Assembly: GCA_963816565.1 (NCBI GenBank)
Contig: CAWFLM010000012.1
Span: forward strand, 1-15,805
DNA from: an uncultured Alphaproteobacteria bacterium
GTDB lineage: Bacteria > Pseudomonadota > Alphaproteobacteria > Rhizobiales > Xanthobacteraceae
Reading direction: 5' to 3'
Length of the DNA: 15,805 nucleotides
Position numbers and translations under genes: made by a program
The notes under the pieces: model-generated
What the model was told of the DNA's origin: nothing
What the model saw: only the letters and a program-made list of their open reading frames with translations
Database searches by the model: none
In this document: positions 1-15,805 of the stretch, piece after piece
Position numbering within the stretch: position 1 is the stretch's first letter
Layout of the letters: the number at the start of each line of letters is the position of its first letter

Positions 1-67
1 TCTTTTTGCGGGACGGCCTTATTTGCTTCGCGACCGTCTTGGCGCCCGCGCTCTTAGTTGCTGCCAT
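1..67 (-). CDS. Start (first about 22 codons) of an unidentified gene running off the window edge. The N-terminus reads MAATKSAGAKTVAKQIRPSRKK.
   Basis: The reverse complement of 1-67 reads ATG GCA GCA ACT AAG .... It is preceded by GGTGGAGATAGAT, a GGAGA-like RBS about 7 nt upstream. It is too short to appear in the ORF track. It does not look like the acidic RpoD N-terminus that often follows dnaG. Confidence 0.2.
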   Translation of the reverse strand, partial: MAATKSAGAKTVAKQIRPSRKK

Positions 68-367
68 ATCTATCTCCACCAAGCCTGTCCGTACCAAGCG
101 GGCTTCGCGCCTTTGCCCCAAACTACGCCCCTACCCTATGGTCATGCGCCACACCGGGTAGACGGGTCCTTCCCTTGTGCCGAAGGCCAACGCACAAAGC
201 CCTCGAGCGGACGGCCAAAAGGGGCAGCGCCGACCGTAGCAGATGCCGCCCGAATCGAGAGGCTTTCAGTCTTCGCGGAACTCCGTTAAGCTCCGACTAA
301 CCCTGTTCGCCGCGCCCCGCGGTCTCCTTATTATTCGGCCACCCTGGCGTCCAGAGCCAGCGCCAAA

Positions 368-2378
368 CTAGAGCGCGCGCGTCGGACGGCCGGATTCGTT
401 GCCGAAACCCTCAATTAATGCCTCGGTACCCTCGAGGGTCGACAGCCGGGACTTCACGTCGCGCAGACGAGAATAATTAGCCTCGCTGTTGTCCTGTCCG
501 AGCGCCAATTCTGCGTCCTTAAGTTCCCTAGTTAGGGAATGCCACTGCCGATGCAAGGCAAGAAGCTGCTTCCAGGTCTGCAAAACATCGCCGGAACCCG
601 CTTCAGGCCTCGCGACCCAGACCGAGGGCGTGGTGATCGACCGCTCAACCCGCGCGAGAAGGTCCGCGAAGCCCCGGCGCGTGAGTTCCACAAGGAGCCT
701 CGCACGTCCTGCTCGCGGGACTGACCCGATTCCGCGTCCGGAGGCCTGTCCCGGCCCTCACCGAAATGATGCGCAAGAACGTCGATCAGCGCGGCTTTGA
801 GCCGGTTCGCATCGCCGTGGCGGAACTCGGTTTCGGCGAGTTCCTCGAGGCGATCGTGCAGCAGCGAAGGATGATTGAGCGCCGCCTGCAGGATCAGCGC
901 CTCCCGCAGCGGAATGGCGGTGCGGTGGCCCCGGTGCAGCGGGCTCGCCGCGAGCTGCGGGCTCGCGGTCACGTATCCGCGGCCATAGGCCATGCGGGGC
1001 GAATAGGTCGGCGTCCCCGCGTTCGGCGATCGCGGTCCTGCGGTCGCCGCGCTCACCGCCGCGTCCGCGATCGTTCCAGCTGCCGCGGCGCGTATTGGCA
1101 CCTCGACCGGCGCAAACAGCGCCCGGAGCCTCGCGGCGAAGTCGGAGCGGTAATAGCGGCGTACGGTTTCGTCGGCGATGGTGTTCGTCACCTCGATCAG
1201 CCGCGCTTCGAGCGCGGCACGCCGCTCGGGGGTTGCGAAGGTGCCGGCTTCTGTCTCGCGCGTCCACAGCACGTCGGCGAGCGGCCGGGCGGCGCCCAGC
1301 ACATCCTCGATTGCCTCGCGTCCGCCGGAACGCACCAGATCGTCGGGATCCTGTCCGTCCGGCAGTGCTGCGAGCTTGAGGCTTTTGCCCGGCTTGATCA
1401 GCGGCAGCGCGACATCCAGCGCGCGATACGCCGCGCGTTTGCCGGCATCGTCGCCGTCGAAGCACAGCATCGGTTCGTCGGCCATCCGCCACATCAGCGC
1501 AAGCTGCTCGGCGGTGAGCGCGGTGCCAAGCGGCGCGACGGTGGCCTCGAAGCCCGCCGTCACCATGGCGATGACGTCGATATAGCCTTCGACCGCGATG
1601 ACGCGCCCGCCTTCATGCGCGGCCTTGCGCGCCGTTGCGATGTTGTAAAGCGTGGCGCCTTTGTGAAAGAGCGGCGTCTCGGGCGAATTCAGATATTTCG
1701 CCGACATTTCCTTGTCGAGCGCGCGGCCGCCGAACGCGATCACCCGTCCGCGCCAGTCGCTGATCGGAAACATCACGCGGTCGCGGAAGCGGTCATACGG
1801 CACCGGGATATCTTCGCCGGCGACCAGCAGCCCCGCCTCGACCATGTCCTCGACCGAAATCTTCGCGGCGCCGAGATGCTCCTTGAGCGCGTATTGCTCG
1901 CCCGACGCATAGCCGAGCCGAAACTGCAACTGCGTCGCCGAGGCGAAATGCCGCGGTCGGCGAGATAGCCGCGGCCGCGCGCGCCGGTGCGCGCCGCGAG
2001 ATTGGCCTCGAAAAATTTTGCCGCCAGATCGACGATGTCGTGCAGCGACTTGCGGCGCTCCTCGTAAGCCTGCGCTTCGCGCGTCATCACCGGCAGGGGC
2101 ACGCCGGCCTGCCCGGCCAGCCGCTCGACCGCCTCGGGGAAGCTCACCCCTTCGGTCGCCATCACAAAATCGAAAATGTTGCCGTTCTTGCCGGAGGAGA
2201 AGTCAAACCACATCGCCTTCTGGTCATTGACGAAGAACGACGGCGTTTTCTCCTTGTTGAAGGGCGACAGCCCTTTCCACTCGCGGCCGGCTTTGCGCAA
2301 TTTGATGCGCTGGCCGACGACTTCCGAAACCGGAAGCCGCGCCCGCAGTTCATCGAGGAATTGCGGAGAAAATCGCAT
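368..2378 (-). CDS. dnaG: DNA primase DnaG. It is split over at least 3 frames here.
   Basis: ORF 1773-2378 (-) carries the N-terminal zinc-binding domain (MRFSPQFLDELRARLPVSEVVG...WFDFSSGKNGNIFDFVMATEGVSF). ORF 532-1929 (-) carries the TOPRIM/catalytic core (VIAVEGYIDVIAMVTAGFEATVAPLGTALT, CFDGDDAGKRAAYRA). ORF 368-691 (-) carries the C-terminal helper region. Frame breaks fall near 1930 and 700. Confidence 0.9.
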
Positions 2379-2492
2379 GGTGATTCGGGGAGCTTATCGC
2401 GGAAGCGGGCCAAATAGGGGGCGGCCGGCCCGTCAGGCCGCCTCCGGGCCGATTGTCCCGGTTATCCACAGGCAAACAAGGTGCGGGCCGGA

Positions 2493-2955
2493 TTACCCGG
2501 CGAGCAGTTCTTCACCATCGCGCTGGCCTTGCCGAAATCCATCTGTCCGGAGAAGCGTTCCTTGAGCGCCGTCATGGTGCGGCCCATGTCCTTGAGCGTG
2601 GCCGCTTCGAGTTCCTTGATCAGCGACGAGATCGCCTCGCCCGCTTCGACGTCGGACAAGCTGCTTCGGCAGGTATCCGGAGATGATCGTCGATCTCCTC
2701 GCGCTCCTGGTCGGCGAGTTCGGCGCGTCCGGCTTTCTCGTAGATTTCGAGCGATTCCTGCCGCTGCTTGATCATCTTGCCCATAACGTCGAGGATTTCG
2801 GCATCGCTGAGCGTGAGCGCGTTCCGCGGCGCTGGTCTCGCGCTTCAATATCTCGGCATTGATCAGGCGCAGCGTCGAAATGCGGCGCTTGTCGCCTGCC
2901 TTCATTGCGGTCTTTGAGGGCGTTGTTGATATCGTCGCGCAACACGGCTATGGCC
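2493..2955 (-). CDS. GatB/YqeY domain-containing protein. It is frameshifted; the true stop appears to be TAA at 2493-2495.
   Basis: ORF 2462-2905 (-) reads MKAGDKRRISTLRLINAEI...GEAISSLIKELEAATLKDMGRTMTALKERFSGQMDFGKASAMVK, the typical YqeY C-terminus. Upstream in another frame it reads ...LRDDINNALKD. A 1-nt deletion near the 3' end turns ...MVKELLAG* into ...MVKNCSPG.... The position upstream of dnaG matches Nitrobacteraceae synteny. Confidence 0.75.
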
Positions 2956-3014
2956 TCATGCAATTCGCAAAATCGCCCGCACGGCGGGCGGCGCGCGCAC
3001 GATGATGTAGGCGC

Positions 3015-4239
3015 TTGCCGATGTTGACACAACCGCAGACCCGGCAGCTCTGGGACGATCCCGCGCCGACGGCGCTGCTCGTGCTGGCCGACGGCACCGT
3101 GCTCGAAGGCTTGGGCTTCGGCGCGACCGGCCATGCCGTCGGCGAAGTCTGCTTCAATACCGCGATGACCGGTTACGAGGAAATCCTCACCGATCCGTCC
3201 TATGCCGGCCAGATCATCACCTTCACCTTTCCGCATATCGGCAATGTCGGCACCAACGAGGAGGACATCGAGACCGTCAACCTCGCGGCGACGCCAGGCG
3301 CGCGCGGCGTCATTCTGCACTCGCCGATCACCGCGCCGTCGAATTATCGCGCCACGCGCCATCTCGATGCCTGGCTCAAGAGCCGCGGCGTCATCGGGCT
3401 TTCGCGGCATCGACACCCGCGCGCTCACCGCGCTTCATCCGCAAGAACGGCATGCCGAACGCGGTGATCGTCCACGAGCCGTCCGGCCGCTTCGATCTCG
3501 ATGAGCTCAAGCGCGAAGCGAGGCAATGGCCGGGACTGGTCGGCATGGACCTCGTGCCGATGGTGACTTCCGGCCAGCGCTTCACCTGGCAGGAGACGCC
3601 GTGGGTCTGGGGCGAAGGCTACGGCGAAATGCGCGACGCCGGAATTTCACGTCGTCGCCATCGATTACGGCATCAAGCGCAACATTCTGCGCCAGCTCGC
3701 CGGCAGTCGTTGCAGGGTGACGGTGGTGCCGGCGCAGACGTCGGCCGCCGACATTCTGGCGCTCAAGCCGGACGGCATTTTTCTCTCCAACGGCCCCGGC
3801 GATCCGGCCGCGACCGGCGAATATGCCGTGCCGGTGATCCGCACCCTGATCGAGCAAAAGCCGGTGTTCGGCATCTGCCTCGGCCACCAGATGCTGGGCC
3901 TCGCGCTCGGCGGCCAAGACCATGAAGATGCATCAGGGCCATCACGGCGCGAACCATCCGGTGAAGGATCTCGCGACCGGCAAGGTCGAGATCACCTCGA
4001 TGAATCACGGCTTCGCGGTCGACCGCGCCAGCCTGCCGCCGAACGTCGTGGAAACCCACGTCTCGCTGTTCGACGGCTCCAATTGCGGGCTCGCGCTCAA
4101 GGACCGGCCGGTATTCTCGGTTCAGTACCATCCCGAGGCGTCGCCCGGCCCGCGCGACAGCCACGGGCTGTTCAAGCGGTTTGTCGACCTGATGCGGGAG
4201 TTCAAACGGAGCTTGAGCGCGGGCAAAATCCGGGCCTGA
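3015..4239 (+). CDS. carA: Carbamoyl-phosphate synthase small (glutamine amidotransferase) subunit CarA. It needs about 3 frame shifts.
   Basis: ORF 3015-3467 reads [40 protein letters not shown]...[33 protein letters not shown], the CPSase small-chain N-domain. The pieces at 3452-3925 and 3717-4529 carry the GATase domain ([43 protein letters not shown]). ORF 3922-4239 reads [14 protein letters not shown]...MNHGFAV...[26 protein letters not shown]. Confidence 0.92.
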
Positions 4240-4304
4240 GGTCAGACAATTTCAACCCCATATCGGCTAAAATGACCGAGCCGCCTCGGCGAGACGAACA
4301 TACC

Positions 4305-4816
4305 ATGCCGACCCCCAGCCCGCGTTCCGTGCCGATCACCCATAAATTCGCCGACGACGGAACGATCCCGAACAATCCGGTGCTGCCGTTGGTGATGTAC
4401 CGCGGCGGGCATCGATCTCGCCGGCTCGCCCGACCCGGAGGAGATCGATCGAGAAGACCTTCGCCGCGAACGGCTGGGGCGGGATGTGGCGCAACGGCGT
4501 TTATCCTTACGTCCACTATCATTCGATGATTCACGAGGCGATGGGCGATCGCGCGCGGTCGCGCCAGGGTCCGCTTCGGCGGCGACAAGGGCGGGAGATC
4601 GATATCGCGCCCGGCGATGTCGTCGTGCTGCCGGCCGGCACCGGCCACCAGGGCCTGAGCCAAACGCCGGACCTTGTCGTGATCGGCAGCCTATCCGCCG
4701 AGTCGGCAAATACAATCTCTGCCGCGGCAGCAAGGCGGAACACGCAGGCGCTCGACTCGATTCCCGCGTGCCGCTGCCGCAGACCGATCCGGTGTTCGGC
4801 GCCGAAGGCCCGCTGA
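4305..4816 (+). CDS. Small cupin-domain protein, frameshifted.
   Basis: It reads [35 protein letters not shown]. After a shift it continues ...[24 protein letters not shown]...[33 protein letters not shown]. The G-x5-HxH-like motif and PAGxxH motif are typical of cupins. The 3' end is uncertain. Confidence 0.55.
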
Positions 4817-4823
4817 TCGCACT

Positions 4824-5529
4824 GTGGCGGGCATGATCACCGACTGGCTGGCGTTCTGGGACGGTCCGCATTTCATTTACGTCAGCGCGCGCCACAAGGA
4901 TGTCCACTATCGCCTGATCGCGAAAGAGATCGCGGCGCTGGTCCCCGGCCCCGACGCACGCGTGCTCGATTACGGCTCGGGCGAGGCGCTGCACGCCGAC
5001 CTCGTCGCTGACGCCGCCGGCGAACTCTTGCTGTGCGAAGCGGCCGCCAGCGTGCGCGCGGGCCTCGAAAAGCGTTTTGCCGGACAACCCGAAAATCCGC
5101 GTCGATCGCGCCGCACGAAATCGCGCGGCTGCCCGAGCACTCGCTCGACCTGATCGTCATGCACTCGGTCGCTGCAGTATGTGACGCCGGCCGGCGCCGG
5201 CGTGCTGTTCGCGCTGTTTCACCGCATTTTGAAATCCGACGGCCTGCTCGTGGTGAGCGACGTCATCCAGCCGCAGACCGCTGCCGCGACCGATGCGTTT
5301 CGCTGCTGCGGTTCGGCATGGCCAACAGATTTTTCTTTGCCGCGCTGTGGGGCCTCGCGCGCACGCTGTTGTCGGATTACTGGCGGCTGCGCTCGCAACT
5401 CGGGCTGACGCGCTATGCCCAGGCGCCATGATCGAGAAACTCAGCGCCGCCGGCTTCACCGCGGAACGCGCGCCGGCCAATATCGGGCACAATCAGGAAC
5501 GCCGGACCTACTACGCGCGTCCGCGCTAG
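4824..5529 (+). CDS. Class I SAM-dependent methyltransferase, frameshifted.
   Basis: It reads MAGMITDWLAFWDGPHFIYVSARHKDVHYRLIAKEIAALVPGPDARVLDYGSGEALHADLV, which is motif I VLDYGSGEA. It continues in other frames with ...LDLIVMHSVAQYVTPAGAGVLFALFHRILKSDGLLVVSDVIQP...MIEKLSAAGFTAERAPANIGHNQERRTYYARPR*. Confidence 0.65.
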
Positions 5530-5535
5530 ACCCGT

Positions 5536-6776
5536 TCAGGCGACCGCTGCGAGCGCGCGCATGCGCGCCTGATCCACCAAGGCTCCGTTGCTTGATGACA
5601 TGCGCCGGCGGTTCGTGAAAGCGCAGCGCCTCGATGACGTCGGGTTGGTTCAGCACGACAAGGTCGGCCACCGCTCCCTCGGTCAACCGGAAGCCCGGAA
5701 GGTTGATGGCGGTGGCCGCGTCGACCGTGATCATGTCGTAGAGCTTTTCGACATCCTGCCGCGTCATCATCCATAACAGGTGCGAGGCGAGGAACGCGAC
5801 TTCCAGCATGTTGTTGCGGCCGAACGCGTAGTAGGCGTCGGAAATATCGTCCTGGCCGAGGCAGACGACGACGCCCTCGGCCAGCAATTCCTTGACGCGC
5901 GCGTGCAACGGACCGGTGTGCGGATCGGTCACGACAGCGATCCGCGCCGCACGCAAAAGCCGCGCGAGCCGCTGCACATAGGGCATCGGATAAAGGCTCA
6001 TCGCCCGGCAATGGTGCGCGAGCGCGCGGCCGTGCCAGCCGCGCTCGATGGTCTCGACCGCCATCATTTCCAGCGTGCGCAAACCGGGATCGCCGGCATC
6101 GTCAAGAAGCATGGAAACGTCCTTGTCGAATTTTTGCGCAAGATCGAAACAGGCTTTCACGTGCTTCGCGGCATCGGCCGTCGGTAAACTCGATCCACGG
6201 AATGCCGCCGACCACATCGGCGCCGAGCGCCATCGCCTCGCTGCATCAGTTCGAGCGCGCCCGGCTCGCGGACGATGCCGTCCTGGGCGAAGGCGACGAT
6301 TTGCAGATCGACAATGCCGCGGAATTCGTCGCGAACGCGAATGAGCGCCTTCACGCCTTCAAGACGCGCCTTGCCGTCAACGTCGGCAAAAGCACGAATG
6401 TGCAAGTTGCCGTGAAGCGCCGCCAGCGCCACGGCGCGGCGCGCATTTTCGACGATCCAGGATTTCCGCGTATTTTTCTTTGATCTTGCTGGCGAGTTCG
6501 ATGCCGGCCATCGCTTTGCCCATCGCCTCGCCCTGATAGGACTTGAGCGCTTCCTCCTCCATCATCGGCAAGCGTCCACACCTTGCACAGATGCAGGTGC
6601 GGATTGACGAAGGATTCGGTCACCAGATTGCCGCCGGCGTCGATCTCCGTCGTTCCGCGGCGATCGAGATTTTCACCGATAGCAACGATGCGGCCGTTCT
6701 TGATGCCGATCTCGGCAAGCCGATCGCGGCCGCGGAGCCGGGCACGGCGGATGGCGATGTCGAACGGCTGATCCAT
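5536..6776 (-). CDS. Amidohydrolase-superfamily protein, cytosine-deaminase/AtzC-like. It is split over 3 ORFs.
   Basis: The N-terminal ORF 6351-6776 (-) reads MDQPFDIAIRRARL...GGNLVTESFVNPHLHLCKVWTL, an HxH metal-binding motif. The middle ORF is 6157-6432 (-). The C-terminal ORF 5456-6217 (-) reads ...IAVVTDPHTGPLHARVKELLAEGVVVCLGQDDISDAYYAFGRNNMLEVAFLASHL.... A likely true C-terminus ...VIKQ-GALVDQARMRALAAVA* in the alternate frame ends near 5536. Confidence 0.8.
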
Positions 6777-7042
6777 TGCTCGATTTTAGTTCAAGGCGCT
6801 GCGAAAGCTTCTTGCTGCTAAAAGCCGACATATACCCCGGTCGTGGTGTATTTCCACCAAAGCGAAACTCTATTCTCGATCTCTTAGTTGCTCCGACCGC
6901 ACTATTTCCCCTGAGACAGGGAGCTTGCATGGTATTGCGCATTCTCACGGTCTGTCGCATCGTGATTTTAAGGATTTAGCGACCAGCTTTCCGCGTGCTC
7001 GGCGGCGATTCAACGATGGGTCCGATCAATTGACCGTATCCG

Positions 7043-8106
7043 ATGCAAAAAATGGGCTGCCCCCGTCCCACAAGCGGTGGTTCAACCCCTGACCCGCGCC
7101 GCGATCTTTCTGATCGTGACCATAAATCCTGGCGTCGAAAATCGTGCGGCCGTCCGGTCATTCTGCGGAGACCTGCCGGCGCTCCTTCGCGCCGTGGGTT
7201 TCCGCGACATCGAAGGCGAGCTTGTCCTGCGTCCTCGGATTTGGATCGGATGCGTGGGACAGGCTTTTCGGCACGCCGCGGCCGGCCGAGCTGCATCCGT
7301 TCCGCGAAATCAAGGCCGGTCCCCGCCATGCCGTCGCCACGCCCGGCGACATGCTGTTTCACATCCGCGCCAAGCGCATGGATCTCTGCTTCGAGCTGGC
7401 CACCCAGATCATGGCGCGGCTCAAAGATGCGGTTTCGCCCGTCGACGAGGTACACGGCTTTAGATATTTCGATGACCGTGATCTGGTCGGATTTGTCGAC
7501 GGAACGGAAAATCCGACGGATCAAGCGGCACTCGACGCCGCACTCGTCGAGCCTGGAGGACGCCGCGTTTGCCGGCGGCAGCTACGTGATCGTGCAAAAA
7601 TACTTGCATGATCTGGCCGGCTGGAACGCGCTATCCACCGAAGCTCAGGAACGCATCATCGGCCGCACCAAGCTTTCAGACATCGAGCTTGATGACGCTG
7701 TCAAACCAACATGCGCTCACAATGCGCTCACCACGATCGTGGAGGACGGCAAGGAAGTAAAGATCGTTCGCGACAACATGCCGTTCGGCTCGGTGGCGAA
7801 GGCGGAGTTCGGGACCTATTTCATCGGTTACGCTCGTTCGCCCCGAACGATCGAGCAAATGCTGGTGAATATGTTCGTCGGCCGGCCTCCTGGCAATTAT
7901 GACCGGTTGCTGGATTTCAGCCGCGCTGTAAGCGGCAGTCTTGTTCTTCGCGCCGTCGGCGACGTTCCTGGAGAATGTCGCGGACGACGAGCCCGTGGCG
8001 CCTTTGCCGCCGCGCTGCGGTTGCGGCGCCGGCGCAACCGGCGGCATCTGCGCGCGATGGATCGCTCGGTATTGGTTCCCTCAAAGGAGATCCTCCTCAT
8101 GAATAA
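7043..8106 (+). CDS. Dyp-type peroxidase, encapsulin cargo, with a C-terminal targeting peptide. It needs about 4 frame shifts and the 5' start is uncertain (7043-7077).
   Basis: Frame 0 reads ...AVVQPLTRAAIFLIVTINPG...LRAVGFRDIEGELV. Frame 1 (ORF 7144-7611) reads ...LHPFREIKAGPRHAVATPGDMLFHIRAKRMDLCFELATQIMARL...VDEVHGFRYFDDRDLVGFVDGTENPTD, the DyP GXXDG motif. Frame 2 reads ...GGSYVIVQKYLHDLAGWNALSTEAQERIIGRTK...GTYFIGYARSPRTIEQMLVNMFVGRPPGNYDRLLDFSRAVSGSL. Frame 0 then reads SLFFAPSATFLENVADDEPVAP. Frame 1 ends ...PAQPAASARDGSLGIGSLKGDPPHE* with TAA at 8104-8106. SLGIGSLKG is the canonical encapsulin cargo-loading peptide. Confidence 0.88.
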
Positions 8107-8938
8107 TCTTTACCGCGAGCTTGCTCCGATCTCAGACGCGGCGTGGTCTCAGATCGAGGAGGAGACCTCCCGCACGTTCAAGCGCTACCTCGCCGGACGG
8201 CGCGTCGTTGACATGCAGGGTCCGGGCGGTGTCGCGCTTCCGGCCATCGGCACCGGCCATTTGCGCGATATTAAAGCGTCCGGCGACGGCATCATCTCGC
8301 GCCAGCGCGAGGTGAAAGCGCTGGTCGAACTGCGCGTACCCTTCGAGCTTAGTCGCCAGCAGATCGACGATGTCGAGCGCGGCGCTAACGACTCAGACTG
8401 GCAGCCCGCGAAGGACGCCGCGCAGAGGATAGCCTTTGCGGAAGATCGCGCCATATTCGAAGGCTATGTCGCCGGCGGAATCGGCGGCATCCGGGAAGGG
8501 ACCAGCAATCCAGTGACGGCGCTTCCAGCCGACGTGCGCGCCTACCCGGACGCCATCGCCAAAGCGGTAAGCCAGTTGCGTCTGGTCGGCGTCAACGGTC
8601 CATATTCCGTGCTGCTCAGCGCCGATGCCTACACCAGCCTCAGCGAGACCAGCGATCACGGTTATCCGGTACTTGACCACGTCAAACGTCTGGTGGATGG
8701 CGAAATTATATGGGCGCCGGCAATCGCGGGCGCATTCGTGCTGACAACCCGCGGCGGCGATTTCGGCCTGTACATCGGCCAGGACGTATCGATCGGCTAT
8801 CTGAGCCACACCGAAGCAGTCGTCCGCCTTTACCTACAGGAGACATTCACTTTTCTCTTGCTCACGACGGAAGCTGCTGTCGCGTTAGCTCCCCCTGCGG
8901 ACGCGCGGTCGAATCCCGCTCAGCGAAAGCAGCGCTGA
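8099..8938 (+). CDS. Family 1 encapsulin nanocompartment shell protein (HK97 fold). It is the only long gene here that reads through without frame breaks.
   Basis: It reads MNNLYRELAPISDAAWSQIEEETSRTFKRYLAGRRVVDMQGP...DDVERGANDSDWQPAKDAAQRIAFAEDRAIFEGY...VGVNGPYSVLLSADAYTSLSETSDHGYPVLDHVKRL...EIIWAPAIAGAFVLTTRGGDFGLYIGQDVSIGYLSHTEAVVRLYLQETFTF. This matches characterised DyP-associated encapsulins end to end. Its ATG at 8099 overlaps the DyP stop (cATGAATAA). The last about 14 aa (PADARSNPAQRKQR) may be a read-through of a frame error. Confidence 0.92.
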   Translation: MNNLYRELAPISDAAWSQIEEETSRTFKRYLAGRRVVDMQGPGGVALPAIGTGHLRDIKASGDGIISRQREVKALVELRVPFELSRQQIDDVERGANDSDWQPAKDAAQRIAFAEDRAIFEGYVAGGIGGIREGTSNPVTALPADVRAYPDAIAKAVSQLRLVGVNGPYSVLLSADAYTSLSETSDHGYPVLDHVKRLVDGEIIWAPAIAGAFVLTTRGGDFGLYIGQDVSIGYLSHTEAVVRLYLQETFTFLLLTTEAAVALAPPADARSNPAQRKQR

Positions 8939-9061
8939 TCCATCGAGATCAGCGCATTCGCTTCCGAACGAAAGCTGCAGTCGTCGTGATGGAGAAGAGC
9001 CAACAAAGAGTAACTTGTCGACAAAAGATTTATAAGCTCCGCCCCAAAAAGACGTCCAAAA

Positions 9062-9112
9062 AGACTTGCCCAAAAAGAAGAGGTCGCCTGCGATATTTTT
9101 CGCAAGCGACCT
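9062..9112 (-). terminator. Rho-independent terminator for paralog A on the minus strand.
   Basis: Plus-strand AGGTCGCCTGCG (9081-9092), loop ATATTTTT, then CGCAAGCGACCT (9101-9112). This is a 12-bp stem with 1 mismatch. On the minus strand it is followed by CTTCTTTTTGGGCAAGTCTTTTTGGACGTCTTTTTGGGG, which gives three T5 runs. It lies 37 nt after the gene A stop. Confidence 0.6.
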
Positions 9113-9148
9113 TCATTGTCATCCGACGCAGGCGACATGTCGGCGTCT

Positions 9149-9941
9149 TTAGTTCTTCGCCTGCCCGTTGGCCTTCAGAAAGTCCTGATAGGTGAGGCCC
9201 GCGTAGTTCGGCGTGGTCGGCGCTTGCGTTGCGTCGGCAGCCGGCGCCACAGGCGCTGCGTCGATGGATTTGCTGCCGGCCGGCGACACCGGGGTCGTGT
9301 CGGACAGGCCCCACCGACCGGCGCGCTGGCCGCTTCTTTGGTGAAGACTCGGCAAACACCACTAGGCCATCCTGCGTGTAAGCCTTGGTCAGGCAGGTGC
9401 ACGGACCGGGCGAAGCCACAGACACCGGGGCCGCATCCGCGAGTTCACCAGCAACCGTATCGATAGATACAGCGACCATCACGGAGAATCCAGTGCCCGT
9501 GACCATTGAATGCCCAGCCGGGTTGACCCGGGAAACCTGGACGGCCGGGATAGCCTGGACGGCCCGGATTGAGGATCGGAAGGCCAACCGTGCGACCGCC
9601 GCCACCGTTGTAGCCGCCTGTGCCAGTGCCGACGCGGCCACCGTTACCGGTACCAGTACCGACCTGGCCACCATTGTTGCCGGCGGTGCCGAGACCGCTG
9701 CCGGCGCGCTGCTGTTGCCGAAGTTGTTAGCGGAAACGGTGCTGTACTGTACCGGAAACTGAGCTGGCGCCGAAGGCGCGTACCGCTGGCGGTCTTGTCC
9801 GCGAGACACTGTGGTTGACGCCGCTGCCGCGACTGGCATTACCGCCGCCGCTGGAACCACGGGCATAAGATTCGCTAGATGAAACGAGGCAACGGTGATC
9901 GTGGCCGCGGCTGCAAGGCTGAGGATGAGGGTGCGTGACAT
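9149..9941 (-). CDS. Paralog A of a secreted Gly/His-rich, Cys-containing protein of unknown function. It carries a signal peptide and several 1-nt indels.
   Basis: The ATG at 9939-9941 sits behind GGAGAAC-N6. The N-terminus MSRTLILSLAAAATITVASF is a Sec signal peptide. Alternate frames give a Gly-rich region (GSGLGTAGNNGGQVGTGTGNGGRVGTGTGGYNGGGG), a collagen-like PGRPGYPGRPGFPGQPG stretch, then GWAFNGHGHWILRDGR, then ...ELADAAPVSVASPGPCTCLTKAYTQDGLVVFAES-TKEAASAPVGGA..., and the C-terminus ...DAAPVAPAADATQAPTTPNYAGLTYQDFLKANGQAKN* (ORF 9149-9355). The 303-aa ORF 9030-9941 is an artefactual read-through. Confidence 0.6.
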
Positions 9942-9974
9942 CGTTGTTCTCCAGGGTCCGAGTAAGGGAAAGGG

Positions 9975-10014
9975 TTGCGATACCCGTTAGTCGGAGTTGT
10001 CGGAGAAAGGTTCA
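9975..10014 (-). promoter_or_regulatory. Putative ECF-sigma-dependent promoter of paralog A.
   Basis: On the minus strand it reads TGAACC (plus 10009-10014), then TTTCTCCGACAACTC (15 nt), then CGACTAA (plus 9987-9993), then the conserved AACGGGTATCGCAA. The -10 element ends 45 nt before the ATG. The same architecture is found upstream of paralog B and of the ECF sigma gene. Confidence 0.4.
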
Positions 10015-10134
10015 GGGCCGGTGAAGATCGCGATCGGCCTCGAGCGCGCCGCCGCAAGCGGGCCGGCAGGCGCCCTTAACTGGCGGGCCCTCATCAATGC
10101 CGGATAGGATCGATTGGCGGATTGCAATGAAAGT

Positions 10135-11013
10135 CTATTGGACCAGTTCGAGCACAAAATCCATCGGCTCGGCAATCGAATAACCCGAGTTAAGAAGCAT
10201 CGTAAAATCCGCCGCTTTTTCGGTCAGTGGAATAAACTCAGTCATGATGCCGACAAGATGAAAGTATATTTCAGAACCCTCCGGATCGATTTCAAATACC
10301 GGCCCTCCGCTGTTTCCCCTGTACACCGGGCCATCAATAATCAAAGAACGTCTTTGCGGATCTTTTCCGGCGATAAAAGCCTTTCGCAGCAGCGGCCGCA
10401 GCGGATCGAATTGTTGGTGTCAGGAAGACCCAGCGACGCCGGGTAGCCATACAAAATAGCATCGTTTCCGACCAGAACTTGATCGAACTTTCGGACCGCA
10501 ATCATTCCCGCACTAACCAGGCCGCTGTCCGCAAATTCGACTTTTGCGACCCCCGGCGAAAAGAATGTCATCAGCGAGTGATCCTGGGCTTCCTTCAGAA
10601 TCCCGAGCTTGATGGCTGCAACATCTCTCGTTTTGTGCGGCTTCACATCGCCCCGATCCAGCAGCATTTTGAAATCGACCCTCAGCAAAATCCGCTGCGG
10701 CGTCGGCTGATCCATCGAGTATGACACCAGTTCAAGAACCAGATCCGGCACTTCGGCTTTGTGGGTTTTTTCGTTGGGCAGGCCTGACGCTATGACGTGT
10801 TTTGCGGTCACCAAATATTCTGCATTGGCGGTACCAAAATAAAAACCCGAGCCAAAGCCCAACGTCGTTCCACTACTGTTTTTCATGATAACCAAGACGG
10901 GATAGGCCAAATTGTCGTCGGGAATCATCCGCCTCGCCTGCGCCAAATTGATCGACACGAACGGCCAAAGCGACGACCAGGAACAAGCGGCTGATTTGGA
11001 GCAGGTGATTCAT
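10135..11013 (-). CDS. Secreted trypsin-like (S1 / chymotrypsin-fold) serine peptidase. It sits in a low-GC island and has 2 frame shifts.
   Basis: A signal peptide MNHLLQISRLFLVVALAVRVD starts at the ATG at 11011-11013. ORF 10341-10958 (-) carries the His motif LVTAKHVIASG and the Asp motif TRDVAAIKLGIL. ORF 10135-10344 (-) carries the Ser motif YRGNSGGPVF (GDSGGP-like) and ends ...SIAEPMDFVLELVQ*. GC is about 47-50% over 10.1-11.1 kb, against about 65% in the flanks. Confidence 0.75.
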
Positions 11014-11154
11014 CGCAACAGCCTTTCAAGATCGGACCTCGCTTTTGGCAGACGCGCCTTTAGCCGCCTCAACTGTAGAACAGCGCGCCCATTTCGTCGC
11101 CCGTCGTTCCGAGCTGGAATGCCGTCGCCAAAAAACTATTTAAGACACTCGCAC

Positions 11155-11201
11155 TAACAAAAAAGAGACAGGTCGCCTGCGATACGTTTCGCAGGCGACC
11201 T
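11155..11201 (-). terminator. Rho-independent terminator for paralog B on the minus strand.
   Basis: Plus-strand AGGTCGCCTGCG (11170-11181), loop ATACGTTT, then CGCAGGCGACCT (11190-11201). This is a perfect 12-bp stem. On the minus strand it is followed by GTCTCTTTTTTGTT. It lies 39 nt after the gene B stop. Its stem sequence is nearly identical to the terminator at 9081-9112. Confidence 0.65.
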
Positions 11202-11239
11202 TCATTCTCATTTCCGGCGTGGGCGTTTTGCCGGCGTCT

Positions 11240-11886
11240 TCAGTTCTTTTCCGCTGCCTGCGCTGCCGCCTGGCCGTTGGCCTTCAGGAAGTCCTGATAG
11301 GTGAGGCCCGCGTAGTTCGGCGTGGTCGGCGCTTGCGTTGCGTCGGCAGCCGGCGCCACGGGCGCTGTGTCGTTGGACTTGCTGTTGGCCGGCGGTACCG
11401 GGGTAGCGTCGGAAGAGGCGCCGCCGATCGCCGCGCTGGCTGCTTCTTTGGTGCACATATCGGCGAACACCACCAGACCGGCCTGCGTGTAAGTCTTGGT
11501 CAGGCAGGTGCACGGACCGGGAGCAGCCGCAGATACGGGCGCCGCATCCGCGAGGTCACCATCCACCGGGTCGATGACGATCCAGCGGCCACCACGGAAA
11601 ATCCAGTGTCCGTGACCATGGCCGGCCCAACGGCCGGGAGCCGGAGCCGATCCGGGTGACCGGGACGGTCGCCATTGCGGGCTACACGTCCGCCACCATC
11701 GCGGCCGCCGCGGCCGGCGCCGGTACGTCCGCCGACATTGACGTGACCGCCGACGCTGGCATGACCGCCGAAACTGGCATGACCGCCGCCGCCGCCGAAA
11801 CCGTGGGCGTAAGAAGCGCTGGAAGCAAGCGAGGCGACGGTGATCGTGGCCGCGGCTGCGAGGGTGAGGATCAGGGTGCGTGACAT
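11240..11886 (-). CDS. Paralog B of the secreted Gly/His-rich, Cys-containing protein, about 215 aa. It has a signal peptide and at least 1 frame shift.
   Basis: The ATG at 11884-11886 sits behind GGAGAAC. It reads MSRTLILTLAAAATITVASLASSASYA, a signal peptide with an AxA cleavage site. This is followed by HGFGGGGGHASFGGHASVGGHVNVGGRTGAGRGGRDGGGRVA, which contains GGHxx[FV] hexapeptide repeats. After a frame shift it reads ...APGRWAGHGHGHWIFRGGRWIVIDPVDGDLADAAPVSAAAPGPCTCLTKTYTQAGLVVFADMCTKEAASAAIGGASSDATPVPPANSKSNDTAPVAPAADATQAPTTPNYAGLTYQDFLKANGQAAAQAAEKN* (ORF 11240-11566). The 263-aa ORF 11500-12291 is an artefact that runs past the true start. Confidence 0.65.
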
Positions 11887-11918
11887 GGTCGTTCTCCAGG
11901 GGTTGCGAGGGTTGGGCG

Positions 11919-11959
11919 TTTCGATACCCGTTGGTCGGTGGCTCCCGGAGAAAGGTTCA
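11919..11959 (-). promoter_or_regulatory. Putative ECF-sigma-dependent promoter of paralog B.
   Basis: On the minus strand it reads TGAACC (plus 11954-11959), then TTTCTCCGGGAGCCAC (16 nt), then CGACCAA (plus 11931-11937), then AACGGGTATCGAAA. The -10 element ends 44 nt before the ATG. The 5'-UTR ...CCCTGGAGAAC(A/G)AC(G/C)ATG is conserved with paralog A. Confidence 0.4.
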
Positions 11960-12177
11960 AAGGGGACAGTGAAATTCTCGATAGGCGCGGGGCGGGACCG
12001 GCCGGGGTCGAGCGGCGAGCCGCCTACTATTAAGTTTGCTTGAGTCGGCGTTGGCGGAGCTGACGCTGAAAGCCCATAAAACAAGGCTTTTGGCCTTCGG
12101 CTTGCCCTACCGCACATGAATAAGGAAACTGCCGGTACTCGAGTAGCCGAACCGCGCAAATTTTCTTCGATTTCAAT

Positions 12178-12206
12178 TGAACCTGGGCGCCGCTCCCAAC
12201 GACCAA
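12178..12206 (+). promoter_or_regulatory. Putative autoregulatory ECF-type promoter of the sigma factor gene.
   Basis: TGAACC (12178-12183), then TGGGCGCCGCTCCCAA (16 nt), then CGACCAA (12200-12206). It lies 23 nt upstream of the ATG at 12230. It has the same -35/-10 sequences and spacing as the promoters of paralogs A and B. Confidence 0.35.
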
Positions 12207-12229
12207 TTTTACGAGCCGATAGCCTGCCG

Positions 12230-12790
12230 ATGCAGACGACTTCGGACGAGGTTCTGATCGGAAGGATCGCCAATGGCGACCGGCTCGCCATGCAGGTGCT
12301 GTTCGCGCGTCACCATGTCCGGGTTTACCGATTCGTGCTGCGGCTGGTGCGCAACGAGGCAACGGCGGAGGATTTGATCAGTGAGGTGTTCCTCGACGTC
12401 TGGCGGCAGGCCGGCAGGTTCGAGGGACGGTCAGCGGTGTCGACCTGGATGTTGAGCATCGCCCGCTTCAAGGCGCTGTCGGCGCTGCGCAAGCGTACCG
12501 AGGAGGAGCTGGATGACGAGACGGCCAGCGCGATCGAGGATCATGCCGACGATCCGGAGGTCTCGCTGGCGAAGAAGGATAAAGCCGCCGTGTTGCGGCA
12601 ATGCCTGGGCAAGCTCTCGGCCGAGCACCGGGAGGTCGTCGACCTCGTATACTACCATGAGAAATCGGTGGAGGAGGTCGCGGGCATTGTCGGCATTCCG
12701 GAGGCGACCGTGAAGACGCGCATGTTCTATGCGCGGAGGAAACTGTCGGAGCTCCTCAAGGAGCAAGGAATGGATCGAGGTTGGCCATGA
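12230..12790 (+). CDS. ECF-family RNA polymerase sigma-70 factor.
   Basis: It reads MQTTSDEVLIGRIANGDRLAMQVLFARHHVRVYRFVLRLVRNEATAEDLISEVFLDVWRQAGRFEGRSAVSTWMLSIARFKALSALRKR, which is region 2. It continues ...LSAEHREVVDLVYYHEKSVEEVAGIVGIPEATVKTRMFYARRKLSELL, which is region 4. The six-frame ORF starts at 12116, but the N-terminal alignment and the promoter favour 12230. Its TGA overlaps the anti-sigma ATG (CCATGACC). Confidence 0.9.
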   Translation: MQTTSDEVLIGRIANGDRLAMQVLFARHHVRVYRFVLRLVRNEATAEDLISEVFLDVWRQAGRFEGRSAVSTWMLSIARFKALSALRKRTEEELDDETASAIEDHADDPEVSLAKKDKAAVLRQCLGKLSAEHREVVDLVYYHEKSVEEVAGIVGIPEATVKTRMFYARRKLSELLKEQGMDRGWP

Positions 12791-13467
12791 CCGCGGCGCA
12801 AGGAAAGCGAGCCGAACGAAATCGAACTCCTGCTGCCTTGGCACGCGGCGGGAACGCTCAGCCAACGCGACAAGCAGCGCGTGGAAGCCGCGCTCGCCAA
12901 CGACCCGGAGCTTGCGCGCCGCTACCAGCTGGTGCGCGAGGAGCTTGGCGAGACCATCCACCTCAACGAGACGCTGGGGGCGCCATCGGCGCGCGCCATG
13001 GAAGCGCTATTCGCCAAGATCGACGCCGAGCCGGCGCGAGCCCCGGCGGTGTCGATCAATGTCGGCGTGCGCATTCGCGAATTTTTGCCGGCCTTTCGCC
13101 GCGCACGCTTGCCTGGTCGGCAAGCGCGGCGATGCTGGCCATTCTGCTGCAGGCCGGATTGATTGCCGGCATTCTGTTCAAAGAACAAGGCGCCCAGACT
13201 GCGGCCAACTACCAAACGGCCTCGCTGTCGCGCCCGGCCAGCGGCGAAGGTTCCTATGCGCTGATCCGTTTCCAGCCGCAGGCCAATGCCGCCGAAATCA
13301 GCAAATTCCTGGAAACCAACAAACTCACTATCGCCGACGGCCCGTCGCCGGGCGGGCTATATCGGGTGCGCGTCGCGCCGAGCAAGGTTTCCGGTACGGA
13401 CCTCACCGGCATCGTGAAGAAGCTGCAGGACAATAGCGTTGTGGGCTTTATCGCCCCCACGGAGTGA
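12787..13467 (+). CDS. Cognate anti-sigma factor, a single-pass membrane protein. It needs 2 frame shifts.
   Basis: Stitched over 3 frames it reads MTAAQGKRAEPNEIELLLPWHAAGTLSQRDKQRVEAALANDPELARRYQLVREELGETIHLNETLGAPSARAMEALFAKIDAEP.... It then reads ...LSPRTLAWSASAAMLAILLQAGLIAGILF, which is a transmembrane helix. It continues ...YALIRFQPQANAAEISKFLETNKLTIADGPSPGGLYRVRVAPS...VGFIAPTE*. The N-terminal ELLLPW..G.LS motif is typical of ECF anti-sigma factors. It is translationally coupled to the sigma gene. Confidence 0.75.
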   Translation: MTAAQGKRAERNRTPAALARGGNAQPTRQAARGSRARQRPGACAPLPAGARGAWRDHPPQRDAGGAIGARHGSAIRQDRRRAGASPGGVDQCRRAHSRIFAGLSPRTLAWSASAAMLAILLQAGLIAGILFKEQGAQTAANYQTASLSRPASGEGSYALIRFQPQANAAEISKFLETNKLTIADGPSPGGLYRVRVAPSKVSGTDLTGIVKKLQDNSVVGFIAPTE

Positions 13468-13556
13468 TCGTCCTGCCACAGTTTGGCTTGAGAGTTCTGC
13501 CATTGAAGGCGTTGCCGACACTAGCGCGGTGCGCACCGCCGTATCGGGAGGTTGCC

Positions 13557-15705
13557 ATGCGAAGCAAGCGATGACGTCCCGATCGATCCTGGGGGTTATG
13601 CTCTTCGGTTTGTTTTGGCGGTAGCTGCATTGACAAATCTGGCCCCGCCGCAGCGCGCGGCTTCGGCGGCGGCGTTTTGGCGGGGGGGCGCGCGGATGTT
13701 CGCGGCATGCGCGGCGGCGGATCGCACCACGAATGACGCGGAGTAGCGGCAGGACAAGTGGCGGTACATCCACCAAACGCGACGTCGGCAATTCGAGCGG
13801 ACCAGGACAACAAACACGTCGGGGACGGCCAGCCATCACGCGAACGTCGGCCGCCAATTCCGGAACAAAAACGACAAATACTGAACCAACTACAATTCTA
13901 GCTTGAGTTCATCCGGCAAGCACCGTCAAAAACGACGCATCAGGGGAACGGCAACATTTCGACCTCGAAAACATTGACGAATCAACACCGGTTCGAAAAC
14001 AACCAACATCAGGGGAGCAGCAACACTTCCACTGCGAACACGTCGACGACTGCCGGCTCGAGAACAACGACACGCAAGGAAGCGGCAACAATTCCACCGT
14101 GAACAGGTCGGCGAGCAATACCGGCTCAAGAACCACGACCACGACCGGCAACACGTCGACATCGAACACGTCGAACGCCAATGCCGGCTCGACGACAACA
14201 AACACACAGGGGCCGGCCAACACCCACCGGAAACACTCAGCCGCCAACAACGGCTCGAGGACGGGAAGCACGCCGGGGACCGGCGGCAATTCCACATCGA
14301 ATACGCCGGGCGCCACTACCGGTTCGGACACTGGTCGGGCCGGGGACGGTCGCTAATGCCGGCTCGAATACATCTGACACGCCGCGCGGTGGCGGCCGCG
14401 TTCCCGGCTGCAGTGCCGAACATTCCGCCGGGGCCTGTTGGTCTTGGCGGTGGCGGTGGCGGCGCAGGGGGTGGCGGCGGAGGTGCCGGTGGCGGCGGCG
14501 GAGGTGGCGCGGGTGGCGGAGCCAATGTGGCCAGCAGCGGCGTCCCACCGCGAAACGAGCGGCGCTACGTACCTGACGAAGTCATCGCTGAGTTTTCGTC
14601 GACCGCGACGCCGCAATCGATCGATCAGCTCGCACGCCGGTACAATTTGACCCGGCTTGAATCGCAAAGCTTCCCATTGATCGGCACCATCATTTACCGC
14701 TGGCACATCAACGGCCGCCGCTCAGTCCGGATACAATCGGTGCGATCGAAGACCAGCGCGTCGTCGCCAGAGCACAGCCCAATTACCTTTTCACGCTGCA
14801 AGCAGACGCCACAACCCCGGCGACAAAAACCCGCGGCGACGATTCGGCCCAATACGCCCTCGGCAAGCTGCACATCGAACGCGCGCATCAAGTCGCGACC
14901 GGGAAAAACATTCCGATTGCCTTGATCGACTCCGAGATCGACGTGAAACATCCGGACCTGAATGGAGCAATCACAAAAAGCTTCGATCCGCTCGGTGGAG
15001 ATGCCAAGCCGCACCCGCACGGCACTGCCATGGCAGGCGCCATCGCCGCGCACGGGAAACTTTCCGGCATCGCTTTAGGCCCGCATCTGTTGGCGGCGCG
15101 CGCCTTCGACAACACCGCGGGCGAGACCAAGGGTACCTCTCTTGCGATCTACAAAAGCCTGCAGTGGGCCGCGGACAATGGCGCTCGCGTCATCAACATG
15201 AGCTTCGCCGGCCCCGCCGACCCCGACATGCACCGGATGCTGGCGGCCGCATACGAGAAAGGCATCGTGCTGGTAGCGGCAGCCGGAAACGCCGGACCCA
15301 ACTCCGCACCGCTTTATCCGGCGGCCGATCCCGACGTCATCGCGGTGACTGCCACCGACAGCAATGACGGTCTGTTCAAGATGGCCAACCGCGGCTCATA
15401 CATTGCCGTTGCTGCTCCGGGCGTGGAGATTCTGGCACTGGCGCCCGGTAAACCGTATCAGATCACCACGGGCACCTCGGTCGCCGCGGCGCATGTCAGC
15501 GGGATCGCGGCAATGCTGCTCAAAGAAAAACCTTCGCTCACGCCCAACAAGTCCGCTCGATCATCATGTCTACTGCCAAGCCGCTCGGATCGGCCGGCCA
15601 GCGATCGGACTTTGGCGCCGGACTGGTCGATGCCTACCAGGCGGTGACGGCGATAGGAACGGCAAGCCGGCGGTTAAACAGGACGCCGAACAGGCAAAGG
15701 AATAA
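13557..15705 (+). CDS. Secreted subtilisin-like (S8) serine peptidase. It has a long N-terminal low-complexity Ser/Thr/Asn/Gly repeat region, a poly-Gly tract and an I9-like propeptide. The N-terminal part has many frame shifts and the 5' extent is uncertain.
   Basis: The catalytic domain (ORF 14922-15647 plus neighbouring frames) reads IALIDSEIDVKHPDL (Asp), HPHGTAMAGAIAAHG (His), AAAGNAGPNS (Asn) and TTGTSVAAAHVSGIAAMLL (Ser). The propeptide reads NERRYVPDEVIAEFSSTATPQSIDQLARRYNL.... Upstream are GLGGGGGGAGGGGGGAGGGGGGGAGGG and NTGSRTTTTTGNTSTSNTSNANAGSTTTNTQGP... repeats. A candidate signal peptide MRSKR-MTSRSILGVMLFGLF-LAVAALTNLAPPQRAASA sits at 13557, 6 nt after GGGAGG. Every frame has stops between 13746 and 14100, so the link between the signal peptide and the protease rests on assuming indels. 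The gene ends ...AYQAVTAIGNGKPAVKQDAEQAKE* at 15705. Confidence 0.8.
13920..14400 (+). repeat. About 7 degenerate tandem copies of a unit of about 60-68 nt that encodes an STNG-rich peptide repeat.
   Basis: The anchor [AT][AG]CCGG[CT]TC[GA]A recurs at about 13988, 14051, 14119, 14181, 14249, 14317 and 14356. Spacings are 63, 68, 62, 68, 68 and 39 nt. Translated units look like NTGSRTTTTTGNTSTSNTSNA, NAGSTTTNTQGPANT... and NNGSRTGSTPGTGGNSTSNTPGA. Confidence 0.6.
14443..14525 (+). repeat. GGN codon tract encoding poly-Gly (G6-7 A)x4.
   Basis: The DNA reads ggcggtggcggtggcggcgcagggggtggcggcggaggtgccggtggcggcggcggaggtggcgcgggtggcgga. The antisense poly-Pro ORF 14316-14525 and the WRWRW/AVAVAA ORFs in other frames are artefacts of this tract. 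Confidence 0.7.
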
Positions 15706-15805
15706 TCGCAAAGCCGATCGGCGTGCTAGCCTTGCCGTGACACCGACGGTATCGGCCATGACCGCGCCGTGTGCGCCGAGCGGTTTTTCGTCGCCAATTG
15801 TTGAA

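Follow-up and report, generated by a model that had tools for sequence, protein, structure and literature searches.

An excess of errors in homopolymers is the classic signature of Nanopore R9, 454 and Ion Torrent sequencing. Decay of bacterial genomes is deletion-biased, as reported by Mira, Ochman and Moran in 2001. Nanopore bins under ~40-fold coverage require short-read polishing (PMC9262707), and Flye merges strains with 97.6-98.7% identity into a single consensus sequence (Strainberry paper, PMC8302730). The Microflora Danica project assembled Nanopore reads alone with Flye, polished the result once with Medaka and used no short reads for polishing (PMC12313526).

The window studied here, the whole 15,805-nt stretch of DNA that was analysed, is a complete public contig present in NCBI and ENA. 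It spans a conserved part of the chromosome of a soil, Xanthobacteraceae-like alphaproteobacterium, and its locus order (rpoD-dnaG-yqeY-carA-cupin-methyltransferase ... ECF sigma/anti-sigma-S8) is the same as in its relatives. Frameshift-aware protein-to-DNA alignment of the full 15,805 nt, using as orthologue panel intact genes from at least seven related contigs, revealed ~52 single-base indels (32 insertions, 19 deletions, and one net -1), about one frame break per ~300 bp. Nucleotide alignments with 2-6 relatives and an alignment of two paralogous genes of the window to each other provided further evidence. All ~52 events are specific to the window and absent from all the relatives compared (2-6); all are 1 nt long, two of them with a possible 2-nt alternative. 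Their placement is sometimes accurate only to +/-3 nt because the relatives are 80-94% identical, and four calls are of low confidence (4743 and 4766 in the cupin-like gene, 9706 and 9750 in paralog 1). The frame breaks are present in the deposited sequence, distributed over the following features:

1..67, minus strand: 5' end of rpoD, start codon 67..65; net -1 break at ~20/21, within the first 22 codons
82..83, no strand: conserved non-coding rpoD leader; 1-nt deletion, GGC-TTGG in the window against (G/A)GCGTTGG in 5/5 relatives, with the G kept in all
371..2378, minus strand: dnaG (DNA primase); four breaks, -1 at ~755, +1 between ~988 and ~1045, -1 at ~1100, -1 (or +2) at ~1945
2493..2945, minus strand: yqeY (GatB/YqeY family); five breaks, -1 at 2508, +1 at 2661, 2689, 2817 and 2910
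3021..4215, plus strand: carA (carbamoyl-phosphate synthase small subunit); four insertions, 3400, 3433, 3638 and 3912
4305..4843, plus strand: cupin-like gene (176-178 aa in relatives); 6-8 breaks, +1 at 4407, 4447, 4543, 4687 and 4703, -1 at 4591, and the uncertain pair at ~4743/4766
4833..5529, plus strand: SAM-dependent methyltransferase (231 aa in relatives); five breaks, +1 at 5082, 5105 and 5172, -1 at 5300 and 5423
5536..6776, minus strand: amidohydrolase (412 aa in relatives); five insertions, 5590, 6179, 6240, 6465 and 6572
7000, no strand: non-coding DNA upstream of the DyP gene; 1-nt insertion, GCTCGG in the window against GCT-GG in relatives L006 and L001
7044..8103, plus strand: DyP-type peroxidase; four insertions, ~7217, 7548, 7943 and 8014
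8099..8938, plus strand: encapsulin shell protein (Linocin_M18); no indel, a single frame
9140..9941, minus strand: paralog 1, Gly-rich secreted protein; 3-6 breaks, -1 at 9305 and 9347, +1 at 9465, -1 at ~9880, and the low-confidence 9706 and 9750
10135..11013, minus strand: trypsin-like S1 peptidase (292 aa in relatives); two breaks, -1 at ~10418 and +1 at 10962
11250..11886, minus strand: paralog 2, Gly-rich secreted protein; one break, -1 at ~11648, seen against three relatives
12230..12790, plus strand: ECF sigma factor; no indel, a single frame
12787..13467, plus strand: anti-sigma factor (233 aa in relatives); two breaks, +1 at ~12799 and -1 at 13086
14490..15705, plus strand: S8 subtilisin-like peptidase; three deletions, 14725, 15548 and 15656

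Once corrected, the broken genes closely match intact orthologues: 561/656 residues are identical to the 675-aa DnaG of L083, with 0 stops, 138/148 in YqeY, 363/395 to the CarA of L082, 209/229 in the methyltransferase, 393/410 to the amidohydrolase of L082, 333/351 to the intact DyP of L006 and 367/390 to the intact S8 peptidase of L085 (P0121). The sole clean genes, those for encapsulin and the ECF sigma factor, encode proteins with 262/276 residues identical to L006 and 162/186 identical, respectively. Alignment of rpoD with five relatives places GCAAAT-AAGG in the window against GCAAAATCAAGG, and the reading MAATKSAGAKTVA... shifts frame to ...KAVPQK. The five yqeY sites emerge alike against three relatives by protein alignment, and four sites emerge in the nucleotide alignment. 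Pfam matches were obtained on the relatives' proteins for the DyP (Dyp_perox_N/C on the L006 protein) and the S1 peptidase (Trypsin_2 on the L083 orthologue), while Cupin_2 scores under its cut-off on the cupin-like L083 orthologue. The DyP carries the C-terminal encapsulin-targeting tail SLGIGSLKG, and its first codons possibly contain a compensated indel pair at ~7046/7057. Besides the 1-nt events, the nucleotide alignments with relatives show only a handful of frame-preserving length differences in variable linkers; an in-frame 3-nt deletion at ~6728 in the amidohydrolase gene is probably real. In paralog 1, the listed 303-aa ORF (9030..9941) drifts into and out of the true frame, and the deletions at 9348 and 9304 appear directly in the comparison with paralog 2 (GAG-TCTTCACC against GATATGTGCACC, and GCCTGT-CCGAC against GCCTCTTCCGAC). 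The calls at 9706 and 9750 are located in a low-complexity stretch.

An earlier note on this DNA had described frame breaks everywhere, essential genes included, at one shift per 250-400 bp. All 12 genes that it listed are indeed broken, as are the start of rpoD and conserved intergenic DNA, and the measured density agrees with its estimate. Its range of one to four shifts per gene was too low, single genes reaching 5-8 (1-8 overall), and the even spread that it implied does not hold, the density being strongly region-dependent. The two sites at which it had compared the paralogs are both true 1-nt deletions in paralog 1, flagged at the same two places by alignment to relatives, but the deletions that it saw there do not typify the contig, where insertions are the more numerous. 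Its advice to treat every CDS coordinate as approximate was sound.

Beneath the indels, the genes are under normal purifying selection and read as intact. The 4192 aligned corrected codons, 88.5% identical to relatives, contain 0 in-frame stops; dN/dS is 0.113-0.130 between the window and its relatives and 0.093-0.113 among the relatives, and the changes private to the window are distributed 41/27/132 over the three codon positions. Neither a dN/dS tending toward 1 nor an even spread over codon positions, the marks of relaxed selection, was found, and the corrected codons and alignments are free of a mixed spectrum of lesions (nonsense codons, larger deletions, deletion bias). The orthologues are intact on seven related contigs except for one broken amidohydrolase on L085; one related contig, judging from the scaffold-style name of its record, probably comes from a different assembly type. 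Private changes at first and second positions are ~20 above those of the relative L081, with similar third-position counts (132 vs 141). This excess may reflect either errors of substitution or genuine change; substitution errors are not directly countable because the best relatives are only 80-94% identical in DNA, with no same-species reference.

These results bear on whether the frameshifts could be real. A lineage in massive recent pseudogenisation, for example one that is newly host-restricted or whose genome is otherwise decaying, would be in keeping with breaks that stand in deposited public sequence and affect nearly every gene, and with the slightly larger number of private non-synonymous changes in the window (59 private amino-acid changes vs 11-34 in the relatives). 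Nevertheless, ~50 frameshifts coexist with 0 nonsense codons in 4192, dN/dS (0.11-0.13) is the same as that of functional relatives, and 66% of the private changes fall at the third position, where neutral decay predicts about one third. Genes such as dnaG, carA and rpoD are among those struck, with 3-8 independent hits per gene, while no large deletion or gene loss has occurred, gene order is kept as in the relatives, and GC content (63%) and gene spacing are normal. We favor an artefact over decay, which we consider very improbable, because insertions are in excess, where genuine decay in bacteria would favor deletions, and because essential genes take several hits (dnaG 4, carA 4; rpoD 1) and conserved non-coding DNA is broken too. 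The judgement of the earlier note, indel sequencing error instead of pseudogenisation, is supported by every test applied to the sequence, among them the lack of stops, the dN/dS values and the third-position bias. Still harder to credit are real indels in a free-living-type soil alphaproteobacterium with 1-8 frameshifts in almost every gene and coding sequence that remains constrained, since these would need an extremely recent burst of indels or a means of expressing frame-broken genes. Programmed recoding, with ribosomal frameshifting or transcriptional slippage restoring the frame during expression, accommodates the recovery of full-length proteins by shifting frame and nothing more specific; with 0 frameshift sites common to any relative compared, no common slippery motif or homopolymer at the sites, up to 8 shifts per gene and breaks also in conserved non-coding DNA, its probability is negligible.

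The frame breaks are most probably an artefact and not a real biological feature: we put at about 93% the probability that they entered the deposited sequence as errors of its consensus and are not mutations in the organism. The ~52 wrong bases (32 added, 19 dropped) would have arisen during the building of a long-read consensus without accurate-read polishing, and we infer that the contig derives from an unpolished long-read metagenome assembly. The contigs nearest to it come from Microflora Danica and bear Flye-style names, which is suggestive, not proof, of its own provenance. The indels are small and private to the window, and purifying selection is intact with no other inactivating change, as expected of long-read artefacts. 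Against this origin stand an indel rate (0.3-0.6%) that is near raw-read level and higher than Medaka polishing would be expected to leave at the depth cut-offs of the relatives' project, and the absence of the usual concentration in homopolymer runs. The check for such clustering, proposed in the earlier note, gave a mean longest run of 2.10 near indels vs 2.19 at random sites; 1/52 indels (adjoining a T5 run) lies near a run of at least 4, against 7% of random sites, and only 8/27 inserted bases duplicate a neighbour, against 52% expected. Density and sign change along the contig: the region 2500-8100 is insertion-rich, with 5.9 indels per kb (27 insertions and 6 deletions), and the rest is deletion-rich, with 1.9 per kb (5 insertions and 13 deletions), a shift in sign with Fisher P=2e-4 for region boundaries picked post hoc from the same data. 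This regional shift is in keeping with a consensus whose successive parts drew on different sets of reads.

The insertions themselves suggest that a collapsed consensus of co-occurring strains lies behind a sizeable share of them. At 11 of the 27 clean insertions, the only events considered (the relatives serving as proxy for the true haplotypes), the window juxtaposes two bases that the relatives carry as alternative alleles, whereas 3.1 are expected (P~1e-4). The null is unchanged when random insertions are simulated and then re-aligned, and with the DyP region excluded the pattern persists in 7/23 insertions (P=0.004). Where two coexisting strains differ slightly, their reads would be merged into one contig, the consensus at a variable site may keep both alleles side by side (T/G giving TG, or CT/GC giving GCT), and the adjacent alleles would add one base and break the frame. 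None of the papers searched describes both SNP alleles being written into a consensus as an extra base, a step that we infer from sequence comparison. If the breaks are artefactual, the odds lean slightly toward strain collapse as a major source of them. A weaker candidate of the same artefact class, tentatively entertained, is random read error kept at very low depth, in which case the contig would essentially reproduce a single raw read, or a few of them, and strain mixing would play no part. An indel rate of 0.2-0.6%, near that of modern raw long reads, indels outside homopolymers in a base context that looks random, the shortness of the contig (15.8 kb, with the intact relatives on contigs of 40-540 kb) and the 16/27 insertions without the two-allele pattern all speak for it. 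The agreement of insertions with two-allele sites of the relatives and the flip of the insertion/deletion ratio between regions speak against it, as do the settings of the relatives' project, which drop very low-coverage contigs (PMC12313526), although this contig is not necessarily from that project.

Public gene calls on this contig are consequently fragments: P0001 (465 aa) is a dnaG fragment, 532..1929, 100% identical, where DnaG in relatives has 662-675 aa. Pseudogene counts, completeness estimates and protein families built on the contig would be wrong, whereas the corrected map is that of an ordinary intact core region plus an inserted DyP-encapsulin pair. The methodological point is modest: the errors are not of the expected homopolymer type, and many resemble two strain alleles in one consensus. 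If strain alleles do explain the insertions, the sequence itself might flag collapsed microdiversity without reads.

Compared with known systems, the window resembles the decaying genomes of recently host-restricted symbionts and pathogens in having many frameshifted genes, and differs from them in the lack of nonsense codons, relaxed selection and deletion bias or gene loss, and in the repeated hits to essential genes. Programmed frameshift sites were rejected as a class, neither shift sites nor motif being conserved in orthologues. The gene-fragmenting indels of long-read assemblies (IDEEL-type tests; PMC9262707; PMC12007338, Kastor) are a close parallel, as single-base indels likewise split conserved genes that are whole in relatives and truncate the deposited calls, DnaG among them. 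However, the textbook cases cluster in homopolymers, and here none lies in a run of at least 4 except beside the T5; insertions also outnumber deletions, and the rate is high and region-dependent. With respect to the collapsed-strain consensus (PMC8302730; microdiversity also in PMC12313526), the writing of both alleles as an extra base is specific to our reading of the sequence alone, and the likeness resides in the 11/27 insertions that stand at sites variable among relatives with both variant bases present.

Reading the window in six frames spreads DnaG over three of them and DyP over five segments, and the frame breaks that the earlier note had reported from the sequence are borne out by both frameshift-aware and nucleotide alignments with relatives. 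The breaks were mapped by aligning intact orthologous proteins to the window with a purpose-written local aligner in which +1 and -1 shifts are permitted, and each site was checked in nucleotide alignments with two to six relatives; plain tblastn was left out of the counts because its long low-identity alignments crossed frameshifts and masked them. Gene identities rest on Pfam, through precomputed hits for the relatives and further matches (Linocin_M18, Dyp_perox_N/C, Trypsin_2, and a weak cupin), and Rfam, tRNA, and tandem-repeat scans gave no relevant result. The frame-broken ORF at 532-1929 (minus strand) matches at 100% identity the public DnaG gene call P0001 (465 aa), which lies on a deposited NCBI/ENA contig of exactly 15,805 nt. 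The window is hence this contig in full, and the breaks stand in its public record.

Flank synteny was taken from look-ups of DnaG and S8 homologues, which led to contigs L081-L086. These share with the window the core order rpoD-dnaG-yqeY-carA-cupin-like-methyltransferase-(amidohydrolase)-...-ECF sigma-anti-sigma-S8-carB, and the shared genes are unbroken in them, with the amidohydrolase of L085 as the sole exception. The forest-soil contig L086 bears a scaffold-style name and, to judge from this name, probably comes from another assembly type than the Flye-named contigs. Scanning the genome collection for the encapsulin protein gave mostly long-read MAGs of the Microflora Danica (MFD) project, which matched only the DyP-encapsulin pair (6931-8929), at no more than 94% DNA identity. 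We sought a same-species reference and found none, the best amino-acid identities being 82% for DnaG, 95% for S8, and 98% for encapsulin.

Frame breaks per feature of the window, and protein lengths in relatives
rpoD, 5' end: 1 frame break
dnaG: 4 frame breaks; 662-675 aa in relatives
yqeY: 5 frame breaks; 149 aa in relatives
carA: 4 frame breaks; 395-396 aa in relatives
cupin-like gene: 6-8 frame breaks; 176-178 aa in relatives
methyltransferase: 5 frame breaks; 231 aa in relatives
amidohydrolase: 5 frame breaks; 412-413 aa in relatives
DyP: 4 frame breaks
encapsulin: 0 frame breaks
9140-9941, minus strand, paralog 1 (Gly-rich secreted protein): 3-6 frame breaks
S1 peptidase (Trypsin_2): 2 frame breaks; 292 aa in relatives
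11250-11886, minus strand, paralog 2 (Gly-rich secreted protein): 1 frame break
ECF sigma: 0 frame breaks; 186-188 aa in relatives
anti-sigma: 2 frame breaks; 223-233 aa in relatives
S8: 3 frame breaks; 393-405 aa in relatives
~82/83 and ~7000, conserved non-coding DNA: 2 breaks

The two Gly-rich paralogs are diverged, lie on either side of the S1 peptidase gene, had no match in Pfam, and resemble each other in a conserved C-terminal region (PGPCTCLTKTYTQ.GLVVFA..CTKEAAS ... APTTPNYAGLTYQDFL); in relatives there is a single copy, 177-309 aa long. We rejected as a protein the 303-aa ATG ORF at 9030-9941, which follows the true frame of paralog 1 in parts, leaving it and returning to it, and stays open only because off-frame stop codons are rare at the 63% GC of the window. 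In L085 (ERZ25039587 contig_50651, 540 kb), the amidohydrolase (2172-3410) carries one 1-nt insertion at ~2511 that breaks it, and its gene calls are two pieces of 90 and 149 aa, pointing to a similar error, or a real frameshift, occurring sporadically in a related assembly; the cupin-like gene of the same contig is called at 209 aa. Upstream of S8, the region 13500-14520 is repetitive and strongly A-rich on the plus strand (AT skew up to 0.28), ending with a tandem repeat of GGTGGCGGCGGAGGTGCCGGG (x3.4, 14449-14519) that would encode a poly-Gly/Ala run. Gene calls of the relatives over this stretch are short minus-strand ORFs (VFDVEVLPVV...) that look spurious.

The DyP-encapsulin operon (6931-8940) is missing from all syntenic relatives and is an insertion relative to them. 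The DyP C-terminal tail is DGSLGIGSLKG, and the closest copies of the pair (L006, 94% DNA identity) occur in other MAGs within different genomic surroundings. The pair has the look of a cargo-shell module that was inserted or exchanged. Where DyP begins, in its first codons or right before them (7046-7057), an extra A in an A-run is followed 10 nt on by a missing T, a compensated pair that turns NEL into KWA (three residues) with no net frame change. These may be two more errors, or the N-terminus may be variable here and the difference real.

The whole window contains ~52 breaks (32 insertions, 19 deletions, and one net -1), or one per ~300 bp, some of them placed only to within +/-3 nt and four being weak calls in low-complexity or variable stretches. 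The 1-4 shifts per gene of the earlier note are real as breaks, but their maximum is 8, not 4. The two paralog differences that it quoted lie at 9348 and 9304; its description of the differences as deletions does not extend to the window, where insertions are the majority (32 vs 19). The clustering in homopolymers that it suggested looking for is absent, since runs within 2 nt of an indel have a mean maximum length of 2.10, vs 2.19 around randomly chosen positions. A single one of the 52 has a run of four or more nearby, and the inserted base copies its neighbor in 8 of 27 cases vs 52% expected. Inspection of the contexts by eye revealed no consistent GANTC/GATC methylation motif near the indels. 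They are unevenly spread, with 33 events between 2500 and 8100 (5.9 per kb; 27 insertions, 6 deletions) and 19 outside (1.9 per kb; 5 insertions, 13 deletions), a regional split of insertions and deletions for which the Fisher test (P = 2e-4) is optimistic since the boundaries were picked after seeing the data.

Such breaks could reflect error, genuine decay, or programmed frameshifting. We exclude the last because the sites are conserved in no relative and have no common motif. As for decay, the 4192 frame-corrected codons that align with relatives show 88.5% identity and contain no in-frame stop, and dN/dS is 0.113-0.130 for the window against four relatives, vs 0.093-0.113 among the relatives themselves (1988 gap-free codons, six genes). 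Neutral decay is expected to distribute substitutions in roughly equal thirds over codon positions, whereas those private to the window number 41/27/132 at positions 1/2/3 (codons near gaps masked). These counts set a ceiling of ~44 neutral-like substitutions hidden in about 5 kb, vs 31 indels in those genes. Long-read error typically gives an indel-to-substitution ratio near 1, which is far above that of real bacterial pseudogenes. Compared with L081, the window does have a surplus of ~20 private changes at first and second positions, with similar third-position counts, and this surplus may consist of substitution errors. In addition, essential genes are broken repeatedly, conserved non-coding DNA is affected as well, and bacterial mutational decay is deletion-biased, unlike the insertion excess found here. 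Taken together, these observations make real pseudogenisation very unlikely and support the indel error that the earlier note had preferred to it.

Many insertions fall at sites where the relatives differ, and there the window holds both variants side by side: TCT-TG-TTC at 7943 vs TCT-T-TTC or TCT-G-TTC in relatives, GA-CG-ATC at 2689 vs GA-C-ATC or GA-G-ATC, and GCT at 8014 vs CT or GC. This pattern is seen in 11 of 27 clean single-base insertions (2689, 2817, 3638, 4447, 5172, 6240, 6572, 7217, 7548, 7943, and 8014) vs 3.1 expected (P~1e-4) when a base drawn from the observed composition is placed at random in these alignments; a simulated null, with random bases put into the corrected window and MAFFT re-alignment, agrees (3.1 expected). 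Without the DyP region it is 7 of 23 (P = 0.004). The pattern fits a mixed-strain consensus, in which reads from at least two strains that differ slightly would have been merged and a variable site would have kept both bases; from these alignments, strain collapse may be the source of the insertions. Flye is reported to merge strains that are 97.6-98.7% identical (PMC8302730), giving a single consensus. In the MFD project, from which the window contig may come, assemblies were made with Flye from Nanopore reads only and given one Medaka round, and microdiversity is named as limiting MAG recovery (PMC12313526), and the same group reports that Nanopore bins below ~40-fold coverage still require short-read polishing (PMC9262707).

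The frame breaks of the window are no biological feature but belong to a well-known class of error, the gene-fragmenting indels of long-read assemblies. They depart from its classic homopolymer criterion, and the side-by-side-allele footprint is what the window adds to this class.

Follow-up and report, generated by a model that had tools for sequence, protein, structure and literature searches.

The window, by which we mean the whole 15,805-nucleotide stretch of DNA analysed here, displays a single 631-residue open reading frame, and this locus raises the question of whether that frame encodes one protein, a decayed gene beside a living one, or two ordinary genes hidden by errors in the sequence. 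We predict that it is very probably the last of these: a standard operon of two genes, of the family-1 encapsulin type, in which a DyP peroxidase cargo would be docked in the shell by a peptide and the breaks in the DyP gene would be sequencing or assembly errors. The DNA would be a piece of chromosome from a soil alphaproteobacterium, probably one close to Xanthobacteraceae/Bradyrhizobium. A preliminary description had taken the 631-residue frame to be a DyP gene with indels followed by an encapsulin gene, and this division is borne out by three-frame translation, in which the region holds more than one gene and the DyP sequence hops between frames, and by Pfam, which recognizes only residues 172-300 (Dyp_perox_C) and 353-603 (Linocin_M18). 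The ATG that opens the long frame is not in register with the DyP N-terminus, and the out-of-frame remainder lacks stops owing to the high GC content. The features of the locus are collected in Table 1.

Table 1. Features of the DyP-encapsulin locus, with their positions in the window.
Feature	Position	Strand	Description
DyP-type (B-class, encapsulin-associated) haem peroxidase gene	7030..8106	+	357 aa once frame-corrected; stop TAA 8104-8106
Spurious ORF	7043..8938	+	631 aa, ATG-to-stop; frame 2 open across the frame-scrambled DyP gene into the encapsulin gene
Missing base	7058..7059	+	1-nt deletion vs all five relatives; DyP frame 1 to 0
Extra C	7217..7217	+	Position good to 1-2 nt; DyP frame 0 to 1
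Extra C	7548..7548	+	DyP frame 1 to 2
Extra G interrupting a TTTT run	7943..7943	+	DyP frame 2 to 0
Extra G	8014..8014	+	DyP frame 0 to 1
Cargo-loading (targeting) peptide codons, GSLGIGSLK	8059..8085	+	DyP C-terminus, corrected frame
Shine-Dalgarno AAGGAG of the shell gene	8084..8089	+	Within the K-G-D codons of the peptide; ends 9 nt before the ATG
8-nt overlap ATGAATAA	8099..8106	+	Shell start ATG 8099-8101 with DyP stop TAA (cATGAATAA)
Family-1 encapsulin shell protein gene	8099..8938	+	279 aa, reading frame intact; starts MNNLYRELAPISDAAW...

As sequenced, the DyP gene fails the test of an uninterrupted frame. We located its indels by aligning five relatives with intact DyP genes to the window, and a custom frameshift-aware protein-DNA alignment recovered the same five single-base events, where at least four had previously been counted; together they lead the reading along frames 1, 0, 1, 2, 0 and 1. 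The alignment with the five relatives also places a further insertion at 7000, in the spacer upstream of the gene. The TTG at 7030, the only in-frame candidate, is the likely though uncertain start, and a promoter scan upstream of DyP returned nothing convincing. Once the four insertions are removed and the deletion is padded, the product has no internal stops and shows 94% amino-acid identity with the DyP of its nearest relative (locus L006), with a dN/dS of 0.126. It matches the Pfam domains Dyp_perox_N (113 bits) and Dyp_perox_C (191 bits) as well as TIGR01413 (285 bits vs a cut-off of 100.5), and among PDB sequences it matches the encapsulin DyP of Klebsiella pneumoniae (8u4z, E=8e-135) and that of Mycobacterium smegmatis (7bok, E=4e-127). 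Alignment to Rhodococcus jostii DypB (3qnr), named in the preliminary description as a check, pairs residues 13-352 with 12-350 at E=7e-119. The GFVDG motif (Asp157), His230, Arg247 and Asn249 are conserved with respect to the K. pneumoniae DyP (KpDyP), in which His225 and Arg242 align with His230 and Arg247; the roles of proximal His, distal Arg and GXXDG Asp are assigned partly after DypB. The roles of the catalytic residues of KpDyP itself have been described (PMC10960027). By its sequence, the protein is an encapsulin-associated B-type peroxidase, for which we predict haem binding and peroxidase activity.

The assignment of the shell gene is equally direct. The search with the Linocin_M18 profile, likewise named beforehand as a check, aligned the product along the whole model (positions 1-253 of 253) with E=1e-95 and a score of 320 bits (cut-off 24.3), and the NCBIfam equivalog encap_f1 is matched over positions 1-261 of 261 with 346 bits (cut-off 100). 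In the PDB, 36 sequences match the shell protein, and the best of them do so over residues 1-265 with E-values between 1e-105 and 1e-116; these include 9i8d (E=2e-116), 7boj from M. smegmatis, 7phm and 7p1t (Cfp29 of Mycobacterium tuberculosis), 6i9g from Brevibacterium linens and 8u50 from K. pneumoniae. The nearest database proteins are 95-96% identical, and an exact look-up of the 279-residue and 631-residue products found no identical protein on record. Both the alignment of relatives and the frameshift-aware alignment detect zero indels in the 840 nt of the shell gene.

The junction between the two genes carries the hallmarks that the preliminary description had pointed to, namely a targeting peptide beside a family-1 shell gene and a DyP stop codon overlapping the encapsulin ATG. 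In frame 1 the DyP C-terminus reads ...RDGSLGIGSLKGDPPHE* up to its TAA, and the corrected protein, ending ...DGSLGIGSLKGDPPHE, is encoded directly upstream of the shell gene and overlaps it. GSLGIGSLK, whose absence from the corrected DyP had been named as evidence against the earlier reading, is present at this end with the cargo gene adjoining the shell gene, and the TAA and ATG overlap as had been claimed. We scanned a genome collection with the shell protein and obtained 80 loci, mostly from soil MAGs of Alphaproteobacteria/Xanthobacteraceae and Acidobacteriota; near-identical cassettes were also observed in Acidobacteriota MAGs. Across these 80 loci the targeting peptide is nearly invariant, the AAGGAG site is kept in nearly all, and the genes share the 8-nt overlap in 62, with a 4-nt ATGA overlap in the other 18. 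The peptide, the Shine-Dalgarno site embedded in it and the overlap constitute the family norm, and we read the ATGAATAA overlap as translational coupling.

On this basis we posit the following workings for the operon. The B-type DyP haem peroxidase would be produced first, and expression of the shell would be coupled to it through the overlap and the Shine-Dalgarno site lying inside the peptide codons. The GSLGIGSLK at the DyP C-terminus would then dock in a conserved pocket that the shell protein presents on its inner side, so that the shell would enclose DyP oligomers, probably hexameric, as it self-assembles. Homology to characterised T=1 shells, at 57-70% identity, leads us to expect an icosahedral T=1 particle of 60 subunits, about 24 nm across, that encloses its cargo. 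The five breaks in the DyP gene would belong to the noise that affects the whole window, at about 4.8 single-base indels per kb. Candidate physiological roles are peroxide detoxification, possibly as a response to oxidative stress, or peroxide-driven oxidation of substrates; PMC8346489 cites a link to oxidative stress in M. tuberculosis.

How this cassette came to lie between its present neighbors bears on the integrity of the assembly. The closest of the 80 loci, L006 and L001, resemble the window only over 6931-8929, similarity to encapsulin-bearing relatives ends sharply at 6931 and at about 8947, and the flanks of the window are found at none of the 80 loci. The closest syntenic contig, L081, which we found by scanning metagenomes with a fragment of DnaG, is syntenic with positions 1-6891 of the window and with much of 9059-13755; it lacks the cassette and has at that position an alpha/beta-hydrolase gene, between an amidohydrolase gene and a gene for a Gly/His-rich protein. 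These observations could point to a chimeric join by which the assembly placed the cassette here, a possibility that is compatible with the operon as such but that we consider unlikely: indel density is equal within and outside the cassette, GC content is similar, and the data are accounted for just as well by a genuine insertion or replacement at a variable site, because the contig without the cassette has the alpha/beta-hydrolase gene there and many plasmids carry the cassette. Plasmid records with the same two genes number 65-79, conjugative IncF plasmids among them, and PGAP annotates the genes there as 'Dyp-type peroxidase' and 'family 1 encapsulin nanocompartment shell protein'. We found neither convincing direct or inverted repeats flanking the cassette nor a tRNA or Rfam element at its borders. 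The absence of the cassette from the syntenic contig, together with its presence on many plasmids, indicates that it moves between genomes, and the plasmid occurrence agrees with the frequent horizontal transfer that has been proposed for encapsulin operons (PMC8346489).

Returning to the operon and the state of its cargo gene, we compared the breaks in DyP with those elsewhere in the window, using the intact-ORF proteins of the same syntenic soil contig, aligned to the window, as references for frameshift counts (Table 2). Every other testable gene of the window has at least one frame break, the smaller downstream genes having 1-3 frameshifts each, and indels also occur in non-coding spacers, e.g., at 7000. 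About 70% of the indels are insertions, mostly of G or C, that rarely extend homopolymers, a spectrum that is unlike classic nanopore homopolymer errors or natural slippage.

Table 2. Frameshifts in the larger genes of the window.
Gene	Frameshifts	Length (nt)	Rate per kb
dnaG	5	2036	2.46
yqeY	5	455	10.99
carA	4	1204	3.32
Cupin gene	6	589	10.19
Methyltransferase gene	5	693	7.22
Amidohydrolase gene	5	1244	4.02
DyP	5	1077	4.64
Total	35	7298	4.8

The juxtaposition of five frame breaks in DyP and none in the adjoining shell gene might suggest that DyP is a true pseudogene, i.e., that the cargo has decayed while selection kept the shell as an orphan or re-purposed encapsulin. The preliminary description had singled out the shell gene as the only one without a frame break, which is true, though not statistically remarkable. 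With the shell gene taken alone, the probability of zero indels in 840 nt at the window rate is 0.018; however, with 35 inter-indel gaps, one or more clean gaps of 840 nt or longer would turn up with a probability of about 0.46, and dnaG too has a clean stretch of 842 nt (1100-1942), the probability of two such gaps being about 0.13. Because dnaG shares such a stretch, the indel-free shell gene is compatible with chance. The DyP indels in turn match the background, with 5 observed vs 5.2 expected from a rate computed without DyP, and dnaG, an essential gene, is equally broken. The corrected DyP lacks stops and shows a dN/dS of 0.126-0.136, the same as the 0.10-0.14 between intact relatives, and its catalytic residues and targeting peptide are perfectly preserved. 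We accordingly regard decay of the cargo gene as very unlikely and take DyP to appear broken because of the approximately five single-base errors per kb that run through the window.

Frameshifts in all testable genes but one could alternatively mean that the whole fragment is dead DNA under neutral decay, in a degenerating genome or after transfer into another genome, with the frameshifts being real. Neutral decay is expected to add nonsense and non-synonymous changes as well. Yet there are no in-frame stops after correction in approximately 2,960 codons of nine validly aligned genes (yqeY set aside), and the corrected genes show a dN/dS of 0.09-0.31 against their references at a dS of about 0.15-0.75, a signature of purifying selection that renders such decay scarcely credible; the presence of indels without corresponding damage by substitution speaks for a technical origin. 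We give a similarly slim chance to a lineage in which the frameshifts are real, with pervasive single-base insertions that extend to dnaG and spare only the shell gene. As sequenced, the DnaG primase ends after approximately 155 aa, past its zinc-binding domain, and a primase so truncated is incompatible with life. Were the frameshifts real, they would imply either a frame-restoring expression mechanism of a new kind or a shell that selection has maintained as an orphan since its cargo was lost. That the 631-residue frame is a genuine DyP-encapsulin fusion protein can be practically dismissed, since, although it is uninterrupted, its first 352 residues include no more than about 130 in the DyP frame, and in all relatives the two proteins are encoded separately, with overlapping stop and start codons. 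Thus, the frame breaks most likely represent sequence errors rather than gene decay, because their density is equal in essential genes and no matching substitution damage accompanies them, and the DyP-encapsulin operon is most likely intact in the living organism.

Among the encapsulins, those with DyP form the most abundant class: a 2021 catalogue lists 1,505 such systems (PMC8346489). The preliminary description had noted that the DyP-encapsulin system is already known, and the features tested here indeed conform to the catalogued DyP family-1 systems: the operon of the window is a previously unrecorded but wholly conventional member, and its biological importance is small. Its practical value lies in data quality, in that the indel noise of the window amounts to approximately 0.5%, and pseudogenes, fusion ORFs and frame breaks reported from it should be treated as artefacts until it is resequenced. 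For the spread of encapsulins, two minor points are of interest, namely that the cassette occupies a spot that holds another gene in the closest syntenic contig and that cassettes nearly identical to it are found both in Acidobacteriota MAGs and on conjugative plasmids.

The encapsulins of mycobacteria and B. linens are the classic T=1 shells loaded with DyP. Those of M. smegmatis and M. tuberculosis (Cfp29) and the linocin M18 of B. linens are among the best structural homologues of the window shell (E=1e-113 to 1e-115), and the M. smegmatis DyP correspondingly matches its cargo; these systems come from actinobacterial hosts, unlike that of the window. Mycobacterial encapsulin operons often possess accessory genes (PMC8346489), whereas none is evident in the window operon. 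The match of the window DyP to DypB of R. jostii RHA1 includes the C-terminal region, but the lignin and Mn oxidation reported for DypB provides no basis for predicting the same activity in the window enzyme. Much closer are two loci from uncultured soil Alphaproteobacteria MAGs, L006 (CAWKLA010000017.1) and L001 (CAVZSB010000010.1), with 94% and 90% nucleotide identity over 6931-8903/8929, in which the peptide, Shine-Dalgarno site and overlap are identical to those of the window, while the flanking genes are unlike its own and the DyP genes lie in one frame.

Among the characterized systems, that of K. pneumoniae (KpDyP/KpEnc; 8u4z, 8u50) has the same pair of genes in identical order, and its plasmid copy has an 8-nt stop/start overlap in the annotation, as in the window. 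It is carried by an IncF plasmid, whereas the window operon has an alphaproteobacterial host and a chromosomal context. The window DyP is 62% identical to its K. pneumoniae counterpart and the shell 59%, the latter aligning without gaps over residues 1-268, with an extra 11-residue basic C-terminal tail in the window shell. In K. pneumoniae, the shell is a 60-mer of approximately 24 nm with one or two DyP hexamers inside, and SGSLNIGSLK binds a pocket on the inner P-domain of the shell through Leu, Ile and Leu and a salt bridge between Lys and Asp38, with Arg34, Asp229 and Ile230 of KpEnc also important for peptide binding (PMC10960027). The window peptide GSLGIGSLK differs from GSLNIGSLK by Gly in place of Asn and conserves the Leu, Ile, Leu and Lys, and on the side of the shell Arg34, Asp38 and Asp229 are identical, with a conservative replacement of Ile by Val at position 230.

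Across the many Acidobacteriota MAGs among the related encapsulin loci (L010-L079), the shell proteins are about 80% identical to the alphaproteobacterial shell of the window, and these loci display the same targeting peptide and the same overlap of the DyP stop and shell start codons. Taken together, these shared sequence features point to a cross-phylum transfer of the encapsulin system in soil. Within the operon itself, the shell C-terminal tail (window 8903-8935) resembles that of the related loci L004 and L002, whereas the remainder of the shell gene resembles its counterparts in the two closest relatives, L006 and L001; further, dS relative to L001 is 0.43 for the DyP gene versus 0.17 for the shell gene. 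These differing affinities suggest that the operon is a mosaic, which would have arisen by recombination within it. L006 additionally features a second encapsulin-like stretch on the opposite strand, upstream of its DyP gene (6411-6733), with 74% nucleotide identity to window 8318-8641.

L081, a soil contig and the closest one with synteny to the window, lacks the DyP-encapsulin cassette (site: window 6891-6931 and 8947-9059; L081 2875-4132). A comparison of the window flanks with the 80 encapsulin loci recovered none that shares them, and a search of the cassette borders found no convincing repeat and no tRNA. Among the neighboring genes, one coding for a Gly/His-rich secreted protein is present in two copies in the window versus one in L081. 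The stretch between these paralogues (window 10000-11000) is of lower GC (0.53), and its largest ORF (10341-10958) has no Pfam match.

Coordinates of genes in the window and in the syntenic contig L081
Feature	Sequence	Position	Strand	Remarks
Gly/His-rich secreted-protein gene	window	9158-9702	-	copy 1 of 2 paralogues
Gly/His-rich secreted-protein gene	window	11243-11956	-	copy 2 of 2 paralogues
Subtilase (Peptidase_S8) gene	window	14356-15647	+	two adjacent ORFs, 14356-14925 and 14922-15647
Alpha/beta-hydrolase gene	L081	3017-3781	-	occupies the cassette position in L081

The coding DNA of the window (374-8014 and beyond) carries about 4.8 frame-breaking single-base indels per kb, which affect dnaG, yqeY, carA and the cupin, methyltransferase and amidohydrolase genes, among others. 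Insertions make up about 70% of these indels, the extra base being mostly G or C and usually not the extension of a homopolymer; once the frames are corrected, no in-frame stops are left in the nine genes with a valid alignment. The split of the subtilase gene is probably due to another such frame error. Five related long-read MAGs (L021, L034, L041, L050 and L057) have, upstream of the shell gene start, an ORF that either is short or translates out of frame over the region of the targeting peptide, which suggests that these assemblies contain frame errors of a similar kind.

The shell protein terminates in a basic tail (residues 265-279, window 8891-8935; …PPADARSNPAQRKQR), the length of which is common to the window shell and its closest soil relatives. 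Many of the closest shells of known structure reach a length of only about 265 aa, and the aligned Klebsiella pneumoniae shell has no counterpart to the last 11 residues of the window shell.

What the first reader, a model, noticed from the sequence alone, without database searches (positions are those of the whole stretch)
9062..11886. Duplicated promoter-gene-terminator modules for a secreted Gly/His-rich Cys protein, with no recognisable family.
There are two minus-strand genes, 9149-9941 and 11240-11886. Both encode signal-peptide proteins of about 215 aa. Both N-termini start MSRTLIL[ST]LAAAATITVAS. Each has a Gly-rich half. Paralog B has GGHxx[FV] hexapeptide repeats and paralog A has a collagen-like PGRPGYPGRPGFPGQPG stretch. 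Both then carry a conserved [AF][GN]GHGHW-I[FL]R-[GD]GR motif. Both carry a Cys cluster PGPCTCLTK-x-YTQ-x-GLVVFA ... CTK, and an Ala/Pro/Thr-rich tail ending NYAGLTYQDFLKANGQA. Each gene has the same ECF-type promoter, the same conserved 5'-UTR, and an almost identical 12-bp-stem terminator 37-39 nt after the stop. So the whole promoter-gene-terminator unit was duplicated. I cannot place the protein in any family I know. Candidates by composition include metal-binding proteins (because of the His-Gly clusters), a cell-surface or matrix protein, or a substrate or inhibitor of the adjacent proteases. All three are speculation.
Basis: seen in the sequence. Interest (0 to 1): 0.75.

Follow-up and report, generated by a model that had tools for sequence, protein, structure and literature searches.

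The report
ECF-controlled secreted tri-cysteine protein pair
Two neighbouring copies of an undescribed gene for an exported, mostly unstructured glycine/histidine-rich protein are probably switched on by the alternative sigma factor encoded next door, and this gene family is widespread in uncultured soil Xanthobacteraceae; its biochemical role is still unknown.

Summary
Two minus-strand paralogs (B 11886-11240, A 9941-9149) share promoter, leader, signal peptide, C-terminal half and a 13-bp-stem terminator. The window is error-ridden: 2.8 frameshifts/kb in other genes, including dnaG and carA. B has 1 frameshift and is probably intact (~215 aa). A has 8, plus W->C and C->F at invariant residues. 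A is ~265 aa, not ~215, and may be a pseudogene here; an intact 309-aa A-type copy exists in a relative.

The family has no Pfam, NCBIfam, PDB-sequence, fold or literature match. It is large: 618 clusters at 50% identity, all 'hypothetical', and the named or traceable records are MAGs of Xanthobacteraceae or uncultured Alphaproteobacteria. Its core is an invariant CxCLTKxY..G.V.F.D.CT.E.A motif, predicted as a three-stranded sheet inside a disordered protein with a basic N-half and an acidic C-half.

In 60 of 80 genome loci the gene lies divergent from an ECF sigma / anti-sigma / S8 protease operon. Gene and operon carry the same TGAACC-N16/17-CGACC promoter type, and the two -10 variants switch together.

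It is therefore the signature regulon output of that module. Metal binding, S8 substrate and anti-sigma feedback ligand all remain untested.

The parts
11240..11886 (-). Paralog B (B-type family gene). It is about 215 aa after correcting one 1-nt deletion near 11646-11655. It has a Sec-type signal peptide, GGHxxx hexapeptide repeats, an HGHGHWIFRGGRWI hairpin, the PGPCTCLTKTYTQAGLVVFADMCTKEAASA tri-Cys motif, an Ala/Pro/Thr-rich tail and NYAGLTYQDFLKANGQ...EKN at the C-terminus.
   Evidence: Translations. Frameshift-aware alignment shows 1 frameshift. It is 84% identical to the intact 204-aa P0002. The 18-nt repeat is at 11729-11788.
9149..9941 (-). Paralog A (A-type, about 265 aa if corrected). 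It has the same signal peptide, an extra Ser/Thr/Asn/Gly-rich insert and five Gly-X-Y triplets (PGRPGYPGRPGFPGQPG). Here it carries 8 frameshifts plus W->C and C->F at invariant positions, so it is a possible pseudogene.
   Evidence: The intact 309-aa ortholog is L009:7167-8096. The 18-nt repeat is at 9528-9569.
11931..11959 (-). ECF-type promoter of B: TGAACC (-35, 11959-11954), then CGACCAA (-10, 11937-11931). The spacer from GAAC to CGAC is 17 nt.
   Evidence: Coordinates. The motif is conserved upstream of essentially every family gene.
9987..10014 (-). ECF-type promoter of A: TGAACC (10014-10009), then CGACTAA (9993-9987). The spacer from GAAC to CGAC is 16 nt.
11887..11930 (-). Conserved 5' leader of B: CGGGTATCG directly after the -10, then a C/A-rich stretch and the CCTGGAGAACGACC ribosome-binding region. 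The equivalent leader of A is 9942-9986.
   Evidence: The A/B alignment and conservation across loci.
11170..11201 (-). Intrinsic terminator of B: 13-bp stem, 6-nt loop and T tail.
   Evidence: (-28.1 kcal/mol, z -7.1).
9081..9112 (-). Intrinsic terminator of A: 13-bp stem with one G-U pair, 6-nt loop and T tail.
   Evidence: (-23.9 kcal/mol, z -5.8).
12177..12206 (+). Promoter of the sigma operon: TTGAACC-N16-CGACCAA. It has the same architecture and the same -10 class as the A and B promoters, so autoregulation is inferred.
12230..12790 (+). ECF sigma factor, 186 aa, intact. It matches the NCBIfam PRK12515 subfamily.
   Evidence: Pfam Sigma70_r2 and r4_2. NF009168 at 332 bits against a cutoff of 236. 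87% identical to L001.
12787..13467 (+). Membrane anti-sigma factor, about 223 aa, with 2 frameshifts here. It has a weak zf-HC2-like N-terminal anti-sigma domain, a hydrophobic stretch read by eye as one TM helix (no TM predictor was run) and a periplasmic domain of about 90 aa.
   Evidence: JGI labels homologs 'anti-sigma factor RsiW'.
13554..15805 (+). S8 subtilisin-like protease; it runs off the window end and is frameshifted. It has a signal peptide, an AAARGFGGG... Gly-rich start, a long Ser/Thr/Asn-rich linker, a fervidolysin-like N-pro domain and the S8 catalytic domain.
10138..11010 (-). Trypsin-like (S1, Trypsin_2) secreted protease gene between B and A, about 292 aa with 2 frameshifts. 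It has no TGAACCTTT promoter of its own.
   Evidence: The same gene lies between the sigma operon and the family gene in L013-15 and L027.

Best explanation
A and B are two paralogous single-gene transcription units. Each runs from an ECF-type promoter to a strong intrinsic terminator. Together they are the signature regulon output of the adjacent ECF sigma / membrane anti-sigma / S8 protease module.

Inferred mechanism:
1. An extracytoplasmic cue inactivates the single-pass anti-sigma factor.
2. The freed sigma transcribes its own operon, including the S8 protease, from TTGAACC-N16-CGACCAA. It also transcribes every family gene from TGAACCTTTCTCC...CGACCAA.
3. The products are exported by Sec and cleaved after A-x-A (AYA|HG here, ADA|RG in most relatives).
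4. The mature protein is largely disordered and bipolar. The N-half is basic and rich in Gly, His and Arg (pI about 12). The C-half is acidic and rich in Ala, Pro and Thr (pI about 4). A small invariant tri-Cys three-stranded beta motif and an HW.FR.GRW hairpin sit at the junction.

The extreme conservation of these short motifs inside an otherwise free-drifting sequence argues for a specific partner. The most plausible partner is a component of the same module: the co-induced S8 protease, whose mature N-terminus carries a similar GFG(R/G)(M/G)GG segment, or the anti-sigma periplasmic domain. A generic bulk role is less likely.

Shown: the gene structure, the family, the synteny, the promoter sharing and the -10 co-variation. 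Inferred: sigma dependence, export, and any biochemical activity.

In this window B is probably functional, because its single frameshift is within the sequence's error rate. A is either decaying or unusually badly assembled.
For: Family and coding reality:
- There are 472 close relatives and more than 1000 short-form relatives, all about 140-240 aa.
- An HMM search finds 618 clusters at 50% identity.
- Invariant columns are C, C, L, K, Y, F, D, C, E and A.
- Intact B-type and A-type ORFs stand in tandem in L009.

Synteny:
- 60 of 80 species-representative genome loci have the gene divergent from the sigma / anti-sigma / S8 operon. 57 show the full operon and 3 are truncated contigs. The same arrangement is seen in L001-L006.
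- In all 6 assemblies represented by more than one locus among the 80 kept, exactly one locus is sigma-linked.

Promoter:
- The composite motif TGAACC-N14-17-(CGAC..A | TG[TC]C..A) occurs 160 times in 2.1 Mb of sequence counted on both strands. 80 hits lie just upstream of family genes and 66 just upstream of sigma genes. 7 of the remaining 14 are also family genes.
- Distant orphan members keep the motif.
- The -10 class co-varies. The scripted count gave 37 loci with CGAC at both promoters; about 28 loci have TGTC (family) with TG[CT]C (sigma), after I re-read by eye 12 promoters that the script had mis-picked or mis-classed. I saw no discordant case among the loci I could score; L040 and L086 were not scored because their family starts were mis-set.
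- The two classes track two sigma clades with fixed differences, for example at residue 63 beside the predicted -10-reading loop.

Protein properties:
- AlphaFold2 gives pLDDT 73-79 for the Cys motif and about 76 for the hairpin, and below 50 elsewhere.
- The S8 N-termini share the Gly/Phe/Arg segment.

Terminators.

Error rate: 2.8 frameshifts/kb in other CDS, against 1 in B and 8 in A.
Against: - No experiment links the sigma factor to these promoters.
- The -10 co-variation is essentially one phylogenetic split, so it counts as about one independent event.
- The reverse question was not tested: whether every genome with this sigma module carries the family gene.
- The S8 protease and the protein could be co-regulated without interacting.
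- Nothing in the sequence fixes a biochemical activity.
- No SignalP-type predictor was run; the signal peptide was judged by inspection.
- The structure model is low-confidence overall (mean pLDDT 48-56).
Confidence: 0.75

Rival explanations
1. The product is a periplasmic or extracellular metal-binding protein (Ni, Cu or Zn buffer or chaperone). It would use the His-rich segment and the CxC...C thiols, and would be induced by a metal-responsive ECF system.
For: - His clusters lie next to the motif (HGHGHW, HHHHHW). Some short-form relatives are extremely His-rich, for example P0217 and P0226.
- Three Cys are invariant, including a CxC pair.
- From my own knowledge, metal-sensing ECF systems exist, such as CnrH-CnrYX.
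Against: - Only one His is nearly invariant (>=90% of sequences). The number and position of the others drift freely.
- No metal transporter, efflux or chaperone gene is conserved in the neighbourhood.
- There is no similarity to any known metal-binding fold.
Confidence: 0.2
2. The protein is a precursor or substrate of the co-transcribed S8 protease and possibly of the neighbouring S1 protease. Cleavage would release a disulfide-containing peptide that acts as a signal or antimicrobial, or would simply turn the protein over.
For: - The S8 gene is always in the sigma operon next to the family gene.
- Both exported proteins start with a similar GFG-rich segment.
- The substrate-like part is disordered and rich in Gly and Pro.
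- In 7 loci an SdpI/YfhL-family membrane protein gene carries the same promoter directly after S8. From my own knowledge, SdpI and YfhL protect Bacillus subtilis against the processed, disulfide-bonded SdpC peptide, and YfhL is sigma-W dependent.
- Several paralogs occur per genome.
Against: - There is no sequence similarity to SdpC or to any bacteriocin family.
- No dedicated exporter or immunity gene is present in most loci.
- I saw no conserved cleavage site.
- The SdpI-like gene is restricted to one clade.
Confidence: 0.2
3. The protein is a feedback ligand of the signalling module. It would bind the periplasmic domain of the anti-sigma factor, or gate its cleavage by S8, and so tune sigma activity.
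For: - Short motifs are near-invariant while the rest of the protein drifts, which is typical of a binding epitope.
- The gene is strictly adjacent to, and shares a promoter type with, the sigma operon.
- The anti-sigma periplasmic domain has no recognisable ligand-binding family.
Against: - Orphan paralogs, and the large short-form branch, occur far from any sigma gene.
- No co-variation between the protein and the anti-sigma factor was tested.
- No complex prediction could be run.
Confidence: 0.15
4. The two reading frames in this window are dead relics (pseudogenes), and the apparent genes are of no functional consequence in this organism.
For: - A has 8 frameshifts in 790 nt, against an expectation of about 2.2 at the background rate; my Poisson estimate for 8 or more is about 0.002 and was not computed by a tool.
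- A also has W->C and C->F at residues that are invariant in 32 of 32 aligned relatives.
Against: - B has only 1 frameshift, below the window's background. dnaG and carA carry 6 and 4, so most indels are sequence errors.
- Promoters, ribosome-binding sites and terminators of both copies are intact.
- A-type orthologs are intact elsewhere.
- Low-complexity GC-rich repeats are error-prone in long-read assemblies (my own knowledge).
Confidence: 0.1

Closest known systems
ECF sigma / anti-sigma modules with a neighbouring serine-protease target, e.g. Sinorhizobium meliloti RpoE6-EcfR6 and SMa0142 (group ECF26; PMC6180224)
   Same: Both are alphaproteobacterial ECF sigma factors co-transcribed with a membrane anti-sigma factor. 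Both are autoregulated. In both, the strongest targets are adjacent genes, including a serine protease and hypothetical proteins, and the function is undefined.
   Different: - The promoter motif differs: GGAATA...CGTC/CGTT in the S. meliloti targets, against TGAACC-N16/17-CGACC here.
- The protease here is an S8 inside the operon, not a divergent serine protease.
- The tri-Cys family is not reported there.
- The ECF group of this sigma could not be assigned; only NCBIfam PRK12515 was matched.
Mycobacterium tuberculosis SigK-RskA with Mpt70/Mpt83 (from my own knowledge)
   Same: An ECF sigma / anti-sigma pair whose main regulon output is a pair of paralogous, Sec-exported proteins. Those genes lie next to the regulator, contain conserved cysteines and have long been of unclear function.
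   Different: There is no sequence or fold relationship. Mpt70 and Mpt83 are folded FAS1 domains, whereas this family is mostly disordered. There is no S8 protease in that operon, and the phylum differs.
Bacillus subtilis SdpC toxin precursor with SdpI/YfhL immunity proteins (from my own knowledge)
   Same: SdpC is a Sec-exported precursor of about 200 aa that yields a disulfide-containing product. An SdpI/YfhL-type membrane protein is under ECF (sigma-W) control. Here an SdpI-family gene shares the promoter in 7 related loci.
   Different: There is no homology between the family and SdpC. No sdpAB-like maturation genes are present. The SdpI-like gene is absent from the window and from most loci.
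Gly/His-rich proteins and peptides (plant shepherins, Helicobacter Hpn; from my own knowledge)
   Same: The composition is similar: GGH-type repeats and His clusters.
   Different: The resemblance is compositional only. Those proteins lack the tri-Cys motif and the acidic tail. Shepherins come from a plant precursor and Hpn is cytoplasmic, and neither has the ECF context. No alignment was found.

Membership tests
ECF-sigma-dependent transcription unit (regulon member of the adjacent sigma) | A -35 element of the GAAC type and a -10 element of the CGnC type, separated by 16-17 nt. | tested here: met
   B has TGAACC-N-CGACCAA with GAAC to CGAC = 17 nt. A has 16 nt. The motif is conserved upstream of 80+ family genes.
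ECF-sigma-dependent transcription unit (regulon member of the adjacent sigma) | The same motif lies upstream of the sigma factor's own operon (autoregulation) and changes together with it. | tested here: met
   The motif is upstream of the sigma gene in 66 loci. The -10 classes are concordant: 37 loci by the scripted count and about 28 more after re-reading mis-picked promoters by eye, with no discordant case among the loci I could score. This is probably one evolutionary event.
ECF-sigma-dependent transcription unit (regulon member of the adjacent sigma) | Transcription depends on the sigma factor in vivo or in vitro, and the start site is mapped. | not testable with these tools
   This needs RNA-seq, 5'-RACE or in vitro transcription.
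Sec (signal peptidase I) exported protein | An N-terminal positive n-region, a 15-20 residue hydrophobic h-region, an A-x-A cleavage site, no lipobox Cys and no twin-Arg motif. | tested here: met
   MSR + TLILTLAAAATITVASLA + SSASYA|HG. Relatives read ...SSAADA|RGFGGG. There is no Cys before residue 120. This was judged by inspection; no SignalP was run.
Collagen-like (Gly-X-Y) repeat protein (Pfam PF01391) | A long uninterrupted run of Gly-X-Y triplets that matches the Collagen profile. | tested here: not met
   A has only 5 triplets (GRP GYP GRP GFP GQP) and the L009 A-type protein has a run of about 8. Pfam finds no match for the intact L009 A-type protein at E<=1.
Any curated protein family or solved fold | A significant match to Pfam-A, NCBIfam, PDB sequences or PDB structures. 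| tested here: not met
Rho-independent terminator | A GC-rich hairpin followed directly by a T run, just downstream of the stop codon. | tested here: met
   Both genes have 13-bp stems with 8-9 GC pairs, T tails and z-scores of -7.1 and -5.8.
Metal-binding His-rich protein | Conserved metal-ligand residues in a fixed geometry, or demonstrated metal binding. | tested here: inconclusive
   Three invariant Cys and one nearly invariant His exist, but the other His residues vary in number and position. There are no binding data.

The most novel reading that the evidence does not exclude
The family protein, the S8 protease and the anti-sigma factor form a self-contained extracellular signalling loop. 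The sigma factor induces a disordered pro-protein. The co-induced S8 protease cuts it to release the invariant tri-Cys beta-peptide. That peptide then acts back on the anti-sigma factor (autoinduction) or on competitors (a Sec-dependent, protease-matured toxin, with SdpI-like immunity in some clades). This would be a previously undescribed peptide-signalling or peptide-warfare system, abundant in uncultured soil Xanthobacteraceae.
Probability: 0.1. Interest if true: 0.8.

Novelty: new variant of a known kind. Interest (0 to 1): 0.5.

Why it matters
ECF sigma / anti-sigma modules are a major signalling route in soil bacteria, yet most have no known output. This work defines a module by comparative evidence alone: sigma, anti-sigma, S8 protease and a dedicated exported tri-Cys protein. 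The evidence also gives a promoter motif, a regulon (including orphan paralogs and, in one clade, an SdpI-like gene) and a protein family of hundreds to thousands of members that no database names. The module is very common in soil metagenomes: the anti-sigma factor alone has more than 7400 clusters at 90% identity, and the family has 618 clusters at 50% identity. That makes it a well-defined target for a DUF-type family description and for a simple experiment: over-express the sigma factor and watch the family genes. It does not overturn any concept, and the biochemical role remains open.

Tried and rejected
- Pfam, NCBIfam and a PDB sequence profile on close and distant members found nothing.
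- Rfam and tRNA scans of the window found nothing.
- A plasmid tblastn search gave no match.
- Literature searches for the motif strings and for ECF + S8 contexts gave no relevant paper. The ECF re-classification paper has no supplements held, so the ECF group could not be assigned.
- Cluster look-ups gave only 'hypothetical protein' from Xanthobacteraceae MAGs.
- Contexts of distant short-form and orphan paralogs showed no conserved neighbour.
- The anti-sigma search returned only close relatives in the top 120, so it did not reach cultured taxa.
- Collagen-like protein was rejected: too few triplets and no Pfam match.
- Lipoprotein was rejected: no lipobox.
- Programmed frameshifting was rejected as the explanation of the broken frames, because frameshifts are scattered through every gene, including dnaG and carA.
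- My first variable-gap pattern for the promoter was mis-specified and found nothing. It was replaced by direct alignment and by the regex scan.


Full report
**What is in the sequence**

On the minus strand, an ATG at 11886 (gene B) and an ATG at 9941 (gene A) both open with MSRTLIL[TS]LAAAATITVAS. A MAFFT alignment of the two regions is 75% identical over 887 aligned columns. It shows five shared blocks:
- an upstream block, TGAACCTTTCTCCG...CCGAC.AACGGGTATCG;
- the ribosome-binding region, CCTGGAGAAC.AC.ATG;
- the signal-peptide codons;
- the whole C-terminal half, about 95% identical over the last 90 nt of the tail;
- a hairpin after the stop codon.

Tandem Repeats Finder confirms 18-nt (hexapeptide) arrays: 11729-11788 in B (GGHxxx) and 9528-9569 in A (PGRPGY/F). 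The terminator scan and RNA folding give 13-bp stems with T tails at 11201-11170 and 9112-9081. Their energies are -28.1 and -23.9 kcal/mol, and none of 200 shuffles fold as well. Exact GAACCTTT occurs only twice in the 15.8-kb window, once before each gene.

**State of the two reading frames**

Neither gene is an intact ORF here. A frameshift-aware protein-to-DNA alignment against intact orthologs finds one frameshift in B (near 11650) and eight in A.

This has to be read against the rest of the window. The same method finds 27 frameshifts in 9.69 kb of other coding sequence, or 2.8 per kb. These include six in the essential gene dnaG, four in the housekeeping gene carA, five each in an amidohydrolase and a DyP peroxidase, two in the anti-sigma gene and three in the S8 protease. 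The sequence itself is therefore error-prone, as a long-read metagenome assembly would be.

B, at 1.6 frameshifts per kb, is most simply an intact gene of about 215 aa. A, at 10 per kb, is about 3.6 times above background; my Poisson estimate for eight or more at the background rate is about 0.002. A also has TGG->TGT (Trp->Cys) in the FRxGRW motif and TGC->TTC (Cys->Phe) at the third cysteine. Both residues are invariant in the 32-sequence family alignment. A is either a decaying copy or a particularly badly assembled low-complexity stretch, and I cannot decide between these.

Corrected, A is about 265 aa, not about 215. It belongs to a longer A-type with a Ser/Thr/Asn/Gly-rich insert.

**The family**

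A word-seeded phmmer search with corrected B returned 472 proteins. All are 'hypothetical', none has a Pfam domain, and most are 190-240 aa. The best, P0002, is 84% identical over 204 aa. A full HMM search of 1.84 billion representatives found 618 clusters at 50% identity with E<=1e-3 and 244 with E<=1e-10. Many of these are a shorter form of 140-190 aa that ends soon after the cysteine motif. A profile of those short forms retrieved more than 1000 further clusters.

Across 106 long and short members the invariant columns spell C-x-C-L-x-K-x-Y...F-x-D-x-C-x-x-E-x-A. Within the long form the consensus is PGPCTCLTKTYTxDGLVVFADVCTKEAASA. It is preceded by W.HHHGHW.FR.GRWI and followed by APT..NYAG.TY.DFLAAN...KN at the C-terminus.

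The corrected mature B is bipolar:
- Residues 28-105 have pI about 12 and are 35% Gly, 10% His and 13% Arg.
- Residues 106-214 have pI about 4.2, are rich in Ala, Pro and Thr, and hold the three Cys.

No known family or fold matches:
- Pfam, NCBIfam and a PDB sequence profile give no significant hit.
- AlphaFold2 with 31 and then 106 sequences predicts a mostly disordered chain (mean pLDDT 48 and 56). It contains a hairpin at HWIFRGGRWI (pLDDT about 76), a three-stranded sheet over the Cys motif (73-79) and a short C-terminal helix.
- Foldseek against the PDB gives only non-significant matches to small WW domains (best E 0.64).
- No paper in the held library contains the motif strings.

'No recognisable family' is therefore confirmed, and the frames are clearly conserved.

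**Where it occurs**

In the species-representative genome collection, 147 stretches encode relatives. The 80 loci kept are all MAGs labelled Xanthobacteraceae, Hyphomicrobiales or uncultured Alpha-/proteobacteria, except one bin labelled Planctomycetaceae (L065). Named cluster members are 'MAG: hypothetical protein [Xanthobacteraceae bacterium]'. No plasmid match was found.

**Genomic context**

In L001-L006 the closest ortholog lies divergent from an operon of three genes: an ECF sigma (186 aa), a protein with no Pfam hit (223 aa) and an S8 peptidase (662-674 aa). This operon sits between BrkB/carB/greA and variable DNA. The window has the same operon:
- Sigma at 12230-12790. It matches NCBIfam PRK12515 at 332 bits against a cutoff of 236.
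- Anti-sigma at 12787-13467. It has a weak zf-HC2-like N-terminus, and JGI labels homologs 'RsiW'.
- S8 from about 13554 to beyond the window end.

Among the 80 genome loci, 60 have the family gene next to this sigma gene. 57 show the complete operon and the other three are truncated contigs. 20 are orphan copies. In each of the six assemblies represented by more than one locus among the 80 kept, exactly one locus is sigma-linked.

The window's arrangement is sigma | B | S1 protease | A. Related arrangements are:
- L009 has the window arrangement, with intact B-type (231 aa) and A-type (309 aa) genes but most of the S1 gene deleted.
- L013-15 and L027 have sigma | S1 protease | one family gene.

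The duplication is therefore old. Both positions are used in relatives. The near-identical 3' ends of A and B suggest gene conversion, which is an inference.

**Promoter evidence**

Alignment of upstream regions shows TGAACCTTTCTCC, a spacer, then either CGACCAA or CTGTCCCA, followed by CGGGTAT. This holds for essentially every family gene, linked or orphan, and for distant short-form orphans. The sigma operons carry TTGAACCTGCGCGCC, a spacer, then CGAC(C/T)(A/T)A or CTGCCT.A.

A regex for the composite motif hits 160 times in 2.1 Mb of locus sequence counted on both strands:
- 80 hits lie directly upstream of family genes.
- 66 lie upstream of sigma genes.
- Of the other 14, seven are family genes whose starts I had mis-set or distant members.
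- The last seven precede an SdpI/YfhL-family membrane protein gene just downstream of S8 in one clade.

The -10 variants are concordant. The scripted count gave 37 loci with CGAC at both promoters. About 28 loci have TGTC before the family gene and TG[CT]C before the sigma gene; this second figure comes from re-reading by eye 12 promoters where the script had picked a GGAACC in the leader or mis-classed the -10. I saw no discordant case among the loci I could score; L040 and L086 were not scored because their family starts were mis-set.

The two classes coincide with two sigma clades that have fixed substitutions, for example residue 63 next to the predicted -10-reading loop. This is probably a single evolutionary switch. 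It supports, but does not prove, that the sigma factor reads both promoters.

**Most likely mechanism**

The shown facts are the gene structure, the conserved family, the synteny and the shared, co-varying promoter. From established knowledge of ECF systems I infer the following:
1. The single-pass anti-sigma factor holds the sigma factor until an extracytoplasmic cue arrives.
2. The freed sigma factor transcribes its own operon, including S8, and all family genes as short monocistronic mRNAs ended by strong terminators.
3. The products are exported by Sec and cleaved after A-x-A.

The very high conservation of two short motifs inside an otherwise drifting, disordered chain points to a specific partner. 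The S8 proteases of these operons begin, after their own signal peptide, with AA(F/R/M)GGFGRMGGFG. This resembles the ARGFGGGG start of the family proteins, which hints that the two exported proteins act together.

I cannot discriminate among three roles with these tools: substrate or precursor of S8, feedback ligand of the anti-sigma factor, or His/Cys metal binder. I put about 0.75 on the regulatory-architectural statement and no more than 0.2 on any one biochemical role.

**Comparison with known systems**

The closest described arrangement is ECF modules whose main targets are adjacent genes including a serine protease, such as S. meliloti RpoE6/SMa0142 in group ECF26 (PMC6180224). The promoter motif, the protease type and the target family all differ from that case. 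By logic, though not by homology, the module resembles M. tuberculosis SigK-RskA driving the paralogous secreted Mpt70/Mpt83, and sigma-W control of the SdpI paralog YfhL. Both comparisons rest on my own knowledge. The collagen-like reading fails: A has only five Gly-X-Y triplets and there is no Pfam match.

**Verdict**

This is a real, conserved, undescribed protein family tied to a specific ECF sigma / anti-sigma / S8 module. The window holds two paralogs, one probably intact and one damaged. It is a solid candidate for a new family description and for an easy regulatory experiment, but it is not conceptually surprising. Interest is about 0.5.

Noticed in passing
whole window (e.g. dnaG 371-2387, carA 3006-4212, amidohydrolase 5542-6779): The window carries about 2.8 frameshifts per kb in coding sequence, including 6 in dnaG and 4 in carA. 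It is an error-prone (probably long-read) assembly, so ORF-based gene calls here are unreliable.
   Followed up: yes
window 7040-8938 (+): A DyP-type peroxidase (5 frameshifts) is followed directly by an intact family-1 encapsulin shell gene (Linocin_M18, E 9e-95). This is a classic DyP-encapsulin nanocompartment pair. It is also present in L001 and L010 but is not part of the conserved sigma neighbourhood.
   Followed up: partly
window 10138-11010 (-): A secreted trypsin-like (Trypsin_2) protease gene lies between B and A. It has a GNSGGP active-site motif and no TGAACCTTT promoter. The same gene sits between the sigma operon and the family gene in L013-15 and L027, and is mostly deleted in L009.
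   Followed up: partly
window about 13554-13700 (+); S8 N-termini in 36 loci: After their signal peptide, the S8 proteases start with AA(F/R/M)GGFGRMGGFG. This Gly/Phe/Arg segment resembles the ARGFGGGG start of the family proteins. It may be a shared sorting or interaction element and is unexplained.
   Followed up: partly
L081:1712-2479 (-), and equivalents in L031, L034, L035, L036, L041, L048: An SdpI/YfhL-family membrane protein gene (Pfam SdpI 5e-15, DUF1648) lies directly downstream of S8. It is preceded by the same TGAACC...TGTC promoter, so it is a further regulon member in one clade.
   Followed up: partly
window 11922-11930 and 9978-9986 (-); all family loci: The block CGGGTAT(C/T)G(G/C)AA immediately after the -10 is conserved in both -10 clades upstream of family genes but not upstream of the sigma operon. 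It may be the start-site region or a leader element specific to family mRNAs.
   Followed up: no
window 9043-9078: A 12-nt tandem repeat of 2.8 copies (reported consensus unit CCCAAAAAGACTG; GTCTTTTTGG-like on the minus strand) lies just downstream of A's terminator. It is absent after B.
   Followed up: no
sigma proteins of 64 loci (window 12230-12790): There are two sigma clades with fixed differences at residues 22, 29, 50, 63, 87, 138, 143, 144, 177 and 182. They coincide with the CGAC and TG[TC]C -10 classes of both promoters.
   Followed up: partly
window 13900-14360 (+) and gene A 9700-9800: The Ser/Thr/Asn/Gly-rich insert of A-type proteins shows a low-complexity match to the S8 linker region (tblastn E 8e-7, 28% identity).
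   Followed up: no

What the first reader, a model, noticed from the sequence alone, without database searches (positions are those of the whole stretch)
9975..12206. Shared ECF-type promoter upstream of the sigma gene and both paralogs.
The motif TGAACC-N15/16-CGAC(C/T)AA occurs at three places. One is 23 nt upstream of the ECF sigma ATG (12178-12206, plus strand). The other two are 44-45 nt upstream of the ATG of paralog B (11931-11959, minus) and paralog A (9987-10014, minus). GAACC at -35 and CGxC at -10 with 16-nt spacing is the hallmark of ECF sigma promoters. Autoregulation of the sigma operon is the rule for ECF systems. Finding the same motif on the divergent neighbour and on its distant duplicate defines a candidate regulon directly from sequence. 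The two paralog promoters also share an extra block AACGGGTATCG(A/C)AA and the RBS context CCCTGGAGAAC.
Basis: partly seen in the sequence, partly recalled or inferred. Interest (0 to 1): 0.7.

Follow-up and report, generated by a model that had tools for sequence, protein, structure and literature searches.

The report
ECF sigma promoter and its mini-regulon
The repeated motif is real and is very probably the promoter read by the neighbouring alternative (ECF) sigma factor, which switches on its own operon and two copies of a gene for a small secreted protein of unknown function; this is a well-known kind of circuit, here in an unstudied soil-bacterial family.

Summary
All three sites exist exactly as described. 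TGAACC-N15/16-CGACYAA is never found in shuffled windows, and these are the only three strong matches in the window to a matrix built from other genomes.

In 80 related Xanthobacteraceae loci (sigma 80-91% identical), every sigma gene is preceded by tTGAACCt-N14-RCGAC[C/T][A/C]A about 25-30 nt before its ATG. The two boxes are nearly invariant and the spacer varies freely.

A matrix trained only on those sigma sites finds 65 further strong sites in the same loci, against 1 in a reversed-sequence control. At least 54 of them lie upstream of one of two things:
- genes for small secreted Cys-hairpin proteins, including the family of window paralogs A and B;
- in some lineages, a terminator-ended small RNA, which reaches the Rfam gathering score for Rhizobiales-2 in two loci.

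An L-type paralog not linked to any sigma gene carries the site too.

The unit is sigma, anti-sigma and S8 subtilase in one apparent operon, plus monocistronic target genes with their own terminators. This is a new member of a known kind. Transcription start sites, sigma dependence, the inducing signal and the function of the targets are untested. The window has many frameshifts, and paralog A may be a pseudogene.

The parts
12178..12206 (+). Putative autoregulatory ECF promoter of the sigma operon. The -35 box TGAACC is at 12178-12183, followed by a 16-nt spacer, and the -10 box CGACCAA is at 12200-12206.
   Evidence: Exact pattern match. It scores 28.1 bits with a matrix built from 79 orthologous loci. 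The same boxes at the same spacing precede the sigma gene in all 80 related loci, with a variable spacer.
12159..12177 (+). A/T-rich block AAATTTTCTTCGATTTCAA directly upstream of the sigma -35 box. It could be a UP-like element or a second regulator's site. Its function is unknown.
   Evidence: It is conserved as AAATTT(T)CTTCGATTT in most of the closer loci (positions -10 to -5 of the profile) and is absent from the target promoters. The proposed function is inference only.
12230..12790 (+). ECF (group 4) sigma factor gene, 186 aa, with an intact reading frame.
   Evidence: Pfam Sigma70_r2 at 8.8e-18 and Sigma70_r4_2 at 1.6e-12. NCBIfam PRK12515 at 332 bits against a cut-off of 236. It is 80-91% identical to orthologues in 80 Xanthobacteraceae genomes. 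The nearest solved structure is Mtb SigL, 6dv9_F, at 4e-18.
12787..13467 (+). Anti-sigma factor gene. The start overlaps the sigma stop, and the window sequence has at least 2 frameshifts. The protein has an N-terminal anti-sigma domain, one TM helix and a periplasmic beta-alpha-beta-beta-alpha-beta domain.
   Evidence: Frames. There is a weak zf-HC2 match at 18 bits, below the 22.2 cut-off. Sources name homologues 'anti-sigma factor RsiW'. The AlphaFold model shows helices, a TM helix and a C-terminal b-a-b-b-a-b domain at pLDDT 75-82.
13557..15705 (+). Secreted S8 subtilase gene, frameshifted in the window. It is the third gene of the apparent sigma operon and has no motif of its own.
   Evidence: Peptidase_S8 at 2.1e-35 on the window fragment. 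Intact orthologues have Fervidolysin_NPro-like plus Peptidase_S8 domains. The gene order sigma, anti-sigma, S8 is conserved. No matrix hit of 12 bits or more lies between 12206 and 15705.
11931..11959 (-). Putative ECF promoter of paralog B: TGAACC, 16-nt spacer, CGACCAA.
   Evidence: It scores 23.2 bits with the matrix trained on sigma sites only. It aligns with the promoters of orthologous L-type genes in 9 genomes, and conservation starts exactly at the -35 box.
11887..11930 (-). Leader of paralog B. It contains a conserved block just after the -10 box (CGGGTATCGAAAC, the likely start-site region) and the RBS CCCTGGAGAAC.
   Evidence: Alignment A1. No conserved RNA structure is predicted.
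11240..11886 (-). Paralog B coding region (L-type target). It encodes a signal peptide, a Gly/His-rich stretch, GHGHWIFRGGRW, GPCTCLTKTYTQAGLVVFADMCTKEAASA, and NYAGLTYQDFLKANGQ. The window sequence has one or more frameshifts in the Gly-rich part.
   Evidence: Frames. The family has 468 or more 'hypothetical' homologues with no Pfam domain.
11170..11201 (-). Intrinsic terminator of paralog B: a 13-bp stem followed by a T-run.
9987..10014 (-). Putative ECF promoter of paralog A: TGAACC, 15-nt spacer, CGACTAA.
   Evidence: It scores 16.9 bits. A 15-nt spacing is common in orthologous L-type promoters.
9149..9941 (-). Paralog A coding region (L-type target). It has several 1-nt deletions relative to B and to orthologues. 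It is either a pseudogene or carries assembly errors.
9081..9112 (-). Intrinsic terminator of paralog A, homologous to the terminator of B.

Best explanation
The three sites are promoters recognised by RNA polymerase carrying the ECF sigma factor encoded at 12230-12790.

**The units.**
- One promoter drives the sigma, anti-sigma and S8-subtilase operon. This gives positive autoregulation, held in check by the co-made anti-sigma.
- The other two each drive a monocistronic, terminator-ended gene for a secreted Gly/His-rich protein with a conserved Cys hairpin (paralogs A and B).

**How it works.** When an envelope signal inactivates the membrane anti-sigma, free sigma binds core polymerase. Region 4 reads TGAACC at -35 and region 2 reads CGAC(C/T)(A/C)A at -10, 15-16 nt downstream. 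Transcription probably starts about 7 nt after the -10 box, within the conserved block GGGTATCG of the paralogs or (A/C)GAGCC of the sigma leader.

**What is shown.**
- The sites and their statistics.
- Their conservation at orthologous sigma genes.
- Their recurrence on the target gene family, on an unlinked paralog, and in other lineages on a small RNA.

**What is inferred.**
- That this sigma, and not another one, reads them.
- The position of +1.
- The operon status of the S8 gene.
- That the subtilase acts on, or is held by, the propeptide-like periplasmic domain of the anti-sigma as part of signal sensing.
For: 1. The pattern occurs 3 times against 0.00 expected. These are the only three matrix hits of 12 bits or more in the window.
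2. All 80 related loci carry it 25-30 nt upstream of the sigma ATG. T, G, A, A, C, C are 78-79 of 79. CGAC is 75-79 of 79. The A at the seventh -10 position is 78 of 79. Spacer columns carry 0.7 bit or less.
3. The matrix trained only on sigma sites finds 65 other sites of 16 bits or more in 56 of 80 loci, against 1 in the reversed-sequence control. They classify as 28 S-type, 9 L-type and 7 T-type small secreted Cys-hairpin protein genes, 10 Rhizobiales-2-like sRNAs, and 11 others. The protein-gene sites lie about 32-61 nt upstream of the start codon.
4. In the L-type alignment, conservation begins exactly at the -35 box and nothing upstream is conserved.
5. An unlinked L-type paralog (L082, no sigma gene within 6 kb) has TTGAACC-N16-CGACCAA 36 nt before its ATG.
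6. Both window paralogs end in strong terminators, so each is a self-contained unit.
7. No sigma-70-like promoter is found near the sites.
8. ECF sigmas usually autoregulate and are co-encoded with their regulators and targets (PMC7826278). A C-G step at the upstream edge of the -10 box is preferred by Mtb sigma-L and many other ECF holoenzymes (PMC6372665).
9. For the subtilase idea: the anti-sigma periplasmic domain aligns to the operon's own S8 prodomain (hhalign probability 75%, E 2.5e-5). It models as b-a-b-b-a-b. Subtilisin propeptides are among the best structural matches, with rmsd 2.9-3.5 A.
Against: - There is no transcript data, so +1 and sigma dependence are untested.
- Only about 12.5 kb around each sigma gene was scanned, so the genome-wide frequency of the motif and the full regulon are unknown.
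- 24 of 80 loci show no second site within the fetched region.
- Paralog A has a weaker site (16.9 bits, which 8 of 200 shuffles reach) and a frame-broken coding region, so it may be dead.
- The anti-sigma and S8 genes are also frame-broken in the window. If those frameshifts are real, the circuit here is defective.
- The anti-sigma's zf-HC2 match is below Pfam's cut-off.
- The propeptide resemblance is weak. Foldseek's best E-value is 0.01, the hits are dominated by generic ferredoxin-like folds, and Pfam finds nothing.
Confidence: 0.85

Rival explanations
1. The sites are promoters, but a different ECF sigma of the same genome with similar specificity reads the paralog sites (or all of them). 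The adjacency to this sigma gene would then be historical rather than functional.
For: Alphaproteobacteria carry many ECF sigmas; Bradyrhizobium has 17 (PMC3420878), and cross-talk between paralogous systems has been reported there. The target sites differ slightly from the sigma sites: a TTTC(C/T) run follows the -35 box, and C often replaces G before CGAC.
Against: Sigma gene and motif-bearing targets co-occur in 56 of 80 loci despite rearrangement, with the target divergent upstream in some lineages and downstream of S8 in others. The -35 and -10 cores are identical between sigma-type and target-type sites.
Confidence: 0.07
2. The bipartite motif is the operator of a conventional DNA-binding regulator (activator or repressor) rather than a sigma recognition element.
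For: Conservation alone cannot distinguish a promoter from an operator. Extra conserved blocks flank the boxes: an A/T-rich block upstream of the sigma site and GGGTATCG downstream of the paralog sites.
Against: The two boxes are unrelated in sequence, being neither a repeat nor a palindrome. Their spacing is fixed at 15-16 nt with a free spacer. They are strictly oriented towards the downstream gene and lie at promoter distance from the start codons. They match the general ECF pattern of an AAC-containing -35 box and a CG-led -10 box. No sigma-70-type promoter is detectable nearby to be regulated.
Confidence: 0.04
3. The window copy of the circuit is decayed. The promoters are relics next to pseudogenes (anti-sigma, S8 and paralog A all frame-broken), so nothing is regulated here any more.
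For: There are multiple frame breaks in paralogs A and B, the anti-sigma, S8 and also the DyP-encapsulin genes. A low-GC insert with a broken gene lies between A and B.
Against: Frame breaks are spread over unrelated genes across the window. That is what an error-prone long-read assembly looks like, not selective decay. The sigma ORF is intact, and the promoter boxes are perfect for the sigma and B sites.
Confidence: 0.15

Closest known systems
Autoregulated ECF sigma/anti-sigma modules in general, as catalogued in the ECF classification (Staron 2009; Casas-Pastor 2021, PMC7826278)
   Same: The sigma has regions 2 and 4 only and is co-transcribed with a membrane anti-sigma. A group-specific -35/-10 promoter lies in front of its own operon and of neighbouring target genes. 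The target promoter is predictable from conservation upstream of the sigma gene.
   Different: The ECF Hub group of this sigma could not be determined with the tools available; NCBIfam PRK12515 was the only family it reached. The conserved partner is an S8 subtilase. The targets are uncharacterised small secreted proteins or an orphan sRNA.
Mycobacterium tuberculosis SigL-RslA (nearest solved structure, 6dv9_F)
   Same: It is the best sequence match among solved sigma structures (4e-18). It is autoregulated and has a small regulon of a few operons encoding secreted or membrane proteins (PMC4105308). Its -10 box is led by C-G (PMC6372665). From memory only, the SigL -35 box is also TGAACC (Hahn 2005; Dainese 2006); this was not verified here.
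   Different: The SigL -10 box is CGTGTC(A/C)AG-like, whereas here it is CGAC(C/T)(A/C)A. RslA is a zinc-binding anti-sigma with HxxxCxxC, and the anti-sigma here lacks those cysteines. The phylum and regulon differ, and SigL has no subtilase partner.
E. coli sigma-E (RpoE) envelope-stress circuit with its sRNAs MicA, RybB and MicL
   Same: An ECF sigma is freed from a membrane anti-sigma by periplasmic proteolysis. It transcribes its own operon, envelope proteins and small RNAs from GAAC...(T/G)C..A-type promoters. Here related lineages put the same promoter in front of a terminator-ended sRNA with a C-rich loop.
   Different: No DegS/RseP-type context is seen here. Any role of the subtilase in cleaving the anti-sigma is inferred only. 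The sRNA (Rhizobiales-2-like) is not present in the window itself.
ECF54 (subtilase, carboxypeptidase or CHAT genes in the sigma neighbourhood)
   Same: A subtilase is conserved next to an ECF sigma gene (PMC8999054).
   Different: ECF54 is proposed to lack an anti-sigma, with proteolysis acting on the sigma itself. Here a canonical membrane anti-sigma lies between the sigma and the subtilase.
BA14K-like small secreted proteins of Rhizobiales (Pfam PF07886)
   Same: The proteins are small and carry a signal peptide, a low-complexity linker and a C-terminal stretch of about 20 residues bracketed by two cysteines. This resemblance is recalled from memory.
   Different: Pfam gives no match for any of the five target proteins tested, even at E up to 1. 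They are not filed as members.

Membership tests
ECF (group 4 sigma-70) dependent promoter | Bipartite -35/-10 with an AAC-containing -35 box, a -10 box led by CG, and a spacer of about 15-17 nt | tested here: met
   The three sites are TGAACC-N15/16-CGAC(C/T)AA. The profile from 79 loci is tTGAACCt-N14-RCGAC[CT][AC]A. The CG preference of ECF holoenzymes is described in PMC6372665.
ECF (group 4 sigma-70) dependent promoter | Lies directly upstream of the sigma gene's own operon (autoregulation) | tested here: met
   The site ends 23 nt before the sigma ATG in the window. It is at the same place in all 80 orthologous loci.
ECF (group 4 sigma-70) dependent promoter | Boxes conserved across orthologues while the spacer and flanks drift | tested here: met
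   Box columns carry 1.5-2.5 bits and spacer columns 0.7 bit or less. The L-type alignment loses all conservation upstream of the -35 box.
ECF (group 4 sigma-70) dependent promoter | Transcription starts a few nt downstream of the -10 box and depends on the sigma | not testable with these tools
   No transcript data are available. This needs 5'-RACE or dRNA-seq, sigma or anti-sigma perturbation, or in vitro transcription.
ECF sigma factor | Only sigma regions 2 and 4, length about 170-200 aa | tested here: met
   Sigma70_r2 plus Sigma70_r4_2/r4 in 186 aa. TIGR02937 sigma70-ECF at 106 bits against a cut-off of 42.9, and PRK12515 at 332 bits against 236.
Class I membrane anti-sigma factor | N-terminal anti-sigma domain, then one TM helix, encoded immediately after the sigma gene | tested here: inconclusive
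   The gene overlaps the sigma stop. The zf-HC2 match is 18-18.7 bits, below the 22.2 cut-off. NCBIfam 'antisigma' NF052375 scores 34.6 bits, below its cut-off of 100. The AlphaFold model shows four N-terminal helices and a long TM-like helix, but at moderate to low confidence. Sources label homologues RsiW.
Subtilase propeptide (I9 / Fervidolysin N-pro-like) fold, for the anti-sigma periplasmic domain | A beta-alpha-beta-beta-alpha-beta domain homologous to S8 prodomains | tested here: inconclusive
   The topology is met. hhalign to the operon's own S8 prodomain gives probability 75% and E 2.5e-5. Foldseek gives subtilisin propeptides rmsd 2.9-3.5 A but E about 0.02, among many generic ferredoxin-like hits. 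Pfam finds no match.
Rfam RF01723 Rhizobiales-2 RNA (related loci only, not in the window) | Reaches the family's gathering score (40 bits) | tested here: met
   L068 7618-7708 scores 43.4 bits and L062 7386-7488 scores 42.2 bits. A second L068 copy scores 36 bits, below the cut-off. Eight or more further loci have the same sequence architecture but did not reach the cut-off. The window has no hit.
BA14K-like protein (PF07886), for the target proteins | Match to the Pfam model | tested here: not met
   No Pfam family matches five S-, L- and T-type proteins at E up to 1.

The most novel reading that the evidence does not exclude
This is an uncharacterised but very abundant soil-alphaproteobacterial ECF system in which the sensor is a protease/pseudo-substrate pair. 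The periplasmic domain of the anti-sigma mimics the propeptide of the co-transcribed secreted subtilase. Propeptide-like binding or cleavage by that subtilase would then set sigma activity.

Its output is a dedicated mini-regulon of small secreted His/Gly-rich, disulfide-stapled hairpin proteins, possibly for metal or envelope buffering. In sister lineages the output is instead the orphan Rhizobiales-2 sRNA, which would thereby get its first regulator and a testable function.
Probability: 0.25. Interest if true: 0.65.

Novelty: new member of a known kind. Interest (0 to 1): 0.45.

Why it matters
The promoter assignment turns three anonymous gene families into one testable circuit:
- an ECF sigma/anti-sigma pair;
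- a subtilase that always travels with it;
- a family of hundreds of 'hypothetical' secreted proteins from soil Xanthobacteraceae.

It gives a ready matrix for finding the rest of the regulon in any complete genome of this clade.

As a by-product, it links an Rfam orphan, Rhizobiales-2 (described in 2010, no function in the one description read here and one other mention in the searchable library), to a specific sigma factor and promoter. That is the usual first step towards finding when an sRNA is made and what it targets.

The principle itself, ECF autoregulation with neighbouring targets, is textbook, so the value lies in annotation and in experimental leads rather than in a new concept.

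Tried and rejected
1. **ECF Hub group.** I tried to name the group and its published promoter logo. The main text of Casas-Pastor 2021 has no mention of a peptidase context or of this motif, and no supplements are held. Full-text searches for TGAACC with ECF returned only primers or unrelated hits. The group remains unassigned.
2. **SigL -35 box.** I tried to verify from papers that the Mtb SigL -35 box is TGAACC. Hahn 2005 is not held, and the structural and review papers give only the -10 box. It is kept as recollection only.
3. **EcfS/TmrS and EcfF/OsrA of Bradyrhizobium.** These belong to ECF16, and their anti-sigmas (OsrA, TmrS) have periplasmic loops, i.e. more than one membrane pass, unlike the single-TM anti-sigma here.
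4. **S. meliloti ECF promoters.** They are of the GGAAT/GGAAC...GTCT/CGTT type, which is a different motif.
5. **Pfam and NCBIfam.** Neither gave anything for the paralog proteins or for the anti-sigma C-terminal domain.
6. **AlphaFold model of the L-type target.** The model was too poor to use (mean pLDDT 49.5, two short hairpins and two helices). No fold search was attempted on it.
7. **RNA structure in the paralog leaders.** None was predicted, with 0 pairs. The conserved block after the -10 box is therefore read as start-site or discriminator sequence.
8. **Literature on a subtilase acting on an ECF anti-sigma.** No paper was found. The only subtilase context described is ECF54, which lacks an anti-sigma.
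9. **Separate motif for the S8 gene.** None is present.
Full report
**1. Observation**

TGAACC-N{15,16}-CGACYAA matches exactly three times: 9987-10014 (-), 11931-11959 (-) and 12178-12206 (+). None of 200 dinucleotide-preserving shuffles had any match. The relaxed core GAACC-N15-17-CGAC gives the same three sites against 0.74 expected.

The distances to the start codons are as stated: 23 nt to the sigma ATG at 12230, 44 nt to the paralog B ATG (A at 11886) and 45 nt to the paralog A ATG (A at 9941). The extra block CAACGGGTATCG(A/C)AAC and the RBS context CCCTGGAGAAC are present in both paralogs.

**2. What the genes are**

- **Sigma (12230-12790).** This is an intact 186-aa ECF sigma. It matches Sigma70_r2 and Sigma70_r4_2 and NCBIfam PRK12515 at 332 bits.
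- **Anti-sigma (12787-13467).** It overlaps the sigma stop. It has a sub-threshold zf-HC2 match, one TM helix and a periplasmic domain.
- **S8 subtilase (13557-15705).** It follows 90 nt after the anti-sigma. Intact orthologues have a Fervidolysin-N-pro-like prodomain plus Peptidase_S8.
- **Paralogs A (9149-9941, -) and B (11240-11886, -).** They encode secreted proteins with this layout:
  - a signal peptide;
  - a Gly/His-rich low-complexity stretch;
  - GHGHW(I/F)FR(G/D)GRW;
  - an invariant GPCTCLTKxYTxxGLVVFADxCTKE motif;
  - a C-terminal NYAGxTYxDFLxAN helix region.
- **Unit structure.** Each paralog ends in a strong, mutually homologous terminator, at 9081-9112 and 11170-11201. A and B are therefore duplicated units of promoter, gene and terminator.

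The family has at least 468 homologues. All are 'hypothetical' and none has a Pfam domain.

The window contains many frame breaks: in paralogs A and B, the anti-sigma, S8 and DyP/encapsulin. This suggests an error-prone assembly, although real decay cannot be excluded, especially for paralog A.

**3. Comparative test of the promoter reading**

A scan of one genome per species returned 80 loci with sigma orthologues 80-91% identical. Nearly all are Pseudolabrys or other Xanthobacteraceae MAGs. Every one has the motif 25-30 nt upstream of the sigma start.

In the 79 sites with 16-nt spacing (the 80th has 15):

| Element | Conservation |
|---|---|
| T, G of TGAACC | 79/79 and 78/79 |
| AACC and the C, G and final C of CGAC | 79/79, but these seven positions were fixed by the search pattern used to collect the sites |
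| A of CGAC | 75/79 |
| A three positions after CGAC | 78/79 |
| Base before CGAC | always a purine |
| Spacer columns | 0.7 bit or less |

This is the footprint expected of an autoregulated ECF promoter. The ECF literature uses that property to predict target promoters (PMC7826278). The C-G step at the upstream edge of the -10 box is a preference shared by many ECF holoenzymes (PMC6372665).

**4. Test of the regulon idea**

A log-odds matrix built only from the sigma-upstream sites was run over all loci and the window.

| Threshold | Non-training hits | Reversed-sequence control |
|---|---|---|
| 12 bits or more | 87 | 23 |
| 16 bits or more | 65 | 1 |

 The 65 strong sites lie in 56 of the 80 loci and classify as follows:

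- 28 lie upstream of S-type genes. These encode 75-95 aa proteins with a signal peptide, a His/Gly/Trp-rich stretch and a C-terminal ..DCYVVKRxVxTPxGxRxRRVTVCD.
- 9 lie upstream of L-type genes, the family of window paralogs A and B.
- 7 lie upstream of T-type genes, which encode proteins of about 90 aa located downstream of S8.
- 10 lie upstream of a small RNA.
- 11 are other or undetermined. By eye about five of these are further S- or T-type genes that the automatic rules missed.

The protein-gene sites sit about 32-61 nt before the start codon.

In the window the three reader sites score 28.1, 23.2 and 16.9 bits, and the next hit scores 8.5. In an alignment of 11 L-type upstream regions, conservation starts exactly at TGAACC. 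It covers TTTCTCCG, CCGACCAA, (T/C)GGGTAT(C/T)G(G/A)AAC and GGAGAAC..ATG, and nothing upstream is conserved.

Two further loci add to this:
- L081 is syntenic with the window. It carries sigma, anti-sigma and S8, then an L-type gene, then encapsulin and DyP.
- L082 carries an L-type paralog with no sigma gene within 6 kb, yet it has TTGAACC-N16-CGACCAA 36 nt before its ATG.

The motif therefore travels with the target family, not only with the sigma locus.

**5. Mechanism**

*Shown:*
- the sites, their conservation and their association with these genes;
- monocistronic target units, each with its own terminator;
- the absence of a separate site for S8, which lies downstream of sigma and anti-sigma in all lineages examined.

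*Inferred:*
- Sigma freed from the anti-sigma directs RNAP to TGAACC/CGAC promoters. This raises expression of its own operon (including the anti-sigma and the subtilase) and of the secreted proteins.
- +1 probably lies about 7 nt after the -10 box, inside the conserved GGGTATCG block (paralogs) or (A/C)GAGCC block (sigma). No RNA structure explains that block.

*A more speculative step:*
- The periplasmic domain of the anti-sigma models as beta-alpha-beta-beta-alpha-beta at pLDDT 75-82.
- It aligns to the prodomain of the operon's own subtilase, with hhalign probability 75% and E 2.5e-5.
- Subtilisin propeptides are among its closest structural matches, with rmsd 2.9-3.5 A. The Foldseek E-values are only about 0.02, and generic ferredoxin-like folds score similarly. 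Pfam finds nothing.
- It is therefore plausible, but unproven, that the subtilase binds or cleaves this domain as part of signal sensing.

**6. Rivals**

- **Another ECF sigma with similar specificity.** It could read the target sites. Co-localisation across rearranged loci argues against this.
- **A classical operator.** This is unlikely, for four reasons: the two boxes are unrelated in sequence; the spacing is fixed while the spacer is free; the sites are strictly oriented at promoter distance from the start codons; and no sigma-70 promoter lies nearby.
- **Local decay.** Decay of the window copy is possible, but the frame breaks look assembly-wide.

**7. Comparison with the known**

This works like any autoregulated ECF module. 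The nearest solved relative is Mtb SigL, which also has a small regulon of secreted and membrane proteins. Its -10 box, anti-sigma type and partners differ. My recollection that the SigL -35 box is TGAACC could not be verified.

The ECF16 systems of Bradyrhizobium, the S. meliloti ECFs and ECF54 (subtilase but no anti-sigma) are not the same. The ECF Hub group could not be assigned. The target proteins recall BA14K-type proteins but do not match that Pfam family.

**8. Verdict**

In kind it is ordinary: an ECF promoter with a local regulon. It is therefore a new member of a known kind.

Its value is that it defines the promoter, the operon and the first targets of an abundant, unstudied system. 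It also yields two leads worth following: the subtilase and propeptide-like anti-sigma pair, and the link to the Rhizobiales-2 sRNA. Interest is 0.45.

Noticed in passing
L068 7414-7557 and 7569-7708; L062 7371-7488; also L056, L064, L065, L066, L072, L074, L075, L076, L078 (about 7.2-9.3 kb, downstream of the S8 gene): In these more distant lineages the same ECF-type promoter does not drive a protein gene. It drives an RNA of about 110 nt with a variable 5' hairpin, a GAUCGGCGC...GCGCCGAUC stem carrying a C-rich loop, and a rho-independent terminator. L068 and L062 reach the Rfam gathering score for RF01723 (Rhizobiales-2), at 43.4 and 42.2 bits against 40. This is an orphan motif from 2010: the one description read here gives it no function, and the searchable library holds only one other paper mentioning it. 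It therefore looks like an ECF-dependent sRNA of this sigma.
   Followed up: partly
L008, L010, L014, L017, L020, L021, L023, L026-L033, L039, L042, L047, L059, L063, L067 and others: the leader of S-type genes, just after the -10 box: A conserved hairpin or palindrome, GGATGTGAC-N-CACATCC, starts a few nt after the -10 box. By eye it shows apparent compensatory changes (GGATGCG..CGCATCC, GGACGTG..CACGTCC, GGACGCG..CGCGTCC). It could be a 5' stabilising stem-loop or a second regulatory site. It is absent from the L-type leaders of the window.
   Followed up: no
window 12159-12177: An A/T-rich block, AAATTTTCTTCGATTTCAA, lies immediately upstream of the sigma -35 box. It is conserved in most close orthologues and absent from the target promoters. 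It could be a UP-like element or a binding site for another regulator.
   Followed up: no
window, many genes (for example 7043-8938, 9149-9941, 11240-11886, 12787-13467, 13557-15705): Reading frames are broken by single-base indels in at least six unrelated genes: DyP peroxidase/encapsulin, both paralogs, the anti-sigma and S8. The sigma gene is intact. This pattern suggests an uncorrected long-read assembly rather than selective pseudogenisation.
   Followed up: partly
window 10016-11169: A low-GC insert (52-54% against about 64% elsewhere) separates the two paralog units. It carries a frame-broken minus-strand ORF (10341-10958) with no Pfam or NCBIfam match. The syntenic locus L081 has a single L-type gene followed by an alpha/beta hydrolase gene instead.
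   Followed up: no
window 7043-8938; L081 7702-9565: A DyP-type peroxidase followed by an encapsulin (Linocin_M18) gene, a classic encapsulin cargo pair, lies next to the paralogs. The arrangement is syntenic in L081.
   Followed up: no
window about 13600-14300; L024 7246-9234: After its signal peptide the S8 subtilase has a Gly-rich stretch beginning A(A/R)RGFGGG. The mature N-terminus of the L-type targets (ARGFGGGG...) looks very similar. This may be a shared sorting, anchoring or substrate-like feature.
   Followed up: no
L084 (Methylocapsa polymorpha RX1 plasmid pRX1, NZ_CP136863.1, 190012-200557): A cultured methanotroph plasmid carries an S8 peptidase, small ORFs, a sigma (62% identical) and an anti-sigma. 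A TGAACC-N16-CGACTAA site lies at L084 4410-4438, about 580 nt upstream of the sigma gene, and no site lies directly before it. This is a possible experimental host with a variant arrangement.
   Followed up: partly

Follow-up and report, generated by a model that had tools for sequence, protein, structure and literature searches.

A low-GC trypsin-like protease gene between two tandem paralogs is probably a long-standing accessory resident of an ECF sigma factor locus in uncultured Xanthobacteraceae

DegS is the classical protease acting on an ECF anti-sigma factor, and the HtrA/DegP/DegS group (S1C) to which it belongs contains the closest relative of known structure, by sequence, of the protease described here, whose gene lies in a window of 15,805 nucleotides (the whole stretch of DNA analysed, from an uncultured Xanthobacteraceae bacterium; contig CAWFLM010000012.1). 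The family to which the protease itself is assigned is Trypsin_2 (PF13365; MEROPS clan PA, S1-like), which it resembles in its HMM match, the order His, Asp, Ser, the GNSGGP motif and a predicted double beta-barrel; however, no curated Trypsin_2 subfamily matches it, and it has two conserved motifs of its own, an N-terminal IPDDNLAYPVL and a C-terminal NSGYS..PMDFVLEL, which are not known from any characterised S1 peptidase. Like the HtrA group it has a hydrophobic N-terminal segment, which in its case would serve for export or anchoring, and its gene lies beside an ECF/anti-sigma pair. In contrast to HtrA, DegP and DegS, it has no PDZ domain, since Trypsin_2 is its sole Pfam match and the chain ends at 292 aa after the protease domain; its similarity is limited to the segment around the serine and is not full-length (the best PDB sequence match, to Mycobacterium HtrA1, is weak, with E=1.2e-4 over profile positions 184-254, about 70 residues), and the gene is also found away from ECF loci.

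At the level of the genome, the locus resembles atypical genomic islets in having GC and GC3 below those of the host, a patchy distribution, several genomic contexts and loss in one relative. Unlike such islets, it keeps its position across a clade, and no integrase, IS element or repeat bounds the protease gene in the window, where the only repeats are the paralog modules; a tRNA scan and an Rfam scan of the window gave no match, and neither did a tblastn search for homologues of the protease on plasmids and phages. Anti-phage effector proteases (PADLOC PDC-S45, RT-Protease XI and LmuA) gave weak HMM matches (E 3e-6 to 9e-4) owing to the protease domain they have in common, but the scores are 16-24 bits, the protease carries a signal-like segment and no defence component is fused to it or encoded next to it. 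With such weak, generic matches (the best, PDC-S45, at 24 bits) and neighbours that vary by locus, a role in defence was rejected.

The features of the locus are collected in Table 1. The low-GC gene encodes a predicted exported-type PA-clan Trypsin_2 serine peptidase (32.5 bits, above the cut-off of 27.6; E=1.7e-7; residues 55-243), and homologues also carry a precomputed PF13365 assignment. The preliminary description had read a trypsin-like protease from the motifs TAKHV, DVAAIKL and GNSGGP; all three are present on the minus strand, and along the chain the triad residues come as His, Asp and Ser, the last within a G-x-S-G-G motif, as in PA-clan S1-type peptidases. Intact homologues have 291-296 aa and are 93-94% identical to the protease, and the catalytic residues (H72, D130 and S234 in P0002 numbering) are invariant across 22 aligned homologues of 43-90% identity. 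The AF2 model (pLDDT 74.5, pTM 0.74) is mostly beta. A Foldseek search of the PDB gave 130 matches with E<=0.001, of which the best 50 are all trypsin-fold with a probability of 1.00 and TM scores of only 0.32-0.39.

Table 1. Features of the protease locus in the window, in order of position
Feature	Position	Strand	Basis or remark
Duplicate terminator hairpin ending paralog B	9081-9112		Hairpin scan and direct-repeat comparison
Paralog B, frameshifted in the window	9149..9941	-	Orthologous to the 278-aa gene in L004
ECF-type promoter motif TGAACC-N15-CGAC upstream of paralog B	9990..10014	-	Motif search
Protease CDS (Trypsin_2, 292 aa once corrected)	10135..11013	-	Three-frame translation, PF13365, intact homologues, rebuilt ORF
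Catalytic Ser235 codon (GNSGGP)	10309..10311	-	Sequence; G-N-S-G-G invariant in alignment
Frameshift 2, one missing base	10417..10419	-	Isolated 1-bp deletion against L004 at ~10418; tblastn frame switch
Catalytic Asp130 codon (RDVAAIKL)	10623..10625	-	Sequence; invariant alignment column
Catalytic His72 codon (TAKHV)	10797..10799	-	Sequence; invariant alignment column
Region coding for signal-like N-terminus, MNHLLQISRLFLVVALAFVSINLAQA, likely cleavage after AQA	10935..11013	-	Sequence reading, 22 homologues
Frameshift 1, one extra base in the signal-peptide region	10962..10964	-	Isolated 1-bp insertion against L004 at ~10963
Protease 5' spacer, GC 0.532, without ECF-type promoter motif	11014..11169	-	Composition and motif scan
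Intrinsic-terminator-like hairpin ending paralog A, upstream of the protease	11170..11201	-	13-bp stem followed by a T run
Paralog A, apparently exported Gly/His-rich protein with PCTCLTK...CTKE motif and PNYAGLTYQDFLKA tail	11240..11886	-	Orthologous to the 215-aa gene in L004
ECF-type promoter motif TGAACC-N16-CGAC upstream of paralog A	11934..11959	-	Motif search; conserved in related loci
Same ECF-type motif, 27 bp upstream of the likely ECF sigma start (12230)	12178..12203	+	Motif search
ECF sigma factor gene, divergent from paralog A	12230..12790	+	NCBIfam NF009168, 330 bits (L004 orthologue); tblastn
Anti-sigma factor gene, frameshifted	12800..13467	+	tblastn in two frames; weak zf-HC2/anti-sigma matches (L004 orthologue)

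The protease had also been credited with its own signal peptide. A signal-like N-terminus was indeed found, as judged by eye: MNHLLQISRLFLVVALAFVSINLAQA is followed by RR, and the segment divides into MNHLLQISR, LFLVVALAFVSI and NLAQA before RR, a pattern which resembles the rule for Sec signals cut by signal peptidase I (positive charge first, then a hydrophobic core of 10-15 residues, with small residues at -3 and -1). In each of the 22 aligned homologues, a hydrophobic stretch at the N-terminus precedes the pattern A-x-A-[RK]-R-x-IPDDNLAYPVL. The segment would direct Sec export to the periplasm with AQA as the cleavage point, and the mature single-domain enzyme would cleave peptide bonds by its His72-Asp130-Ser235 triad; by analogy with DegS, the same segment could alternatively be a membrane anchor. 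Proteases of this type had been called uncommon, which is true for this family: it amounts to 742 clusters (50% identity, E<=1e-30) among 1.84 billion representatives, and the family profile retrieves only 2124 proteins at E<=0.001. Members come nearly all from MAGs and metagenomes and are patchy in soil bacteria of many phyla. An NCBIfam search returned no family for the protease, and no characterised member was found. The family is small and uncharacterised and, with ~740 clusters at 50% identity, makes a modest target for biochemistry.

The preliminary description had reported a dip in GC content at 10.1-11.1 kb. The dip itself is confirmed, as positions 10100-11100 have 52.0% GC compared to 63.5% in the rest of the contig and form the lowest of all its 1-kb windows (mean 0.628, sd 0.033; next-lowest elsewhere 0.582), but the reported level of 47-50% applies only to the sub-windows 10101-10340 and 10761-10940. 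At a resolution of 120 bp, the low-GC tract extends from about 10101 to 11240 and holds a single minus-strand gene, that of the protease, with its own 5' spacer. The composition changes abruptly at the 3' end of the protease CDS (GC 0.515), where the spacer at 10015-10134 has a GC of 0.658. In relatives, the orthologue has a GC of 0.511 and a GC3 of 0.58, while the GC3 of neighbour genes is 0.72-0.86; the base composition and codon usage of the gene are therefore atypical, as in a recently acquired genomic island. Amino-acid composition alone does not account for the drop, as had been allowed for: the amino-acid sequence with the codon usage of the neighbours gives an expected GC of 0.581 versus the observed 0.511, so that of a drop of about 0.12, amino-acid composition explains about 0.05 and codon choice about 0.07. 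Of 40 loci spread over many phyla, 37 also have a protease gene poorer in GC than its flanks. Low GC is a property that travels with the gene, in part through amino-acid composition and in larger part through AT-richer codons.

In six related Xanthobacteraceae contigs (L003-L008), an orthologue with 93% nucleotide identity and equally low GC lies between the same two paralogs, and the gene order ECF/anti-sigma, A, protease, B is identical. In five more distant MAGs (L009-L011, L013 and L017), the protease adjoins the same ECF pair, and some relatives show a divergent ECF pair and protease followed by a single paralog. The absence from the same locus in close relatives that marks a recent island is thus not seen here, and the preliminary description had itself named the same gene at the same locus with equally low GC as the sign of an ancestral gene; the suggested insertion, if taken as a recent one into this genome, fails on this point. 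The protease gene is under strong purifying selection, with a dN/dS of 0.07-0.15. In one related MAG (L061), a remnant of the first 61 codons of the protease gene lies between A and B, which indicates loss rather than gain. Since relatives have the same locus with the same low GC, we regard the protease gene as an old accessory gene and not as a recent insertion. It is probably an ordinary, long-standing accessory resident of the ECF locus, kept under purifying selection, originally foreign and probably exchanged. The locus in this lineage would have been built around the divergent ECF sigma/anti-sigma pair with the protease as a long-term resident, and the exchange would have taken place among related lineages.

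The history of transfer was examined in the genomic contexts of the gene, of which there are at least four within Xanthobacteraceae. In three loci (L012, L014 and L015) the protease gene lies between pyrB and plsY, in L001 a paralog and the protease gene are near an integrase fragment, and one MAG has two copies (L010 and L022). In the gene tree, the copies of the window and L004 group with L001 and the copies in the pyrB context and not with the other copies at ECF loci. Between L004 and L011, the dS of the protease gene is 1.06, and that of the ECF, anti-sigma and amidohydrolase genes is about half of this (0.41-0.47); the excess is near saturation and could mean that codon or gBGC constraint is weaker in a gene of low GC3, instead of pointing to exchange. 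Between different contexts, nucleotide homology breaks off at most about 20 bp from the ends of the ORF. A reading of this as a precise cassette was dropped, as intergenic homology is lost anyway at the observed dS. The horizontal acquisition that had been suggested earlier survives in an older form: codon choice, the deficit in 37 of 40 loci, the several contexts and the dS make an old or repeatedly exchanged foreign origin of the protease plausible.

The flanks had been described as duplicated paralog modules, which the comparison bears out, as they contain direct repeats with 76-92% identity at a spacing of about 1.95-2.1 kb. In the paralog tree, A and B each group across the window and L004, whereas A and B of L061 group together, which may reflect concerted evolution or an independent duplication; this tree does not fix the order of the duplication and the arrival of the protease. 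Two alternatives had been offered for that order, insertion into a tandem duplication or a duplication formed around the protease, and the latter fits better with the relatives that have a single paralog beyond the protease and with the remnant between A and B in L061. From these gene orders, we favour the view that the protease may predate the second paralog copy or have been in place independently of it. The 301-aa paralog of L001 was considered as a B/A hybrid left behind when recombination between A and B excised a circle, and this was dropped, as the identities fit simple length differences equally well.

A functional link between the protease and its neighbours was considered. The ECF-type promoter motif has three matches in the window compared to 0.2 expected, and the match upstream of the ECF sigma gene probably serves for autoregulation. 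With this motif before both paralogs and the sigma gene, the locus offers a testable regulon for an ECF system of uncultured soil Xanthobacteraceae that is so far uncharacterised. The paralogs have no Pfam or NCBIfam match. The protease could be a dedicated periplasmic partner of the ECF system that matures or degrades the paralogs or makes the site-1 cut in the anti-sigma factor, by analogy with DegS and RseA. In line with this, the protease adjoins a paralog in three arrangements (between A and B, between the ECF pair and a single paralog, and beside the paralog of L001), the motif precedes both paralogs and the sigma gene, and the products concerned all look like exported or membrane proteins. 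However, no ECF-type promoter was found upstream of the protease gene, a strong terminator lies between it and paralog A, and the protease has no PDZ or other sensor domain. The gene also occurs by itself amid housekeeping genes, both in related MAGs and in other phyla. When the ORFs lying up to 3 kb from the protease were clustered for 38 loci, no neighbour proved conserved other than at the ECF locus of Xanthobacteraceae, and a conserved operon partner across the family was dropped as a candidate on this result. Such coupling is unlikely. The broader proposal, that the protease, the Gly/His-rich paralogs and the ECF/anti-sigma pair form a previously undescribed envelope-signalling module in which the PDZ-less protease processes the paralogs or triggers cleavage of the anti-sigma factor, seems to us rather improbable; if it were true, the persistent low GC would reflect a signalling module passed between soil bacteria. 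No description of this system was found in the literature on ECF factors and trypsin-like proteases in Bradyrhizobium. The finding of an accessory gene is an ordinary one and changes little for biology at large.

Descent without any transfer was weighed against the foreign origin proposed above. A weakly expressed accessory gene inherited vertically could have become GC-poor through its amino-acid composition and weak codon or gBGC pressure, and the expected GC from the amino-acid sequence, the conservation of the locus across the clade, the strong purifying selection and the lack of a homologue on plasmids and phages are all compatible with this. Against it are the further drop of 0.07 caused by codon choice, the same deficit relative to flanks in hosts of many phyla, the several unrelated contexts including the two copies in one MAG, a gene tree at odds with locus type, and the patchy distribution with close relatives only in MAGs and metagenomes. 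We consider purely vertical descent quite unlikely and retain an older acquisition of the long-standing accessory gene.

In the window, the protease gene is spread over three frames and does not form one ORF, with two frame breaks in 879 bp. The first lies between ...LVVALA and FVSINLAQ and the second between ...GLPDT and QQFDPLRPLL, and two single-base corrections restore an intact ORF of 292 aa with 93% nucleotide identity to L004. When the intact proteins of L004 and L005 were used in tblastn, the amidohydrolase, DyP, carA, methyltransferase, anti-sigma and S8 peptidase genes were each found in 2-6 frames, and 87 isolated 1-bp gaps separate the window from L004, mostly outside homopolymers. 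Since nearly every gene of the window is broken in the same way, the frame breaks of the protease gene are most likely assembly indels and not decay, and the organism itself most likely carries an intact gene. A decaying pseudogene, with both frameshifts real and the gene on its way to loss, would agree with the density of the two breaks, with the true loss of most of the gene by deletion in L061 and with the database gene call, which has only a 195-aa fragment (P0033) here. Given that the indels are mostly outside homopolymers, real frameshifts in the protease gene alone keep a small probability, but essential or conserved neighbours such as carA, amidohydrolase and DyP have an equal density of frame breaks, and apart from the two indels the gene aligns to its intact orthologue without stop codons or larger lesions, which makes decay very unlikely. 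In an assembly so rich in indels, the annotation of the contig, such as the 195-aa fragment, understates its gene content.

A recent horizontal insertion, with a foreign protease newly landed between two tandem paralogs, is highly improbable, and the conserved synteny goes most of the way to refuting it. That the tract has the lowest GC of any kilobase in the contig, the sharp change at the 3' end of the CDS, a GC3 far below that of the neighbours and the homology that stops near the ORF ends would all suit it, but in L003-L008 the gene has an unchanged place and GC, in the five more distant MAGs it lies next to the same ECF pair, the window has no tRNA, integrase or gene-bounding repeats, L061 keeps its remnant between A and B, and at a dS of about 0.7-1.1 the loss of intergenic homology is expected regardless. 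A striking dip in GC content need not reflect a recent insertion, as the anomaly here is common to the orthologues of the clade and to the whole protein family.

A composition profile of the contig showed that GC content falls to 0.51-0.54 in 300-bp windows across 10051-11250, with values of about 0.60-0.72 on both sides. No other 1-kb window has a GC as low as the 0.520 of positions 10100-11100 (mean over windows 0.628, sd 0.033; next lowest region 0.582), and the remaining contig is at 0.635. At 120-bp resolution, the low-GC tract spans approximately 10101-11240, and it stops abruptly where the coding sequence ends on its 3′ side (0.658 GC in the spacer at 10015-10134). The trough noticed in the preliminary description is real, but the 47-50% given there corresponds to its minima (sub-windows of 0.45-0.50) and not to its mean. 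The tract holds a single gene, which encodes a trypsin-fold serine peptidase with an intact catalytic triad.

Coordinates of the protease gene, the flanking paralog modules and the promoter-like motif sites
Feature	Position	Strand	Remark
Protease CDS	ATG 11013 to stop 10135	minus	three frames in the window
Module A	11161 to ~11985		flanks the protease
Module B	9072 to ~10040		flanks the protease
Terminator-like hairpin	11170-11201		module A, 13-bp stem
Terminator-like hairpin	9081-9112		module B, 13-bp stem
TGAACC-N15-18-CGAC	11934-11959	minus	upstream of paralog A
TGAACC-N15-18-CGAC	9990-10014	minus	upstream of paralog B
TGAACC-N15-18-CGAC	12178-12203	plus	27 bp upstream of the likely sigma gene start

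As read in the window, the first frame of the protease gene contains a signal-like start (MNHLLQISRLFLVVALA), the second contains the body, from FVSINLAQARRMIPDDNLAYPVL to GLPDT, and the third contains the C-terminal third (QQFDPLRPLL...GNSGGPVFEID...PMDFVLELVQ). In an alignment to the closest intact orthologue, the window has a surplus base near 10963 and lacks one near 10418; with both corrected, the gene reads as a 292-aa ORF with 93% nucleotide identity to that orthologue. When proteins translated from intact genes of the related contigs L004 and L005 were searched against the window, nearly every window gene was split over several frames, with six pieces for the amidohydrolase, four for the DyP peroxidase, at least four for the S8 peptidase, three for the methyltransferase, and two each for carA and the anti-sigma factor. 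Aligned with L004 at the nucleotide level, the window shows 87 isolated 1-bp gaps, many of them where conserved genes are otherwise 90-97% identical, with example indels at 6178, 6240, 6463 and 6573 in the amidohydrolase gene and at 3404-3912 in carA; most window indels lie outside homopolymers. The two breaks in the 879 bp of the protease gene equal the contig-wide rate. Based on this uniform damage to essential genes, and not on a known error model, we infer that the window comes from an assembly rich in indels, in which assembly error lies behind the frame breaks; in the organism itself, the protease is most likely intact. ORF-based annotation of such a contig is therefore unreliable. In addition, P0033, a 195-aa protein from the protein search, appears to be a truncated gene call of the window's own protease, and the closest relatives found include several MAG assemblies.

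The protein's match to Pfam Trypsin_2 (PF13365) exceeds the gathering threshold. His72, Asp130 and the serine of G-N-S-G-G were invariant in 22 aligned homologues of 43-90% identity, as were an N-terminal IPDDNLAYPVL and a C-terminal NSGYS..P.D..L. P0002, a close homologue, gave a mostly-beta AlphaFold2 model (pLDDT 74.5) whose best solved-structure matches were all trypsin-fold proteases, with a probability of 1.00 and modest TM values of 0.32-0.39. Having passed the profile, triad and fold tests, the protein belongs to the Trypsin_2 / PA-clan serine peptidases, as its initial assignment to an S1-fold protease with His, Asp and Ser all present had proposed. Its closest solved sequence relatives are HtrA proteins, at weak similarity (E=1e-4 over ~70 residues). 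Unlike HtrA and DegS, it has no PDZ domain, and no further domain of any kind was found in it; since the similarity is also only local, an HtrA/DegS-type enzyme was ruled out. A recognisable defence protease was ruled out as well. NCBIfam has no model for the protein. When its profile was run against 1.84 billion representative proteins, 742 clusters scored E<=1e-30, and relaxing the limit to E<=0.001 raised the number to only 2124; the family is small and well separated. The N-terminus fits the n-h-c signal-peptide rule with AQA at -3 to -1, a feature common to every aligned homologue. The protease would be exported by Sec and act in the periplasm, and it is possible that the segment serves as a membrane anchor instead of a signal peptide. 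We class the protease within an as yet uncharacterised bacterial subfamily of S1-like, probably exported peptidases.

The GC content predicted from the amino acids of the protease and the codon usage of its neighbours was 0.581 and that observed was 0.511, so that amino-acid composition accounts for ~0.05 of the drop and codon choice for ~0.07. As this second share shows, composition alone is ruled out as the cause. Observed and expected values agreed within 0.02 in 10 of 12 neighbours (carA was off by 0.022 and YqeY by 0.035).

Intact homologues of 291-296 aa were found at 93-94% identity, followed by a graded series down to ~40%. Contigs L003-L008 share the gene order of the window, namely anti-sigma factor, ECF sigma factor, paralog A (215 aa), protease (291 aa) and paralog B (278 aa), and in L004 the protease has a GC of 0.511 and a GC3 of 0.58 among twelve neighbour genes with 0.59-0.68 and 0.72-0.86. 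The same gene in the same place with the same low GC argues against a recent date for the insertion that had been suggested, and given its presence in relatives and the lack of mobility signatures in the window, the gene does not count as a recently acquired island. The protease has been kept in place and composition among relatives, and its dN/dS of 0.07-0.15 shows purifying selection.

Within Xanthobacteraceae, the protease is found in several contexts and was lost once. In MAGs L009-L011, L013 and L017, it lies between a divergent ECF gene and a single paralog. In L012, L014 and L015, it sits in a low-GC notch between the housekeeping genes pyrB and plsY at ~80% nucleotide identity (L012 3338-6519, L015 5881-7874), with a further ~2-kb insertion before plsY in L015. 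In L001, it follows a paralog in a lower-GC region with an integrase fragment, and one MAG contributes two copies, L010 and L022. In L061, paralog A is followed by only the first 61 or so protease codons, fused directly to the promoter region of B (4998-5255), and then by B; this arrangement is read as a genuine deletion, and presence of the protease is thus polymorphic within the A-protease-B arrangement. Outside Alphaproteobacteria, it occurs as a single gene in Acidobacteriota, Nitrospira, Bacteroidota, Patescibacteria and others, often beside housekeeping genes and with no conserved neighbour. Of 40 loci, 37 show a lower GC in the protease than in its flanks, by up to 0.21. No homologue was found in the plasmid and phage collections.

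Between L004 and L011, dS was 1.06 for the protease and 0.41-0.47 for the ECF, anti-sigma and amidohydrolase genes of the same locus, and a neighbour-joining tree grouped the window and L004 copies with the L001 and pyrB-context copies and not with the other ECF-locus copies. These results suggest that the protease has been exchanged or replaced among lineages, with the dS being near saturation; weaker constraint on synonymous sites could explain part of the excess. When copies from different contexts are compared, nucleotide homology is lost within ~20 bp of the ORF; a precise cassette was set aside as the reason, because unconstrained flanks would be unrecognisable at such divergence. We infer that the protease is foreign in origin, and old or recurrent instead of recent. 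As for whether the gene was inserted into a tandem duplication or the duplication formed around it, relatives with one paralog downstream and the L061 remnant are in keeping with a protease that was resident while paralog number changed around it. This ranks the two orders only in part, and the paralog tree is confounded by concerted evolution.

The flanks are duplicated paralog modules, as had been described: each has a conserved 5′ region, an exported Gly/His-rich protein gene and a terminator-like hairpin. Both proteins carry a PCTCLTK...CTKE motif and a PNYAGLTYQDFLKA tail, and neither matched a family in Pfam or NCBIfam. In the Gly/His-rich part of paralog A, 18-nt periodic repeats are present at 11713-11792 (and at 9826-9851), and variable length of this low-complexity part accounts for the different paralog sizes of 215, 278 and 301 aa.

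Divergent from A are an ECF sigma factor (NF009168, 330 bits for the orthologue) and its anti-sigma factor. TGAACC-N15-18-CGAC is built like a typical ECF promoter, whose -35 element carries AAC and whose -10 element carries CG. It occurs at three sites in the window compared to 0.2 expected, and the sites upstream of the paralogs and the sigma gene are conserved in all related ECF loci; the EcfF motif (PMC3420878) is cited for comparison. Because the motif precedes both A and B, the paralogs are probably the regulon of the neighbouring ECF factor. In L001, the motif is found at 5649, 6914, 7273, 8821 and 11416, ahead of five different genes for small membrane or exported proteins; this points to a definable regulon for this uncharacterised ECF factor. 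No such motif lies upstream of the protease, and the terminator of A stands between A and the protease. The protease itself is an ordinary finding; its possible link to this regulon, unlikely but testable, is the most interesting residue.

Elsewhere in the window, a DyP-type peroxidase gene followed by an encapsulin (Linocin_M18) shell gene at 7030-8935 (plus strand) forms a classic cargo-shell pair, here fused by frameshifts as one 631-aa ORF; both genes also occur in L004 and L007. In L004, at 5022-6180, an ABC_sub_bind (PF04392) gene separates paralog B from the encapsulin gene; the window has no such gene at 8939-9029, where only ~90 bp lie between the two. In the S8 peptidase gene, the N-terminal coding stretch (13800-14400) gave staggered repeated blastn matches at offsets of ~68-88 bp and has very strong AT skew, reaching +0.57, as well as a local fall in GC to 0.53, which suggests an internal tandem-repeat coding region.

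Follow-up and report, generated by a model that had tools for sequence, protein, structure and literature searches.

A predicted operon of an ECF sigma factor, a membrane anti-sigma factor, and an exported subtilase in uncultured soil Xanthobacteraceae

Sigma factor/protease systems and the present locus

The genes of an ECF sigma factor, its anti-sigma factor, and a periplasmic serine protease form one operon in Pseudomonas (algU-mucA-mucB-mucC-mucD) and in Xanthomonas (rpoE-rseA-mucD). Anti-sigma factors are also substrates of regulated intramembrane proteolysis, which involves DegS and RseP in the case of RseA, PrsW in that of RsiW, and signal peptidase in that of RsiV. Subtilase genes, together with those of carboxypeptidases and CHAT proteins, belong to the conserved neighborhood of the ECF54 group, which was described without an anti-sigma factor and in which the sigma factor itself was the proposed target of degradation by the proteases (PMC8999054). 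Our full-text literature search found neither a subtilase acting as a site-1 protease nor an anti-sigma sensor domain resembling the prodomain of its protease.

The window (the whole stretch of 15,805 nt analyzed here) contains a region with an ECF promoter motif and the genes of a sigma factor, an anti-sigma factor, and an S8 peptidase, in that order (Table 1). Judged by sequence comparison, this three-gene unit, consisting of an ECF sigma factor, a membrane anti-sigma factor, and an exported subtilase with a long disordered leader, is widely conserved. The account as a whole is in our view probable: the region would be a conserved, autoregulated envelope-signaling operon of uncultured soil Xanthobacteraceae. 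Like algU-muc and rpoE-rseA-mucD, it combines an RpoE-like ECF sigma factor, predicted to be autoregulated, with a single-pass anti-sigma factor and a serine protease. Yet this protease is a prodomain-bearing S8 subtilase, whereas theirs is of the S1C HtrA/DegP type with PDZ domains; a MucB/RseB gene is lacking; and the periplasmic domain of the anti-sigma factor is predicted to be a small alpha/beta domain resembling a protease prodomain. As in the systems of regulated intramembrane proteolysis, the anti-sigma factor is a predicted membrane protein with an extracytoplasmic part, and a site-1 cleavage that would free the sigma factor is our proposal for this locus. The genetic linkage of an ECF sigma factor and a subtilase recalls ECF54 (PMC8999054), but the present locus encodes a canonical anti-sigma factor, and its protease is predicted to be exported.

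Table 1. Features of the sigma/anti-sigma/S8 region and of the neighboring genes in the window
Feature	Position	Strand	Remarks
Secreted Gly/His-rich paralog A	9149-9941	-	Frameshifted
Third ECF promoter motif	9990-10014	-	Upstream of paralog A
Exported trypsin-like protease (S1, Trypsin_2)	10135-11013	-	GNSGGPV motif; frameshifted
Secreted Gly/His-rich paralog B	11240-11886	-	MSRTLIL..., GFGGGGGH..., CTCLTK motif; frameshifted
Second ECF promoter motif	11934-11959	-	Divergent from sigma gene; upstream of paralog B
Whole region	12178-15705	+	ECF promoter motif, sigma, anti-sigma, S8
ECF-type promoter of sigma operon (predicted)	12178-12203	+	-35 TGAACC, 16-nt spacer, -10 CGAC
ECF (group 4) sigma factor	12230-12790	+	186 aa; sole intact gene of the three
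Anti-sigma factor	12787-13467	+	226 aa after correction of two 1-nt indels
Transmembrane helix (predicted)	~13108-13179	+	
Periplasmic C-terminal domain of anti-sigma factor	13237-13464	+	~76 aa; predicted beta-alpha-beta-beta-alpha-beta fold
Anti-sigma-S8 gap	13468-13556	+	89 bp; holds Shine-Dalgarno GGGAGG
S8 subtilase pre-pro-enzyme	13557-15705	+	~715 codons; at least 12 single-base frame corrections needed
S8 signal peptide	13557-13655	+	MRS..., hydrophobic core, ...PAAA, then RGFG; spread over three frames
Low-complexity pro-region	13656-14427	+	GFG/GGG/MRGGG segment, then S/T/N/G repeats, period ~21-23 residues
Poly-Gly/Ala run	14440-14523	+	GLGGGGGGAGGGGGGAGGGGGGGAGGGA (translation); ~28 residues
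S8 prodomain	14539-14846	+	GVPPRNERRYVPDEV ... QPNYLFTLQ ... GDDS; one frameshift ~14722
Mature thermitase/subtilisin-like catalytic domain	14847-15705	+	Frameshifts ~15546, ~15656; stop 15703-15705
Catalytic residues	14928-14930, 15018-15020, 15288-15290, 15477-15479	+	Asp, His, oxyanion Asn, Ser

The anti-sigma factor and the protease

The sigma protein is assigned to the ECF (group 4) sigma-70 factors and is RpoE-like. Only its sigma-2 and sigma-4 domains were matched in Pfam (Sigma70_r2, 8.8e-18; Sigma70_r4_2, 1.6e-12), the NCBIfam model NF009168 scored 332 bits (cutoff 236), and the closest solved relatives were SigL, AlgU-type factors, SigK, and sigma-E. A longer open reading frame starting at 12116 was rejected in favor of the start at 12230 because the conserved promoter occupies the intervening DNA. 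The anti-sigma gene is disrupted by an extra A at 12800 and a missing C after 13083 relative to the Illumina locus L031, in which it is open and which is 98.7% identical over 12199-13468. The predicted protein comprises an N-terminal helical domain, one transmembrane helix, and a periplasmic domain. Four N-terminal helices (residues 9-57; pLDDT 75-82 for residues 10-50) were seen in the AlphaFold model, and 72 of 77 homologs matched zf-HC2 weakly, all under the Pfam cutoff. With a helical N-terminal domain, a gene adjacent to that of the sigma factor, and translational coupling to it, the protein is a class I anti-sigma factor. It was not retained as a zinc-binding anti-sigma factor (ZAS), since the H-x3-C-x2-C ligands are missing: the N-terminal domain has no Cys and reads EAALANDPELARRY at the ligand position.

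The third protein is classified as a subtilisin/thermitase-like peptidase of family S8, subfamily S8A. The HMM search (Peptidase_S8, PF00082, 9.8e-44) and the triad and oxyanion Asn, found in the expected order, bear out the subtilisin-like identity given in the initial annotation, and thermitase (1thm, 4.9e-38) was the closest solved sequence, followed by the subtilisins. A type VII secretion mycosin was rejected (TIGR03921 scored 165.8 bits, below its cutoff of 278.75). The alignment with thermitase and the true subtilisins extends over the whole catalytic domain, which shares their Asp/His/Ser triad and oxyanion Asn, but the protein adds 110 to 300 disordered residues between signal peptide and prodomain, and it comes from a Gram-negative host. 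The S8 sequence contained no recognizable outer-membrane export signal. An N-terminal prodomain, which in S8A peptidases serves as an intramolecular chaperone, is recognizable from its match to PF22148 (Fervidolysin N-prodomain-like; 3.7e-06, 27.7 bits, cutoff 21), which spans residues 62-143 of the repaired protein; the I9 model itself was not matched. Mature subtilisins align with the protein from AQYALGKL onward. If the mature enzyme begins there, the entire low-complexity stretch would therefore fall within the discarded pro-region, outside the active enzyme, where it might serve as a flexible spacer or as an element delaying maturation.

The unexpected part is that, in the predicted models, the outward-facing domain of the anti-sigma factor looks like the prodomain of the S8 protein itself, which hints at a direct interaction between protease and switch. 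Its best structural matches were the prosegment of subtilisin BPN'/E, the prodomain of PC1/3, and POIA1, and it is predicted to adopt the beta-alpha-beta-beta-alpha-beta fold of subtilase prodomains and I9-type inhibitors, with a profile similar to that of the partner prodomain; all the similarity statistics are subthreshold. In contrast to prodomains, it is fused to the C terminus of a membrane anti-sigma factor and not to a protease. I9 prodomains insert a long C-terminal tail into the active site, whereas the anti-sigma protein stops three residues past the last strand. PF22148 was hit weakly by 1 of 77 and by 8 of 148 anti-sigma homologs (best E 0.0036, all under the gathering score), no S8 protease occurred in the best 150 of 829 profile hits, and an earlier, shallow hhalign comparison was not significant.

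A possible, though doubtful, explanation of this likeness is that the anti-sigma factor senses the protease of its own operon by prodomain mimicry, the domain being bound or degraded by the mature S8 enzyme or inhibiting it. The periplasmic domain would then be a homolog, such as a diverged copy, or a mimic of the S8 prodomain, and mature S8 would bind and trim it in the way that subtilases process their own prodomains. Trimming would set off regulated proteolysis of the anti-sigma factor and so free the sigma factor, which would make up a positive feedback loop. The domain may instead keep S8 inhibited at the membrane. In such a system, the maturation or activity of S8 in the periplasm would be read out directly as sigma release, and the subtilase would be the site-1 protease, a signaling logic undescribed for any ECF system, with the long, disordered pro-region serving to time or tether S8 maturation.

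Quite plausible, if short of probable, is a simpler reading in which the operon is real and S8 is no more than an output of the regulon: a housekeeping protease, periplasmic or secreted, that does not contact the anti-sigma factor directly. It would be MucD/HtrA-like or would process the Gly/His-rich secreted proteins, and the anti-sigma domain would be a generic ferredoxin-like sensor whose likeness to a prodomain is due to fold convergence. The protease of the algU-mucABCD operon indeed acts on other substrates, and the subthreshold statistics agree with this reading. So do the scores of Ferredoxin-like folds (Lrp/RAM, ACT, S6, and MgtC), nearly as high as those of prodomains, and the weak Pfam hits to TusA in 10 of 148 homologs, as many as to PF22148. 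In L031, moreover, the sigma/anti-sigma cassette of the window has an S8 gene of another type as its partner; given two S8 types, tight pairwise co-adaptation of cassette and protease is not evident. On the other hand, subtilase prodomains came out on top in searches by two methods with two different models of the domain, and its profile alignment to the partner prodomain (hhalign probability 53%, P 1.4e-4) exceeded all 200 shuffles. PF22148 is the very family matched by the S8 prodomain, and the anti-sigma domain was paired with an S8 gene in every context examined; these four observations argue against the simpler reading.

Gene order, promoter motif, and predicted regulon

The predicted promoter of the operon ends 27 nt 5' of the sigma ATG. 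Of the 68 regions upstream of sigma genes, 65 to 67 contained its TTGAACC element, at a constant spacing of ~52 nt to the start codon, and the full motif (TTGAACC-N16-CGAC) preceded the sigma gene in 66 instances and a divergent family of secreted Gly/His-rich genes in 56. The window contains three matches (0.2 expected), one before the sigma gene and one before each of the two Gly/His-rich paralogs. Autoregulation of the sigma factor through this conserved motif is predicted. Since the promoter motif is shared by the sigma gene and, divergently, by one or two Gly/His-rich genes, the predicted regulon comprises sigma factor, anti-sigma factor, S8, and secreted Gly/His-rich proteins. Homologs of paralog B, which had no Pfam match, occurred in the window and 56 loci, 57 sequences in all. 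The S1 protease gene, the intact homolog of which matched PF13365 (2e-07), was an occasional neighbor, limited to the window and 6 loci (7 sequences), and no ECF motif was found before it. Of the four exported proteins initially placed around one ECF switch, S8 and both Gly/His-rich paralogs are therefore retained and the S1 protease is not.

In 70 of 82 related loci, the S8 gene comes directly after a sigma/anti-sigma pair on its strand, with flanking genes that vary from one locus to another. The 12 exceptions were contigs ending just upstream (6) and second or distant S8 copies (6), which are S8 paralogs lacking a sigma/anti-sigma pair. When the search started from the anti-sigma protein, the same gene order was recovered in all 3 places found, among flanking genes that differed each time. 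The reading of the three genes as probably one operon is upheld by this conserved order, the short gaps, and the absence of promoter motifs between the anti-sigma and S8 genes. Its details also hold: the sigma and anti-sigma genes overlap as ATGA (ATG at 12787, TGA at 12788-12790), as they do in the intact L031, and the S8 gene follows on the same strand at 89 bp from the anti-sigma stop (initially about 90 bp), with no terminator visible before it. Terminator-like sites in the whole region numbered 5, against 5.3 expected. Co-transcription of the three genes from the putatively autoregulated promoter is, as a prediction, well supported by these comparisons, and the anti-sigma gene may still harbor an internal sigma-70 promoter.

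An independent S8 gene with its own promoter, merely adjoining the pair, is improbable. In its favor, the 89-bp gap is moderately conserved in the closest relatives, and consensus scans leave room for noncanonical promoters. Against this, adjacency is maintained despite the changing flanks, and the gap, 12 to 157 bp across relatives, is reduced in many of them to 12-45 bp, where the ribosome-binding site and the start alone are conserved. The consensus scan of the gap in the window recognised no sigma-70-like motif, ECF promoter motif, or terminator-like site, and the ECF motif never occurred between the anti-sigma and S8 genes of the loci scanned.

Broken frames and the low-complexity region

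The anti-sigma and S8 genes lie where the initial annotation had placed them, but neither is an open reading frame in the window, requiring 2 and at least 12 corrections, respectively. Those of the S8 gene, obtained from a frameshift-aware alignment to P0004, are at 13566, 13607, 13624, 13734, 13769, 13924, 14067, 14333, 14409, 14722, 15546, and 15656, with at least 7 of the at least 12 in the repeat region. Single-nucleotide indels also break the carA, methyltransferase, amidohydrolase, and Dyp peroxidase genes of the window, both Gly/His-rich paralogs and the S1 gene are frameshifted, and dnaG is apparently split, as seen from the list of open reading frames and synteny with L001. Because carA, dnaG, and other genes are broken in the same way, the frameshifts are almost certainly single-base assembly errors and not signs of decay, the real genes being intact. 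That anti-sigma and S8 are true pseudogenes of a decaying ECF module is very improbable: although they carry their frame-breaking indels next to an intact sigma gene, and the indel density of S8 is somewhat above that of the rest of the window, comparable indels affect carA and other genes throughout the window, carA and carB are split in contigs of related nanopore MAGs too, the catalytic part of S8 retains its triad and, indels aside, 98% protein identity to L006 (95.6% in DNA) with neither accumulated substitutions nor in-frame stops visible, and long-read errors concentrate in low-complexity, homopolymer-rich DNA.

The S/T/N/G repeat region is coding, to judge by the intact relatives, because these read from the signal peptide through the catalytic domain as one open reading frame. 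Intact homologs (659-693 aa) contain, in a single frame, the signal peptide, a Gly-rich segment, the S/T/N/G repeats, the poly-Gly run, the prodomain, and the thermitase-like domain. In seven intact loci, the low-complexity region had 0 stops in the coding frame and 2 to 6 in the other frames, and length differences were all multiples of three in 18 of 21 pairwise comparisons; the other three (L007 versus L003, L004, and L005) showed two nontriplet gaps each, of 23 and 11 nt. A start of S8 downstream of noncoding repeats, considered initially, is contradicted by these relatives. In the window, the S8 ATG at 13557 is preceded by GGGAGG, and the signal peptide was placed by alignment to intact homologs. 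Nearly all S8 relatives conserve a signal peptide and A-x-A followed by FG(M)GGFGRMGG. The sizes first given for the repeats (~0.8 kb) and for the Gly/Ala stretch (~27 residues) agree with the ~0.7-0.8 kb and ~28 residues found here, and their position between signal peptide and propeptide stands, with PF22148 replacing the I9 label.

The 110 to 300 disordered residues between the signal peptide and poly-Gly are Gly-rich or S/T/N/G-rich. The pro-regions of homologs consist of 21-27% G, 14-20% T, and 10-19% S, and their autocorrelation peaks at a lag of 21-23 in most homologs; at the DNA level, TRF found no regular repeat in the pro-region. S8 homologs carry the poly-Gly/Ala run at the same place, and in the window TRF resolved this run into 3.4 copies of a 21-bp unit.

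The sigma/anti-sigma/subtilase unit

The genes for the ECF sigma factor, the membrane anti-sigma factor and the S8 subtilase lie where the initial annotation had placed them, with the ATGA overlap (12787-12790) and the short, terminator-free gap to the same-strand S8 gene (89 bp), so the anatomy that it described is present. The sigma protein matched NCBIfam NF009168 with 332 bits (cutoff 236), and its nearest solved relatives are SigL, AlgU-type factors, SigK and sigma-E. Terminator and sigma-70 promoter scans gave no result above chance and placed neither a terminator-like nor a sigma-70-like site between the genes of the triad; the region held 5 terminator-like sites (5.3 expected), 0 of them in the anti-sigma/S8 gap. 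An Rfam scan of the whole window returned no match.

Features of the triad, its neighbors and the promoter motifs (positions in the window)
Feature	Position	Strand	Remarks
ECF sigma gene	12230-12790	+	186 aa, intact; Sigma70_r2 and r4 domains
Anti-sigma gene	12787-13467	+	ATG (12787-12789) overlaps sigma TGA (12788-12790)
S8 subtilase gene	13557-15705	+	Stop 15703-15705; 89 bp past the anti-sigma gene, behind a GGGAGG ribosome-binding site
ECF promoter motif, sigma gene	12178-12203	+	
ECF promoter motif, paralog B	11959-11934	-	
ECF promoter motif, paralog A	10014-9990	-	
Secreted paralog gene B	11886-11240	-	Signal peptide, Gly/His-rich region
Secreted paralog gene A	9941-9149	-	Signal peptide, Gly/His-rich region
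S1 (Trypsin_2) protease gene	11013-10135	-	

The sigma/anti-sigma pair was found immediately upstream of the S8 gene, on the same strand, in 70 of the 82 loci encoding S8 relatives. The 12 exceptions comprise 6 contigs cut off just upstream and 6 second copies in a genome or most distant copies. The gap between the anti-sigma and S8 genes ranges from 12 to 157 bp, and in short gaps conservation is limited to the ribosome-binding site and the start codon. This adjacency, with neither a terminator nor an ECF motif in the gap, argues for the single sigma/anti-sigma/S8 unit that had been proposed. All 3 places recovered by a search from the anti-sigma side hold the triad as well, with different flanking genes each time. 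Since the flanking genes are unrelated in other family members, sequence comparison indicates that the triad moves as a unit. Among the closest relatives, the whole module lies between carA and carB-greA (819-1986 and 12408-15724 in the related locus L001; carA at ~2820-4206 in the window).

The unit is widespread: soil metagenomes contain thousands of homologs, and the sensor domain of the anti-sigma factor is present in 829 clusters (50% identity). The cluster members that were looked up all came from uncultured MAGs, and the hosts of the unit are abundant, uncultured soil Xanthobacteraceae.

Frameshifts and the subtilase leader

In the window, both the anti-sigma and the S8 reading frames are interrupted. 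The DNA is GC rich (~63%), and its nearest relatives are MAGs of uncultured soil Xanthobacteraceae, many of them from the Microflora Danica long-read set. Positions 12199-13468 are 98.7% identical to L031, an Illumina MAG locus in which the anti-sigma gene is open with the same ATGA overlap; within this gene exactly two single-base indels separate the loci, the window having an additional A at 12800 and lacking a C after 13083. The S8 region requires at least 12 frame corrections, mostly for one-base deletions, according to a frameshift-aware alignment to the intact homolog P0004, and single-base gaps occur at corresponding places against the 95.6%-identical Illumina contig L006. Frame switches relative to homologs were also found in carA, the cupin, methyltransferase, amidohydrolase and Dyp peroxidase genes, both secreted paralogs and the S1 gene; dnaG is apparently split too (ORF list and synteny), and carA and carB are split in related nanopore contigs. 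Indels aside, the catalytic part of S8 is 98% identical in protein sequence to that of L006, with Asp, His, Asn and Ser all conserved. Pseudogenization of the anti-sigma and S8 genes was rejected because the indels are spread over the whole window; together with the conserved catalytic part, this makes the frameshifts read as long-read assembly errors.

Indels are spaced about 1 per 150 to 400 bp, and most genes in the window are broken, housekeeping genes included (carA, ~2820-4206; amidohydrolase, 5542-6561; Dyp, 6888-8099). The genes for the Dyp-type peroxidase and the encapsulin (Linocin_M18) shell form a cargo/encapsulin pair (6888-8938) that reads as one 631-aa ORF in the window (7043-8938). 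They are two genes overlapping by 4 bp in the related locus L002, which makes an indel artefact the probable cause of the fusion. Apparent pseudogenes or gene fusions in the window are thus to be distrusted, which matters to annotators of such MAGs.

The match to L031 (its positions 4236-5505) covers the 5'UTR from the -10 region, the sigma gene and the anti-sigma gene, and ends exactly at the anti-sigma stop. The S8 genes of the two loci are only ~70% identical, and the upstream DNA of L031 is unrelated, with no match. The loci carrying the closest S8 relatives (L006, L001 and L003-L005) have sigma/anti-sigma genes only 78% identical to those of the window. The cassette at 12199-13468 is either a recent recombination exchange or an assembly or polishing chimera.

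The closest full-length S8 homologs are single ORFs of 659 to 693 aa, 91 to 96% identical to the window across the prodomain and the catalytic part. All share one layout. A signal peptide whose last residues are A-A-A is followed by a GFG/GGG/MRGGG segment and the S/T/N/G repeats; then come a conserved TVANAGSNTSDTPRGGGR-PG stretch and a poly-Gly run and, lastly, the PF22148-family prodomain and the S8 domain. The leader region of 7 intact loci (40 to 97% DNA identity) contains 0 in-frame stops, versus 2 to 6 in the other frames. Pairwise length differences were multiples of three throughout in 18 of 21 comparisons; the other three, of locus L007 with L003, L004 and L005, each hold two gaps of 23 and 11 nt, which break this rule. 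The repeat/poly-Gly region is thus coding, as the initial annotation had held, and the intact homolog ORFs rule out its refuting scenario, an S8 start downstream of non-coding repeats. The repeat period (~21 to 23 residues) is visible at the protein level only, by lag analysis; in the DNA, Tandem Repeats Finder reported a 21-bp poly-Gly unit but nothing regular within the S/T/N/G region.

The S/T/N/G repeats are confined to the clade of the window. Distant family members retain the signal peptide and an FG(M)GGFGRMGG motif right behind it, with shorter, Gly/Pro/Arg-rich spacers (108 to 160 residues). The A-x-A followed by FG(M)GGFGRMGGFG, directly past the predicted signal-peptidase site (e.g., in loci L019, L037 and L051), is the best-conserved part of an otherwise hypervariable leader. 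Mature subtilisins and thermitase align with S8 from AQYALGKL onward, from which we infer that the entire low-complexity stretch forms part of the pro-region and is probably discarded on maturation. The gene identities, the conserved triad and an exported pre-pro-subtilase with a disordered leader are all at least strongly supported.

The catalytic Asp, which the window S8 has at 14928-14930, is replaced by Asn in the homologs P0001 and P0013 (L001, L003 and relatives; INSEID versus IDSEID, alignment A1 columns 501-520). These proteins are either inactive variants or products of base-call errors in long-read MAGs.

Promoter motif and predicted regulon

In 66 instances the motif TTGAACC-N16-CGAC(C/T)nA precedes the sigma start codon by ~27 nt, and a more distant clade has GCTGCCTAA as its -10 element. 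Position 12116 was discarded as the sigma start, since it lies upstream of the conserved promoter. The window contains three matches to the strict pattern (0.2 expected), and both minus-strand motifs are 48 nt upstream of the paralog start codons. Across loci, the motif precedes the secreted Gly/His-rich gene family in 56 instances and was never found between the anti-sigma and S8 genes. The presence of a conserved ECF promoter ahead of the sigma gene and of the genes for these secreted proteins is likewise strongly supported. Paralogs A and B gave no Pfam match; they carry GGGGHAS.GGH..., HGHGHW and a conserved CTCLTK...DG..F.D.CT motif, and their His-rich composition suggests metal binding.

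The most economical reading would be an autoregulated sigma/anti-sigma/S8 operon with a divergent target gene. The earlier proposal of exported proteins around one ECF switch is supported for the S8 unit and the motif-bearing paralogs. The S1 protease gene is an occasional neighbor, seen in just 7 sequences, namely the window and 6 loci, and no ECF motif was found ahead of it. Members of a more distant clade carry the motif just downstream of S8 (L052, 7178; L060, 7184; L063, 7193; L071, 7189; L073, 7166; L053, 1484), preceding a gene for a ~225-aa polytopic membrane protein. The regulon thus appears to differ between clades.

The anti-sigma sensor domain and the subtilase prodomain

The anti-sigma protein begins with a helical anti-sigma domain that lacks zinc ligands; a single transmembrane helix then leads to a periplasmic domain of ~76 residues at the C-terminus. 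The full-length AlphaFold model was poor (pLDDT 52), and the periplasmic domain was therefore predicted alone, giving a beta-alpha-beta-beta-alpha-beta fold (pLDDT ~85 over the fold). Foldseek ranked subtilisin prosegments first with the full-length model and second with the domain model, with modest scores and no match at E <= 0.001; Lrp/RAM, ACT and ribosomal S6 folds scored close to them. A rival view is that S8 is merely an output protease, as MucD in the algU operon, and that the likeness between sensor domain and prodomain is fold convergence. Under permissive thresholds, PF22148 was matched by 1 of 77 close and 8 of 148 diverse anti-sigma homologs (best E, 0.0036), and TusA by 10 of the 148 diverse ones.

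Profile comparison with hhalign was not significant with shallow alignments of the sensor domain and the S8 prodomain (E = 0.084), and against Bacillus prosegments only the last helix and strand matched. A deeper profile was built with 133 additional diverse sequences of the domain, taken from a search across 1.84 billion representatives, in which 829 clusters matched; the domain is nearly always C-terminal in ~225-aa proteins, and the best 150 of the 829 matches were anti-sigma-like proteins only. This profile aligned with the partner prodomain over the whole fold in register (probability, 53%; P = 1.4e-4; score, 27.0), while the controls reached at most 18.1 in 200 column shuffles and 17.6 when reversed. 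On balance, the sensor domain is likely a homolog or mimic of the S8 prodomain, and a direct functional link between sensor domain and S8 is plausible but unproven.

In the favored mechanism, the sigma factor would drive its own operon, so that S8 would rise with sigma activity. The protease would be exported via the Sec pathway, mature by loss of leader and prodomain, and then act in the periplasm. By trimming the prodomain-like sensor domain it could start regulated proteolysis of the anti-sigma factor, giving positive feedback; alternatively, S8 may be held by the sensor domain.

ECF sigma/anti-sigma pairs constitute the third major mode of signaling in bacteria and, to our knowledge, the input signal is unknown for most ECF groups. 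For this unit the promoter motif is defined, the predicted regulon is small, and there is a candidate input, the partner subtilase acting on the prodomain-like sensor domain. If true, this would introduce a novel class of site-1 protease, couple protease maturation to transcription in a new way, and supply synthetic biology with an orthogonal sigma/anti-sigma/protease switch.

Sigma factor, anti-sigma factor and periplasmic serine protease are encoded in one operon in algU-mucABCD and in Xanthomonas rpoE-rseA-mucD, the closest analogues of the triad by these three components. In those operons the protease belongs to the HtrA type (S1C) and bears no relation to the sensor domain of the anti-sigma factor, whereas the triad combines an S8 protease with a prodomain-like sensor domain. 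Full-text literature searches found neither an anti-sigma factor with a prodomain-like sensor domain nor a subtilase as site-1 protease, and a Bradyrhizobium ECF paper did not mention proteases. The only context found for an ECF/anti-sigma/subtilase system was ECF54, for which subtilase genes have been noted nearby (PMC8999054); ECF54 is described as lacking an anti-sigma factor, whereas the triad has one.
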